Part shown: positions 1-64,000 of the stretch, piece after piece
Layout of the letters: the number at the start of each line of letters is the position of its first letter
Position numbering within the stretch: position 1 is the stretch's first letter
Source: Mytilus edulis
Taxonomy: Eukaryota
Reading direction: 5' to 3'
DNA: 64,000 bases
Assembly: GCF_963676685.1 (NCBI RefSeq)
Contig: NC_092346.1
Coordinates: forward strand, 39,494,001 to 39,558,000
Notes under the pieces: generated by a model
What the model was told of the DNA's origin: nothing
What the model saw: the letters and a program-made list of their open reading frames with translations, nothing else
Databases searched by the model: none
Made by a program: the position numbers and the translations under genes

Positions 1-767
1 ACAGGCCTTCTCTTGCAGCTTGGAAAATTCCCGTTTTAGCATTGTAGTGGTTACCATTGTTTGTCCAAACTTTATCAAACTTTACTACATCATTAGCATT
101 GATAGTCTGAGAAGCTGATAAAGATGCAGTAAAGGCAGGAATATCTCTCCATTTTCTGTAGTTTCTAAATTCTATTGAAATATAAACTTTTAATTTACAT
201 TATTCACGTGTTTCTTTCCTAATTTGAAAATTACAATTTCGCATGTTTAATAGAGTAATACTTTCCAACATTTTTGGCCCTGTGCATATCTGTATGGGTT
301 GTGAAGTTTTGCAGATTTGCACATTTATTTCCTTTGTTTGAATCTATGTGGTTTGGGTTTCAAATTAAGATATTTGATTTGAATTATAAGCAAGGGATAT
401 TTCATATGTTATGAATGAACATGACCAAACAAAAAGAGTTATCAATCAGTACAGACTTTAATGAGCATCACACTTCAAAAATGTATCGAACTGTTCGTCT
501 TAAACGAATACTTTTCGGACAAAAGTAATTATTTGAAAAGACAGTACCACCTTCAAAAAAAAATTGACAGAAAGTTCAATAAGTTATATAAACAAGTGAA
601 ATATCACAAGCTTATTAAGTAAAAACTACGTTAACACATGTTTTCACTTCCCTTATACTTTTTAAATCTATAATCCATTCTACTGTAAACTAATCGTTTA
701 TAAATAAATAACTTACCTCCTTTATATTTAACTAACATTGCAAAAAGGTCTTCAACTACTGCATTAT
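1..767 (-). CDS. C1q domain-containing protein (C1qDC), two internal exons; runs off the window edge
   Basis: Manual translation. Exon 717-767 (AG..GT, 51 bp) splices in phase to exon 1-171, giving DNAVVEDLFAMLVKYKG-EFRNYRKWRDIPAFTASLSASQTINANDVVKFDKVWTNNGNHYNAKTGIFQAAREGL. AFTA..FDKV.TN.G..Y...TG.F....G is the gC1q N-terminal signature. A possible upstream exon ends at a donor near 1215, but its frame is unclear. Confidence 0.85.
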
Positions 768-1715
768 CTGTAAATATAAAATATTATAATATGAAAATAC
801 TTTTGATTGACAACTGGTAACTGAAAATGTTTTCTTACAGCAGACCGTTTTTTTTTTAATGAAATGTCTTAGAATTAATGAAATCATAATGACATATGAA
901 ACGTTCATTTACAAAAAAATGTTGATCATGTGTATTGTTTTAAATGTGGTATCTTTAAAAATGGATAATAAACCTACCAAGTTTTGGACTGCAGTCTGCT
1001 GTAGCCATCATCATAAGTTGAAAGAAAACAAGTCCAAAAATAAAGATCATCTTCTTTCTTTACAGGAAAAAACTCAGTTGATACATTGAAACACATATCA
1101 CTTATTTTGTATGAGTTCTTGATACTGTTGTCACCTGTATTTAGATTTCATGACAACGTGTCATTTGTAATTCAATATGGCAAATTGCTTTTTATCACGA
1201 AGCATATTATTTACCTGCCAGGTTGGGCTTAAACCTTTTTCTTGGCAAGTAATGTTTCCATGATAATTATACTCTGTAATATGATGATATCTGAGCTTAA
1301 TTGTGAAAAAATATGCAAATGAGGTGGTTGCATGAAAAACTTGTGATCTGTGTTTACCATCAATAGTTTAAATGATAAAGATACCAAGGGGGCATACTTC
1401 ACTATCATAATAAGCTCTTTACCCAATATGACTCCAGCTTGAATTCAATTCAATGCGTTAACAAGTAAATAAAAGGATCAATCATCGGTACACTGTACAC
1501 AGTAAGAAAACAATTGCAATAGCATATACAGCTACTAAATGATGTCATATACAAACTTTAATCTGACCACTGAATTAAATAAAGTCGCGATAACAACCTG
1601 CTGCACATTTACAAACTTCCAACCAGCAATTTACACATCATTATCGAAGAGAAGTTAAACAATATATGAAATCCGAAAACTTTTATCCAACCATCAATGG
1701 GTAAAAATTAAGACA

Positions 1716-2690
1716 AAAGAGGGACGAAAGATACCAAAGGGACAATCAAACTCATTAATCTAAAACAAACTGACAACGCCTTGGCTAAAAATGAAAAAGA
1801 CAAACAGAAAAACAATAGTACACATGACACAACATAGAAAACTAAAGAATAAACAACACGAACCCCACCAAAAACTAGGGGTGATCTCAGGTGCTCCGGA
1901 AGGGTAAGCAGATCCTGCTCCACATGTGGCACCCGTTGTGTTGCTTATGTGATTACAAATTCGGTAAATGGTCTAATTCGATAGGTCACATTCATGAAAG
2001 GGAAGGGGATTGTAGTTACGACGTAAGGAACATATCCGATATCATTTGTGAAACGGTTATTCCATAACGGTCAACCAACTCGTGATGGCGTCCGTAAAAT
2101 TTACGAAGGGATGATTTCAACTTCACCATTTGGAACTCTTGGTTTTAATAGCTTCCTTGTGAGCAGTAACCCTCTATCAAGAAAATCATGATAGGAAATG
2201 CAAGCACGGGAATATCGTATCAATTGGGAGATATATGCCCCGTATGCAGGTGCTGCTGGAATGTTGCTACTTAGAAATTGAAAGTTCACAATTTGAAAGC
2301 TGAAATCATCTCTTTTGTCGTAAAGTTTTGTCTTCAACCGACCCTCATTGTCAATTTCTAGATGTAAGTCAAGATATGAAGCCGACTTAACTGTATCTGT
2401 AGTATCCTTTATCTCCAATTCGATGGGATACATGCGTTCCACATAGTCACCAAATTTTGAATTGTTTAGTGAAAGAACGTCATCTATATAGCGGAAAGAA
2501 GAGTTAAAGGATATTGCTAACTTCTTATCTTTCTTCCTAAGAAGTTCCTGCATGAAGTCAGCCTCATAATAATAAAGAAACAAGTCGGCAAGTAGAGGGG
2601 CACAGTTTGTTCCCATTTGGATGCCGACAGTCTGTTGAAAAACACGTCCTTCGAACGTAACAAATATGTTGTTAATCAAGAAATCATGTA
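1716..2690 (-). mobile_element. 5'-truncated Penelope-like retroelement (RT plus 3' UTR)
   Basis: ORF 2101-2679 has QQTVGIQMGTNCAPLLADLFL, RYIDD, YLDL and LYDKRDDF, typical of PLE-type RT. A frameshift near 2145 continues as NQEFQMVKLKSSLRKFYGRHHELVDRY...*. There is no C-terminal GIY-YIG domain. The 3' end recurs at 25788-26040, 13195-13265 and ~55000-55050. Confidence 0.85.
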
Positions 2691-4128
2691 TATATTGACT
2701 TCAATCTATTCTTGTGAATTACCGCAAAATAAATTATTGAGGACCCAAATCCCTGAAAGTTTTGCCGAATACAGCTATTCAGGTAATTTATTCCTAAGGT
2801 AGAAAAGCCTCAATATTTCAACAATTAAAAGTTACGTAAATAATTGGAATGGAACTTGGAAAGGGCATGTCAGTATTTTATTTAACTTGTAGTAATGATA
2901 AATTAATCCGTTTTTATGTTCATCAGGGTTGGTTCTTTTTAGAAATGATGAAAAATTGATTTTAAAGTCTGTAAAATATTCTATTGTCTGTCGATGTGCT
3001 TCATTTATGTGCTTAGTGCTAGCAGTCACCGTTGATCTGTTTCGTACCTATTTATTTGCATTTTTTGTTTTATTTGTTATTGCATATTTTTTTTGTATTC
3101 GGTGAAAAATCAGTTTATTTGGGTCAAATGTTTGTCAATATGCTCAATCAAAACAAAGTTTTACATAATTACTATTAGGAAGAGCTGATAAATGTGGACC
3201 GTCAAAAGTTTAAATAGATATGACAGGACTGGATTAAATGCATTTGATGTTTCCCGGATTTGGAAATCCGATTTCGAAACTTGCAGAACTTGGTTAAAAT
3301 AGTAGAATCATAGTGACAGTCGGCTGCTGAAATTCAAATTTCGTAAATCGATTGAAACACTGAATAAAATTTGATAAGGTTCACTAATTTGATCAACTGT
3401 TATGCAACTCTATTGTTATCTATATCCTTCAATACTGAACATTTCAATTATAATTAAATGAAACGTTTGACCATTATCCAAACTTTCTTTAATTTGGAAC
3501 CTTCTTTGAGAATAGAAAAAGATGATTTCAAAATTCTGGTATTTTTTCTTATTTCTAAAACAGAAAATGCACAAATTCATTTGTTCAGTTCTTGTCATGC
3601 TCTAAAACTTTCCAGGTTCACAGGTTTGTTTGTACTCAAAGTAAAAACAAACCCGTATAAATTGTTAATTTTATCCGACATTCTAAATTATGTTGCTCGA
3701 AAAAATAGTTTCATCCTCTTATCATTTAATAAAATGAAAAGTCATGTACTAATAATGAATTGTGATAAAATATACATTCAACTCAATTATTTGGCATTTT
3801 CAAAACGTAACCCCCCCCCCCCCCCTGTTATTTAACAATTATAATACTCGGGAATCACAGTTGAAATGGAATATCCACATCTGCATTGTGTATGTTGTGT
3901 TTACACTGGTGATGATTCTATCTTATTGATGCTAAATATTGCTACACATCAATATCGATCGATATCCGCAATCATAATATTTTTTTGTCTGATGTTTTAT
4001 TTGTTTTTCATTCTAGAATGTAAAAATAAATAATCTCCTATAAGGTGAGTATAAATATTAATGAAACCAATTTAGTGACGCATAGTAAAAGATAGTATAA
4101 AGTTATTTCTTATCAATGATTTTAGTTT

Positions 4129-4234
4129 AACTTTGGAAGGGAGATAATTTGTCCCGTCACCTTTACTTCCGTTATACCAGGTTGACAACAGCACCAAAAT
4201 ATATTTGCAGAACATTATAATATACATAGAAGGT
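4129..4234 (+). promoter_or_regulatory. Conserved upstream module and 5'-UTR exon donor of TRIM copy 1
   Basis: The block GGAAGGGAGATAA..TCCCGTCACC..TACTTCCGTTATACC recurs at 27462-27511 and 58161-58207. Each copy is followed by ATACATAGAAG|GT(G/A)AGT (donors at 4233, 27612, 58301). It contains GATA-like (AGATAA) and ETS-like (ACTTCCG) motifs. Confidence 0.55.
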
Positions 4235-5399
4235 GAGTTAGCGAAAATTTATCATGCCAAAGAAAATAGGTCCGTCAAAAGATTTACCTATATATTGTGC
4301 TACTTTTTTTTTTATTTTAATCGTATAAACATGTACCAAAAAATCAATTTTCTTCCTCTTTCACAAACTGAAGTGGTGAAAAGTTAGATTTGAAATTATT
4401 TGATAAGAGTTGAATATGTTTATTCAGTTAGGGAAAATTTACTTTCTTTCTGTGAATGTTGAATTATTTCGTTGCAACCGAAAACATGGAAGGTGCAAAA
4501 ATGAAGTAAACATGGAAAATTGTAATTAATTGTATATTCATATACTAGGAATGATAGTGTTTCCATTGATCTTCGATGAAAATATAACTGCCGTTGTATA
4601 AAGCTTCACTATTTATTGTCGATTTGTATGTAATTCCATACATATCTGTTGATCGCTAGTAATAGGAAATCAAATAATGGGAGGAACCTATATCAGTGCA
4701 TTTGATTTACCATCAGAACTTGTTTTAGTCTGACTATGTCTAATTAGATTTGGAAAGGAAGCAATCATAATAATGAAACAAAATATTAATAACTAATTTT
4801 TACAATTAAATTAAAAAAAAACAACATTAATTTACAGTGGCTATGGAGAGAATCGTAAATAATGTACGTTGTTGTTTTTAGATGTGTTGTTTTAATTAAA
4901 TATTAGTGTAATAAGCAAATCTTGAATTATCCCCAACAACTTGGGATACCTAAAAGTTATGTAACGCCCTCTTAGTGTATCTTTGAATCTATAGATTTGT
5001 TTTTTCTCTTTGTCTTTTTATGTATAGCGAGATTCATCAACTTACTTCAAAGTTAGGTATTTATCTACGCGTAAATACAAACAACACATTCATTACACAA
5101 ATATTTTACTCCATAAAACAAGTATAAAAAGTTACCGATTTAAAGATTACTTATTGAAATACGAATGGCGCAAATGAAAGAGTAAATTTCAGTGCAACTA
5201 AAATTCTTATGTCGGCACATATGAAATATTAGTAATTCTTCCAATTGTATTGGGATAAATAAAATGCCTTTTGATATTTTACTCCATTTTTTTTATTTTT
5301 ACAAAAGATGTCAATACTAATGTACTACAATTCATGCATGTACTTTAATATTAACCAACATTTATTGTATAAGGGATTCATATCTGTAGTTTAAATATT

Positions 5400-5880
5400 T
5401 AGAAACATCTTTGGTGCATTTTTGTCCTCATTGCTCTTTAACTTCGTACTATTTGGCCTTTTTAACTTTTTTGGATTCGAATTCACTGATGAGTCTTTTG
5501 AAGACGAAACGCGGGTCTGGTGTATATAAAAAATGTAATCCTGTGACTATGATGAGTTTATCTACAACCACTGGGTCGATGTCACTGGTGGTTGAGTTTT
5601 AATTCCCCGAGGGTATCATCAGCCCAGTAGTCAGCACTTCTGTGATGTCATGAATTTTCATTGATATGGTTAAATTTATAAATTAACTGTTTACAATATT
5701 TAGAATTTTTGAAATACTAAGGCTTTTCTACTTCAGGAATAGTTAAATTTAGCTGTATTTGGCAAAACTTTTAGAATTTTGGTCCTCAATGCTCTTCAAC
5801 TTCGTACGTCACTGGTTTGTAGACGAAACGCGCGTCTGACGTATATAAAAAAAAATCCTGGTATCTATGATGATTTATTT
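5400..5880 (+). mobile_element. Retrozyme-like repeat with two tandem type I hammerhead motifs
   Basis: CTGATGA-GTCT-tttga-AGAC-GAAA-Cgcgg-GTC at 5486-5517. A second, partly deleted motif (AGACGAAACGCGCGTCTGACGTA) lies ~320 bp downstream with the same flanks. Confidence 0.8.
5481..5525 (+). ncRNA. Hammerhead ribozyme motif (type I, minimal stem III)
   Basis: Intact CUGAUGA core, stem II GUCU/AGAC, GAAA and a GUC cleavage triplet. Stem I is weakened relative to the other copies. Confidence 0.7.
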
Positions 5881-6243
5881 AAACACATTCCAAACTACTA
5901 CACGACCAAATATACAAAAATATATAGGAATTAAATTTATGTATTGTCTTTCAGATAAAAATAAACAACACTTTTTTTCGAGATGCAAATAACCACGTAA
6001 CATTTCACTACAATTTATTGTGCTGAAATATATTTTGACTTATGGAAATACCAGTATAATAAAAAATATATTGATTATTCCATTTACAATAGGTTTGGAA
6101 AACATCTCCCTAGTTTCTATCATTTCGAGTGTTAGAAATCCCTAACCTTTAGGTTAGTTTAAACGAAGGTATCGTCACAATCATTTTCAACTTAAACAAA
6201 ATGCGGTATCTAATCTCCCACGAGCATTTACGTTTAATTTATA

Positions 6244-7795
6244 CTAGAACACACCCGTGAAATCGCTGGTCCGTGACTGAATTAAAGTATATAACTAAGT
6301 GTAAGCCTTATTTCAGCCTGGATATTTAGTATTGATATTGTCATCTGATAAGGTCATGCTGATTATAAGATGCACAGTTTTCTCTACTTTCAAAATCTTT
6401 CTGTTCGAAACCGTCGACCTGGAACTTATCAATTATTGGTATAATTAATTATTTGAAAAACAATAGGGCCTGGAATGGAGTATTTTTTTTATCAACAGCA
6501 TTGTCCAATATTTGTTATAAATAAAGTTGAATTCTTCGTTTCTCTGTTTTGCGTCATGCCGGCTAACAAATTGAAAACTGTACTTATATATACGCCTTAT
6601 TTTAAGTCTAGGTTTTTATATTCGTATTGTCATCGTTTAAAGTCCTACTGATTAAAATACTACAATAGGAAACAATGTAACAATTATAGAATTTAGTAAT
6701 GCCATCCCTGTGATTATTACCCGTGTATATAGCAAATCATAAATACACCGTTTGGTGGTGTGCCTGTCAAATGCGGAACGTACAGATAAGGTCCAGGTGG
6801 CACGGTAGTATTTTCTGGCCCATAAGAGATAATGATAGCCTTTTTAGAATTTTCACCTCTTTCCACACCGCAAAAAAATCTACATTTACAGTTAACTGAA
6901 GTACTTTCATTTTACTATTCAGAAATGAATTTGAATATGTATCATGACCGTTTACTTTTTTTACTATTTTTAAAAACCTATGGCCACTAGAACATTCATG
7001 GTGCAGTGAATACAAAATTAAAAAAAATCTCAAAAATTCATTTTCATCTGTATGTAAAATTATTTCATATTTTTCCACACCTGATTCATTTCTCCGTTTG
7101 GGAAAGTATGTTCAGATGATACTGTATTTTTTGTCCAATCACACTGTTTAGATACATTGTAGGGTACACAAAAGAGCAACTTAAATTCTGGAATGCAAAT
7201 ACTACCATGCCACCTTAAATAGGTTACATGTGGATATACTATTGGTATCGGTATCGGATTCGACCAAGAACTTGTTAATTATTGGCAATATTAATTATTG
7301 GGAAAATAAAAGGGTCTGAAGCGGTGTTATTTTAAATCAACACCATTGTCCTATATTAGCTATATATAAAGTTGAATTCTTAGATTTGTCGTATTTACCC
7401 CATGACAGCTGACAAATTGGATCTCGTTATTTAAGTATTAAGGACAATGATAGAATTTAGTAATGTCATCTCTTTGATTATGACCCGTGTATATAGCAAA
7501 TTCTAAATACAACGTTTAGTAGTGCGCCTATCAGATGCGGAACGTACATATGGTACAGATAAGGTATCTATAGGTTACATGTGAATATACTATTGGTATC
7601 GGTATCGGATTCTACCCGGAACTTGTTAATTATTGGCAATATTAATTATTGGGAAAACAAAAGGGTCTGAAGTGGTGTACTTTTTAATCAACGCCATTGT
7701 CCTATATTAGCTATATATAAAGTTGAATTCTTAGATTTGTCGTATTTACCCCATGACGGCTTACAAATTGGACCTCGTTATTTTAGTATTATAGA
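6244..7795 (-). mobile_element. Non-autonomous Helitron with internal tandem repeats
   Basis: On the - strand it begins A|TCTATAATACTAAAA and ends with a subterminal hairpin (ACCAGCGATTTCACGGGT) plus CTAG|T, which is the canonical TC...CTAG in an A|T target. Internal ~350-bp repeats are present. Confidence 0.8.
6796..7214. mobile_element. Nested MITE (Kolobok-like)
   Basis: TIRs GGTGGCACGGTAGTATTT / AAATACTACCATGCCACC, with right flank TTAA. It interrupts one Helitron repeat unit; the uninterrupted version is at ~7555-7580. Confidence 0.7.
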
Positions 7796-8591
7796 TATGT
7801 TTAACATTGTAAAAAATGTTTTGCATGTTATTTTCATTAACCTGGCACATTCTATGTAATAATTTAACAGAACGTATGAAAATAGTTCACTCTACTTATT
7901 TTTATGCGACCCATTGTATGCTTGTATTGCTGAAACACCACAAACAACAGTCTTTTAGACACTATTTAATCAAGTTTAAGACGGTGGAAGATTCCAAGAC
8001 TTCAATGACTTTTAGCACAATATATACATCGATACACCGAGACTACCGAAGCGAGTAAGATTCAAGGGGATAAGTTGGTAAACACAAATATTAAAAATGA
8101 TATATAGGGAGAGATATCTACAGTTGTAGTTAAAAATGAATTTTTATAGCCATAAAGTATCCACTTTTTATTTTCCCAAGTAAAACACCTTATTTCTGGG
8201 TTTACTTTTATCAAGAATTAGCAAAGCCAAATATTTGATAGCCAAGGATTTATATGAACAGAAAACGGGTAAGAGCTATATAATGAATGAAAACCTATAT
8301 GAATAACTAAATCCATCTAAGGTCAGCTTTGCCTGGGGGAGTTGAAACACATGAAAGGATTGTTATAAATCATAACAGTACCAAATTACTAACCTACGAA
8401 CTGATGATACCCTCGATGGCTGATATTTCACCAACAAAGGTATCGACCCAGTGCTGTAAAAATAAAGATAACAGAATATAAATTGTATGCGTTTGAAGCG
8501 TATAACATTAAGCTTCTAAACAAATTTCAGTAATTTTTGTTATATCAAAGTACGTTAAAACATATGTTTATAATTTGAATGTCTTTTCAGG

Positions 8592-10136
8592 ATGGCATCT
8601 AAGGTGCTTATATGTGACCCATGTTCTAGACTGAATAAATCCACTGAAGCCATAAAGTTTTGCACAGATTGTGACGATGCGCTATGTACAGATTGCACTA
8701 CTGCCCACAGTGCTCTAAAGATTACTATTTCTCATAACGTGGTTGATGCGTCTGTTTTAACTGGCCGTGCTTTCAATTTGAAAAAATACTGCAACGATCA
8801 TCAAGAAATGCCTTTCGAATTTTTCTGTACAGATCATGATTGCTTACTTTGCCGATCATGTATGGCCAATACACATCGTACTTGTGGTAAAATTTTACCG
8901 ATAGATGTCGCTGCAAAAGGGGTTAAGTCTTCAGTTATGTTTGATGATATGAGTAAGGATATTGCTGCTTTACGAGACTCATCAAAGGAACTAGTTGAGG
9001 ACAGACAGAGGAACCAAAAACGAGTCGGACAGACTAAAAAATTGATACTACAAAAGATAACAAAGTTTAGAAAAAAAATTAATAAGCATCTGGATAAATT
9101 GGAAAAGAAACTTTCCGCTGATGTGGAGGTTATGGAGAGGGAACTTGAGCAAAAAGCATCGAAAGGGCTAATTGAAGCAGAAACGAGAGCAAAAGAGATA
9201 GAATATATCTGGGAACAAGTTAAGATTCTTACTGAACACGGTTCTGAAAGTCAGATGCTTATCCTCCTAAATGCAGTAAGATTGGAAATTACAAAACAAT
9301 CAACAAATCTTAAGGAGCTGATGATGTCACTAGAAACAAATGGCTTCGATTTTGAAAATATAGATTTGGTATCTGCCATTAGCTCCATTGGATCAGTGAA
9401 AGGTACGTCCTTTCCATGTTCCGTTCCATACCAGCCTCCTAAACATATGCAGGCACAAATGCAACAAAATCATGAAGAAGCACCAACAAGGTCTGAGTTT
9501 GAAAAGAAAATTGATGTTCCCTCGGGCAGAATCACGTGTATAGCTGTTACTGATAATGGATTTATAATGTGTAATGATATGCTAGATAGCTTTAAAGATA
9601 ATGTGATAGCATACACGAAGACTGGCGAAAAGTATAAATCGTGCACTGTCTCCAATAGGGTGTATGGTATAGCTATTATACCAAACACAGAAGAAGCAGT
9701 TGTTAGTTTGCCTGAGGCCAAGATTATTCAATTTGTAAAGTTATCAAGCATGATGACTGGTAGACAACTTCAAGTTACCATTAAGGACATGTTTATGTAT
9801 GGCATTGCAGTCGTACGTGATACAATAATTGTAAGTGGGAGCTCTGGTAATGTTTATTTCATTGAGAAAATGAAAGGGAAATGTCTTAAAACTTTTACAA
9901 TTGGTACAGGTTCCATTTGTTCATTTCTGCCAATTATAAGCGCAGGATCTGCTGCTCCATTTAAAACCAGTGCAGCCCCTTCACTCACTAATGACTGGTC
10001 TGCATATACCGACGACTGGTCTACTAGTGCCGTCGACTCGTCTGCTATTCCTGTTGCAACAACACGCACAACCAACTGGGGCGGAAACAGTGCTGAAGAC
10101 TGGTCTGTAAGTGGTGCCGACGACTGGTCTGTTTAA
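8592..10136 (+). CDS. RING-less TRIM-like protein copy 1 (B-box1/B-box2/coiled-coil/partial propeller) fused to an RPSA-like DWS-repeat tail
   Basis: 514-aa ORF preceded by acceptor TTTCAG|G-ATG. It has CxxC..CxxC..CxxC..H and CxxH..CxxH..CxxC..H B-boxes and is colinear with the paralogs up to ...PIISA (9944). It then continues GSAAPFKTSAAPSLTNDWSAYTDDWSTS...TNWGGNSAEDWSVSGADDWSV. Confidence 0.85.
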   Translation: MASKVLICDPCSRLNKSTEAIKFCTDCDDALCTDCTTAHSALKITISHNVVDASVLTGRAFNLKKYCNDHQEMPFEFFCTDHDCLLCRSCMANTHRTCGKILPIDVAAKGVKSSVMFDDMSKDIAALRDSSKELVEDRQRNQKRVGQTKKLILQKITKFRKKINKHLDKLEKKLSADVEVMERELEQKASKGLIEAETRAKEIEYIWEQVKILTEHGSESQMLILLNAVRLEITKQSTNLKELMMSLETNGFDFENIDLVSAISSIGSVKGTSFPCSVPYQPPKHMQAQMQQNHEEAPTRSEFEKKIDVPSGRITCIAVTDNGFIMCNDMLDSFKDNVIAYTKTGEKYKSCTVSNRVYGIAIIPNTEEAVVSLPEAKIIQFVKLSSMMTGRQLQVTIKDMFMYGIAVVRDTIIVSGSSGNVYFIEKMKGKCLKTFTIGTGSICSFLPIISAGSAAPFKTSAAPSLTNDWSAYTDDWSTSAVDSSAIPVATTRTTNWGGNSAEDWSVSGADDWSV

Positions 10137-10348
10137 CTGTTTTTTTTGGTACGTATCGGTTACTAGTATTTGAATGTTTATAAAGGATCCTACCACCAGT
10201 TTTCAGCACTGCTTCCACACCAGTCGGTTCTGTTACTCCTGCCACAAAAGCACATTCAACCGACTGGTGTGGAAGCAGTGCTGAAAACTGGTGGTAGGAT
10301 CCTTTATAAACATTCAAATACTAGTAACCGATACGTACCAAAAAAAAA
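9947..10348 (+). other. Processed-mRNA-like insert resembling the 3' end of ribosomal protein SA (uS2/laminin receptor): coding tail, short UTR, poly(A)
   Basis: Acidic DWS repeats like the metazoan RPSA TEDWS tail. The distal part reads SVTPATKAHSTDWCGSSAENWW*, then ~40 nt, then A9 (10340-10348). It is flanked by CAGG (9943-9946 and 10349-10352, a possible TSD). TRIM homology resumes immediately after. Confidence 0.75.
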
Positions 10349-10351
10349 CAG
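10137..10351. repeat. Near-perfect inverted repeat (93/94-bp arms, 28-nt loop)
   Basis: 10137-10229 is the reverse complement of 10258-10351; the only difference is T8 vs A9. Confidence 0.97.
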
Positions 10352-10525
10352 GTGAAGTGGTATACTGACGTGAATATATCGATTACAAGAAATTCAAAGT
10401 TATGAAACTGGATAGAAGTTAACGTTCATCTTGTGATTTAATAATACAGTGGATATAATATAAGACTCAAAAGAAATTTGTATGTCGCCTGTGTCGATTC
10501 TGATGAATAAAATCACCTGTCAAAC
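10351..10525 (+). pseudogene. Decayed remnant of the displaced TRIM propeller C-terminus
   Basis: GEVVY*REYIDYKK...KLDRS*...DSK..LYVACVDSDE*NHLS aligns to paralog DEVLYCSEYSGNKK...KLDGTF...DSKRNVYVACYDFSELHRLT, with four stops plus indels. Confidence 0.85.
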
Positions 10526-11103
10526 ATTGGTATCGATTAGTATAGAAAAAAGTATGTACTATGAAATTTAGAGTGTGGTTACCTTTTCATAACTATCCAA
10601 TTTTGAACATATTTACAACTCAAGTAATCTTTTAATTGGTCTATAGATAGTTTATTTTGACTGACTTCTTGGATATCTATGTTAAATTTTTTAGAGGATT
10701 AATAATTATACTAGAATTTCTTTATGTACATCTGTTCAATATTATATCAATTTAATGCAATTAATGAGGTAGGTTGTTAAAAGCGTAATTGTGTTGCTCT
10801 GTTTGTTCATTTTGGGTTTTTTTTGTAAAAAAAAGTCTATTGTTCGGATATAAAAGCAACAATATTATTTTTCTTCTATGAAATAAGGTCGTGCATATAA
10901 TCAGGATTTTGATTTAAGTTAAACTCAATTGTCAAGTTGGTAAACTTTGTCGTTTCTTTTTGAAATTATGCATGTGAAAGGTAAATGTTTTTGTTCGTCC
11001 AAATTCTTAAACATATATATTTAGGGCTAGACTCGTCTATATATATTAGCGAGTATTATATATATATAAATAGATTAATATTAATATGTCAATATATATA
11101 TAT

Positions 11104-11570
11104 ATGATAAGTACGTCTGAACCAGTGACAACTCTACGACAGATTGTATTCAAAGGATCACCAGTGATGGTGATACAAGGCTAAAAAGCATTCTGCATAT
11201 ATAATTCGTCTAAATAACAGCTCCACAATGTTAGATCCTATAAATTTGCGGAAGCCAATTTTTGTTCTTCCACTGACCGGGATTCGAACTCATGCTAGCG
11301 GGTAATCGTAGTACCAAATCGCCTTGCACTATGCCCGAAGCGGTAGACCACTCGACAACCTAGGCTCGTCAAACATAAAGCTTTCTGTGGCCTGGTTAAC
11401 TTTCAGTCAGTTTTTATCTTGCGTCGTAACACAGTACATAAAATTTAAGGCATGAAGATGGAATATTACATATCAGCTGAAATATCTATCGCAGAGGATC
11501 ATACAAATTAATGAAATTATATGATAAGTACTTTTAAACCAGTGACAACACTACAACGGATTGTATCCAT
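11104..11570 (-). repeat. tRNA-derived SINE / tandem-type repeat (~417-bp unit)
   Basis: Pol III B-box GAGTTCGAATCCC (rc of ~11278-11291) and an A-box-like GTCGAGTGGTCTA (rc of ~11344-11356). The unit start ATGATAAGTAC..AACCAGTGACAAC is seen at 11104 and 11521. Confidence 0.6.
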
Positions 11571-12077
11571 AGAATTATATAAATGGATATTGTTAGTATA
11601 TAGTATAGATTTGGTATACGACACGTAATGTTAACTTTGCAAAACTTTAGGTACTGTAAACGGAAAAACAATAATAAACCTGAGAAGAAGGGTCATAAAT
11701 TTCTAGTGAATCAATTTCAAACAGGATCTATTTTCAAGTATTAAACTTTTATTTATTTCGTAGTTATGCATTCGATCTCACATATTGTATGTTACATTTT
11801 TGATTACTAAACCTAATAAGAATGCTTCAAATTGAAGAGTTTTCTATAATACTAGAAGCTAAATTTATCTTATTTTTAACGCGATGTACTAATTTGTTCA
11901 CTTTCATGCACCTTCTAGAATGGCCTCCCAGTAGGAGTATTCTTATCTTATCATATAGCGTTGAAAATCAGCACGTGCATCAAGATTAGATGCAACGTAT
12001 TTATGTATGGTTTGTCTGCTTCTATCGATTTTGTTTCGAACCATTGATGCTTTGTTTTATTGTACTGATACATGTCT

Positions 12078-13194
12078 TTTGGCAACCAACCAAGATGGCC
12101 GCCACAGCTAAAAATATATCATAGGGGTAAAATGCAGTTTTTTGGCTTATAACTCAAAAACCAAAGCATTTATAGCAAATCTGACAAGGGGGTAAAATTT
12201 TTCAACAGGTCAATTTCTATCTGCCCTGAAATTTTCAGATGAATCACAAAACCTGTTGTTGGGTGGCTGCCCCTGAATTGGTAATTTTGGGGAAATTTTG
12301 CTGTTTTTGGTTATTATCTTGAATATTATTATAGATAGAGATAAACTGTAAACAGCATTAATGATCAGCAAAGTAAGATTTACAAATAAGTCAATATGAC
12401 CGAAATGGTCGGTTGGCACCTTTATGAGTTATTGCCCTTTATAGTCAATTTTTAACATTTTTTTGTAAATCTTAGTAATCTTTAACAAAAAGCTTCTCCT
12501 CTGATACCACGTTGCGAAATTAAACCAAACGTGGCAACAATCATCATTAGGGTATCTTGTTTAAAAAATGTGTGGCGTGATCAGGTCAACCAGCCAAGAT
12601 GGCCGCCACGGCTAAAAATAGAACATAGGGGTAAAATTCAGTTTTTTGGCTATAACTCAAAACCAAAGCATTTAAAGCAAATTTGACAGGCAGTAAAATT
12701 GTTTATCAGGTCAAAATCTATCTGCCCTGAAATTTTCAGATGAATCTGACAACCAGTTGTTGGGTTGCTCCCCCTGAACTGGTAATTTTTTAGGAAATTT
12801 TGCTGTTTTTGGTTATCATCTTGAATATTATTATAGATAGAGATAAACTGTAAAAAAAAACCAATAAATGTTGACAAAGTAAGATCTACAAATAAGTCAA
12901 CATGACCAAATTTGTCAGTTGACCCCATTAGGAGCTATTGCTTTTATAGTTAAGTTTAACCATTTTTTCGTAAATCTTAGTAATCTTTTACAAAAATCTT
13001 CTCATCTGAAACTACTGAGCCAAGTTAATTATAGATAGATATAATTGTAAGCAGCTGGAATGTTCAGTAAATTAAGATGAACAAACACATCACCATCACC
13101 AAAACACAATTTTGTCATGAATCCATCTGTGTCCTTTGTTTAATATTCACATAGACCAAGGTGAGCGACACAGGCTCTTTAGAGCCTCTAGTTT
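12078..13194 (+). mobile_element. Helentron/DINE-type MITE fragment with ~510-bp tandem core repeats
   Basis: Two copies of CAAGATGGCCGCCAC.GCTAAAAAT... are present. The 3' end reads AGGTGAGCGACAC plus stem-loop AGGCTCTTTAGAGCCT plus TTT. Confidence 0.65.
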
Positions 13195-14712
13195 AGCTTA
13201 AGCGTTGTCAGTTTATTTTCTATCTATAAGTGTGACTGTCCCTCTGGTATCTTTCTCCTCCCTTTTACAATATATTAGGAATATATGGTTTGTTATAATC
13301 CAGACTTGCCTTTGAACAAGTTTGTCCGTTCTCATAAATTATTTTAGGTGTTAACACAGCCACAGTAACCAAAGGAAATGACGAACCCTAAAGGTTTTAT
13401 TGTAGAAATTACACGGCCGACACTCGGCTAACCGAGAGATAGGTCGGTTAATCTATATAGAGTATGCGGCTATATCGGCAGTGGGTCTGTTAATCGGGTT
13501 GGCTAAAGTCTGTTAATCAGGTGTTATCCTGAAAATCAGTGCAAGGTCAGCATGTTTCATTGTATAACTTTTTAATTATATTTATATCATAAAAACTATT
13601 TACGGCTGACAAAATGATTGGGAGTACTGAATCCAGTGCAGTAATTTTTTTTTTTCTAGCTTCAATAAACGATCTATAAAATGAAAAGGCGAGTTACTCA
13701 TCAGTAAATTTATACACATGTTATACACACAAAATGTACACAAAAATGACAAGTTGGTTGAGTTTCTTGCATGCAATCTTTTGAACATCGAAAGAAGACT
13801 AGCATTATGTTTGTTTACCATATTAACATCAATATGTGAAAAATCTACACGAAAAACTGTATTTTTGGTGACATTAATCAATTTTTAATAAAAATATGGT
13901 CTGTTAATGGGTCGGATGTATAAAACTCGGTCTGTTAATTGGTCTGTTAAGAGTTATGAATGGCATTACAAGACTAGTATAATTTAATTGTTATATGGAG
14001 TGTTATCTGAATAAAGAGATAGGCCAAATATTAGTGGCTAGAATAAATGGAAACAACACATGAACAATGAAACATAAGTTTAGACAATGGAATCTGAAAA
14101 TTGATTAAAAATATTTTAAAAAGTGTTAAATCAGAGTAATATTAATTTCATCAAAGAATGGTCGCATATATCATATGGATTCTGTTTCATTGATATGAAT
14201 GGCACCAATTTGTCATTTACATAGTTAACAAGTACATAAATCAGAGATAAACTTCGTAATGTTTTGATTTTTTTTTATCAAATGAACTGAAATATGTTTA
14301 TAATGCAAACAAATATAGACAAACCTTTCAACATCAACCTTTCTCTACACCACCTTGAAGGTCACTTGATAGAAAAACAAGCACGTTTGCGGACTGCAAG
14401 TCGGTTAAATGACTTACAATATCATTGGAATACATCATTACTCGAAAAATAAAATTAATATTATGCATTTATTGTGATTTACATTAATATAAAATTGTCT
14501 TGTTGTTACACATTAAATCAGCACCCAACACTTATTTAAAAAAAACTTACTAATGTCTATTTCTTGTTTAGAACCACGGTTTAGAACTTGGAACAAACAT
14601 TTCCTTAGGCGGCAGAAAATGAGAATGATGACTCGGTACAAAGGAAAAAACATACCGGAAATAAACTCCTCATAGATAACAGGATTGAAATTTGATATTT
14701 GCGCCTTATATT

Positions 14713-14759
14713 TACGCCAGACACGCGTTTCGGCTACGAAAAACTCATCAGTGACGCTC
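14713..14759 (-). ncRNA. Hammerhead ribozyme motif (retrozyme fragment, stem II mutated)
   Basis: rc reads GAGCGTCA-CTGATGA-GTTTTTCGTAGCC-GAAA-CGCGTGTC-TGGCGTA. Confidence 0.6.
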
Positions 14760-14822
14760 AAAAACAATGTTTAAAAGGCCAAAAACAAAGTTGAAAAGCA
14801 TTGAGGAAATACAACTAATACC

Positions 14823-15515
14823 GGCGTCACACATCAGCGTAAAGCTCCGGCGTGTTAAAAATCATTTACGCTGCCAATGTGCTTTAAGCGTGAATTGGGC
14901 GTACTAGAAGCGTACCTAAGATTAAACGTTTATCCGGCGTTGAAGAAACGTATGTTGGCGTATGTTGTATGCTTTTTTATGCTGCATAAACATTTCCTCG
15001 GGTTGTAGCGTTCATCAAGCGTATTTACTTTCCTTCAGTGGCTAGAGGTATCGGGGGAGGGTTGATATCTCATAAACATGTTTATCCCCTCCGCAATTTT
15101 GCGCCTGTCCCAAGTCAGGAGCCTCTGGCCTGTGTTAGTCTTATATGATTTTTAATTTTAGTTTCTTGTGTATAATTCGGAGTTTATTATGACGTCCATT
15201 TTCACTGTACCAGTATGCATATTTTTAAGGGGTCAGCTGAAGGACGCCTTCGGGTGCGGGAGTTTATCTCTACATTGAAGACCCATTGGTGGCCTTTGTC
15301 TGTTGCCTGTTCTTTGGTCGGGTTGTTGTCACTTTGACACATTCCCCATTTCCTTTCTCAATTTTACCTTTTTTATTTCGACGTATTTCAAACTTATGCA
15401 ACGCGCTTTGAACGATTGCAAAGCGTTACTATGGCGTGCAACTAAAGTATACCGACTTTGTCAGTTTTCTCTGTACGTTTGGTGCACGCTGGTCTATCCG
15501 CCAATGTGTGACGCC
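14823..15515. mobile_element. Nested MITE carrying a SINE-like insert (15040-15367)
   Basis: TIRs GGCGTCACACAT / ATGTGTGACGCC. The internal repeat is shared with 48520-48847. Confidence 0.6.
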
Positions 15516-16702
15516 AAAGAAAACGCATGTAATTTAACCAGCTGAATTGCAACACATGACAGATTCATAGATGTTACAGACTTTGAACAGACAAAAAAAT
15601 AAGGCTGATTGATAACTTGGCGTAAATAATAAATTCATGCAAATTCGAGCGGCCAATCAGTCCATATAACGCTAATTTGATGTGACACACCCTAAGGCCT
15701 TTTAATGAAATGCAGAGAAAATTTTTAAAAATAAAAGTGCTCTTTCTATAAGGATACTGTTGGACCGTATTGTATTTTTTTCGTCATAAGTACATCTCAT
15801 TGTTTTCAATGTGAAAATATAAACTCAAGGTAGTAAGACTATTGTCGTGGCTAAATAACTCTTAACTGACACAATTTAAATTGTCCAACCCATTAACAGA
15901 CTGTATTTCCCTAATATTCATTAAAATGTGGAATAACTCAACTTATATAACAATAATGAAATATTTATCAATGACAATTGATCTTTTAGAACCAAAGTAC
16001 TACTTTGTGTCCTTTAAATCATATCTTAAAATGGTTTTTGGCCTTTTATCTAAAATATTGCTTTGCATAGAAGCATAAAAACCACATACTTGCACGACGC
16101 CTTTTCGTTTTACTTAAAATTGCGCAGGCTATGCATTTTTTTTAATGGTGGAAAATGTTCTATGATATATATAATTTTGTCAGACACTTTTGTTTTTTTG
16201 ATGTGATTCTCATAATGTGCCAAAAAATCTGTATATTTAACAGAGTTTAACATCAACTTGTGTGTTTTACTCTTAACAGACTTTAGCCAACCCGATTAAC
16301 AGACCCACTGCCGATATAGCCGCATACTCAATATAGATTAACCGACCAATCTCTCGGTTAGCCGAGTGTCGGCCGTGTGGAGGTTCTCTGTGTTTTTTTT
16401 GTACAATCCAAGATTGCGGAAGAACACCCATACCACATTAACAGATGTATTCCTTATGCTAAAGTTAAGGACTAAGAGAATAAGTTTAATATTGATTCTT
16501 AAAAAGAAATAGTCACAGGAGATACAAATATCGTGTACTAGAAATCTTTTTAGGAAAGACAAAACATTTATATACGTAAACATATTTTGTTTAAATTTCT
16601 TTTCATTTTATTACAAGGTTTAAGAATAATTTAGTTCACCTTCCCACATATTATTTAACAGTCTCATGTTTATCCACATAAAATTGAAATTATCCTACTG
16701 CA

Positions 16703-18290
16703 TTTTTTTGTCGAGCCTGCGACTTTTGTCACAGAAAGCTCGACATTGGGATAGTGATCCAGCGGAGGGGCTAACTTCTTAAAAGTTTTATATTTTAGAA
16801 GGTGGAAGACCTGAATGCTTCATACTTTATATATGCATGCCTCATTTTATAAAGTTTCTGTCAGTCACATGTCCAATGTCCTTCACCTCATTTTTATGGT
16901 TCAGTGACTGCTTGAAAAAAAGTGAAAATGTTAAATTCTCTCTTATTATAAGTAATAGGATAACTATATTTAGTATAAAGTAAAATCACCAAAAAAAAAA
17001 ATGAATTTAGAGGAAAATGAATTTGTAAAGTCCATAATGACATGGCAAAAATAAAATACAAAACGCATCAAAAACGATTGGACAAGAACTGTCATATTCC
17101 TGACTTGGTACATGAATTTTCAAATGTAGAAAATGGTCGATTAAACCTGGTTCTATAGCGCTTACCCTTTCACTTTGATGACAGTCTCATCAAATTCCGT
17201 TATATTTACAATAATGTGTTAACTAAATAAACACAATAAATAAAATAGTCAAAATATGGGAAAGGCAGTCATCATCGTGTAACAACTTTAAAAGGAACAA
17301 TTTAACAGAACACAAAAACATCTATCTTCAAACACATTCATTGCTTTGCGTGTCTGACGTCAGATACATTTATCGTTCAATGTACATACAAACAATTTAA
17401 AAATTTCACATAGTCAATGTAAGCATAAAAAATCAAAAGTATGAAAGAATAAATTTCAGAAATAGACCTTTAAAATAGTATATTAAGTATGTGTGTACCT
17501 TGCAAGTTCCTCATGCACGTCATACAGTTTTCACTTGACCTCAACCTTATTTCATGGATCAGTGAATAAGTTTAAGTCCATATCTCAGATACTATAAGCA
17601 ATAGGTTTAGTATATTCGGTATATGGAAGCACTGTAAGGTGTACATGTCAAACTAGCAGGTGTTATCTGACCTTGACCTTATTTTTGAGGTTCAGTGGTT
17701 ATAGCTAAATTTTGGGTCTGGTTTTCTTATACTGTATGCAATATGTCTACTTTATTTGGTGTATAGAATGATTATAATGTGTACATGTCTAGCTGGCAGG
17801 TGTCATCTGATCTTTACCTCTTTTTCATGGTTCAGGGGTAGTTAAGTTTTTAAGTTATATATAGATCGATAATGATTGCAGGTACATGTACATTTGTACA
17901 AGGATAGATAATATTTTTAAAGGTTGATGTTAATAATTTATAGTGGGAGTTTTTTTCTCATTTGCTTTTTTCCCGACAAATGAGACTGTAAAAATTGGGT
18001 CCCCTTTAGTTGCTCCCCTGGGCAACTGAGGGTTGATGTAACAGGTGAATACTTGTTTTATATTAAAAAAACAAGTTTTTTAGTTATAGTCTTTTCTTTT
18101 ATAGTATATGCAATAGGTCAATTATATTTGATGTATGGAATTATTTAAGATCTATTTGTCAGTCGCTCAGGTTTTATTTGACCTTGGCCTCATTTTCACG
18201 GTTCATTGCTAAGTATTAAGTTTTTGTATTTTGGTCTGTTTTTCTTAAACTATAAGCAACGTTAAGTTTTCTTTGTCAATGTTAAGTTTA
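16703..18290 (+). mobile_element. Helentron/DINE-type MITE with a nested repeat (16977-17480)
   Basis: Starts TTTTTGTCGAGCC..GCTCGACA (palindromic subterminal) and has ~120-150-bp tandem cores. An inverted homolog lies at 53518-54710. Confidence 0.65.
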
Positions 18291-19187
18291 TGTTACAAAA
18301 CTTTGAATTTTTTAAATGAAATAAGGATTTTCTTATCCAGGAATAGCTGAACTAAGCACAACGTTTTTTTGGAATTGTGGGTGCTCAATGCTCTTCAACT
18401 TTGTACTTGTTTGGCTTTATTTCAATTTTGATCTGAGCGTGTTAAATTATACCCCTGGTATATACGTTTAATTCTTCTTTGGAATCTTTCAGAAAAAGTA
18501 GTAAAAACTGATGTACTAAAATATATACCAAAACCAAAACCAACAATATATTTAAGAACCGAAGCGCGTTTCAAATAAGCTTCTTAACAAGTTTTAGTTA
18601 TGTTGTCTTCAGGTATATCAAAGTACATCATCAAATTAAATGTAACTATTTAGTCTATCATTTCAAGATGGCATCTAATGTGTTGATATGTGACCCATGT
18701 TCTAGACTGAATAAATCCACGGACCCTTTAAAGTTTTGCACAGATTGTGACGATGTACTTTGTTCAGACTGCTCTACTGCTCACGGTGCTCTAAAGTTTA
18801 CTATTTCGCACAACGTTGTTGATGCGTCTGCATTAACTGACCGTGCATTCAATTTGAAACAAATCTGCAACGATCATGAAGAATTGCCTTTAGAGTTTTT
18901 CTGTTCAGATCACGATTCCTTTCTATGTTGATAATGTATGGCTAATGCCCATCTTACTTGTGGCAAGATTCTACCACTAGATGTCGCGGCAAAAGGAATA
19001 AAGTATACAGTCATGTTTGATGATATTTGTAAAGATATTGGTTCTTTATTGAAGTCGACAAAGGAGTTAGTAGAAGATAGAAAGAAGAACAAGAAACACG
19101 GAGGAAGGACCAAAGAATCGACACTACAAAAGATAACACAGTTCAGAAAAGATATTTATAAGCATCTCGACAAATTAAAAAAGAAAC

Positions 19188-21278
19188 TGTACGAATCACA
19201 TAAAGTTTAACTTAAGGGCGAAGAGATGAGTATGCGAGTTAGTTTGCATCATGTATCTATCTTTTATTCATAAAATCATATGGTCGCTAACAATCGCATA
19301 CTCATCTCTTCGCCCTTAAGTTAAACTTTATGTGATTCGTACAATTCTCAACTATAATCTGTCTAATAAAAAACAATGTGCATCCGTATGTAATCAAATA
19401 AAGTCTAGACGACGAAGCGCACGTCAAAGGCGAAACGTCACAAAACAGAAACGGGAAAATGTGTTGTTCAAAAGAGCGCAACGTTACATTAGCGCTTTCA
19501 TAAATAAATAGTAAAAACTGAGTTTCGTATTCTTACAAAAATAAATGAATACGTTAGTTAAACAATCAATTAATAATAAACTTATATTTCAAATTTGAAT
19601 ATTTCAAATCTTACACTCCCCACAATGAAATTACCAAATAATTTCTTAATACAGTTTGAAAAATGTAATACAATTTTGTCACCAATAAAAAATAGTTCTA
19701 TTTAGAACACTCGAGTAAGCATAGTTTATTTATAGGTCTCAAAATATGTGACTGACTAGTTTTGACCACGCAGCTACGGATGTGACCATCACGGCTCCTT
19801 GTGACCTCGACTATTCTACCTAAAGGCCATTGTCCTCTCTGTATACGTTCATCAGCAACTAAAACAATATCGTCTATTTCAACATCTCGTTCTTCCCTCT
19901 GCCATTTTCTTCTTTGATGTAGGGTTGGTAAGTATTCCCTCAACCAACGTTTCCAGAATTCATTCGCTAGGTGTTGTATTTGTTTCCACCAACGTTTTGC
20001 ATATATATCCTTTTTGTCAAACACACCTTGTGGTGTTGACGTGTTGCTCTTCATCAATAATAGCATATTTGGCGTTAAAACTGGTAAATCACGACAATCG
20101 TCACTTATTGCTGTTATCGGTCTATCATTCATAATACGCTCAGTTTCGGCCATAAATGTCAGTAATTGTTCATCGCTAAGTAGTTGTTGATTGATCAGTG
20201 CTTTAAAAATGTTCCTTGTTGAACGAATCATTCGTTCCCATGCACCACCGCGGTGACTTGCATATGGTGGATTAAATGTCCAAATAATGTCCTTGTGTAG
20301 CATATAATTTGATATAGTTGCTTTATTCCATTGTTCAATGTTTTTTCGAAGTTCGATTTCACCGCCAACGAAATTTGTTCCATTATCACTGTAGACTTTT
20401 CGGGAATGCCTCGTCTACTTGTAAAGCGTTGAAAGGCTGAAATAAAAGAATCCGTATTTAAACTGTGGGCTATTTCTATATGAACCGCTCTTGTTGTAAG
20501 GCAGGTAAAGAGGCATCCATATCTCTTAACAACTGACCGTCCAAGTTTAACGTTTAATGGACCAAAGTAGTCAACTCCGACAAAGGTAAAAGGAGGTTTG
20601 TCTGCAGTCATCTGTTCCTCGAGTAGGGGTGCCATCTGCTGTTTACAAAACGGGCCATGTTGTCGTTTGCATGGTACGCAACGATCGATAACTGTCTTCA
20701 CAGCACTGGATCCTTTCAATATCCAATATTTTTCACGAGAAGCTGCAAGCACCTGTTGTTTTCCCACGTGTCCCGTGGTTTCGTGATAATAACGGATGAT
20801 AAGCGTAGTCACGTGATGTTTGTTTGGCAGTATTACGGGACAAGTGCTTAAGTCATAATTTAGGCGCCCTTTTGATCGGATAAGTTCATTAACCAAAACA
20901 GTTAGTTTGCACCATGTATCTATCTTTTATTCATAAAATCATATGGTCGCTAACAATCGCATACTCATCTCTTCGCCCTTAAGTTAAACTTTATGTGATT
21001 CGTACAATTCTCAACTATAATCTGTCTAATAAAAAACAATGTGCATCCGTATGTAATCAAATAAAGTCTAGACGACGAAGCGCACGTCAAAGGCGAAACG
21101 TCACAAAACAGAAACGGGAAAATGTGTTGTTCAAAAGAGCGCAACGTTACATTAGCGCTTTCATAAATAAATAGTAAAAACTGAGTTTCGTATTCTTACA
21201 AAAATAAATGAATACGTTAGTTAAACAATTAATTAATAATAAACTTATATTTCAAATTTGAATATTTCAAATCTTACA
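19188..21278 (-). mobile_element. Internally deleted BEL/Pao LTR retrotransposon (integrase only)
   Basis: 364-bp LTRs at 19252-19615 and 20915-21278 (TGTA...TACA, one difference seen), PPT GGGGAG, PBS start TGGTGC, and a 5-bp TSD GAAAC (19183-19187 / 21279-21283). Confidence 0.95.
19698..20896 (-). pseudogene. BEL/Pao integrase (H2C2 zinc finger, DDE core, DUF5641-like C-terminus) with a 1-nt frameshift
   Basis: YHETTGH..CVPC, GVDYFGP, CLTTRAVHIE, SDNGTNF (after the frameshift at ~20397-20400), GGAWERMIRS, FWKRWLREYL, WPLGRI. Confidence 0.93.
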
Positions 21279-24136
21279 GAAACTATCCTCTGATGTTTAT
21301 ATAAAAGCGAGAGAACTGGATGAAAACGCATCCATAGGGCTATCTGAGGCAGTAACTAGGGAAAAAAATATAGAAGACATATGGGAACGAGTCAATTTTC
21401 TTTCAAAACATGGTTTCGAAAGTCAATTGCTTATCCTGCTGAATGAAGTAAGACCGAAAATTACCAAACAATTAATAAAATTTCAGGAAATGATTTTATC
21501 TCTAAAAAATGAATGGCTTGCATTTTGCACAGGTAGATTTGATATTTTCCATAAGTTTCATGGGATTAGTGAAGCCGACGTCTTCCCCCATGTTCAGTGT
21601 CATACCAGCCTCCTAAACATATGCAATCCAAGATACAACAAACACAAGTGAAGGTACCGATAAGGTTCGAGTTTGAAAAGAAAGATACCACAACCTTGAG
21701 TAGAATTTCATGTATAGCTGTAACTGACGACAATAGATTTCTTCTTTGTAATGACATGGTGAGTCCCTTTAAAAATAATATAAAAGCATGCACGGAGGAA
21801 GTTGAACATGTTCAACCGTGCACTATTTTCAATAGGGTATATGGTATAGCTATAGTACCACACACCGAAGAAGCAGTTATTAGTTTGGCTGACGTCAAGA
21901 TTATTCAATTCGTCAATACAGTAAGCCTGGGCCCTGGTAGACAAATTAAAATTGTTATTGAGGACAATTCCATTTATGGTATTGCAGTAGTTTGTGATTC
22001 CATTGTTGTCGGTGGTAGCTGTGGTAATGTTCATTTCATTGAGAAAATGAGAGGGAAATGTCTAAAAACGATTAAAATCGGTCCAGGTGCTATACGTTCC
22101 ATCGTGCCATTTATTAATGCTAAAGATGACGTAATATACTGCTGTGAACATAGCGGTAACAAGAAAGTGCATAGATTGAAACTGGATGGAAGTTTAATTT
22201 CAAATTGTGAGCTAGAAAATCCAATAGGAATGACATTAGATTCAAAAAGTAATGTTTGCGTCGAATCTTACGACTTTGGTGAACTATACAATCCATTGGG
22301 TATTACACTAGACTCAAAAGGAAATATTTACATCACGTGTTACGACTCTCATTGCCTACATCGTCTGTCATCAGACTGTAAAATCGATGATATTATGTTG
22401 AAGAAAGCGGATGGAATTGACCGACCAATGAGTGTTGCTTTCAACAAGACATTTAGCAAGTTGTACATTTCATACTCTGGTTCTGATAGAAGTGTTTTGA
22501 TTTTTAATTGCAAATGAACAATAAAAAAAAATTACAGATTTAAAAAATAAAATTATATTTAGCATAAATATTAGTTTTTTTAAGCATAAAAATTAATGAA
22601 AGTCCCAAAAGATTGAAAGAAGACTACAAATCATGAAATCCGACAAATAACTCCATTCAGTTTTCAAACTAAAATTTATCATGCAGGCGGTTAATATATA
22701 TTCTAGCATTTCCTTCTTTTTATCTGTTCTAAATAATAAAATAATTTTTTCACAATGTTGTCACTTATCGAAGACTTAGAAGTTCTTGTCTATTGTACTC
22801 GCTTTATTTTTGTTGTATTAATCCCATTGTCTGGATTTTTAACTATTAATTTAAAGTAGTTTTCTTTCCCTAACTTCAGCCGTGCATATTCTTGTTTTTG
22901 ACAAGATAGATAACTTTGTCGTTTTATTCTGCAATTATATATGTGATTGGCACATGGTTTGTCCGTAACTCATCGTACAAGTGTCAGGCTACAACTCATA
23001 TAATTATGTAGACTATGTGTACATTAAATATGAGTTGGGTAATATGTTATCAAGATTTCGATTTTGGTTTTTTTATTTCAGCATTTTGTCTTTTTTTGTG
23101 TATTTATGCATGTAACTTGTAAGCTACATGGTTTGTCAAGGTAACATTTACTTTTCAAGCTGTTTTATACGGTGTTTGTGTATATATTAAAGGAGTTTAT
23201 ATGATCAGGACTAAGATTTTTTTTTAATTTTACGCAGGAACTAAGCTGCAATCAACTTAACATGCATTTACGATAAATTTCATATTTAGTTTGTGTTTTC
23301 ACATCAGTCCAAAATTAACCAATATCAATTTATTTTACTGGATGTGACACTTGCTGTTAACTTTGCAAATATCTCAGTTGTTAGAAATGAATATCAACAA
23401 TACTTTTGAAGGGAGTGGGCATCGCATCTCGGTGAAGCAAATCTAAACTAGGGCCATTTTGTTTAGGATCTTAAACATTATCTTTCCAGAATTTCGTACA
23501 GCTAAAGTATGTTTCTACCTCACATTGGATTGGTCTGGTAACATCCTTTTGGCGTGGCTCAGTATTTATACATCCCACATTTGTTTTATTTAATTATTTG
23601 TATTCTTAATGATGTGCTTATATATTGTGTCTCTAGTGTGTCCACATGCTATTTTTGTTTTCCATTGTTGACATAGTTGTATGATTATATATATTTATTA
23701 AGATATTATAACACAATGTTGATCGTTATACCCAATTTTTACATTTTTACTTGTTATGTCATATTTACTTACATAGATAATCCATCATAGCGTTACACGT
23801 AGATGATTGTTTGCTTTGTATAAGTGTTTAAAGCATACTCAGAATAAACAGTTACAGTTTACAGACTTCTTACTGTAAATAACAAAGGGCAAAATCAAAA
23901 GCTCAAACACATCAAACGAATAGAAACAACTGTCTTATTCCCCACATAATACAATTGAGAATGGAAATGAGGAATGTGTCAAAGAGACAACAACCCGACC
24001 ATAGAACAGAAAACAGTAGGAGGTCACATAAACATGTATTTCTTTATTACAAAAATGGTGGATTAAACCTGATTTTATAGCTAGCGTAACTATAACTTGT
24101 ATGTCATTATATTGACGAGATATGTAGACTCTGGCA

Positions 24137-24833
24137 TTTTTATACGCCCGTCAAAATTTTGACGGGACGTATTATGGTATACAAATGTCCGGTGTCCGTC
24201 CGTCTGTCCGTCCGTCCGTCTGTCCGGCGTAAACATGTCGCACCGTAACTTGAGAACGACTTTACACATGTCTTTGTTATATTAATCTAAAGATCTGTAT
24301 ACTTTTTGGTGATGATTCAAAATTTCATTTTTGAGTTATTGAGTATTTTGTAAAAAAGGGGGAGGTTTTTTTTACATGTTGTGCCGTATCTCAAAAACAA
24401 TTTATGATTATTGCTGAAAACTTTACACACTTCTTTGTTATATTAATCTAAAGATCTGTATACTTTTTGGTGATGATTTAAAACTTTATTTTGGAGTTAT
24501 TGAGTATTTTGTTAAACAGGGGAGTTTTTTTTTACATGTCGCGCCGTATCTCAAAAATAATTTATGAATATTGCTTAAGACTTTACACACTTCTTTGTTA
24601 TATTAATCTAAAGATCTGTATACTTTTTGGTTTTGATTCAATATTTTATTTTAGTGATATTTAGTTTTTTGTAAAAAAAAAAAAAAACAGAGTTGGGGGT
24701 TTCACATGTCCCGCCGTGTCTCAAAAACAATATATGGTTATTGCTTAAAACTTTCTCAGAAACTATTTATGATTATTGCATAAAACTTCCACACAAGACG
24801 TCGGGCGTATCATGCGCTCATGGTGCAGTGTTT
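24137..24833 (+). mobile_element. Complete Helentron-associated MITE (HINE/DINE-1-like)
   Basis: T-rich start, subTIR TACGCCCG within palindrome CCCGTCAAAATTTTGACGGG, (GTCC)n microsatellite, ~160-bp tandem cores, 3' subTIR CGGGCGTA, a stem-loop and TTT. Confidence 0.8.
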
Positions 24834-25787
24834 ATTATAAATAATGTTCAGTAAGTTCATTTTCCCGAACACGCAAATAACAGATTTTATTAATTTTGAA
24901 GTCATCTGATACCAGTATCTTTTTGTTATACAACTCTATTTGTGTATCTATAGATCATATGACTATGACTCTTCAACTTGACTCCAATTCAATATGTTAA
25001 CGAGTTAGTATATGTTTTTGCTACACTGCACACAGTAAAACATTTCCAATAGCGTATACAGCTACTAAATAAGATATCATCAATAAACTTAAATCTGACC
25101 ACTGAGTCTAAAGTCGCGATAACAACCTGCTGCACATTTACAAACTTCCAACCAGCAATTTACACATCATAATTGTAGAGAAGTTATACAATATATATGG
25201 AATCCGAAAACTTTAATCCAACCATCATAGGTAAAAACGAAGACAAGGTATGTTACCAAGAAATGAATAAATTCCTTGCAAAAACAAGTCTTTTGATTGA
25301 GTTAAGCCATTTCAAATGATATTTCATAGTGTGTCTTTCTATGTTGTGATGTCACTCTATTGTTTCAGACCTAAAACACTTTCATTTGTTAATAAAAAGA
25401 TAAAAATTATTGCATTTTTATAAAGTAACACCACTGACCTTTAGTAACTCCAATGACACAAAAGTATCACCATTGACAACACATTTCAAATTTTACTTTT
25501 TTTTATTAAGCACTGAACACAAAACCAAGAACACCGATCAAAAGAAAACGAAAAAATCTAAGGCTAAAAAATCTGAAATTAAATAACATAACATCAATAA
25601 CTAAAAATGTCAATTGTGTTACTAAGTAGTGTCATTGGTTACCAGCATACATCAGTTTGTGAAAACTTTATATATGTAATACATGATGTTGTTAAAACAT
25701 TGTTAAATAAGTATTGTTTTTCATAAATAATATGATGTTTTGCTTGTTAAACATGAAATAAACACCAAAGACAATGCTGATTGTCAT

Positions 25788-26040
25788 AAAAGAGGGACGA
25801 AAGATACCAAAGGGACATTCAAACACATAAATCGAAAATAAACTGACAACCCCATGGCTAAATATGAAAAAGACAAACAGACAAACAATAGTACACATGA
25901 CACAACATAGAAAACTAAAGAATAAGCAACACGAACCCCACCAAAAACTAGGGGTGATCTAAGGGTAAGCAGATCCTGCTCAACATGTGATACCCGTCGT
26001 GTTGCTTATGTGATAACAAATCCGGTAAATAGTCTAATTT
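25788..26040 (-). repeat. Short copy of the Penelope-like element 3' end
   Basis: Colinear with 1716-1980. Confidence 0.85.
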
Positions 26041-28778
26041 ACTAATTAGTCTAATAGTCATAAGATATTCAGTGGTGTTACTAAACTGGTACCTAATAAA
26101 CTAGTCAATGGTGTTATATTATCAAAGTTGTCTCACCATTGACAGTAACCCCAATGATATTAAGGTGTATTTTAAGATTTGGTTACAAAATAAGTGGTCC
26201 ATTCCCCTTTTCTATATGTTGTGCATGGTACATGTTTCTACAATCAATATATTTCATAATTCAAAGTTCAGGATTTAAAAAATTTATATATATATAGGGG
26301 TACACAATGGACACTATTTTCATTTACGATATAGCTTTTACTTACTTTTAAGATTTTTTCACTAAATTTTCAACATGAACGTTTGTTTTCTTTTGCATAA
26401 CATGCTTACAGTTAACATTGCTAAGGGAGAAACTATTGTAAATGCTGAAATCTTGAGAAAGATAGCTCTTACACTACTAATTTGTCTTTTGGTTACACCA
26501 TTGACTTAAAAAATTAGACGTTTCCTTTTGATGAAAATGTTTATTATAAAACCAACATTCACCTCCCAAATAATTGTGTACCACTACGCAATTCACTAAA
26601 TCCTAATGAACGGACTTGGAAAGGGCATGTCAGTTTTTTGTTTAACTTATTATAACAATAAATTAATCCGCTTTAAGGTTCACCAGAGTTTGAACTTTTT
26701 TGAAATAATAAAAAATAATATTAGTTGTTATCATCTACTGAGTCAGACTTCATTTTAAAGTCTGTAAAATCATAATCTCTTCTATAGTCTGTTTTAAAAG
26801 TGTGCTTCTTTATGTGTTTAATGCTGGCAGTCACAGTTGCCCTGGTTCGTAACTATCTACTTGCATAATTTGTTTTATCTGTTATCGATTTTTTTTTGTT
26901 TTCGGTGAAAATCTCAAAAGAGCTTGCTCTAATGCTTGTCAATATGTCGAATTAAAACAAAGTTTTACTTACTTACTACTCGAAAGACCTGTCAAATGAG
27001 GACCTTCAAATTTTGAAAGCATGGTAAAACTATTTTAAATGCGTTTGGTATTTCCAGGAATTGGATATTCCTATATGAAACTTGCAGAACTTGGTTAAAA
27101 TAATAGAATTAAGGCGATAGTAAGTCAATGGTGTGTCGAATTTCGTAGATCGATTTTCAAACACCTGAATTATATTTGATACGGGTCACCCATTCCTCCA
27201 TATCAAACAATACTAAACAATTCAATTATAACAAGATAAAATATGTTCAACATCGTCGAAACTAAATTTGGAACCTTCTGTGAGTACAGAAGAGGATTAT
27301 TTCAAATACAGGTATATTTTTTTCTATTTCCTGAAACATAAAATGCACAAATTATTCAGTTTTTGACATGCCTAAAAACTTTTCCAGGTTCACAGGTTTG
27401 TCTGTACTCAACGTAAATCTAGTTAAAAAATTATAGTAAGAAGTAACAAAAAAATAAGTTGAACTTTGGAAGGGAGATAAGTTGTCCCGTCACCAATACT
27501 TCCGTTATACCTTTTTAAATATATCCCTGCATTTCAACCAGGTAGACATCAGTTTATATATTATAATTAAGCCAAAAGTATTCTTGAAGAGAATTAAGAT
27601 ATACATAGAAGGTAAGTTTGCAAGAACAAAGTACTCTTAGTCTACAAAACATTTAATACGTTTATTTATTAAAAAAAAACGAAACTTACGGTCGATGAAT
27701 GTTGCATTTTTTCGTTGCTACAGAAGTTGTCAAAACTAAATATAAATGGAAATTGCATTTAATTGTATTGCGATAGTTGATGAAAATAACTGCTGTTGTA
27801 TAAAGCTTCAAAAATTAAAAGTGCGATTTTGATGTAATTCCATGTACTATACTATACATCTGTTGATTGCTTGTTATAAGAAATCAAATTATGGGAGGGG
27901 TCTACATCAGTTCATTGATTTCAAGCTCAAACCTTGTTATTAGTCTGACTACGCCTACTTGGATTTGGAAAGGAAGCAATCAAAATAAAAAAAACAAAAC
28001 ATTATTGACCAATTTTCATACAAAATTGAAAAAAATATGAAACATTAGTTGAATAGGGAATAGGGAGAAAATCGTACATGATATACGCTGTTGTTTTTAA
28101 TTATAAATCATATGTTAATTGAACAAATCTTATCGGTCTGGCGTTTCGTTTTAATGATGACTTCTACAACCTGCATAATCTTTAAATCTAAACCGAAATG
28201 CCATTTACTGTATTTGGGTATCCTGTTGTGTAATTTTTTCCTCCATATAAGGTAAGATGGATGAAAATCCACATTCCCAAATATTGAAAAATATAATATA
28301 AAAATATACCGAACTCAGAAGAAAATTCAAACGGCAAGTCCGTAATCAAAAGGCAAAAACATAAGCTCAAACACGTGAAATGAATGGATAACAACTGTTA
28401 TATTCCTGACTCGGTACAAGCATTTTTTATGTAGAAAACGGGGGATAAACCCTTTTTTATAGCTGGCTAAACCCCTCACTTGTATGACAGTCGCATAAAA
28501 TTCCATTATATTGACAACAATGTGTGTAAAAAACAATCAAACATAATAGGAAAAAATGTCAAAAATAGGGGTACAGCCGTCAAAGCTATATATAATCTTA
28601 AACACTATACAAACAAACACATTTGTAACATAGATACACGCATGCATATAGACAATTAGAGCACAATTAGCAAAAACAAAAGACAAAAGACAAGAATACC
28701 AAAATCTTACCATAGCACAATAACATAATGAGAAACATTCAAGCAATCTAAGATCATGTATCGCCCCTTTGATGTATA

Positions 28779-29396
28779 CAGTTAAAATAATAAATAGATA
28801 TAGGAAGATGTGATATTAGTGGCAATGAGACAACTCTCCATCAAAATAACAATATATAAAAATAAACCATTATCGGTCAAGGTACGGCCTTCAAAACGGA
28901 GCCTTGGCTCACACCGAACAGCAAGCTATAAAGGGCCCCACAAATTAATAATGTAAAACCATTCAAACGGGAAAACCAACGGTCTAATCTATATAAAAAC
29001 GAGAAACGAGAAACACGTATGAACTACATAAACTGACGACAACTACTGTACATATGTGCAAACCACGAGTCTAAATGCCTTGCTTGCAAACTTTGTTTAT
29101 TTGTTTGCTCAGGCAATGTAATTAAGATTGACACCTAAATTCAATGGAGAGGCGGAGTAACAGTTTGTTTACTATATAAAAAAAGAGTTGATTGGACAAT
29201 GGATATTATTTTTTGGAAACAATCTTGATATTCATTGACCAATTAAACCCTTGTGTATGGTAAACAGACTGTTATATTCCACCTACCCATTGAATTTATG
29301 TGTCAATCTTAATTACAATGTCTGAGCAAACAACAAAGCAAAGTTGACAAGCAAGTCATTTAAACTCTTGGTTTGCATGCTTTATTATTTTAACTG
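28779..29396. mobile_element. Fold-back MITE with TA TSD (Tc1/mariner-like), interrupted by a SINE-like insert (28795-29055)
   Basis: TA|CAGTTAAAATAATAAA ... TTTATTATTTTAACTG|TA; 29057-29380 is a long imperfect palindrome. Confidence 0.75.
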
Positions 29397-29831
29397 TAAA
29401 ATACCTAAAAATTAATCATTCATCTGCTAAAAAAAAAACAGAACAGCAAAATAATAACTATTTCACTCAAGAAACAAGTAGTACACATGACCGCTTATAA
29501 TGGATTTATTAAATTTAAAATTGCGCAAGTTTAATAGTTTTGTTCAGCGCAACTAAAACACTTATCTTTGCATACATGAAATATGAATAATTCCTCCAAT
29601 TGAAACGAATGAAATGCCCGTCGACGTTTGATTCCAGTTTGGAATCTTTCCACAAAAGTAGTAAATACTCATGTACTTTACTATAAACCAAAAACAACAC
29701 AACAATATTACAAATTGCATGCGCCGAAGCAATTTTCAAATAAGCTTCTAAACAATATTTAGTAATTTCATCTTCTGGTGTATCGAAGTACATAAACAAA
29801 AATATGTATATAGTGTGTCTATTGTTTCAGG

Positions 29832-31505
29832 ATGGCATCTACTGTGTTAATATGTGACCCATGTTCCAGACTGAAGAAATCCTCTAAGGCCATAAAGTTT
29901 TGCACTGATTGCGACGATGCGCTATGCTCAGATTGCACAACTGTCCACAGCGCTCTGAAGATTACTAGTGGTCATCACGTGGTTGAAGTGTCTGATTTAA
30001 CCGGTCGTGCATTCAAGTTAAATAAATACTGTAACGATCATCAAGATATGCATTTAGAATTTTTCTGTGCAGATCATGATTGCTTACTATGCCGATCATG
30101 TATGGCCAACACCCATCGAACTTGTGGTAAGATTCTGCCAATAGATGTCGCGGCAAAAGGGATAAAGTCTTCAGTCATGCTTGATGATATAATTAAAGAT
30201 ATTGCTGTTTTACGCAAATCGACAAAGGAGTTAGTAGAGGATAGGCAGAGTAACAAGAACCGAGTCGGACAGTCTAAAGAACTAATACTACGAAAAATAA
30301 TAAAGTTCAGAAGTGATATAGATAAGCATCTGGACTATCTGGAAAACAAACTTTCCACTGGTGTTGAAGCTTTGGAGAAAGAACTTCACGAAAAAGCATC
30401 CACAGATCTGTCTGAAGCGGAAACAAAAGAAAAAGATATAGAAGAAATATGGGAACAAATCAATGTTCTTATTAAACAAGGTTCCGAAAGTCAGCTGCTT
30501 ATCCTGCTCAATGCAGTAAAGTCGGAAATTACCATACAGTCCAAAAATCTTCAAGAGTTTATTCTGTCTCAAGAAACGTATGGCATAGATTTTGAACAGG
30601 TAGATTTGACATCTGCAATAAGCTCTATCGGATTAGTTAAACGTACTACTTCTCCATGTTCAGTGTCATACCAGCTTCCTAAACATAAGCAAGCGCAAAA
30701 ACAACAAACACATGGCATTGTACCAACAAGGTTCGAGTTTGAAAAGAAAATTTGTGTACCCCCTGGCCGAATCACATGTATAGTTGTTACTGACGACAAT
30801 ATATTACTTCTGTGTAATGATAATCACTCAGCAAATAATTTAATGGCATACACAGAGGATGGAACTCAGGTTCAAACGTGCACTATTTCCAGTAGGATAT
30901 TTGGTATAGCTATAATACCACACACAGAAGAAGCAGTTGTTAGTTTGGCTGATGTCAAAATTATTCAATTCGTCAATATAGAAAGCCTGGTTCCTGGAAG
31001 ACAACTTCAAGTTATTATTGAGGACAGTTCCATTTATGGTATTGCAGTAGTTCGTGATACAATTATTGTCGGTGGTAGCTGTGGTAATGTGCATTTCATT
31101 GAGAAAATGAAAGGGAAATGTCTTAAATCGATTAAAATCGGTACAGGTACTATATCTTCCATCGTGCCATTTATAAGCGCCAAAGATGAAGTGCTATATT
31201 GCAGTGAATATAGCGGTAACAAGAAAGTTCATAGTTTGAAATTAGATGGAACCTTCATTTCAAATTGCGAGCTAGAAAATCCAATAGGAATGACATTAGA
31301 TTCAAAAAGAAATGTTTACGTCGCATGTTACGACTTTAGTGAATTACATCGCCTGACAGCAGATTGTGAAGTCGATAGTATTCTGTTAACGAAATCAGAT
31401 AGACTCGATAACCCTGTGAGTGTTGCGTTCAACAAGACATATAGTAAGCTGTACGTTTCAAACAGTGGATCCGATGAAAGTATTTTGGTTTTCAACTGCA
31501 AATGA
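29832..31505 (+). CDS. RING-less TRIM-like protein copy 3 (two B-boxes, coiled-coil, NHL-like beta-propeller), intact
   Basis: 557-aa single-exon ORF after TTTCAG|G-ATG, with B-box Cys/His patterns and propeller repeats (IFGIAI, IYGIAV, PIGMTLDSKRNVYV, PVSVAFN). Confidence 0.92.
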   Translation: MASTVLICDPCSRLKKSSKAIKFCTDCDDALCSDCTTVHSALKITSGHHVVEVSDLTGRAFKLNKYCNDHQDMHLEFFCADHDCLLCRSCMANTHRTCGKILPIDVAAKGIKSSVMLDDIIKDIAVLRKSTKELVEDRQSNKNRVGQSKELILRKIIKFRSDIDKHLDYLENKLSTGVEALEKELHEKASTDLSEAETKEKDIEEIWEQINVLIKQGSESQLLILLNAVKSEITIQSKNLQEFILSQETYGIDFEQVDLTSAISSIGLVKRTTSPCSVSYQLPKHKQAQKQQTHGIVPTRFEFEKKICVPPGRITCIVVTDDNILLLCNDNHSANNLMAYTEDGTQVQTCTISSRIFGIAIIPHTEEAVVSLADVKIIQFVNIESLVPGRQLQVIIEDSSIYGIAVVRDTIIVGGSCGNVHFIEKMKGKCLKSIKIGTGTISSIVPFISAKDEVLYCSEYSGNKKVHSLKLDGTFISNCELENPIGMTLDSKRNVYVACYDFSELHRLTADCEVDSILLTKSDRLDNPVSVAFNKTYSKLYVSNSGSDESILVFNCK

Positions 31506-32063
31506 AACAAATGGCAAGAAAAAAAACCTTCTGATTAACTAACAATTTTATTAACATTTCTAATTAGTAAGCTATAAGCCAAAAAAAGTACGACGAAGTC
31601 AAAATAGTTAGGGGTTGAAAGGATGTTATGAAACACGAAATACATGCAGCGATTAAGTTCTCCTTCAGTTTCAAGCTAGAACTTGTTTTTAGTATGTAGG
31701 CGGCTAATACATATTCTAGCTTTTTCTTCATTATATTTGTTATGAATATCAAGATAATTTTGGGATGACGTTTGTTGTCACTCATCATAAATCTACAGTT
31801 TTTGTCTATGGTATGTGCGTTTTCGTATAGAAACAATACCGATGTTTGGATTTTAAACTGATATAAGTAGTCTTCTGTTTCGATTTTAAAGTCGTGTATA
31901 CCATTAAGATTTAGATTTTTTACAAGATGTGAGCTGTGTCGTTTCGTTCTGCAATTATGTATGCGTGGGTACATGTTTAGTTCGTCTAAACACTCATCTT
32001 GCAATTTTTAGTCACAACTTTAATAATTTTAAAGACTTATTACATTAGATATGCTTAGGGTAA

Positions 32064-32240
32064 TTAGTTATCAAAGGTACCAGGCTTATAATTTTACACG
32101 CCAAATGCGCGTTTCATCTACATAAGAATTCTCAGTGACGCTCATATCAAAATATTTATAAAGCCAAACAAGTACAAAGTTGAACAGGATTCAGGATTCA
32201 AATTTAAAAAAAGTTGTGCTAATTACGGATAAGAAATAAA
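32064..32240 (-). repeat. Degenerate retrozyme/hammerhead fragment
   Basis: rc reads GAGCGTCACTGAGAATTCTTATGTAGATGAAACGCGCATTTGGCGT, with family flanks. Confidence 0.65.
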
Positions 32241-32789
32241 TATTTAAAATAATATGTTGTCAATATTTCGGTTAGTTTTCTATTTTAGACTTTTGTATTT
32301 TTTTTGTGTATTTATGCATGTAGGGTACACAGTTTGTCCAGCTAACATATACTTGCAAGCTGGTTAATGTAGTGTGTGCGTTTATATTGTAAAGGAGTGA
32401 ATAGGTTTTAATAACTTTACGCAAATGACATGGTGTTGAACTAAGCCATAATCAAGTAAAAATGCAGTCATGCTGAATTTCATGTTCATTTTTTTTTTTA
32501 CATCAGTCCAACATTAGCTATAAAGCAGTATATTTTTTTTACTGGATGATGCACTTGCTGTTAACTGTGCTAATCTGTTAGTAGTTTAAAAGAATATCAA
32601 CAATACATTTCAGGGGAGAGAACATAAAATCATATTCAAAATATGGTATTTTTTTAAGAATCTTAAACATTTACTTACTAGTATTTTGTAGTATTACTAG
32701 TAGTAGTATATGTATTACCTCATGATTGGTATGTAGTATGTTTTACTTGAAAATTGTTCAAAATGATTTAAACTGTAACTGTAAATTTT

Positions 32790-34142
32790 TAATATGCTAT
32801 AACGTATATAAAGCGAAATGTTATCCGAGTGTACCATTATGTAATCATTATTGAAGTTACAGTTACCACAAACACTTGGGTGTTACATTTAGTAAATGCT
32901 AAATGGAATACCCATGTGGAAAATATCATAAAAAATGTATCTAAACATTTAAATGTACTTATAAAATTAAAGTACAGGATAAGTAGGAGCAACTTAGAAA
33001 AGCTTTACTTGACTTTTATTAGACCGCTACTCGAATATGCATGTGAAGTTTGGGATAATATGGGTGTGGGTTGTTGTAAAAAATTAGAACAGCTGCAGCT
33101 TGAGGCAGCCAGAATTGTAACAGGTCTTCCTATTTTTACAAGTAATAGAATTATTTATGATGAGATTGGTTGGGAAACTCTAGCTGAACGAAGAGAAAGA
33201 AGAAAGTTACAATTATTCTATAATATTCAACATAATAATGCACCAGCCTATCTTTGCAATTCAATTCCACCAACAATCCAAAGTACAGCTGTTTATCCAT
33301 TACGTAATGGGAATGATATAATATACCCTTTTTGTAGACTTTCATTAACCCAAGAGTCCTTCATACCTTCAACAATACGACTGTGGAATAACCTTAATGT
33401 GGTGACCCGCAACATTGACTCTTTAGGTAAATTTAAAACCGAACTAAAAAATCTTAAATTGAATTCAAAAGCCCAAGTACCAAAACATTATGACTTTGAC
33501 AATCGTAAACTCAATATTATATTGACACAACTTAGGTGCTCAGCTTCTTTTTTGAACTATGATCTTAACAGAGTCAACATTATTTCGGATCCGTCTTGTA
33601 GTTGTGGTGCTAAGTTCGAAGATTCACGTCACTTCTTTTTTATTGTCCTAATTATTCGAATATAAGAACCAAATTATTTAATAATCTACATTGGTTACCA
33701 GATAACTCTCTACTAAATTTGACCACCTTAATCTCCGGCGATAAGTCTTTAACTAATGTTGAAAATGAAAGAATTGTAAAGAATGTATATGAATTTATAA
33801 AAGAGTCTAAGAGGTTTCTTATTGTGTAATGTAGAACATTATAAAGTGCAAATACATGCATATTGTGTATTACAACTCACATCATCACACACNNNNNNNN
33901 NNNNNNNNNNNNNNNNNNNNNNNNNNNNNNNNNNNNNNNNNNNNNNNNNNNNNNNNNNNNNNNNNNNNNNNNNNNNNNNNNNNNNNNNNNNNNNNNNNNN
34001 NNNNNNNNNNNNNNNNNNNNNNNNNNNNTGCTTTGTAAATATTCTATTGTTATAAATTGTTATGGGAGAAGACTTTATAAGTTTGATTAACTTGTGTCTC
34101 ATCCCTTTTGCACATTTACGCAAATAAAATATGTTTAAACTA
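32790..34142 (+). mobile_element. 5'-truncated CR1/L2-group LINE (RT C-terminus, Cys/His tail, 3' UTR)
   Basis: WNTHVENI, LYLTFIRPLLEYACEVWD, QLEAARIVTG, GWETLAERR, CSCG..ED..HFFF, with frameshifts. It ends AATAAAATATGTTTAAACT and contains an assembly gap. Confidence 0.88.
33893..34028. other. Assembly gap (136 N)
   Basis: Run of N. Confidence 1.
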
Positions 34143-34157
34143 ATGTAATCAATAATT

Positions 34158-34463
34158 CAACAAGAATGTGTCCCCAGTACACGGATGCCCCACTCGCACT
34201 ATCATTTTCTATGTTCAGTGGACCGTGATTTTGGGGTCAGATCTCTAATTTGACATTACAATTAGAAAGATCATATCATAAGGAACATATATACTAAGTT
34301 TCAGGTTGATTGGACTTCAACTTCATCAAAAACTACCTCGACCAAAAACTTTAACCTGAAACTGGACAGACGAACGAACGAACGGACGGAGAGACGGACG
34401 AACAGACGGACGCACAGACCAGAAAACATAATGTCCCCCTACTATCGTAGGTGGGGCATAACA
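34158..34463 (-). mobile_element. Short Helentron-type MITE
   Basis: Stem-loop end ACAAGAATGTGTCCCCAGTACACGGATGCCCCAC, GACG/GAAC microsatellite, and palindromic end CCCCTACTATCGTAGGTGGGGCAT. The same family occurs at 52020-52537. Confidence 0.7.
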
Positions 34464-37259
34464 ATCTACTCAAATGACCATTCTGCTATTTTTTATCAAT
34501 CCTGTTTGTATTTTGGTTTGATAACAACAGGAGCCTTGGCATGCACGTACTGAATCGCTGTTGTGTCTTCTTCTATCAGATTCATTGCTGATTTGTTGTT
34601 GAATAATCGATCAATTTTGGTAAACTCATTATTTATATATATATTATATATAGATTAAAATGTTGTTCACAATACGCACCATACGTTCGTTAAGACTCAA
34701 CAGTGAATATTGAATAAAAAAAGTTAAACAATTAAATAAGTACGAAGATGAAGAGCATTGAGGTACCAAAATTCCGAAAGGTTTTACCAATCACAGCTTA
34801 GGTAATAAAATCATGTGGTAGAAAATCCTCAATATTTCGAAAAATTCAGTCTTGTACACAGTTAATTTATATAGGAAGTATTTTCTATTACATGATTACC
34901 AAAATTGATGGAGTATTTAACAAATCATGTGATACCAGGATCTTTTTGTTATACATCTTTTTTTCGTGTATCTGTAAATATCAGTTTTCCACAAGACATC
35001 AATTACATTTAGCATGTAAAACTATGATATCTTTCTCTCATTTTGCATGGTGTTCTTTTGTTCTCTTGATTTTGTTGTGTAGCTACCAAACATTATTCTA
35101 TTTTGCAAATTGCCTACTTGATTTTACATTCAGGCAAATTTATGTCTTAAAAAAAGAAGTATTTTCCATCTAAAATATATTGATGAAGATCATAGTCCTC
35201 ATTAGCTGTTAGCAACACTTCTCCATAATTTATTTCACATATTGAAAGATCTCTAATTTGACATTACAATTAGAAAGATCATATCATAAGGAACATATAT
35301 ACTAAGTTTCAGGTTGATTGGACTTCAACTTCATCAAAAACTACCTCGACCAAAAACTTTAACCTGAAACTGGACAGACGAACGAACGAACGGACGGAGA
35401 GACGGACGAACAGACGGACGCACAGACCAGAAAACATAATGTCCCCCTACTATCGTAGGTGGGGCATAACAATCTACTCAAATGACCATTCTGCTATTTT
35501 TTATCAATCCTGTTTGTATTTTGGTTTGATAACAACAGGAGCCTTGGCATGCACGTACTGAATCGCTGTTGTGTCTTCTTCTATCAGATTCATTGCTGAT
35601 TTGTTGTTGAATAATCGATCAATTTTGGTAAACTCATTATTTATATATATATTATATATAGATTAAAATGTTGTTCACAATACGCACCATACGTTCGTTA
35701 AGACTCAACAGTGAATATTGAATAAAAAAAGTTAAACAATTAAATAAGTACGAAGATGAAGAGCATTGAGGTACCAAAATTCCGAAAGGTTTTACCAATC
35801 ACAGCTTAGGTAATAAAATCATGTGGTAGAAAATCCTCAATATTTCGAAAAATTCAGTCTTGTACACAGTTAATTTATATAGGAAGTATTTTCTATTACA
35901 TGATTACCAAAATTGATGGAGTATTTAACAAATCATGTGATACCAGGATCTTTTTGTTATACATCTTTTTTTCGTGTATCTGTAAATATCAGTTTTCCAC
36001 AAGACATCAATTACATTTAGCATGTAAAACTATGATATCTTTCTCTCATTTTGCATGGTGTTCTTTTGTTCTCTTGATTTTGTTGTGTAGCTACCAAACA
36101 TTATTCTATTTTGCAAATTGCCTACTTGATTTTACATTCAGGCAAATTTATGTCTTAAAAAAGAAGTATTTTCCATCTAAAATATATTGATGAAGATCAT
36201 AGTCCTCATTAGCTGTTAGCAACACTTCTCCATAATTTATTTCACATATTGAAAGATCTCTAATTTGACATTACAATTAGAAAGATCATATCATAAGGAA
36301 CATATATACTAAGTTTCAGGTTGATTGGACTTCAACTTCATCAAAAACTACCTCGACCAAAAACTTTAACCTGAAACTGGACAGACGAACGAACGAACGG
36401 ACGGAGAGACGGACGAACAGACGGACGCACAGACCAGAAAACATAATGTCCCCCTACTATCGTAGGTGGGGCATAACAATCTACTCAAATGACCATTCTG
36501 CTATTTTTTATCAATCCTGTTTGTATTTTGGTTTGATAACAACAGGAGCCTTGGCATGCACGTACTGAATCGCTGTTGTGTCTTCTTCTATCAGATCATT
36601 GCTGATTTGTTGTTGAATAATCGATCAATTTTGGTAAACTCATTATTTATATATATATTATATATAGATTAAAATGTTGTTCACAATACGCACCATACGT
36701 TCGTTAAGACTCAACAGTGAATATTGAATAAAAAAAGTTAAACAATTAAATAAGTACGAAGATGAAGAGCATTGAGGTACCAAAATTCCGAAAGGTTTTA
36801 CCAATCACAGCTTAGGTAATAAAATCATGTGGTAGAAAATCCTCAATATTTCGAAAAATTCAGTCTTGTACACAGTTAATTTATATAGGAAGTTTTTTCT
36901 ATTACATGATTACCAAAATTGATGGAGTATTCAACAAATCATGTGATACCAGGATCTTTTTGTTATACATCTTTTTTTCGTGTATCTGTAAATATCAGTT
37001 TTCCACAAGACATCAATTACATTTAGCATGTAAAACTATGATATCTTTCTCTCATTTTGCATGGTGTTCTTTTGTTCTCTTGATTTTGTTGTGTAGCTAC
37101 CAAACATTATTCTATTTTGCAAATTGCCTACTTGATTTTACATTCAGGCAAATTTATGTCTTAAAAAAGAAGTATTTTCCATCTAAAATATATTGATGAA
37201 GATCATAGTCCTCATTAGCTGTTAGCAACACTTCTCCATAATTTATTTCACATATTGAA
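34239..37259. repeat. Three near-identical ~1007-bp tandem units
   Basis: Units 34239-35246, 35247-36253 and 36254-37259 differ only by a few indels and substitutions. Confidence 0.97.
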
Positions 37260-37342
37260 TCATAAATTTTATTGATTTTGTAATGAAGCCTAAAAATATC
37301 TTTGGCAAAAATGACTAATCCTCTCAATCACTTAAGACTAAA

Positions 37343-38909
37343 ACCAGATGCTCCGCAGAGCGCAGCATTATACGACCGCAGAGGTCGAACCCTGAACAGT
37401 TGGGGCAAGTATGGACACAACATTTAAGCTTGATACAGCTCTGAATTTGGATTGTGATTAAATAGTTGACACAACATAGGTTTCTGACACAGAATGAATG
37501 TGATCTAAGAACTTAAACTTAAAACTTAAAATTTTTAAATTGGACCTATTATGGTCCAATATCCAAAATCTAAATGCATGGTTAGATTCAGCATATCATA
37601 GAACCCCAAGAATTCAATTTTTGATGAAATCATATAATGTTCAATTTTAGACCCTTTAGACCTCAATGTGGACCAATTTGATAACCAGGCCCAAATATTA
37701 AAAATCTAAATACATGGTTAGATTCAGCATATTGAAGAACCCCATATATTAAATTTTTTGTTGAAATCAAACAAAGTTTAATTTTTGACCCTTTGGACCT
37801 TAATGTAGACCAATTTGAAAACGGGACAATACTGTGCAATTGAATGTTTCTTGCTATTGCGCAAAACTGTGCAATTGAAAATGTCTTGCTATTGCACAAT
37901 ATTGTGCAATTAGATACATCTTGCTATTGCGCAATACTGTGCAATTGAAGATTTCTTACAATTGCACAATACTGTGCAATTGAAGAGTTCTTGCTATTGG
38001 GCAATACTGTGCAATTGCAAATTTCTTGCTATTGCACAATACTGTGCAATTAAAGATTTCTTGCTATTGTGGAAAACTATGCAATTGAAAATTTCTTGCT
38101 ATTGCACAATACTTAATATAATAATTTTGGACCCCAATTTGGACCAACTTGAAAACTGGGCCCATAATCAAAAATTTAAGTACATGTTTAGATTCAGCAT
38201 ATCAAAGAACCCCAAGAATTCAATTTTTGTTAAAATCAAGCTAAGTTTAATTTTGGACCCTTTGGACCTTAATGTAGACCAATTTGAAAACTGGACCAAC
38301 AATTAAGAATCTGAATACACGGTTAAATTTGGAATATCAAAGACCCCCAATCATTAATTTTTTGATGAAATCAAATAAAGTTTAATTTTGGACCCTTTTG
38401 GACCCTAATTCGTTGGGACCAAAACTCCCAAAATCAATCCAAACCTTCCTTTTGTGGAAATAAACCTTGTGTTAAAATTTCATAGATTTCTATTAACTTA
38501 CACTAAAGTTATTGTGCAAAAACCAAGAAAAATGCTTATTTGGGAAATGTTTTTGGCCCCTTATTCCTAAACTGTTGGGACTAACACTCCCAAAATCAAT
38601 CCCAACCTTCCTTTTGTGGTCATAGACCTTATGTTAAAATTTCATAGATTTCTGTTCACTTATACTAAAGTTATTGTGCGAAAACCAAGAAAAATGCTTA
38701 TTTGGGCCCTTTTTGGCCCACAATTCCTAAATTGTTGGGACCAAAACACTCAAAATCAATCCCAATCTTCCTTTTATGGTAATTAACCTTGTGTTTAAAT
38801 TTCATAGATTTCTATTTACTTTTACTAAAGTTAGAGTGCAAAAACCAAATGTCTTCGGACGACGACGCCAACGTGATACCAATATACGACCAAAAAAGCG
38901 GTCGTATAA
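37343..38909 (-). mobile_element. Helentron-type MITE with 31-bp and larger internal tandem arrays
   Basis: AACCAGATGCTCCGCAG..TTATACGACCGC at one end and (GAC)n plus TATACGACC..GGTCGTATAA at the other. The same family occurs at 62040-64000. Confidence 0.8.
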
Positions 38910-41900
38910 TGAAATATTGCTTCATTCTGATACTGTTCAAATAAATGCTGTGGTCTGCATAGTCTACTTGCCGTTTCACTTTCATTTAACACAAGGGCGA
39001 ACAGGATTATAGGAATACAGCCGTAACAATGACATCTAGTGTTGTAATTTGGGCAATATAACCCTTGCTTTAGAAATTTAGCTAGCTATAAAACCAGGTT
39101 TAATCCACCATCTTCTACAGTAGAAAATGCCTGTACTAAGTCAGGAATAAGACGGTTGTTATCCATTTGTTTGATGTATTTGAGCTTTCGATTTTGCAAT
39201 TTGATTACGGACTGTTAGTTTTGAATTTTCAACAGAGTTCAGTATTTTTGGGATTAGACTTTTTGCTAAAGTGGGGAAAAGTATAGTCGAAAAAAGAAAG
39301 TATATACAATGACCATGTAAAGAGTGCCACACTCTCTAAATGCTAATTAACCCTTGTTAAAACTCTTTAAATGAGTCCAGAGACGGTCAGTTGTGAGCCA
39401 ACTTTCTATCCCCTGTCTAACATAGCCTCATTATTACAGTGGATGTTACAATTCTCACCTTTGATACCATTGACCCACTTAGCCGAATATGAATATATGC
39501 ATGAAATATTTACCACTGGACATTAAGCAAATAAAAATTAATGAAGCTTAGCCTTCTCCTACATCAACACAATTAAATAGATATTCTTCTTCAGATGGAG
39601 ATGTAAAAATATATAAAATTTCTGATGAATTCCAACTTAAAACCTTTTTTTCCAAATAACAACCTCCATTTTTAGCGTTCATGAATAAAACAAACTATAA
39701 ATCCAGTGTATAAAAATTTTATTTCAATCACACATCATATACAATTCACTCCCTCATTCTTCTTTCATGATTCAAGCACAAATACATACATACACACACA
39801 CACATACATTTATTCTCCTCCACTCATACCAAATTCACCCTCAGCTGAGATGCTCAGCACTGCTGCCTTTAACATACTCCCCATCACAGATTTTACTTCA
39901 AGGGTCCATAAACTTTCTTTCCAACTTCTTTGTAATAAATAATTACTGTCTCTTTCTGCATAAACTTGCAACTATTTTTTTTTTACAAATTTGCATAAAT
40001 TGCAAAATTATAGTCTCATTCATTCACTGCCAAAATTGCAACTGTGTTTCATCAATCAACAGTTATCATTAATTTTGTTAAATTCATCATTATCACAAAT
40101 CAACAACAAACTGTCAGATAATTTGAATGTCCATAATAACATGATATAAATAAATGAGGAAATGAAAACTGATTGCACTGCTGTCATGATTATTTAACAA
40201 GTCCTAATTTTTTAGCCTCTGTTTCATACACCAACAGTCTCCACATTTTAACAATAAATACCTCTGCCTCTTCATCAAGAACCTACAAAATACATATATC
40301 ATATATATCATCATTACATACATTTAAAATCAATAACATTGCTAGTCACAGTGGCACAATTGATACTTTTAAAAGAGCAGCATACAGTGAACAGCAGCTA
40401 GGAAATATTACTGATCAATTATCAATCAAATGTAAAAGTAAACTGTTGTAGTGAAATGTCTACATTCCTTATTGCTCTTACTAATAAATGAAAGGCTTTG
40501 TAATGATGTAAATATAGAAAAGTTATGACCATAGGAGTTTGGACATAATAATTACAAAAATTTTGCTTAGTTTAAAATAATGTCTGAGGAAAATAAATAA
40601 TGTTTCCTTTAAAGGCATTTATTTCCTGATTTAATTTTTCAAAACTTTATTCAAATATATTTTGTATATTATTATTCTGGTAATTAAAGTCATAAGAAAC
40701 GAGTGACCGGTGAAAAATAATGTTCTTCTAATTCTTGAACATCAAATAATGTTCAATTTTAGACCCTTTAGACCTCAATGTGGACCAATTTGATAACCAG
40801 GCCCAAATATTAAAAATCTAAATACATGGTTAGATTCAGCATATTGAAGAACCCCATATATTAAATTTTTGTTGAAATCAAACAAAGTTTAATTTTTGAC
40901 CCTTTGGACCTTAATGTAGACCAATTTGAAAACGGGACAATACTGTGCAATTGAATGTTTCTTGCTATTGCGCAAAACTGTGCAATTGAAAATTTCTTGC
41001 TATTGCACAATATTGTGCAATTAGATATTTCTTGCTATTGCGCAATACTGTGCAATTGAAGATTTCTTAATATTGCACAATACTGTGCAATTGAAGATTT
41101 CTTGCTATTGGGCAATACTGTGCAATTGCAAATTTCTTGCTATTGCACAATACTGTGCAATTAAAGATTTCTTGCTATTGTGGAAAACTATGCAATTGAA
41201 AATTTCATGCTATTGCACAATACTTAATATAATAATTTTGGACCCCAATTTGGACCAACTTGAAAACTGGGCCCATAATCAAAAATTTAAGTACATGTTT
41301 AGATTCAGCATATCAAAGAACCCCAAGAATTCAATTTTTGTTAAAATCAAGCTAAGTTTAATTTTGGACCCTTTGGACCTTAATGTAGACCAATTTGAAA
41401 ACAGGACCAACAATTAAGAATCTGAATACACGGTTAAATTTGGAATATCAAAGACCCCCAATAATTAATTTTTTGATGAAATCAAATAAAGTTTAAATTT
41501 GGACCCTTTTGGACCCTAATTCGTTGGGACCAAAACTCCCAAAATCAATCCAAACCTTTCTTTTGTGGAAATAAACCTTGTGTTAAAATTTCATTGATTT
41601 CTATTAACTTATACTAAAGTTATTGTGCAAAAACCAAGAAAAATGCTTATTTGGGAAATGTTTTTGGCCCCTTATTCCTAAACTGTTTGGACTAAAACTC
41701 CCAAAATTAATCCCAACCTTCCTTTTGTGGTCATAGACCTTATGTTAAAATTTCATAGATTTCTGTTCACTTATACTAAAGTTATTGTGCGAAAACCAAG
41801 AAAAATGCTTATTTGGGGCCTTTTTGGCCCACAATTCCTAAACCGTTGGGACCAAAACACTCAAAATCAATCCCAATCTTCCTTTTATGGTAATAAACCT

Positions 41901-43789
41901 TGTGTTTAAATTTCATAGATTTCTATTTACTTTTACTAAAGTTAGAGTGCAAAAACCAAATGTCTTCGGACGACGACGCCAACGTGATACCAATATACGA
42001 CCAAAAAAGAGGTCGTATAATGAAATATTGCTTCATTCTGACACTGTTCAAATAAATGCTGTGGTCTGCATTGTCTACTTGCCGTTTCACTTTCATTTAA
42101 CACAAGGGCTGACAGGATTATAGGAATACAGCCGTAACAATGACATCTAGTGTTGTAATTTGGGCAATACAACCCTTGCTTTAGAAGTTTAGCTAGCTAT
42201 AAAACCAGGTTTAATCCACCATCTTCTACAGTAGAAAATGCCTGTAGTAAGTCAGGAATAAGACGGTTGTTATCCATTTGTTTGATGTATTTGAGCTTTC
42301 GATTTTGCAATTTGATTAGGGACTGTTCGTTTTGAATTTTCAACAGAGTTCAGTATTTTTGGGATTAGACTTTTTGCTAAAGTGGGGAAAAATATAGTCG
42401 AAAAAAGAAAGTATATACAACGACCATGTAAAGAGTGCCACACTCTCTAAATGCTAATTAACCCTTGTTAAAACTCTTTAAATGAGTCCAGGGACGGTCA
42501 GTTGTGAGCCAACTTTCTATCCCCTGTCTAACATAGCCTCATTATTACAGTGGATGTTACAATTCTCACCTTTGATACCATTGACCCACTTAGCCGAATA
42601 TGAATATATGCATGAAATATTTACCACTGGACATTAAGCAAATAACAATTAATGAAGCTTAGCCTTCTCCTACATCAACACAATTAAATAGATATTCTTC
42701 TTCAGATGGAGATGTAAAAATATATAAAATTTCTGATGAATTCCAACTTAAAACCTTTTTTTCCAAATAACAACCTCCATTTTTAGCGTTCATGAATAAA
42801 ACAAACTATAAATCCAGTGTATAAAATTTTTATTTCAATCACACATCATATACAATTCACTCCCTCATTCTTCTTTCATTATTCAAGCACAAATACATAC
42901 ATACACACACACACATACATTTATTCTCCTCCACTCATACCAAATTCACCCTCAGCTGAGATGCTCAGCACTGCTGCCTTTAACATACTCCCCATCACAG
43001 ATTTTACTTCAAGGGTCCATAAACTTTCTTTCCAACTTCTTTGTAATAAATAATTACTGTATCAATCTGCATAAACCTGCTACCTTTTTTTTCAAATTTG
43101 CATAAATTGCAAAATTATAGTCTCATTCATTCACTGTCAAAATTGCAACTGTGTTTCATCAATCAACAGTTATCATTAATTTTGTTAAATTCATCATTAT
43201 CACAAATCAACAACAAACTGTCAGATAATTTGAATGTCCATAATAACATGATATAAATAAATGAGGAAATGAAAACTGATTGCACTGCTGTCATGATTAT
43301 TTAACAAGTCCTAATTTTTTAGCCTCTGTTTCATACACCAACAGTCTCCACATTTTAACAATAAATACCTCTGCCTCTTCATCAAGAACCTACAAAATAC
43401 ATATATCATATATATCATCATTACATACATTTAAAATCAATAACATTGCTAGTCACAGTGGCACAATTGATACTTTTAAAAGAGCAGCATACAGTGAACA
43501 GCAGCTAGGAAATATTACTGATCAATTATCAATCAAATGTAAAAGTAAACTGTTGTAGTGAAATGTCTACATTCCTTATTGCTCTTACTAATAAATGAAA
43601 GGCTTTGTAATGATGTAAATATAGAAAAGTTATGACCATAGGAGTTTGGACATAATAATTACAAAAATTTTGCTTAGTTTAAAATAATGTCTGAGGAAAA
43701 TAAATAATGTTTCCTTTAAAGGCATTTATTTCCTGATTTAATTTTTCAAAACTTTATTCAAATATATTTTGTATATTATTATTCTGGTA
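37629..43789. repeat. ~3.1-kb tandem duplication (37629-40682 / 40741-43789) with a 58-nt filler
   Basis: Paired ORFs are offset by 3107-3111 bp. Identity is high but imperfect. The unit includes the RBM25 last exon and 3' UTR. Confidence 0.95.
40190..40282 (-). pseudogene. RBM25: Duplicated RBM25 terminal exon
   Basis: AG|VLDEEAEVFIVKMWRLLVYETEAKKLGLVK*, the same as 43297-43389. Confidence 0.9.
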
Positions 43790-45107
43790 GATTAATGTAT
43801 TATATTTCACTTTTGTTTTGCTATGTTATACTTTTGGTAAGATTACAACCTGTTTGAGTTGGTTAAAATGTAAACAATAATAGTTTTACTGTTATGCATA
43901 CCTATGTTCATTATTTTGAACATAAATAAGAAGGTTAGGTTTTCTCAATTGAATTGTTTAACATTTGCACATTTCCCGGCCTTTTATAGCTAACTATGTG
44001 ACTATGAGGTGTGGACTTTGCTCATCAGCAATGATATTGCATCTTCTTTTTGTATATACGTACGTATACATGTTAGGAAAGCTCTCTTCAATAATCTTTC
44101 TCATTTTACCGATTGTTTTCCAACTTACCATAGCTACATCATTGAGTATACTTTGTGGAGTACTTCTAGCCATTACTTTTTGACATATAAAGTCTGTTAG
44201 TGTAGGTTCTTCTTCGCCAATATATTCTATAATCTTTTTATTTACCCACGGTTTAATTCTTTTATCCATTAAACTCTATAAAATAAACAAAACCATATTA
44301 GGAAAGTAGGTACTTTTCTTGCTGCATTGAAGACCAATTGGTGGCCTTTGGCTGTTATTTGCTCTTTGATCGGGTTGGTGTCTCTTTGACATATTCACCA
44401 TTTCCATTCTCTATTTTATTCCATAATATAATAGTTCATATCACTTATCAGTTGTTGTCTTGTTATGTATCAATATTACTTGTCATTTGGGGAATAAGGT
44501 GTTTATGGCAGATCTATGACCAATTAATAAGCTGTTATTTTACATTGTTACATTGATTTAAAGCTTGACATAGTGAATATACCCCCATCTTTTGTTGAAG
44601 ACAGTATACTTCTCTAGATGTGTATTGGGTTTTAAAGCCATAGGTATGCTATTTCATTGATGAAAACCTCTTTCTTTTTTCACTCATAACAATCTTCTAG
44701 TGAACAGATTGATGCTATTCCATTGCCCTGATTCAATTAACTGTCTTATGAAAAACCATGCCTTAACTAGTGTCAAATAAGCCTTAAACAATAGCATTCA
44801 ATGACATTGTTTTATCATTTTATTTTGGTCAATGGGGAAGCAACAATTTATCTGAATATTTATTTTCTTGATATTAGTCAGATGTGGGTGTATGTTTATA
44901 ATGCTCAATGTTCCCATTTTTCATTTATCAGAATGCATCTTAGCAGAGTTGTTGTTGTAAAACACTGTTCAGCTTGATGGTACTGGTGTCAATATCAACA
45001 CCTGACCCTTCTACTCATGTTAATATAACCATACCTGATCAACAATGGTCCAGTCCAGAGGATAAGAAAACAGTTCCTCTTTTGCTGTAGGAATATTTTC
45101 AATTAAA

Positions 45108-45910
45108 AAGTAAAATCACAAAAATACTGAACCTAGAGGAAGATCAATTGGGAAAGTCCATAATCACATGGCAAAATCAAATAACAAAACGCATCAAAAA
45201 CGAATGGACAAAAACTGTCATATTCCTGACTTGGTACAGGCATTTTCAAATGTAGAAAATGGTGGATTAAACCTGGTTCTATAGCGCTAACCCTCTCACT
45301 TTAATGACAGTCTCATCAATTTCCGATATTTTTACATTGATGCGTTAAATAAACAGACACAATAAATATAATAGTCAAAATATGGGTACATCAGTCATCA
45401 TCGTTTAACAATTTAAAAAGGAACAATTTAACAGAACACAAAAACATCTACTATCTACGAACACATTTATTGAGTGTCTGACGTCAGAAAATTTTATACG
45501 TCACATAAATTTGTCGTTCAATGTGCGTACAAACAATTTTAAAATTTTCATGGGAATGTTAGCATACAGGGTTAAAAAATCAAAAGTATGTAAGAATAAA
45601 TTTAAGAAATAGACCGAGATTTAAACTAGTCCAAAAGTTATATATAGAATTTATAAGAATCCAAAAATAGTTAATACCACTACGCGATTGAATGATTTTG
45701 ACGTTTGTGGTTCAACGTATATTGTAATTCATAATAGAAATATATCATAATGACATATAATAGAACAATATCATACTGACGGGATCTTTTAGCGTACAGA
45801 GTCACGTTATAAGAACAAAAGAAATACAAAAAGTCGCAAATACAAAACAAACCACACAAAAAAAATGAAAGCCAATACAAACACATTGACGAGATGTATA
45901 AGTACCGAGC
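45108..45910. mobile_element. Interspersed repeat inserted into an RBM25 coding exon
   Basis: It splits ...KIKHL|IENIPTAK... and is flanked by TAAA/TAAA. Family members lie at 16977-17480, 28300-28740 and 58800-59100, and inverted at 39060-39260 and 42170-42370. Confidence 0.85.
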
Positions 45911-48227
45911 TAAATGTTTTATTTTAGCACGTTTTTCTTCTGCAGATGCTGCTGCCTTTTTATCATTTTTATCATCGTCATAATCTAATGGAACAAGTTT
46001 ACGTTTTTTAGCACCATCAGCCGAATCCTCATCGTCCTGATTAAACACATCACTAACTGTTAATTTTTTACGTTTATTTGTAGATCCTTCTGTTGGACTT
46101 GTAGCTCCTGTGAATATAAAAATAAATTCATATAAGTACATAACAGCAAATATCTCTTGAGAGTCTGTGTTGCTCACCTAGCTCTATTTGCATTTTCCAA
46201 CAATGGTCACTTTCCCTCCAGAAACAAAAACGACACCAATTTTGAAACTAAAGAATGTAAACATGGTAAAGCGGCATACAAACTAATCATTAAAAGAACT
46301 TAAGAATAAGTAAAGAGATCTAACAACTTTGTGTCTTTGTCATTTCCTACCTGGTTGAAAGGGACTAAAGCCTTACTCTGTATCTTTTGAGTACTTACAG
46401 AGTTTAAGTGCACTGACACATTATTTTTTTATTTTGTAAATCAATACCTATTTTAAAAGTACTTACAATGTTTCAGTGTTTTCTCTATATTTTTATCATG
46501 TGATTTGAAATGTTTTTTTCCTCCGAAAATTATATGAACAAAGTCATTAAATTCTGATAGCACCATGGTAAAAAACAGCACAATGGTTATATTATGCTAC
46601 AAGGCCTTAGGAAGAGCATTGCTAACTTTCTGAGTACCTATTAAGTTATTGAGCAAGAAAGATTTACTTGGTATCTTGTAGGTTTTCATCAGGAGGTAGA
46701 ATGCCTTACATCCTATATTATAATAACTTAATTACCTAGTTTGAGAGCACTAAAGCTTAGCTTGGTATCTTGTGAGGTTTCATCAGGAGGTAGATTACTG
46801 TCATCATCTGTCAAAGGACTAACATTAATATTACTTGAAATAGGACGTAATGTGGGTTTCATGTTTCATCATTTCCCCCACCATTGAACATTATAAGTAC
46901 ATTTAACCAATCAATATAATAAAATAATGTAATCTTACTTGTAGTATTTTGGATCATCTCTTTCATCATCGTAGTTTTCCAAAAACTCCTTCAATCGTCT
47001 GGCCTCTCTTACCTATAATGAAACATAAAAATAAGTCATGGTTAAAAAAAAAAGAAAATTTTAATATTTGCAATACCCATTTATAAATCTATAGACATTA
47101 ATTCAAGTCAAAGAAACTTAATTGCCTAAAAAATACAGGTTCATTTCAGATTCTGAATTTCATTTAGTGTTTGAGTAAAAATTAAGCATGACAACCCCTA
47201 TAATATTTAAGAAATCAGCTATAATACAAGTTTTCAGAAATATTTAAATGTTCTTTACTATCATACTTTTACAGAATTATCTAAATCATTGTAAACATTG
47301 AGGAAAAAGGTCCAGATAATAAAATGTATAACTATTTCCCAGAAATTAATGTTCAATCCTTTTTTTGCTCAACTAATACACAAAAGTTATCAAATTTCAT
47401 ATTAAATAATCTGTAATTTTTATATATAATATAGCTTTAGCAGTTATAATACATCAAGATGCATATCTCTTCCTGTTTTCTGTCTTCCTCTCTTTCCCTT
47501 TCCTTCTCATACTCTCTAGCTTTCTTCCTTTCTCTGGCTTCCCAGTTCTTTAATCTCTGAGAATAAAGCATTGAAATCATTTATTTTATGATTCTATAAA
47601 CTAACCTATAAAATATAGTTTCTAAACATCTTTTTTAATATCTTATTTTTAAATTTCAACATTAAAGCTTACAATAGTTAATCCTTACCATGCAGGGGCT
47701 GTAATATTACAGACTTACTCCAAACACTGTTACTTGGCTCCAAAGGAGCTCCATACATTTTGCGGTCAACTTAATGCCATTTATTTCTCTATTAACCACT
47801 GCTTCAGGTGTGTAAACATACATTTACATCCCTTTCTAAGTTGTGCTTACATAAAGCAATAGTGAAGTATATTAACTTGATTATTGCACTTTTAATATGG
47901 AGAACCAGGATTTAATTTTAAAGTGTCCTACAACTGTAAAGATTTATATTTTTTTGTCTAGCAGTTGAGTAGATATAGTGATTACAAGCCACATAGTAAA
48001 GATAGATAGACAGACGGACAGGATAATTCCTATAAACCATTGAATAACAATAAAAAATTGTTTGTAAACTAAAAACCGATACTGATTCCAGTTTGTAACC
48101 TGACAATGTACTTGTTAATGTATTTATTGAGTTTATACCTCTTGGTAAGCAGCTTCTTTCTCTCTTAATTTCTTTACTAACTTCCTTCTCTCATGAGCCT
48201 CTTCTTCTTCCTTCTTTATTCTAAAAA

Positions 48228-48847
48228 CAGTTGTTGGCATGACACGGGTTATGCTCTTCTCATATATGTTATGATGGTATGATACTAAACCCCTAACGGG
48301 AAGGATTGTGCCTGATGTTCATATGATGAAATCATAATCTTTCAGTCAGTTTAATTGAAGTCTGGAGCTGGCATGTCAGTTAACTGCTAGTAGTCTGTTG
48401 TTATTTATGTATTATTTTCATTTTGTTTATTTTCTTTGGTTACATCTTCTGACATCAGACTCGGACTTCTCTTGAACTGAATTTTAATGTGCGTATTGTT
48501 ATGCGTTTACTTTTCTACATTGGTTAGAGGTATAGGGGGAGGGTTGAGATCTCACAAACATGTTTAACCCCGCCGCATTTTTGCGCCTGTCCCAAATCAG
48601 GAGCCTCTGGCCTTTGTTAGTCTTGTATTATTTTAATTTTAGTTTCTTGTGTACAATTTGGAAATTAGTATGGCGTTCATTATCACTGGACTAGTATATA
48701 TTTGTTTAGGGGCCAGCTGAAGGACGCCTCCGGGTGCGGAAATTTCTCGCTACATTGAAGACCTGTTGGTGACCATCTGCTGTTGTTTTTTATTTGGTCG
48801 GGTTGTTGTCTCTTTGACGCATTCCCCATTTCCATTCTCAATTTTAT
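48228..48847 (+). repeat. SINE-like interspersed repeat
   Basis: Shares GCGCCTGTCCCAA.TCAGGAGCCTCTGGCC and the tail GGTTGTTGTCTCTTTGAC.CATTCCCCATTTCCATTCTCAATTTTA with 15040-15367. Tail fragments occur at ~44320-44420 and ~23950-24030. Confidence 0.75.
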
Positions 48848-51800
48848 GCTCATGTATATTTCATTTCGTCATTTTGCCAAGGTCTGCATACAAGACTGTA
48901 GAAAACTTGTCATTCGTTGAACATTTAATTTACTGGTTAACCTGTACCAACGAAATCCACAAAAACTAGTATCCAACTAATAATAATGAATCCAGAGTAT
49001 ACCATGTAATCAAATAGAAAGATACCTTCTTCCAAGGGACATGAATAGACATAAAATATGAAAAAGGCCATTTCACACAAACTATAAAAGTGATTATATA
49101 TTCTATGCAGAGTTCTTAAAGTTCACCTGAATAACAGTCCCCCAAGGACTCTTACTGGGTAGAATTTGGAGTCCTGACAAGAAAATAAGGTTCTAAAAAC
49201 AACATGTAAAAACCAGGACTGAATTATTATTTTTTTAACTCTTTTTATAAATCTTAAGTTGTACTCGAAATGTTGAATTAAACCTACATTGTACCTTCTT
49301 TTCAAGTGGCAAGTATAAGTCAATGCTTATCTATGAACTTTTAAACACTAAAGTGTCTATTTTATTTGATTCAATTAGTTTATGTGAAAGATTTTAATTG
49401 ATTTAATCATTACAAACGCTCCAATTCAAGCTCAAATATGAAAAATCTATCAAATATGGCAAAAATTGTCACTTTTATAAGTTTTTGTCAAAAATAAAAG
49501 TGGCCGCATCCGTGTTCATCCTCAACCTTTATATATGTTATGTATCATAATCAAATACAACTTACATTTCAATATTAAGAATGAACACAAATGCGGCCAC
49601 TTTCATTTTAAACGGAAACCGTCCAAAATTTAACTAAAATGCTAACATTGTGAAGATTTCAGTAATTTAGCATGACTTAATGATACTAGTACCGGATATT
49701 TGTGCATTGTATTGTCAAAAAACAGCCCATATTTATGTAGTAGAAGCATTATACTTTCATGACTTTCCAATAAATAACTTAAAATTTACATTTTAACAAT
49801 TTTGTAGACCTGCTATATTTTGAGGCCAAATAAGGGTGGACCTACTCCTTTGTGTGTCTAGCTAAATCCTCCAAACTGCTATAATGGTATAACTTGTGTC
49901 TATAACTCTTTATATCATTACATTTGTGTAAACTAATTAAGGTGACTCACAGTGTCTCTAATAGGCATGTCTTTTGACTTAGGTAAAGGTTTAGGTTCTT
50001 CTTTCACTTCTTTTTCTGAAAACAAATTTAATTCATTTACATAATGGTAAAATTATTTCTTTCATTGATAACCAACAAAAAAAAACCAGACAAAGCATTA
50101 ATTTGGTATAACTAAAAATCATCTGCATCATTGATCACGTGTATCTACATTTAGTAAATTAATAGGATTCCTTATTTAAGAAATAGTTCAAAATTACCCA
50201 AATGTAAGTCATTTTGCATTTAAAACCTTCAAACCCCAGTGGTCTTCCCAGGGCCTTATATCATCATGGTTATTTGATGCTTTATCGCTAGAACGTGATG
50301 CTATCTGAAATTAGTTTCTTATAGATAGTGTTATGGATGTGATGCAAAAACTTCTTGACAAAAGAATGCATTTCATAATTTCCAGATTACCATGATAATA
50401 AAAGAACCCTAATTTGTTGAATACTACCAGGTGCATTAGATTTAGATAAATCTGAAGAATATTCTCTCATGATGGCATCCAGACCAGCTTTAGCAACTCG
50501 ATCTTCTCGCTTTGTGAATTCATCTAAATCACTGTTTTTGTCGCCATCTTCTTTCTTTTCATCTTTTTCTTCTCCTTCTTCCCCGTCTGATTTATCTTCC
50601 CCCCTTCCATTGGCTCTTTAGTTTCTTTGCTTGCTTCTTTTTTCTCCTCTTCTTTTTTCATTGCTTCCTTTTTCTCAGCTCTAAATTCATCTAATAATGT
50701 TTTGGTCTTGGCATCAACTTTGACCTAAAGGGAATATAAATACAAAATGTACAAGGCTTTATTTTTTTCTTTTGCATTAGAATGTTTAGTATCTAACAAT
50801 CTAACTGTTGAATCAAATGATATCTGACAAAATAAAACAAACTTATGACTTGTGCCCCACTCTGCTCCTAAATGCACAAAATCATGTGACAAGAGGGTAT
50901 ATTGTTATGAAAGTTGTGTACAATTGCTTAAATGCATTTTTCATTGATAAACAAAAGTAATAACCCATTTTATTGAATATGGACATGTCTGTGAACTAAA
51001 TAATTTTTTTAGAGTTTCTGTGTAAAATATTATTTCCAGTTTCATCTTTCTTTTTCATATATCTTTAGGTTTTCAATTCTATTGTTTATATTTCATAGCT
51101 GAATTTTGTGACCAGCTTGGATTTAAAAACAAATATTTATTGTATTTGATCGTCAAACCCGGAATGAGCCTTATCTGTTCCTGGAATCTGATCCGGTACT
51201 GTCTATATTTCCGGTTGTGCCAATGATGGTAGCCATTGTTGTTTTTTTTGTCTGTCAGATAAGTTTTTACCCAGATTTACACATTACATGGCGATTTACG
51301 GCAAAAAGCTAGCTGTTGAACATAATAAACATCGTTGTCATGAATAATAAAGATGAAAATGAATTTTGTTTGGAGATTTTGCTAGAATGTTAGAAAAATC
51401 TATGAAATAAACAACATCGGACATTCGAACCGGAATACAACAATATTTTACCAGACCGATCAATTAATCACTGGATTTGTCCAACATATTTCATGTAGTC
51501 TGTGCTTCAGAATATTTTTATCTTGACAATAGTGTACACAAATTTTCTATCTAATCTTACATATGATATTCACTCTTAAAAATAAGATGCATATATTTCA
51601 AAAGTTTTATACAAAATTTCATTAACTTCTAAGAAGTATCTGAAAATGATTAAAACTTAAAATTTGCCAAATTCGGTTCTCTCATCATCAACTTACCACA
51701 AGTTTCTTAGTAGCTATGGTCCATTCATTGAGTAACCTCATACATCGCAAAGTAGCTTCAGGGTCTTCATATTCACAGAAACCAAAGGCTGAAATCATAA

Positions 51801-52019
51801 AAACTCTTTGTTCAGAAAATATCTATGTATAACCTTCAGTTTTCCATGTGAAATTAAATGAAATGTGTCCTACTCTGTCAAAACCCTATGTAGATGAAGT
51901 GTTTGAGCCAGAAAATTGCAGTAGGCTTTGTGAAGACATTTAGATGTTCCCTTGGTATTTTTTGTTTGGTGACAATCTCCCTCACATATTCAAATTCAAT
52001 CATTATTAAAGCTGGACAT

Positions 52020-52537
52020 AACAAGAATGTGTCCAAAGTACACAGATGCCCCACTCGCATTATCATTTTCTATGTTCAATGGACCGTGAAATTGGGTACA
52101 AAAATCCAATGTGGCCTTAAAAGTAAAAAGATCGACCAAAAGGGAACATGTGTACTAAGTTTCAAGTTGATTGGACTTTAACCTCATCGAAAACTACCTT
52201 GACCAAAAAGTTTAACCTGAAACTCACACTTTTAATTTCTATGTTCAGTGGACCATGAAAATGGGGTCAAAAGTCTAATTTGGTTTTAAAATAAGAAACA
52301 TCATATCATAAGGAACATGTGTACTAAGTTTCAAGTTGATTGGATTTCAGCTTCATCAAAAACTACCTTGACCAAAAACTTTAACCTGAAACTCGCACTT
52401 TTAATTTCTATGTTCAATGGACCATGAAAATGGGGTCAAAAGTTTAATTTTGTTTTAGAATAAGAAAGATTATATCATAAGGAACATGTGTACTAAGTTT
52501 CAAGTTGATTGGACTTCAGCTTCATCAAAAACTACCA
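52020..52537 (-). mobile_element. Helentron-type MITE fragment with ~170-bp tandem cores
   Basis: Same terminus and core as 34158-34463. Confidence 0.7.
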
Positions 52538-53517
52538 TGTATGTAAAACATTAAGTCAAGGTATGTTACCATGAAATGGATGAATTCCTTGTTAAAGCAT
52601 ATCACATTCCAAATTTTGTAGATTTATCTCCTATAAAATGTTTTACAGCGAAATAATAAGACATGTCTCGCCTGTTATACTATTACCAAATAGTTCGTTT
52701 CTATGTACCGGTATGTTGCATTGGTGTTTGATTTTGTAAAACTTCGATGTTCTTGTTACACCGTCGTTTTACTCTTATAATTTATGTGTTTCCCTCGGTT
52801 TTAGTTTGTAACCCGGATTTATTTTCTCTTAATCTATTTATGAATTTTGAATGGTGGTATACTACTGTTGCCTTCATTTACTGATCGTGATTAAATTCAT
52901 ACGACAATTATCCAAAACAAAACAAAAAAGGTTTTTAATGCTACAAGTATCGCATAAACTTGTCGTTATAAATCGTTTGTGAACATGAGGTACAGGGCAG
53001 ATTAGTCTATACAAAACAAAGTTAACTTAAAGTGTCTGAGAAACTTACCTAAAACTTACCACGGAATAAAACTATGACCGAGGAACCATGAAAATGAACA
53101 CCTTGCAATCATTCCACACACTGCATATAGTTGACTTATTTATATACAGTATATGAGAAATGGAAAAATATCTTCGCAGTGACCAATAAACTATGAATCT
53201 GTCAGCAGAACATGTACATTTTACAAAGGAAATACCGAACATGCGTACGGGACCACGGAACTTAAACCTTGAATGCTGATCCATAAAATGAAGTCAAAAT
53301 AATGTTAACCCAATCGAAATGACTACGAGGCCTTGCAAGTACCAATTATACCAAATAAAACTATTTTATTACTAATAATAAGTTGCATGTGACAACAAAA
53401 CTATTGTTCCTTAAGCTGTCTCTAAACAATAAAAATATGAACATGAACAATGGACATAGACAGGCGGAAACTGCATTGAAGATTCCTGGTTATTCAATTT
53501 ATCCTTATTAATTGAAA

Positions 53518-54710
53518 AACAAGAGTGCACACGCTGAAATGTCTCGCCTTCTTTACTAATCATTGATATTATGTTGATAGTCCTAAACATAAAGCTTTAT
53601 TACAACTGTCACATAATAGTTATTAAAGGTACCAGGGTTATGAATTAATACGCCAGATGCGCGTTTCGCCTACATCACTGACGCTCAGATCGAAATAGTT
53701 ATAAAGCCAAACAAGTATAAAGTTGAAGAGCATCGAGGACCCAAAATTCCAATTTTAAAACGTTATACCAAAAACAGCTTAGATAAGCTATACCTGGGAT
53801 ATGAAAATCCTTAGTTGTTCGAAAAATTCAAAGTTTTGTAACATAAACTTAACATTGACCAAGAAAACTAAACATTGCTTATAGTTTAAGAAAAACAGAC
53901 CAAAACACTAAAACTTAACATTGGTCAATGAACTGTGAAAGTGAGGTCAAGGTCAAATTAAACCTGTGCGACTGACATATAGATAATAAAATAATTCCAT
54001 ACACCAAATATAGTTGACCTATTGCATATAGTATTAAGAAAAAGACCATAACTCAAAAAATAAACTTTAACCACTGAACCATGAAATGAGGTCAAGGTCA
54101 GAAAACACCTGCCAGTTGGACATGTACACCTTACAGTGCTTCCATATACCAAATAAAGTAGACATATTGCATACAGTATAAGAAAAACAGACCAAAACAC
54201 AAAAATTTAACTATAACCACTGACCCATGAAAAAAGTCAAGGTCAGATGACACCTGTCAGTTGGACATGTACACCTTACAGTGCTTCCATATACCGAATA
54301 TACTAGACCTATTACTTATAGGATATGAGATATGGACTTGAACACAAAACTTAACCTTGTTCACTGATCTTTGAAATGAAGTTGAGGTCAAGTGAAAACT
54401 GTCTGACGGGCATGAGGACCTTGCAAGGTACGCACATACTAATTACAGTTATCCTATTACTTATAATGAGAGAGAATTTAACATTACAAAAAATATTTTC
54501 AAGTAGTCACTGAACCATGAAAATGACGTCAAGGACATTGGACATGTGACTGACAAAAACTTCGAAACATGAGGCATCCATATACAAAGTATGAAGCATC
54601 CAAGTCTGTCACCTTCTAAAATATAAAGCTTTTAAGAAGTTATCCCCGCCGCCGTATCACTATCCCTATGTCGAACTTTCTGCTACAAAAGTCGCAGGCT
54701 CCACAAAAAA
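53518..54710 (-). mobile_element. Helentron-type MITE with a nested retrozyme fragment (53617-53841)
   Basis: Reverse-complement homolog of 16703-18460. The retrozyme piece has a deleted hammerhead core. Confidence 0.7.
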
Positions 54711-56852
54711 ATACAGTAGGATAATTTCAATTTTATTATGGACAAACATATGCCACTGTTACATATTATGTGGGGGAGCAAACTAAATTATTCTAAAACC
54801 TTTGTAATAAACTGAAAAGTATCATTAACAAAATATTCTTTACGTATAAATGTTTTGTCTTTCCTATAAAGACGAATTTTGCCCTTCTAGTACACGATAT
54901 TTGTATCTACTTTGACTATTCCTTTTTAAAAATCAAAGTTAAACTTATTCTCTTAGTCTGTCTTTAACTTTAGAATAATGAAAACTTGTGTTCAGAGTAA
55001 AAGAGAGGCGAAAAATACCGCAGGGACATGCAAACTCACAAGTCTGAAATAAGCAGACAACGCCATGGAACAAAAAGATTGTTTTTTGCTAACAGAACTT
55101 GGGAAAATATATATATTTCACTTCTGATTCGTGCGCGGCCATAGAGACGGCTTTTGTTCATAGAAATAAGAACGTTACACTGTGGATAAGTTGGATGGTA
55201 ATGATTTTGAAAAAAAAGATTTTATGTTGCATTTGGTAAAATCGTCTTTAGCAGAGTGATTAACCAGATATGATGGACAATTTTTTTATAATGCAAGAAT
55301 CAAACCATATAAATTTCCATCAGAACGGAAAAATCTACGATTATCCAGATATCATTCATTAGTCAGGGTTGTCAAGGTTACCATACAGAGGTTTTCGAAT
55401 TGTTTATTTGTTCACTGATTTATGTCGCTGGAAAGCTCAGAAAAGCTAATTTTGCACGTACTTGTTCTGAAACATGACTGCAAATAAGGCTTAATATAAT
55501 TTGAATCATTTAATGAGTTTGAATTGCATCAATATAAAAAAAAAACAGTATAATAATTGAAAAAAATCTGTATGTAAAAAGTCTTTCAAGAAATAAAGGC
55601 AACAGTAGTATACCGCTGTTCAAATTCATAAATCCATGGACAAAAAAACAAAATCGGGGTAACAAACTAAAACTGAGGGAAACGCATTAAATATAAGAGG
55701 AGAACAACGACACAACACTACAATGTAACACACACAGAAACGGACCAAGCATCAGACAAAATCCCACGAGAATAACAAATAAAATATAAAAACCAAATAC
55801 ATGAATTTGGGATAGACAAGTACCGTGACACGTCTTATCGCAATGCGAATTTACACTAAAAAATAAGAGAAAACAAACGACGCAACGTTAAAATGTAACA
55901 CTCACAGAAACGAACTATAATATAACAATGGCCATATTCCTGACTTGGTATAGGACATTTTTAAAGGAAAAAATGGTGGGTTGAACATGGTTTTGTGGCA
56001 TGCCAAACCTCCCTCTTTTATAGCCATGTCAAATATAAAGACCTTTATTTTATCTGAAAAACAAACAGTAATTTTATACATGTCTCAATCAAAATGAATA
56101 AAAAAATTTCGTGAACTTATATAATATGAAATATCAATTATTTTTTTACCCATGAATAAATAACCGTAGCTGTATTTAACAAAGCCTTAGGAACATCTGG
56201 TTTTTCAATGCTCTTCAACTTCTTGCTTTATATGGCCTTTTTAACATTTTGATCTGAGTGTCATCCATGATTCGCTTATAGAACAAATAAGCGTTTGACG
56301 CACAAAATTTTAATCCTGCTATCTTTGATTAATTTTAATATAAATATCCTTACATGAAAAAGTTTCAGGTCAGACAACTTAGGCATTACAAAAAAAAACT
56401 ACTTAGCAACTATTTATCACTTCAAAAAACGCATAACTCGTTCATATTAATCGAGTTTTAACATAATACAGTTTTAAATCTGTGAATGAATGAATGAATG
56501 AATGAATGAATACTAAATTGCCAAAAACATTGAATATACTATAGCAACAAAAGCATTTTTACAACTTGACAAATGATAAACATCATAGACCTATAGATAA
56601 ATGCATAATAAGAAAACAAAACAAAATTGATTAATAACATGTTATCTGAATGACCATGCAGGTTTTATATGATTATAGGAACTTTTTTTATAAAGTAAAA
56701 CCGACGTTAATTTAAATAAATACTGTAATTTAGTAATGCTTGATCAAGAAGAATAAAATTTCGGCAATTGTTGAGACCCAATTGATCTGTAGACAAGGGG
56801 CAGTACGTACCAAAAGTGGTATTTGTTTTCAAACTGAATAACAAACTTTTAC

Positions 56853-57156
56853 AAATAAGTTCATCATAGATACCTGGATTGACATTTTATTATTTGCGAC
56901 AGACGCACGTTTCATCTATACAAGACTCATCAGTGACGCTCGAATCAAAAAGTGTTAAGAAGGCAAAATAAAGTACGAAGTTGAAGAGTATTGAGGACCA
57001 AACTACCTTCAAGTTTTGCCGAACATAGCTATTCAGGTAATTTATTTCTGAGGTAGAAAAGCCTCAATATTTCAACGATTTAAAGTTGTGTAAACTGTTT
57101 ATTTATAAATATTACCATATCAATGATAATTCATGTCAACACAGTAGTGCTGACTA
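56853..57156 (-). mobile_element. Retrozyme-like monomer with a hammerhead at 56895-56941
   Basis: rc reads GAGCGTCA-CTGATGA-GTCTTGTATAGAT-GAAA-CGTGCGTC-TGTCGCA. The body is homologous to 5630-5880, and a paralogous remnant lies at 2735-2840. Confidence 0.75.
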
Positions 57157-59100
57157 TACTAACACGTCAATATCTAGCCATTTTAGTGTATCATCCTTTT
57201 TTATGTTCAGGTGTAGTGTACCACTAAGCAATTAACAAAATCCTAATGAAACTTGGAAAGGCCATGTCAGTTTTTTTTATTTAACTTGTAGTAACAATAA
57301 ATTAATCCGTTTTAATGTTCATCAGAGTTGGTTCTTTTTAGAATTAATAAAAAAAAATATAGATTGGTATCATTTACTGACTTGATTTTAAGTCTGAGAA
57401 ATCTTCTATTGTCTGTCGTAGTGCTTCATTTGTGTGCTTAGTGCTAGCAGTCACCGTTGAGCTGTTTCGTACCTATTTATTTGCATACTTTGTTTTATTT
57501 GTTATTGCATATTTTTTGTATTCGGTGAAAAATCACCAAATTTTGGTCAAATATTTGTCAATATTCCGAATCAAAACAAAGTTTTACATACTTACTATTA
57601 GAAAGAGCTGTCAAATGTGGACCTTCAAACGTATGAAAGCATGGCAAAACTAGAATAAATGCATTTGATTTTTTTCCGAGATTTGGAAATCTGATTTTGA
57701 AACTTATAGAACTTGGTTAAAATAGTAGAATCAATGTGACAATAGGTTGAAGAATCTCAAATTACGTAAATCGATTCAAACACCTGTCAGTGAATTAAAT
57801 TTGATAAGGATCTACTGTTGTGCATTAATCTGTTGTTCCTCTAATGTTATCATATCAATCATTACTAAACATTGCAATTATAACAATGAACATTTTCAAC
57901 ATCGTCCAAACTTAACTTATTTTGGAACCTTTTGTGAGAACAGAAAAAGATAATAACAAAATACATGCAGGTATTTTTTCTTATTTTCTGAATAATAAAA
58001 TGCACAAATTTTGATTCTCTTATAATTTGATCAAATTAACAATCAAATCCTGATGAACTGTGTTAAATTATACATTCAAATCAAATATTTTATATTTGCC
58101 GGTATAAATGTCAATAAGAAAAATAAGTGAAAAAAGTAAAATATTGTATAACGTTATATCTTGGGAAGGGAGATAATGTGTTCCGTCACCAATACTTCCG
58201 TTATACCTCCTAAATTATATATCTGTGCATATCGACACACAACAGTTCATATACCTTAAATCCAAAGTTTCTCTGCTGAAAATTTTCCTATACATAGAAG
58301 GTAAGTTTGCTAAAATTAAACATGCCAAAAACAAAAGGTCACTCCGAAAAGATTGAACTGTGTATTGTGCTACTTTTTTTTATGTCAATTGTTTTTGGCA
58401 TGTACCAAGTAAGTAATTTTCTTCCTCGTTCACTGAAGTAATGAAAAAAGATCGATATTATTTCATAAGAGTTAAATATGTTTATTCAGATTCTGTGAAT
58501 GTTGCATTGTTTCGTTGCTACAAAAGGTGTAAAAATAAACAAAAAATAGAAAGTGAAAGTAATGATATTGTTTCCTTTTATCTTCGATGAAATTATATAA
58601 GTGCTGTTGTTTAAAGCTTCATAATTAAAAAGGGTGATTTTGATGTTATTTTCTACCTGTTATTATACTATTATACACCTGCTGATCGCTTGTCATAAGA
58701 ACTCAAATAATGGGAGACGCCTACATCAGTACATAAAATTCGACCTCATAAACGTTATTATTCGACCTCAGAACGTGTTATTACTTGGACTTAAGAAAAG
58801 TAAGATAACAAGAATACTGAACTCCGGGGAAATTCGAAACGCAATATCCCTTATCAAATCACAAAATCAAAATATAAAACACATCAAACGAATGGATATA
58901 ACAACTGTCATATTCCTGACTAAGTACAGACATTTTCTTATGTAGAAATTGATGATTTAAACATGCTTTTAAAGCTAGCTAAACCTCTTAATTGTGTACC
59001 AGTCAAGTATTAGTCCATTATATTGACAACGATTTGTGAACAACACAAACAGATTTAATAGGTATATATGTCAAAAATAGGGGTAGAGTCGTCAATAGTT

Positions 59101-59320
59101 ACTAGTATCAAAGTTACCACTCTTTTGATTTGATACGCCAGACGCGCGTTTCGTCTACATCAGACTCATCAATGAAGCTCAGATCAAATAATTACAAAGA
59201 CAAACAAGTATATGAAATTGAAGAGCATATTGAAGTCCAAAATTCCAAAAAGTTGTGCCAAGTACGGCTAAGTTAATATATGCCTGGGATAAGAAAATAC
59301 TTAGTACTTCGAACATTTCA
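59101..59320 (-). mobile_element. Retrozyme fragment with a hammerhead variant at 59134-59180
   Basis: rc reads GAGCTTCA-TTGATGA-GTCTGATGTAGAC-GAAA-CGCGCGTC-TGGCGTA (C3>U). Confidence 0.7.
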
Positions 59321-60044
59321 AACTTGCGTTATAATCTTGATCACTATAAAAACAAACAAATATGTCAACAAAGAAACGCAACATTGCTTACCTTTCAATA
59401 TCATTTGTAAGTATAATGTAAAAACGCAGAAACACCGCCTATCTATTGATAGCAGTTGTCAATCTAAATTACAAATCTTGAGCATATAATATGTGTACAA
59501 ACAAAGCAATCAAGTCAACAAGACTAAACTTGCTAGCGTTAGGATAACAGCTTTAGAATTATTATCTGCGCGAAACAAACACACAAAACATTGTACAACT
59601 CGTTTAGTCCACAAAACAAGTATAATATTAAAAGTTGCATGTTGATACCAATTATCTATTAGATTTGAATGACGCAAAATAAAATAGTTTAATTTTTAGC
59701 GGAACTAAAGATCTGACGTTTTAATAAAATATTAGTTATTCTTCGATAAAAATTTAAGAGACCTTTCAGATAAAATAAACAAACACATTTCCTCGATGCA
59801 AATAACTTATACTGCAAAGTGTACTTTGGTACTGATCACTGAACTGTTGATAATCATGATAATAGATGACAGATTTTCTACCAAAAGAGGAATTAACCCA
59901 GTTGTAAAAAAACACCATTCGGAATTAAATGCGTCCAAAGCGCTTTACAAATAAGCTTCTATATAAATTTCAGTGATTTCATCTTCTGGTTTATCGAAGT
60001 ACAAATTTTAAAGCATATGTATCTAATTTGTCTATCGTTTCAGG

Positions 60045-61745
60045 ATGGCATCTAAGGCGCTGATTTGTGACCCATGTTCTAGATTAAAAAAATCATCTAG
60101 CGCCATAAAGTTCTGTACAGATTGCAACGATGCGCTATGTACAGATTGCACTTCTGTTCACAGCGCTCTAAAGATTACTAGTTCTCATCACGTGGTTGAT
60201 ACGTCTGATTTAACCGGTCGTACTTTCAAGTTAAAAAAATACTGCAACGATCATCAAGGTATGCCTTTAGAGTTTTTCTGTTCAGATCATGATTGCTTAC
60301 TGTGCCGATCATGTATGGCTAATACCCATCGTACTTGTGGTAAGATTCTACCATTAGATGTCGCGGCTAAAGGGATAAAGTCTTCAGTCATGTATGATGA
60401 TATTTATAAAGATATTTCTGCATTACGGAAGTCGACAAAGGAGTTAGTAGAAGATAGAGAGAAGAACAAGAAACACATAGGAAGGACCAAAGAATCGACA
60501 CTACAAAAGGTTAAAAAGTTTAGAAGTGATATTAATAAGCATCTCGATAAATTGGAAAAGAAAGTTGCGTCTGGTGTGAGTTTTTTGGAGAGCGAACTTG
60601 AAAAAAAAGCTTCGACCGATCTGTCTGAAGCGGAAACAAGAGATAAAAATATAGAAGATATATGGGAACAAGTCAATTTTCTTTCAAAACATGGTTCCGA
60701 AAGTCAAATGCTTATCCTGCTGAATGAAGTAAGACCAGAAATTATCAAACAATCAACAAATCTCCAGGAGATGATTCTGTCTCTAGATATGAATGGCATT
60801 GATTTTGAACAGGTCGATTTGATATCTTCCATAAGTTCCATTGGATTGGTGAAGCCGACGTCTTCTCCATGTTCTGTGTCATACCAGCCTCATAAACATC
60901 TACAAGCACAAATACAACAAACACAGGACAGAGAACCAACAAAGTTCGAGTTTGAAAAGAAAATTCCTGTACATTTGGGCAGAATCTCTTGTATAGCTGT
61001 AACTGACGACAATATATTACTTCTGTGTAATGACATGATTAGTAACTTTAAAGATAATGTAATAGCATGCAGAGAAACAGGTGTGCAGATTCAAGCATGT
61101 ACTATTTCCGAAAGGGTATTTGGTATAGCTATAATACCACATACAAACGAAGCAGTCGTTAGTTTGGTTGATGTCAAGATTATCCAATTTGTCAATTTAT
61201 CAAGCATGATGCTTGGTAGACAACTCCAGGTTACTATGGCGGACTACGGCATGTATGGTATTGCAGTAGTTCGTGATACAATAATTGTCGGTGGGACCTC
61301 TGGAAATGTGTACTTTATTGAGAAAACAAATGGAAAATGTCTTAAAACTGTTGAAATTGGTAAAGGCAATATAATTTCACTCATGCCATTTATAAGCGCT
61401 AAAGATGAAGTGCTATATTGCTCTGAATATTATGAATATAGCGCTAACACGAAAGTTCATAGCTTGAAACTGGATGGAACTTTTATTTCCAGTTGTGAAC
61501 TAAACAAACCATTTGGAATGACTTTAGATTCAAAAAGAAATGTTTACGTCACATGTTACAACTCTCATGAACTGCATCGTCTGTCCCCTGACCTAAAAGT
61601 CAATAAAATCCTGTTAAAGAAATCAGATGGAATTGACACACCATTGAGTGTTGCTTTCAACAATACATATAGTAAGCTGTACATTTCAAACAGTGGGTTT
61701 GATAAAAGTGTTTTGATTTTCAATTGCAAATGGAACAAACAATGA
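60045..61745 (+). CDS. RING-less TRIM-like protein copy 4 (two B-boxes, coiled-coil, NHL-like beta-propeller), intact
   Basis: 566-aa single-exon ORF after TTTCAG|G-ATG, colinear with copy 3. The stop is changed TGA>TGG, extending the C-terminus by WNKQ. Confidence 0.92.
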   Translation: MASKALICDPCSRLKKSSSAIKFCTDCNDALCTDCTSVHSALKITSSHHVVDTSDLTGRTFKLKKYCNDHQGMPLEFFCSDHDCLLCRSCMANTHRTCGKILPLDVAAKGIKSSVMYDDIYKDISALRKSTKELVEDREKNKKHIGRTKESTLQKVKKFRSDINKHLDKLEKKVASGVSFLESELEKKASTDLSEAETRDKNIEDIWEQVNFLSKHGSESQMLILLNEVRPEIIKQSTNLQEMILSLDMNGIDFEQVDLISSISSIGLVKPTSSPCSVSYQPHKHLQAQIQQTQDREPTKFEFEKKIPVHLGRISCIAVTDDNILLLCNDMISNFKDNVIACRETGVQIQACTISERVFGIAIIPHTNEAVVSLVDVKIIQFVNLSSMMLGRQLQVTMADYGMYGIAVVRDTIIVGGTSGNVYFIEKTNGKCLKTVEIGKGNIISLMPFISAKDEVLYCSEYYEYSANTKVHSLKLDGTFISSCELNKPFGMTLDSKRNVYVTCYNSHELHRLSPDLKVNKILLKKSDGIDTPLSVAFNNTYSKLYISNSGFDKSVLIFNCKWNKQ

Positions 61746-62039
61746 AAATAAATGCCAGATTTAAAAAATAAAATTATTCGAAGTCAGTATATATTAAAAG
61801 TAGATTACAAGATCATGAAATCAACAAATAACTCACTTCAGTTTTCAAGCTAGATCTTCCTCGTATCATGCTGGCGGTTAATACATATTGTAGAATTTCC
61901 TTCTTTTTATCTGTCCTAAATATTACAATAATTTTGTGATGAAGCTCTTTGTAACTCATTAAAGACTTAAAAGTTCTTGTCTATGGTACTTGATTTATGT
62001 TAATTGCAACAATCCCATTATTGTTTGGATTTTAAACTA

Positions 62040-64000
62040 TAACCAGATGCTCCGCAGGGCGTAGCTTTATACGACCGCAGAGGTTGAACCCTGAACGGTT
62101 GGGGCAAGTATGGACACAACATTCAAGCTGGATTCAGCTCTAAATTTGGATTGTGATTAAATAGTTGACACAGCATAGGTTTCTGACACAGAATGAATGT
62201 GTTCTAATGAACTTAAATTTTTTGTTTTCTCTTAGAGCAATTCAGTATGCTGTTGAATATTAATCCTCTCAAAAAAATGTTTGAAGAAATTTTCTTTTTT
62301 ATTTATGAAATTTCAAGTGAGAAAAATTGAACCCAATTTTTTTAATCACATCCTCCTTTCCCTTATTCCAAAACTAATCTCAATTAAAATTTCTAATGGA
62401 GTTTGCAACAATAACTACTCATTTAAATACATCATAAAATATTAAGATGTAAAAAAACTGCTTGTTATCACTGAATGGTAAAGATTATTTTAATTTATCA
62501 GTTGGTAGTAAAAAGTGAATATACATTGTATATTGTATATAACAAAGATTTAAGTTGATTCTGGACAAAGAAAGATAACTCCAATTAAAAAAAAATCTTG
62601 CTATTGCACAATATTGTGCAATTAGATATTTCTTGCTTACTATTCTGGACAAAGAAAGATAACTCTAATTAAAAAAAATTTGCTATTTCACAATATTGTG
62701 CAATTAGATATTTCTTGCCATTGCGCAATACTGTGCAATTGAAAAGACTTGCTATTGCACAATACTTAATATAATAATTTTAGATCCTGATTTGGACCAA
62801 CTTGAAAACTGGGCCCATAATCAAAAATCTAAGTACATTTTTGGATTCAGCATATCAAAGAACCCCAAGATTTCAATTTTTGTTAAAATCAGACTAAGTT
62901 TAATTTTGGACCCTTTGGACTTTAGTGTAGACCAATTTGAAAACAGGACCAAAAATGAAGAATCTACATACACAGTTAGGTTTGGTATATCAAAGAACCC
63001 CATTTATTCAATTTTTGATGAAATCAAACAAAGTTTAATTTTGGACCCCGATTTGGACCAACTTGAAAACTGGGCCAATAATCAAGAATCTAAGTACATT
63101 TTTAGATTCAGCATATCAAAGAACCTAACTGAGTTATTTTTTGTCAAAATCAAACTAAGTTTAATTTTGGACCCTTTGGACCTTAATGTAGACCAATTTG
63201 AAAACGGGACCAAAAGTTAAGAATCTACATACACAGTCATTACAGTTAGATTCAGCATATCAAAGAACCCCAATTATTCAATTTTGATGAAATCAAACAA
63301 AGTTTAATTTTGGACCCTTTGGGCCCCTTATTATGTTGGGACCAAAACTCCCAAAATCAATACCAACCTTCCTTTTATGGTCATAAACCTTGTGTTTAAA
63401 TTTCATAGATTTCTATTTACTTATACTAACGTTATGGTGCGAAAACCAAGAAAAATGCTTATTTGGGTCCCTTTTTGGCCCCTAATTCCTAAACTGTTGG
63501 GACCTAAACTTCCAAAATCAATACCAACCTTCCTTTTGTAGTCATTAACATTGTGTTTAAATTTCATTGATTTCTATTTACTAAAACTAAAGTTATTGTG
63601 CGAAAACCAAGAATAATGCTTATTTGGGCCCTTTTTTGGCCCCTAATTCCTAAACTGTTGAAACCAAAACTCCCAAAATCAATCCCAACTGTTCTTTTGT
63701 GGTCATAAACCTTGTGTCAAAATTTCATAGATTTCTAATAACTTAAACTAAAGTTATAGTGCGAAAACCAAGAAAATGCTTATTTGGGCCCTTTTTGGCC
63801 CCTAATTCCTAAAATGTTGGGACCAAAACTCCCAAAATCAATACCAACCTTCCTTTTGTGGTCATAAACCTTGTGTTAAAATTTCATAGATTTCCATTCA
63901 CTTTTACTAAAGTTAGAGTGCGAAAACTAAAAGAATTCAGACGACGACGACGATGCAGACGACGACACCAACGTGATAGCAATATACGACGAAATTATTT
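62040..64000 (-). mobile_element. Helentron-type MITE (same family as 37343-38909), runs to the window edge
   Basis: Same AACCAGATGCTCCGCAG..TTATACGACCGC end, tandem cores and (GAC)n microsatellite. Confidence 0.8.

What the first reader, a model, noticed from the sequence alone, without database searches (positions are those of the whole stretch)
10128..10351. Secondary inverted duplication creates the stop codon and a 93-bp dsRNA hairpin in the chimera's 3' UTR
Seen: the left arm (10137-10229) is an inverted copy of the insert's 3' end, including the poly(A) and the next 3 nt (CAG). It is bounded by the direct repeat TCTGTT (10128-10133 / 10229-10234) and brings in the TAA that ends the ORF. 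Removing it restores ...DDWSV-TPATKAHSTDWCGSSAENWW*, a 20-aa longer tail. The arms are essentially identical, so the event is recent or maintained. Inference: the mRNA would form a long stem right after the stop. It could be a Dicer or ADAR substrate or an RLR ligand, and could yield small RNAs antisense to the RPSA 3' end.
Basis: partly seen in the sequence, partly recalled or inferred. Interest (0 to 1): 0.7.

Follow-up and report, generated by a model that had tools for sequence, protein, structure and literature searches.

The report
Young mussel mRNA hairpin, still polymorphic
In some mussels a short piece of a gene's 3' end has been copied back-to-front next to itself, shortening the protein by 20 residues and predicting a perfect 90-bp RNA hairpin, while other mussels carry the older form without it; the hairpin is likely edited and largely harmless rather than a silencing signal.

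Summary
The inverted duplication is real and not an assembly artefact. The arms match exactly over 90 nt (10140-10229 / 10258-10347, 28-nt loop). The insert supplies the stop of a spliced B-box/coiled-coil/partial-propeller gene whose tail derives from the last exon of RPSA. It is a segregating allele. Of 8 public runs laid, 4 carry the arm junction and 4 carry the arm-less form with the 20-aa longer tail. A 91%-identical protein from another Mytilus assembly is also arm-less. The arm-less form is collinear with RPSA and occurs in two haplotype groups, so it is ancestral. The arm is young, which alone explains the arm identity. The junction (short target duplication, CTGTT three times) points to one microhomology-guided fold-back event. 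Corrections: the 'poly(A)' is an expanded genomic A5 of RPSA, not a tail. No stem 21-mer matches RPSA perfectly, and published work finds no dedicated endo-siRNA pathway in molluscs. Best reading: a near-neutral truncating allele whose mRNA stem is probably an ADAR substrate. No RNA fate was shown. Its value is as a natural plus/minus-hairpin allele pair.

The parts
4178..4232 (+). Non-coding 5' exon of the host gene (5' end approximate); donor GT at 4233
   Evidence: The loose 5' end of the X4 contig matches here with 1 mismatch
8592..10136 (+). Single coding exon: B-boxes, coiled-coil-like region, partial beta-propeller, RPSA-derived tail; 514 aa in the arm allele
   Evidence: (zf-B_box E=1e-11); intron 4233-8590 GT..AG
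9942..10348 (+). Older insert from the last exon and start of the 3' UTR of RPSA, internally duplicated; holds the whole hairpin
   Evidence: alignments to L003; parent confirmed by Pfam 40S_SA_C and Ribosomal_S2; one parent locus found
10128..10133 (+). First copy of the target-site direct repeat TCTGTT
   Evidence: read laying joint with 6 letters fitting either side
10134..10136 (+). New TAA stop, brought in with the insertion
10137..10229 (-). Left arm: inverted copy of 10258-10351 (T8 against A9); its outer end holds a third CTGTT (10137-10141)
   Evidence: junction in X1, X6, X7, X13
10230..10257 (+). 28-nt loop, starting with the second target-site copy; coding in the arm-less allele
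10258..10351 (+). Right arm (template): end of the ancestral RPSA-like tail, old stop, RPSA 3' UTR remnant, A-run, CAG
   Evidence: 67 of 84 aligned bases identical to RPSA, longest perfect stretch 19 nt
10350..10560 (+). Decayed rest of the host propeller exon, now 3' UTR; first AATAAA after the stop is at 10506
   Evidence: 70-73% identity to two paralogs with 7-8 gap openings, against 79-81% with none just upstream of the insert

Best explanation
This is a polymorphic inverted duplication that adds a stop codon and shortens a mussel B-box/RPSA-tail chimeric protein by 20 residues; it likely arose recently in one fold-back repair event, and its predicted 90-bp mRNA stem is likely edited by ADAR with little effect on RPSA or other genes. 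Shown: the structure, both alleles, the arm-less form as ancestral, and splicing of the gene. Inferred origin: a break at the TCTGTT site; one end primed on the neighbouring strand, copied about 94 nt in reverse, and rejoined through the CTGTT/AACAG microhomology that the copied end shares with the target, leaving a 5-6-nt duplication and TAA. Inferred fate: the stem forms right after the stop, is deaminated, yields at most trace small RNA, and the allele drifts in a gene whose constraint appears relaxed at present.
For: Alleles: arm junction in 4 of 8 runs laid (X1, X7, X13 with 31 or more letters on both sides; X6 with only 14 nt past the divergence point) and the 101-nt skip in the other 4 (X4, X10, X12, X16), two of them DNA-type runs, so the skip is not a splicing or reverse-transcription artefact. 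P0009 from another assembly is 91% identical, arm-less, ends like RPSA and has more RPSA-like repeats. Polarity: the arm-less form is collinear with RPSA and is present in a near-identical group (X4: 3 substitutions in about 1.9 kb) and in a group about 3% divergent in the 3' region (X12, X16); arm alleles fall in the first group. Junction: CTGTT at 10129, 10137, 10230. A target duplication means the return point precedes the exit point, an order absent from 794 human-chimp replication template switches (PMC5453318 section 6); snap-back synthesis followed by microhomology annealing is described for alt-EJ (PMC5728401 passages). Fate: molluscs lack DICER2/siAGO; oyster host RNAs are hyper-edited; A_deamin loci in G000; in human reporters a duplex moved to 65 nt from the stop was edited but lost its translation effect, and the one 15 nt from the stop had none (PMC3458544 section 13). 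RPSA contigs are over 100-fold deeper than the chimera's in two RNA-type runs (2174 vs 16.7; 7817 vs 13.4; contig depth is a poor measure of expression). Constraint: long-term omega about 0.19 (36 syn: 26 nonsyn) against 1: 9 among haplotype SNPs, p = 0.006; 1: 6, p = 0.044 without the tail.
Against: No editing, small-RNA, 3'-end or protein data were seen; only assembled contigs were available. No single RNA contig spans both arms, so transcription of the full hairpin is inferred. Only X1 shows the whole two-arm graph, and it may be the source sample of the assembly; X7 and X13 show the left junction and arm, then the reverse of the loop end. The arm occurs under 3 of 4 organism labels and in half of the runs laid, which is common for so young an allele and could mean selection; but the query carried the arm, I chose 8 of 24 listed runs by hand, and these mussels hybridise (PMC11304980, abstract start in listing). 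The SNP test rests on 10 variants read from contig tables, and an excess of amino-acid polymorphism also fits diversifying selection or slightly harmful variants. The inner junction has only about 1 nt of clean microhomology, and the alt-EJ paper deals with structures within 30 nt of a break, far shorter than this 94-nt copy.
Confidence: 0.6

Rival explanations
1. The arm is a favoured cis-acting change: it lowers the mRNA or protein of this immune-type gene, or removes the RPSA-like C-terminal motif, and spread across hybridising mussel taxa by selection.
For: A very young allele in 4 of 8 runs, 4 studies and 3 organism labels. Arm haplotypes differ by only 0-2 substitutions per 1.2-1.6 kb. 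The 20 residues lost include the terminal motif best conserved against RPSA (13 of 23 codons identical).
Against: Ascertainment by an arm-bearing query. The nearest arm-less haplotype is almost as close (3 in about 1.9 kb), so low diversity is not specific to the arm. Duplexes close to the stop did not repress translation in human reporters. An arm-allele RNA contig exists at depth similar to an arm-less one (13.4 vs 16.7, different studies).
Confidence: 0.17
2. The stem is a nascent hairpin-RNA locus: the single Dicer (or Drosha after editing) releases guides that silence RPSA or, more efficiently, the arm-less allele in trans.
For: 11 of 70 left-arm 21-mers match RPSA with one mismatch, and 16 of 70 have a seed match. 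Left arm:RPSA duplex is -91.5 kcal/mol. The stem matches the closest arm-less haplotypes over its length. RNase III-domain loci are present at two places in G000. In mice a 3' inverted repeat (Optn) gives low-level siRNA, and a highly expressed hairpin gave RNAi with ordinary Dicer (PMC11239679 passages).
Against: No perfect 21-mer; the intramolecular pairing is far stronger (-165.1). No endo-siRNA signature in oyster. RPSA is in large excess. The stem is much longer than the ~35 bp preferred for pri-miRNAs (10.1101/2023.04.19.537475). All 9 Rfam matches are below gathering score.
Confidence: 0.08
3. The origin was an ordinary replication-fork template switch or two successive switches, not break repair; consequences as in the best explanation.
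For: Template switching makes perfect hairpins in one step and such events are polymorphic in humans. The TAA junction can be read as a slipped copy of flanking bases (sequence).
Against: The 5-6-nt target duplication needs the return point before the exit point, which was not observed in the human-chimp set.
Confidence: 0.3
4. Some arm-less copies are revertants made by deletion between the two TCTGTT repeats, or X7 and X13 carry a further rearrangement (inversion, or loss of the right arm) rather than the full hairpin.
For: Precise deletion between direct repeats would give the same joint. X7 and X13 contigs run from the arm into the reverse of the loop.
Against: Divergent arm-less haplotypes (X12, X16, P0009) cannot derive from the young arm haplotype. 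Arm-less A-runs are shorter (A6-A7), closer to the parent's A5. The path from arm into reversed loop is expected in an assembly graph of a hairpin.
Confidence: 0.08
5. Fold-back artefact of library preparation or assembly.
For: Perfect inverted repeats are a known artefact class (recalled).
Against: The same junction stands in four runs of four studies, and the arm contig has doubled depth in X1.
Confidence: 0.01

Closest known systems
Template-switch mutations that create hairpins and de novo miRNAs (PMC5453318; 10.1101/2023.04.19.537475)
   Same: One-step creation of a perfect inverted repeat from a nearby template; young and polymorphic
   Different: 94-nt copied segment with a target duplication (return before exit, not seen in the human-chimp set); the stem is far longer than a pri-miRNA; it also creates a stop codon
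Snap-back SD-MMEJ / polymerase-theta templated insertions (PMC5728401)
   Same: Inverted templated insertion closed by microhomology
   Different: Reported structures lie within about 30 nt of the break; the polymerase involved here is not shown
3' UTR inverted-repeat dsRNA such as inverted Alus in BPNT1, PSMB2 (PMC3458544) and mouse Optn (PMC11239679)
   Same: Long intramolecular duplex in an mRNA 3' UTR; BPNT1 is likewise just behind the stop
   Different: Not transposon-derived; perfect rather than partial pairing; 28-nt loop; segregating with an arm-less allele; editing not shown here
Pseudogene- or retrocopy-derived endo-siRNA loci of mouse oocytes and Drosophila hpRNAs (cited in PMC11239679; hpRNA details recalled)
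   Same: A hairpin made from a copy of another gene, with partial complementarity to the parent mRNA
   Different: Only about 80% identity to the parent; protein-coding host; a lineage reported to lack DICER2/siAGO; no small RNA shown

Membership tests
Templated inverted insertion (template switch / snap-back MMEJ) | Insert is a reverse-complement copy of sequence nearby | tested here: met
Templated inverted insertion (template switch / snap-back MMEJ) | An ancestral allele without the insert exists and is otherwise collinear | tested here: met
Templated inverted insertion (template switch / snap-back MMEJ) | Microhomology at the switch points | tested here: inconclusive
   5 nt (CTGTT) at the outer end but with an extra 8 nt; about 1 nt at the inner end
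Four-point replication template switch, observed types | Exit point precedes return point (no target duplication) | tested here: not met
   5-6-nt target duplication against PMC5453318 section 6
hpRNA / pseudogene-derived endo-siRNA locus | Transcript can form a long hairpin | tested here: met
   Predicted only
hpRNA / pseudogene-derived endo-siRNA locus | Phased 21-22-nt reads from the stem | not testable with these tools
   Only contigs of long-RNA and DNA runs were served
hpRNA / pseudogene-derived endo-siRNA locus | Fully complementary guides to a trans target (RPSA) | tested here: not met
   0 of 70 21-mers perfect, 11 with one mismatch
hpRNA / pseudogene-derived endo-siRNA locus | Dedicated Dicer-2/siAGO pathway in the host | tested here: inconclusive
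   Absent in molluscs by PMC11114477 and PMC12479628; in G000 only RNase III domains were counted (two places), Argonautes were not classified
miRNA gene | About 35-bp stem, or a match to a known family | tested here: not met
   90-bp stem; 9 Rfam hits, all below gathering score
ADAR-edited 3' UTR duplex | Long duplex inside a transcript, ADAR in the genome | tested here: inconclusive
   Duplex predicted; A_deamin loci present but not classified into ADAR/ADAD/ADAT; no RNA contig spans both arms
ADAR-edited 3' UTR duplex | A-to-G changes in RNA against matched DNA | not testable with these tools
   No raw reads or matched DNA/RNA pair was served
Processed retrocopy (the older RPSA insert) | Poly(A) tail at the parent's cleavage site | tested here: not met
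   The A-run aligns to a genomic A5 upstream of AATAAA
Processed retrocopy (the older RPSA insert) | Loss of an intron | tested here: inconclusive
   The insert lies inside the parent's last exon

The most novel reading that the evidence does not exclude
A hairpin-RNA gene caught at birth: one fold-back mutation turns a chimeric mussel immune-type mRNA into a source of small RNAs that silence its own arm-less allele (and nick RPSA) in an animal group thought to have lost endo-siRNA, and the allele has spread across hybridising species.
Probability: 0.08. Interest if true: 0.78.

Novelty: new member of a known kind. Interest (0 to 1): 0.38.

Why it matters
The mutation class is known, but the case is unusually clean. 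Nearly identical haplotypes with and without a perfect 90-bp 3' UTR duplex segregate in wild mussels. The fate of long endogenous dsRNA in molluscs is stated as open (PMC12479628), and oyster TRIM mRNAs are hyper-edited for unclear reasons (PMC9044936). Heterozygotes give an internal control for editing, dicing, decay and translation. I found no paper on this locus in the searches run and no earlier scan note.

Tried and rejected
(1) Coverage holes, not used as evidence. In RNA-type run X6 the contig stops at 10147, where the G/C-containing stem begins, and cover resumes at 10368. In X7 and X13 the right arm's flank is uncovered (10248-10555; 10234-10467). Hairpin drop-out, editing, low depth or the tool's filter could each cause this. 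(2) The 101-nt skip as an intron: no GT-AG in any register, and it stands in DNA-type runs. (3) Gene conversion keeping the arms alike: not needed. (4) Hairpins as a general feature of this gene family: no inverted repeat of 30 nt or more in 10 of 11 paralog loci of about 3.4 kb; one 44-nt, 91% pair in L014. So this does not explain oyster TRIM hyper-editing in general. (5) Protein searches with the tail region found no full-length chimera from elsewhere; only the 'shorter' search and cluster look-up found P0009. One search failed because my query carried one extra residue before the Met. (6) The ESM Atlas gave only sub-0.9 NHL-like leads. (7) Stop read-through helped by the stem would add 9 residues; untested. 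(9) No structure or complex prediction was run; it would not bear on the question.

Full report
Observation. The window holds a perfect inverted repeat: 10140-10229 against 10258-10347, 90 of 90 bases, with a 28-nt loop. It extends to the CTG/CAG ends only across a 1-nt difference in the homopolymer (T8 left, A9 right). TCTGTT stands at 10128 and 10229, and TAA at 10134-10136 ends the long ORF. The RNA folds at -171.1 kcal/mol, z = -26, with 0 of 200 shuffles as stable; the arm-less 150 nt give -33.1.

Host gene. The ORF starts at ATG 8592 and encodes 514 aa: B-boxes, a coiled-coil-like region (by eye and weak Pfam hits), part of a propeller shared with paralogs at 21.6, 29.8 and 60.0 kb, then a tail from RPSA. 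Named homologs are all Mytilus, so the window is most likely a mussel genome (inference). The parent lies on G000:C9, is confirmed by Pfam 40S_SA_C and Ribosomal_S2, and was found once. The rest of the propeller exon resumes at 10350 and has decayed. Two RNA-type runs have contigs that join at the acceptor before the ATG and leave the last intron bin uncovered (X4, X6). X4's loose end matches an exon ending at 4232. The gene is therefore spliced and expressed.

The A-run is not a poly(A) tail. It aligns with a genomic A5 in the RPSA 3' UTR, 14 nt before that gene's AATAAA. An RPSA contig of X4 runs through it. Arm-less alleles have A6 or A7. The insert comes from within one exon, so a retro origin is neither shown nor excluded.

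Both alleles exist. The run search listed 24 runs, 20 holding the stretch; I laid 8, chosen by hand for different studies and labels. Four carry the TAA-arm junction: X1, X7 and X13 with 31 or more letters on both sides, X6 with 14 nt past the point where the alleles part. X1 shows the whole hairpin graph, with the arm at doubled depth; it may be the assembly's own sample. Four skip exactly 10128-10228: X4 and X16 (RNA-type), X10 and X12 (DNA-type). No run showed both forms in the listed tables, but contigs drop rarer variants. The arm stands under labels A, B and C, the arm-less form under A, B and D. P0009, from another assembly, is 91% identical over 212 residues, arm-less, ends like RPSA and has more RPSA-like repeats.

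Polarity and age. The arm-less sequence is collinear with RPSA. It occurs both on haplotypes nearly identical to the window (X4: 3 substitutions in about 1.9 kb) and on haplotypes about 3% divergent in the 3' region (X12, X16). Arm haplotypes differ from the window by 0-2 substitutions in the contigs listed. The arm is thus derived and young. At those distances zero mismatches between arms has probability 0.84-0.94, so no maintenance is needed.

Origin (inferred). CTGTT occurs three times: at the target (10129), at the outer end of the copied arm (10137) and after the arm (10230). The copied end thus carried microhomology to the target. A target duplication means that synthesis returned to a point before it left. 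That order was not seen among 794 human-chimp replication template switches (PMC5453318, section 6 read). Snap-back synthesis and microhomology rejoining at a break is described in PMC5728401 (passages), though for much shorter distances. I put break repair at about 0.55, fork switching at 0.3 and others at 0.15.

Fate of the RNA (inferred). The first AATAAA after the stop is at 10506 and none lies in the arms. Arm-less RNA contigs reach 10504 and 10603. The arm allele should therefore transcribe both arms, but no contig shows it. For silencing of RPSA, 0 of 70 left-arm 21-mers match perfectly, 11 have one mismatch and 9 have two. Pairing with the own right arm (-165.1) beats pairing with RPSA (-91.5). 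Two papers report no dedicated endo-siRNA pathway in molluscs (PMC11114477 abstract and passages; PMC12479628 abstract and passages); the second suggests editing as the fate of repeat-derived dsRNA. Oyster host RNAs are hyper-edited, with 11 TRIMs among 217 genes edited in both experiments (PMC9044936 abstract and passages), and deaminase-domain loci are in this genome. In human reporters, inverted Alus 15-65 nt from the stop did not lower translation, and the shortened PSMB2 reporter was still edited (PMC3458544 abstract and section 13). Against a flat no: mouse Optn gives low-level siRNA from a 3' inverted repeat, and a strongly expressed hairpin caused RNAi with ordinary Dicer (PMC11239679 passages). 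That RIG-I needs a 5' triphosphate end and MDA5 much longer duplexes is recalled, not tested.

Does the truncation matter? The B-box-to-propeller part evolved under constraint: 36 synonymous and 26 non-synonymous single-base codon changes on its own branch, omega about 0.19, like two paralogs (a crude count). Among 10 coding SNPs read from the contig tables (paralog contigs left out by depth; one search hid 2 rows), 9 change the amino acid; Fisher p = 0.006, or 0.044 for the 7 outside the tail. This fits recently relaxed constraint, under which a truncating allele can drift, but diversifying selection or mildly harmful variants would look similar.

Comparison and verdict. It works like a one-step templated hairpin insertion (10.1101/2023.04.19.537475, first quarter of the text read; PMC5453318) that yields a 3' UTR duplex of the BPNT1/Optn type. 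It fails the tests for a miRNA gene and for perfect RPSA guides, and small-RNA membership could not be tested. Searches for a report of this locus (listings only) and for earlier scan notes found none; subscription papers are not covered and no supplements were read. Verdict: real, a new member of a known kind, probably near neutral, and useful as a natural test of what molluscs do with long endogenous dsRNA. Interest 0.38.

Noticed in passing
window 8592-10297: The chimera itself: a B-box/coiled-coil gene that lost the distal propeller and gained tandem acidic DW repeats from RPSA in frame. The fusion is old enough for the displaced exon part to decay and is expressed under 3 organism labels (A, B, D). 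It is arguably more interesting than the hairpin.
   Followed up: partly
window 8589 (run X6): X6's spliced 5' end differs from the exon at 4201-4232 at 5 of 30 letters; the best window match (3 mismatches in 23) is near 58276, upstream of the paralog at 60045. A divergent allele, another copy or a chimeric contig; unexplained.
   Followed up: partly
window 19188-19343: A second perfect inverted repeat (50-nt arms, 56-nt loop) at the break of the paralog starting at 18.7 kb. Its left part is a repeat with dozens of genome copies, next to integrase-like ORFs (19698-20926), so probably an LTR end with a local inverted copy.
   Followed up: partly
P0009 (CAG2254168.1): The divergent arm-less allele is annotated as a 239-aa protein with a different N-terminus, so that haplotype may be broken upstream, or mis-assembled.
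   Followed up: no
window 10292-10297: The window's haplotype has TGG where RPSA has its first TAG, adding one Trp to the arm-less tail; P0009 ends as RPSA does.
   Followed up: yes
window 8574-61745: Tandem cluster of at least four B-box/propeller paralogs, one interrupted by a mobile element; 76 matches to the propeller part genome-wide.
   Followed up: no
window 29057-29377, 37826-38050, 40937-41161: Imperfect inverted repeats (70-79%), one just upstream of the paralog at 29.8 kb.
   Followed up: no

What the first reader, a model, noticed from the sequence alone, without database searches (positions are those of the whole stretch)
8592..10525. TRIMCyp-like chimera: a TRIM B-box/coiled-coil protein fused in-frame to a retrocopied RPSA/laminin-receptor tail
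Seen: copy 1 follows its paralogs to ...PIISA, then switches in-frame to ~60 aa of acidic DWS repeats (NDWSA, DDWST, NWGG, EDWSV, DDWSV). The insert ends in a short UTR plus A9, is bracketed by CAGG, and the displaced propeller sequence resumes after it. The ~451 codons upstream have no stop or frameshift, while the displaced ~58 codons carry four stops and indels. This asymmetry is expected if the fusion ORF stayed under selection after the insertion. Known: the metazoan RPSA (uS2, 37/67-kDa laminin receptor) C-terminus consists of TEDWS-like repeats, RPSA serves as a receptor for several viruses, and primate TRIMCyp arose by retrotransposition of a virus-binding host protein behind a TRIM coiled-coil. 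Inference: an invertebrate 'TRIM-LamR' that multimerises a host receptor tail as a decoy or sensor. Caveats: only about half the propeller remains, there is no RING, and the RPSA assignment is by eye.
Basis: partly seen in the sequence, partly recalled or inferred. Interest (0 to 1): 0.9.

Follow-up and report, generated by a model that had tools for sequence, protein, structure and literature searches.

The report
Expressed mussel TRIM-like/RPSA-tail chimera
In a Mytilus mussel genome, one member of a large B-box/coiled-coil/NHL-propeller gene family lost the second half of its propeller to an in-frame insert copied from the end of the ribosomal protein gene RPSA (laminin receptor); the fused gene is spliced, transcribed and has stayed under purifying selection, but what the new tail does is untested.

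Summary
ORF 8592-10136 (514 aa) is intact. It follows two tandem paralogs to ...PIISA, then reads an RPSA-type acidic Trp-repeat tail. The 402-bp insert (9947-10348) matches only the genome's own RPSA last exon and 3'UTR, at about 80% identity.

RNA contigs from three coded organisms span the junction. Two of them carry a 5'UTR exon spliced from 4.4 kb upstream, so they are mRNA.

The displaced propeller remnant evolved neutrally (branch K 0.36, at least 3 stops, frameshifts). Over the same period the upstream 451 codons evolved at omega 0.30 (CI 0.20-0.45), and the tail kept its frame. The fusion has therefore been selected since it formed.

- The window's stop codon comes from a secondary, allele-specific inverted duplication (10128-10228). 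Three RNA data sets lack it, and a Mytilus edulis protein model also reads on past that stop. Without it the ORF is 534 aa.
- The A9 run lies at an internal A5 of the parental UTR, upstream of AATAAA. Retroposition is plausible but not shown.
- There is no RING, and three blades remain. A dimer model pairs them (ipSAE 0.56, control 0.00).

The decoy or sensor function is untested. This is a new variant of a known kind, a domain-capture chimera.

The parts
4201..4232 (+). 3' end of the non-coding 5'UTR exon of the chimeric gene. A GTGAGT donor follows at 4233.
   Evidence: The unmatched 5' letters of RNA contigs X6 rec22 and X17 rec9/10 map here with 1 mismatch and 0 chance matches expected. 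The donor is read.
4233..8590 (+). Intron (GT...AG, 4358 nt) between the 5'UTR exon and the single coding exon.
   Evidence: The acceptor is ttttcAG at 8589-8590, and the ATG is at 8592.
8592..10136 (+). Chimeric ORF as it stands in this assembly: 514 aa, with TAA at 10134-10136.
   Evidence: The exact protein is on record in NCBI/UniRef as a predicted protein.
8613..8882 (+). Two B-box zinc fingers (residues 8-41 and 65-97). There is no RING upstream.
   Evidence: Pfam PF22586 and PF00643, 45 bits. All Cys/His ligands are invariant across 11 family members, this copy included.
8928..9329 (+). Coiled coil (residues 113-246).
   Evidence: AF2 helices 113-216 and 219-246, pLDDT about 57-73. The paralog model shows the same.
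9528..9932 (+). Retained half of the NHL-type beta-propeller: 13 strands, about three blades plus one strand (residues 313-447).
   Evidence: The AF2 model of this copy has pLDDT 77-90 here. Paralog c2 has 24 strands, i.e. six blades, with best TMt 0.74-0.77 to the NHL domains of TRIM2, TRIM71 and Brat.
9943..9946 (+). CAGG at the 5' junction: a possible target-site duplication, or microhomology with parental GCAGCAGGAAC.
9947..10127 (+). RPSA-derived tail, unit A, in RPSA's reading frame (...SAAPFKTSAAPSLTNDWS...NWGGNSAEDWSVSGADDW).
   Evidence: blastn against the parental exon: 79.4% over 97 nt (E 2e-21) and 73% over 52 nt. blastp tail against the RPSA C-terminus: E 5e-17.
10128..10228 (+). 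Secondary inverted duplication, a reverse-complement copy of 10258-10347. It brings in the TAA at 10134 and makes a 90-bp perfect hairpin with the downstream arm. It is allele-specific.
   Evidence: Inverted repeat with 100% complementarity. RNA fold -169 kcal/mol, z -27. Skipped in X6, X10 and X17; its left junction is present in X4 rec17. It is absent from M. edulis protein P0002.
10229..10298 (+). RPSA-derived tail, unit B (SVTPATKAHSTDWCGSSAENWW*). It is coding in alleles without the hairpin (534-aa ORF) and untranslated in this assembly.
   Evidence: P0002 ends ...DDWSVTPATKAHSPDWYGSSAENW.
10299..10348 (+). RPSA 3'UTR-derived stretch ending in A9 (10340-10348).
   Evidence: Aligned to the parental UTR with indels. 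A9 falls on parental GGTACAAAAAC, upstream of the parental AATAAA. The A-run is A7-A9 among runs.
10349..10545 (+). Displaced, decayed remnant of propeller blades 4-5, now 3'UTR. It begins with the second CAGG (10349-10352).
   Evidence: RNA contigs run on to 10603-10627.

Best explanation
This is a real, spliced, transcribed and selectively maintained chimeric gene of Mytilus mussels.

Origin (shown, except as marked)
- Soon after this copy split from its tandem paralogs, about 300 bp from the 3' end of the RPSA gene or mRNA was inserted in frame into the single coding exon of a RING-less B-box/B-box/coiled-coil/NHL-propeller gene. The piece comprises the last 45 codons plus about 50 nt of 3'UTR.
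- The insertion point lies after blade 3 of the six-bladed propeller.
- The last repeat unit was duplicated early, or was already double in the source. Which of the two is unresolved.
- RNA-mediated origin is the likelier route but is not proven.

Product
- The protein is 534 aa in most alleles and 514 aa in this assembly, where a later inverted duplication adds an early stop and a 90-bp hairpin.
- It keeps the zinc fingers, the coiled coil and three blades, and ends in a disordered acidic tail with five to seven (D/E/N)W(S/G) repeats.

How it works (inferred)
- The coiled coil dimerises the protein.
- The two three-blade halves may close into one pseudo-six-bladed ring.
- The dimer then displays two copies of the RPSA repeat tail. 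In RPSA this is one of the laminin-binding stretches. The tail would give a member of a lineage-expanded, probably recognition-type family a new binding specificity.
For: Identity of the parts
- Domains and models.
- RPSA origin: the only genomic match is RPSA's last exon and UTR, at 79-80% identity with E 1e-21 to 1e-28, in RPSA's frame.

Transcription and splicing
- X6 contig rec22 (1965 nt) covers 8589-10127 and 10229-10603 with 3 differences. It begins with 53 nt that map to 4201-4232, next to a GTGAGT donor.
- X17, a declared RNA-Seq library, has a 1443-nt contig across the junction and the same 5' exon.
- X10 spans the junction too.
- In X6 and X10 the RPSA contigs have depth about 2200 against 5-17 for this gene, which marks those two as RNA libraries.
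- The stretch is held by 20 runs of 14 studies under four organism labels.
- An M. edulis protein model carries the same junction.

Selection after the insertion
- The remnant branch has K 0.36, against 0.08 and 0.15 for the paralogs over the same columns. That is about equal to the c1 branch dS of 0.31, so the insertion is about as old as the copy itself.
- Over that time the upstream 449 codons have dN 0.091 and dS 0.307, giving omega 0.295 (bootstrap CI 0.20-0.45). In the half propeller alone omega is 0.31.
- Between two chimeric alleles (window against X17) there are 14 synonymous and 18 non-synonymous differences over 237 synonymous and 882 non-synonymous sites. That gives omega about 0.35 (binomial p 0.003, or 0.04 with a transition-biased expectation).
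- The remnant has about 6 disabling lesions in 195 nt. The 1353-nt upstream ORF and the 249-nt tail, of the same age, have none. All tail length changes are in frame: +93, +21, +3 and -3 nt.

Half propeller
- The homodimer model has ipSAE 0.56 against a best control of 0.00. Runs agree in at least 55% of contacts, and the partner pLDDT is at least 76.
- Blade 1 of one copy lies against blade 3 of the other.
- The tool's mark was reached by 21 of 30 solved homodimers and 0 of 23 solved monomers. Its verdict is that the model supports binding but does not show it.
Against: - No protein-level evidence exists, and the contigs give no expression level or condition.
- The tail is the fastest-changing part. 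Between the window and X17 I estimate about 8% divergence (rec11 has 46 differences, 37 are listed, and I assigned the unlisted 9 to the tail), against 2.9% in the TRIM part. The two shown pieces 3' of the hairpin differ by 7 of 83 nt (10229-10311) and 7 of 338 nt (10287-10624).
- Individual Trp residues differ among alleles: DSS here against DWS in M. edulis, and W469L in X17.
- Units A and B compared with each other give omega about 1.2 on 31 codons.
- The reference allele truncates the last 20 residues.
- The M. edulis gene model starts in the +1 frame of 9472-9504 and then shifts to the main frame. That implies a 1-nt length difference in an A-run in that assembly, either a real frameshift or a homopolymer error.
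- No tailed ortholog of 283-900 aa is annotated in M. trossulus, M. californianus, M. coruscus or M. galloprovincialis. This sits oddly with an old insertion unless those genes are unannotated, fragmented or lost.
- The dimer pass may reflect the model's memory of intact propellers.
- Pfam does not call 40S_SA_C on the tail.
Confidence: 0.75

Rival explanations
1. The N-terminal module is what selection keeps, and the RPSA tail is a tolerated passenger. The B-box/coiled-coil/half-propeller protein would work as a truncated partner or dominant-negative regulator of its full-length paralogs through the coiled coil. The insert would merely supply a stop codon and a 3' end.
For: - The tail diverges about three times faster than the TRIM part between alleles (my estimate).
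- Trp positions are not fixed.
- Units A and B compared with each other give omega about 1.2.
- The window allele loses 20 tail residues to the inverted duplication.
- Truncated family members exist elsewhere in the genome (489- and 487-aa forms).
Against: - The tail has no stop or frameshift over 249 nt. The same-age remnant next to it has about 6 lesions in 195 nt, so about 7-8 would be expected in the tail, with P(0) near 5e-4.
- All indels are multiples of 3.
- Unit B against the parent has dN 0.12 and dS 0.60.
- Three RNA alleles and the M. edulis model read through to RPSA's own stop region.
Confidence: 0.2
2. Rival on origin: the insert was not a retrocopy. It was captured at the DNA level, or by template switching during double-strand-break repair, from the RPSA locus or a cDNA, guided by microhomology.
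For: - The 5' junction shares GCAGG with the parental GCAGCAGGAAC.
- A9 sits on an internal A5 of the parental UTR, about 25 nt upstream of the parental AATAAA. An RPSA mRNA contig in X6 runs 57 nt past the stop, beyond that A5.
- The direct repeat is only 4 bp.
- No other RPSA retrocopy is found in this genome: PF16122 gives one hit, the gene itself.
- The locus later underwent a template-switch-like inverted duplication flanked by TCTGTT.
Against: - The fragment is 3'-terminal (end of the CDS plus UTR), ends in an A-run and is flanked by a short direct repeat. That is the pattern of a 5'-truncated retrocopy.
- RPSA mRNA is among the most abundant templates, with depth about 2200 against 5-17 for this gene.
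- 5' microhomology is also usual for truncated LINE-mediated insertions (my own knowledge).
Confidence: 0.4
3. The gene was disabled by the insertion and is a transcribed pseudogene. The open frame is chance, and the transcripts are leftovers of an active promoter.
For: - Half of the propeller is lost.
- The M. edulis model suggests a frameshift in one assembly.
- No tailed ortholog is annotated in four other Mytilus proteomes.
- Pseudogenised family members are common, one of them inside this window.
Against: - The c1 branch omega is 0.295 (CI 0.20-0.45, maximum of 2000 bootstraps 0.56), while the remnant shows the insertion spans nearly the whole branch.
- At the remnant's lesion rate about 40-50 lesions would be expected in the 1.6-kb ORF. 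None is seen.
- All zinc ligands are intact.
- Differences between alleles are enriched for synonymous changes.
Confidence: 0.05
4. The junction or the hairpin is an assembly artefact.
For: A perfect 90-nt palindrome is a classic long-read or assembly artefact. Contigs break at it.
Against: - The junction at 9946/9947 is crossed by independent contigs of four runs, and by an M. edulis protein model from another assembly.
- The left junction of the inverted duplication is crossed by X4 rec17 (9863-10166, 0 differences). X4 may, however, be the sample behind the assembly.
Confidence: 0.03

Closest known systems
TRIMCyp (TRIM5-cyclophilin A fusions of owl monkeys and macaques)
   Same: - A B-box/coiled-coil scaffold whose C-terminal recognition domain is displaced by sequence copied from an abundant host gene.
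- The chimera is transcribed and conserved.
- The donor protein is one that pathogens bind. RPSA is a receptor for Sindbis and dengue viruses (PMC12026610), and the shrimp homologue is an attachment receptor for WSSV (PMC4892510).
   Different: - There is no RING here, so no E3 module.
- The captured piece is a 45-residue disordered repeat tail (83 residues after internal duplication), not a whole folded domain.
- It entered a coding exon directly rather than being spliced in from an intron or UTR.
- Half of the old domain is kept.
- Retroposition is not demonstrated.
- No antiviral or binding data exist.
TRIM-NHL proteins (TRIM2, TRIM3, TRIM32, TRIM71/LIN-41, Brat, Thin)
   Same: The parental family has B-box, coiled coil and a six-bladed NHL-type propeller. 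Paralog c2 gives TMt 0.74-0.77 to the TRIM2, TRIM71 and Brat NHL domains. It also gives weak Pfam NHL hits.
   Different: - The mussel family lacks the RING and has two B-boxes at the very N-terminus.
- It is expanded to at least 95 scored copies, from 2047 first-look candidates.
- This member has only three blades.
RPSA / uS2 / 37LRP-67LR C-terminal extension (Pfam 40S_SA_C)
   Same: The tail derives from the last 45 codons of the species' own RPSA and keeps its frame and its acidic (D/E)W(S/G) repeats. Such TEDWS-like repeats are listed as one of three laminin-binding sites of the human protein (PMC12026610).
   Different: - Only the repeat end is present. The ribosomal S2 core, peptide G and the 209-229 site are absent.
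- The repeat number is raised and varies between alleles.
- Pfam does not call the domain on the chimera.
Chimeric (retro)genes in general, such as jingwei in Drosophila and chimeric retrogenes of rice (PMC6881317; review PMC5470649)
   Same: A new gene formed by joining a piece of one gene to the exons and promoter of another, followed by purifying selection.
   Different: Here the captured piece is a short 3'-terminal fragment rather than a whole coding sequence, and it lands inside a domain.

Membership tests
TRIM / RBCC family | N-terminal RING finger | tested here: not met
   There is no RING hit in Pfam for this copy or its paralogs. B-box 1 starts at residue 8.
TRIM / RBCC family | B-box zinc finger(s) | tested here: met
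   PF00643 at 45.1 bits (cut-off 24.1) on residues 65-97. PF22586 on residues 8-41 is below its cut-off (23.9 against 27). All Cys/His ligands are invariant.
TRIM / RBCC family | Coiled coil after the B-boxes | tested here: met
   AF2 gives continuous helices at 113-216 and 219-246 in both models, with moderate pLDDT of 57-78.
TRIM-NHL subfamily | Complete six-bladed NHL propeller at the C-terminus | tested here: not met
   The paralogs have it: 24 strands, pLDDT about 90, TMt 0.77 to the TRIM2 NHL domain. This copy keeps only strands 313-447, about three blades.
Processed retrocopy / chimeric retrogene | Loss of parental introns | not testable with these tools
   The insert corresponds to part of a single parental exon, the last one, which starts at L005:~1770 on the minus strand.
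Processed retrocopy / chimeric retrogene | Poly(A) tail at the parental polyadenylation site | tested here: not met
   A9 aligns with the internal GGTACAAAAAC of the parental UTR. The parental AATAAA lies about 25 nt further 3', and an RPSA mRNA contig runs past the A5. Internal priming or an alternative site is not excluded.
Processed retrocopy / chimeric retrogene | Target-site duplication | tested here: inconclusive
   There is a 4-bp CAGG on both sides. The 5' copy can equally be parental sequence, GCAGCAGGAAC.
RPSA C-terminal domain (PF16122, 40S_SA_C) | Match to the family profile | tested here: not met
   No PF16122 hit on the 514-aa protein at E up to 0.1. The parental exon scores 33.7 bits. 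Only the repeat end of the domain is present.
RPSA C-terminal domain (PF16122, 40S_SA_C) | Descent from the RPSA gene (sequence homology, same frame) | tested here: met
TRIMCyp-type restriction factor | The captured domain binds a pathogen component and the fusion restricts infection | not testable with these tools
   No binding or infection data exist. Neither paper read here places virus binding on the repeat tail.

The most novel reading that the evidence does not exclude
This would be an invertebrate, RING-less counterpart of TRIMCyp that arose independently. A coiled-coil dimer, whose two half propellers close into one ring, displays multimerised RPSA repeat tails. These would act as an intracellular or released decoy or sensor for pathogens or ligands that use RPSA/LamR as an attachment factor. 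In this assembly's allele the 90-bp 3'UTR hairpin would add a dsRNA-dependent layer of regulation.
Probability: 0.12. Interest if true: 0.85.

Novelty: new variant of a known kind. Interest (0 to 1): 0.62.

Why it matters
It is a clean natural example of how a lineage-expanded recognition-type gene family gains a new specificity by capturing a piece of an abundant host gene.

- The locus carries its own internal control. The displaced remnant is the same age as the fusion and adjacent to it, and it decayed neutrally. Selection on the fusion can therefore be read directly from one locus.
- It raises a testable structural question: can three NHL blades pair into a six-bladed ring?
- It raises a testable functional question: does a dimeric display of the RPSA acidic Trp repeats bind laminin-like ligands or pathogen proteins? 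RPSA homologues are virus attachment factors in vertebrates and in shrimp.
- For mussel immunity and pangenome work, it is a candidate lineage-restricted gene with segregating structural alleles (with or without the hairpin, and with variable repeat number).

Tried and rejected
I could not fetch the M. edulis contig behind CAG2254168.1, so its apparent 1-nt frameshift stays unresolved.
- A protein search with the tail alone (residues 445-514) returned nothing at E up to 0.01. The tail is short and compositionally biased, and the length window shuts out the 239-aa M. edulis model, so this blank means little.
- A search with residues 300-514 found only paralog-level relatives, at most 70% identical and none with a DWS tail. 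This is a blank for annotated proteins of 283-900 aa only.
- Pfam gives no 40S_SA_C call on the chimera.
- Literature searches found no report of a TRIM-RPSA fusion, nor a usable description of the mussel B-box/NHL expansion.
- The search of earlier findings by words found nothing.
- MAFFT alignment of the whole insert against the parental exon was misleading because of the internal duplication and the palindrome. I replaced it with local alignments.
- Transposon or MITE origin of the insert is rejected. Its only genomic relative is RPSA.
- Gene conversion from paralogs as the reason for the intact ORF is rejected. The nearest paralogs differ by 20% in DNA, with dS about 0.5.
- The hairpin-free ORF (534 aa) was assembled and translated only inside a script, from two window references. 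It was not sent to any search or fold tool. The fold and the complex used the window's own 514-aa ORF.
- The spliced mRNA (5' exon plus coding exon) was not joined or searched.
Full report
**What is in the sequence**

The window is G000:C3:39494001-39558000 of a 1.37-Gb genome. A cluster mate of the encoded protein is an M. edulis entry, and all close relatives are from Mytilus.

ORF 8592-10136 (+) encodes 514 aa without interruption. Pfam finds two B-boxes and no RING. The two tandem paralogs, at 29832-31505 (557 aa) and 60045-61745 (566 aa), carry weak NHL/SGL propeller hits. The three proteins align from residue 1 to residue 451 (PIISA / PFISA). After that this copy reads GSAAPFKTSAAPSLTNDWSAYTDDWSTSAVDSSAIPVATTRTTNWGGNSAEDWSVSGADDWSV*.

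**The insert comes from RPSA**

- A whole-genome DNA search with 9947-10348 finds only the locus itself and G000:C9:75425599-75425690 (E 2e-12).
- That place is the 3' end of the only gene with a 40S_SA_C exon (33.7 bits) and, 1 kb away, a Ribosomal_S2 exon.
- The parental last exon ends ...GTAAPFDLKAPAPTEDWSASADDWSATPAPPAPTTDWGGSSAENW*, followed by its 3'UTR.
- Local alignments give 79.4% over 97 nt (E 2e-21), 79.5% over 127 nt including the stop region and 45 nt of UTR (E 6.5e-28), and 73% over 52 nt at the 5' start. All are in RPSA's frame.
- Two stretches of the insert, unit A (10041-10104) and unit B (10229-10292), map to the same parental stretch and are 77% identical to each other. This is an old internal tandem duplication.

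**A secondary rearrangement explains the stop codon**

A perfect 90-nt inverted repeat (10140-10229 / 10258-10347, 28-nt loop) lies in the insert. As RNA it folds at -169 kcal/mol, z -27. Its left arm is a reverse-complement copy inserted between two TCTGTT hexamers, and it brings in the TAA at 10134.

- The M. edulis protein CAG2254168.1 has the same junction (PIISAGSAAPFK) but reads on...AEDWSASADDWSVTPATKAHSPDWYGSSAENW.
- Contigs of three runs skip 10128-10228 (X6 and X10) or replace 10114-10228 by 11 nt (X17).
- X4 crosses the left junction of the duplication with no difference (rec17, 9863-10166). X4 may be the sample behind the assembly.
- Without the duplication the ORF is 534 aa and ends at RPSA's own stop region (computed in a script only).
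- An earlier scan note (s1-832489) says the same about the duplication and the stop. I had seen it independently.

**Transcription and splicing**

The stretch 9300-10560 is held by 20 runs of 14 studies under four organism codes. I laid four runs on 8200-11000.

- X6 has one 1965-nt contig covering 8589-10127 and 10229-10603 with three differences. Its first 53 letters do not match the DNA upstream of 8589. They map to 4201-4230 with one mismatch and no chance matches expected, directly before a GTGAGT donor.
- This gives an intron at 4233-8590 with acceptor AG at 8589-8590.
- X17, a declared RNA-Seq library, has a 1443-nt contig over 8786-10113 and 10229-10311, and short contigs with the same 5' exon.
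- X10 covers 9332-10127 and 10229-10452.
- In X6 and X10 the contigs of RPSA itself have depth about 2200, against 5-17 for this gene. That marks both as RNA libraries.
- The chimera is therefore a spliced mRNA in three data sets. The decayed remnant is part of its 3'UTR, at least to 10603-10627.
- Contigs cannot give expression levels or transcript ends.

**Selection**

The displaced propeller resumes at 10349. It can be recognised for about 195 nt, with at least 3-4 stops and at least 2 net frameshifts.

- On a three-taxon tree the remnant's branch is 0.36 substitutions per site. The paralogs over the same columns have 0.08 and 0.15.
- The synonymous length of this copy's branch upstream is 0.31 (CI 0.22-0.40).
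- The remnant has therefore been neutral for essentially the whole life of this copy. The insertion is about as old as the duplication that made the copy.
- Over that time the upstream 449 codons have dN 0.091, giving omega 0.295 (bootstrap CI 0.20-0.45). This resembles the paralogs. Omega is 0.22 in the B-boxes, 0.30 in the coiled coil and 0.31 in the retained half propeller.
- A second, independent comparison uses two chimeric alleles, the window and X17. It gives 14 synonymous and 18 non-synonymous differences over 237 and 882 sites, so omega is about 0.35. The binomial p is 0.003, or 0.04 if 28% synonymous changes are expected. The list of differences is truncated by the tool, but the part upstream of 9947 looks complete.
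- At the remnant's lesion rate, about 40-50 disabling lesions would be expected in the 1.6-kb ORF. None is there.

The tail is less clear-cut.

- Against constraint: it is the fastest-changing part between alleles, individual Trp residues vary, and units A and B compared with each other give omega about 1.2 on 31 codons.
- For constraint: it has no stop or frameshift in 249 nt, all its length changes are multiples of three (+93, +21, +3, -3), and unit B against the parent has dN 0.12 and dS 0.60.
- I read this as weak constraint on sequence but real constraint on being translated.

**Structure**

- AF2 with an 11-member family alignment gives a six-bladed propeller for paralog c2: 24 strands over residues 301-556, pLDDT about 90.
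- Foldseek's best target-normalised matches are the NHL domains of TRIM2 (0.77), TRIM71 (0.75) and Brat (0.74).
- The chimera's model has the coiled coil at 113-246, strands at 313-447 (three blades plus one strand, pLDDT 77-90), and a tail with pLDDT under 35.
- Two copies of residues 303-452 are modelled as a symmetric pair, with blade 1 of one against blade 3 of the other. ipSAE is 0.56 with a best control of 0.00. Runs agree in at least 55% of contacts, and the partner pLDDT is at least 76.
- The tool's mark was reached by 21 of 30 solved homodimers and 0 of 23 solved monomers. Its verdict is 'supports binding; does not show it', and a pass may come from memory of intact propellers.

**Origin**

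*In favour of retroposition*
- The fragment is the 3' end of a very abundant mRNA.
- It ends in an A-run and is flanked by CAGG.

*Against it, or neutral*
- The fragment lies in one parental exon, so intron loss cannot be scored.
- A9 aligns with an internal A5 of the parental UTR, upstream of AATAAA, and an RPSA mRNA contig runs past it.
- The 5' CAGG is also parental sequence.
- No other RPSA retrocopy is detected in the genome.

I put RNA-mediated origin at roughly 60%.

**Comparison with what is known**

- The architecture is that of a RING-less TRIM-like protein. It fails the RING criterion for TRIM membership, and this copy fails the complete-propeller criterion for TRIM-NHL.
- The logic resembles TRIMCyp in that a B-box/coiled-coil scaffold captures a piece of a host protein that pathogens bind.
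- The captured piece, however, is a disordered repeat tail, half of the old domain is kept, there is no E3 module, and no binding or restriction data exist.
- A review lists the TEDWS-like repeats as one of three laminin-binding sites and names RPSA as a receptor for Sindbis and dengue viruses (PMC12026610).
- Shrimp Lamr is an attachment receptor for WSSV (PMC4892510). Neither paper places virus binding on the repeat tail.
- I found no paper describing this fusion. The protein is on record only as an unnamed prediction.

**Open points**

- The M. edulis model begins in the +1 frame of 9472-9504 and then switches to the main frame. That assembly therefore differs by 1 nt in an A-run near 9500-9510. 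The three RNA contigs and X4 show no such change.
- No tailed ortholog of 283-900 aa is annotated in four other Mytilus proteomes. The taxonomic spread of the fusion is therefore unknown, despite its inferred age.

**Verdict**

The chimera is real, expressed and selectively maintained. The retrocopy mechanism and the decoy function remain hypotheses.

Noticed in passing
window 18668-19207 and 21588-22517 (+), with 19698-20896 (-) between them: A fourth copy of the same B-box/NHL family lies between copy 1 and copy 2. Its N-terminal part (71% identical to copy 1, residues 1-180) carries a TGA and a TAA. Its propeller part is a separate 306-aa open frame with an NHL hit. Between them, on the other strand, are retroelement ORFs (Integrase_H2C2, zf-H2C2, DUF5641). 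It looks like a family member split by an LTR-type retrotransposon.
   Followed up: partly
whole genome G000: The RING-less B-box/coiled-coil/NHL family is very large. There are 95 scored matches to copy 1 out of 2047 first-look candidates, mostly intronless open frames of 545-605 aa. They sit in tandem clusters on C3, C5, C6, C7 and C14, with scattered pseudogenes.
   Followed up: no
G000:C2:185958-186488 (+) (L006/L007): There is a second Ribosomal_S2 (PF00318) match in one uninterrupted 241-aa open frame that covers the whole profile without introns. It may be a mitochondrial-type or bacterial-type uS2. It has no 40S_SA_C tail and is not the parent of the insert.
   Followed up: no
window 9472-9510: The M. 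edulis gene model CAG2254168.1 (239 aa) starts at the out-of-frame ATG at 9472 and reads 11 residues in the +1 frame before joining the main frame. That assembly therefore has one more base in the A-run near 9500-9510. This is either a real frameshift allele or a homopolymer error.
   Followed up: partly
window 10023-10024 and 10114-10127: The number of repeat units in the tail varies between alleles. X17 has 21 extra bases (one more DWS unit) after 10023 and 3 fewer near 10114. The A-run at 10340-10348 is A7 to A9 among the runs.
   Followed up: partly
window 8388-8481 and 10550-10643: In the DNA run X4 these bins have summed contig depths of about 4900 and 137, against about 5-10 elsewhere. 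They are high-copy repeats in the intron just upstream of the acceptor and just beyond the remnant. The second may be why the RNA contigs end at 10603-10627.
   Followed up: no
G000:C9:75425599-75428490 (-) (L005, L008): RPSA appears to be single-copy, with no other processed copies detectable by PF16122 or by DNA search. Mammals, by contrast, have many RPSA pseudogenes (my own knowledge).
   Followed up: partly
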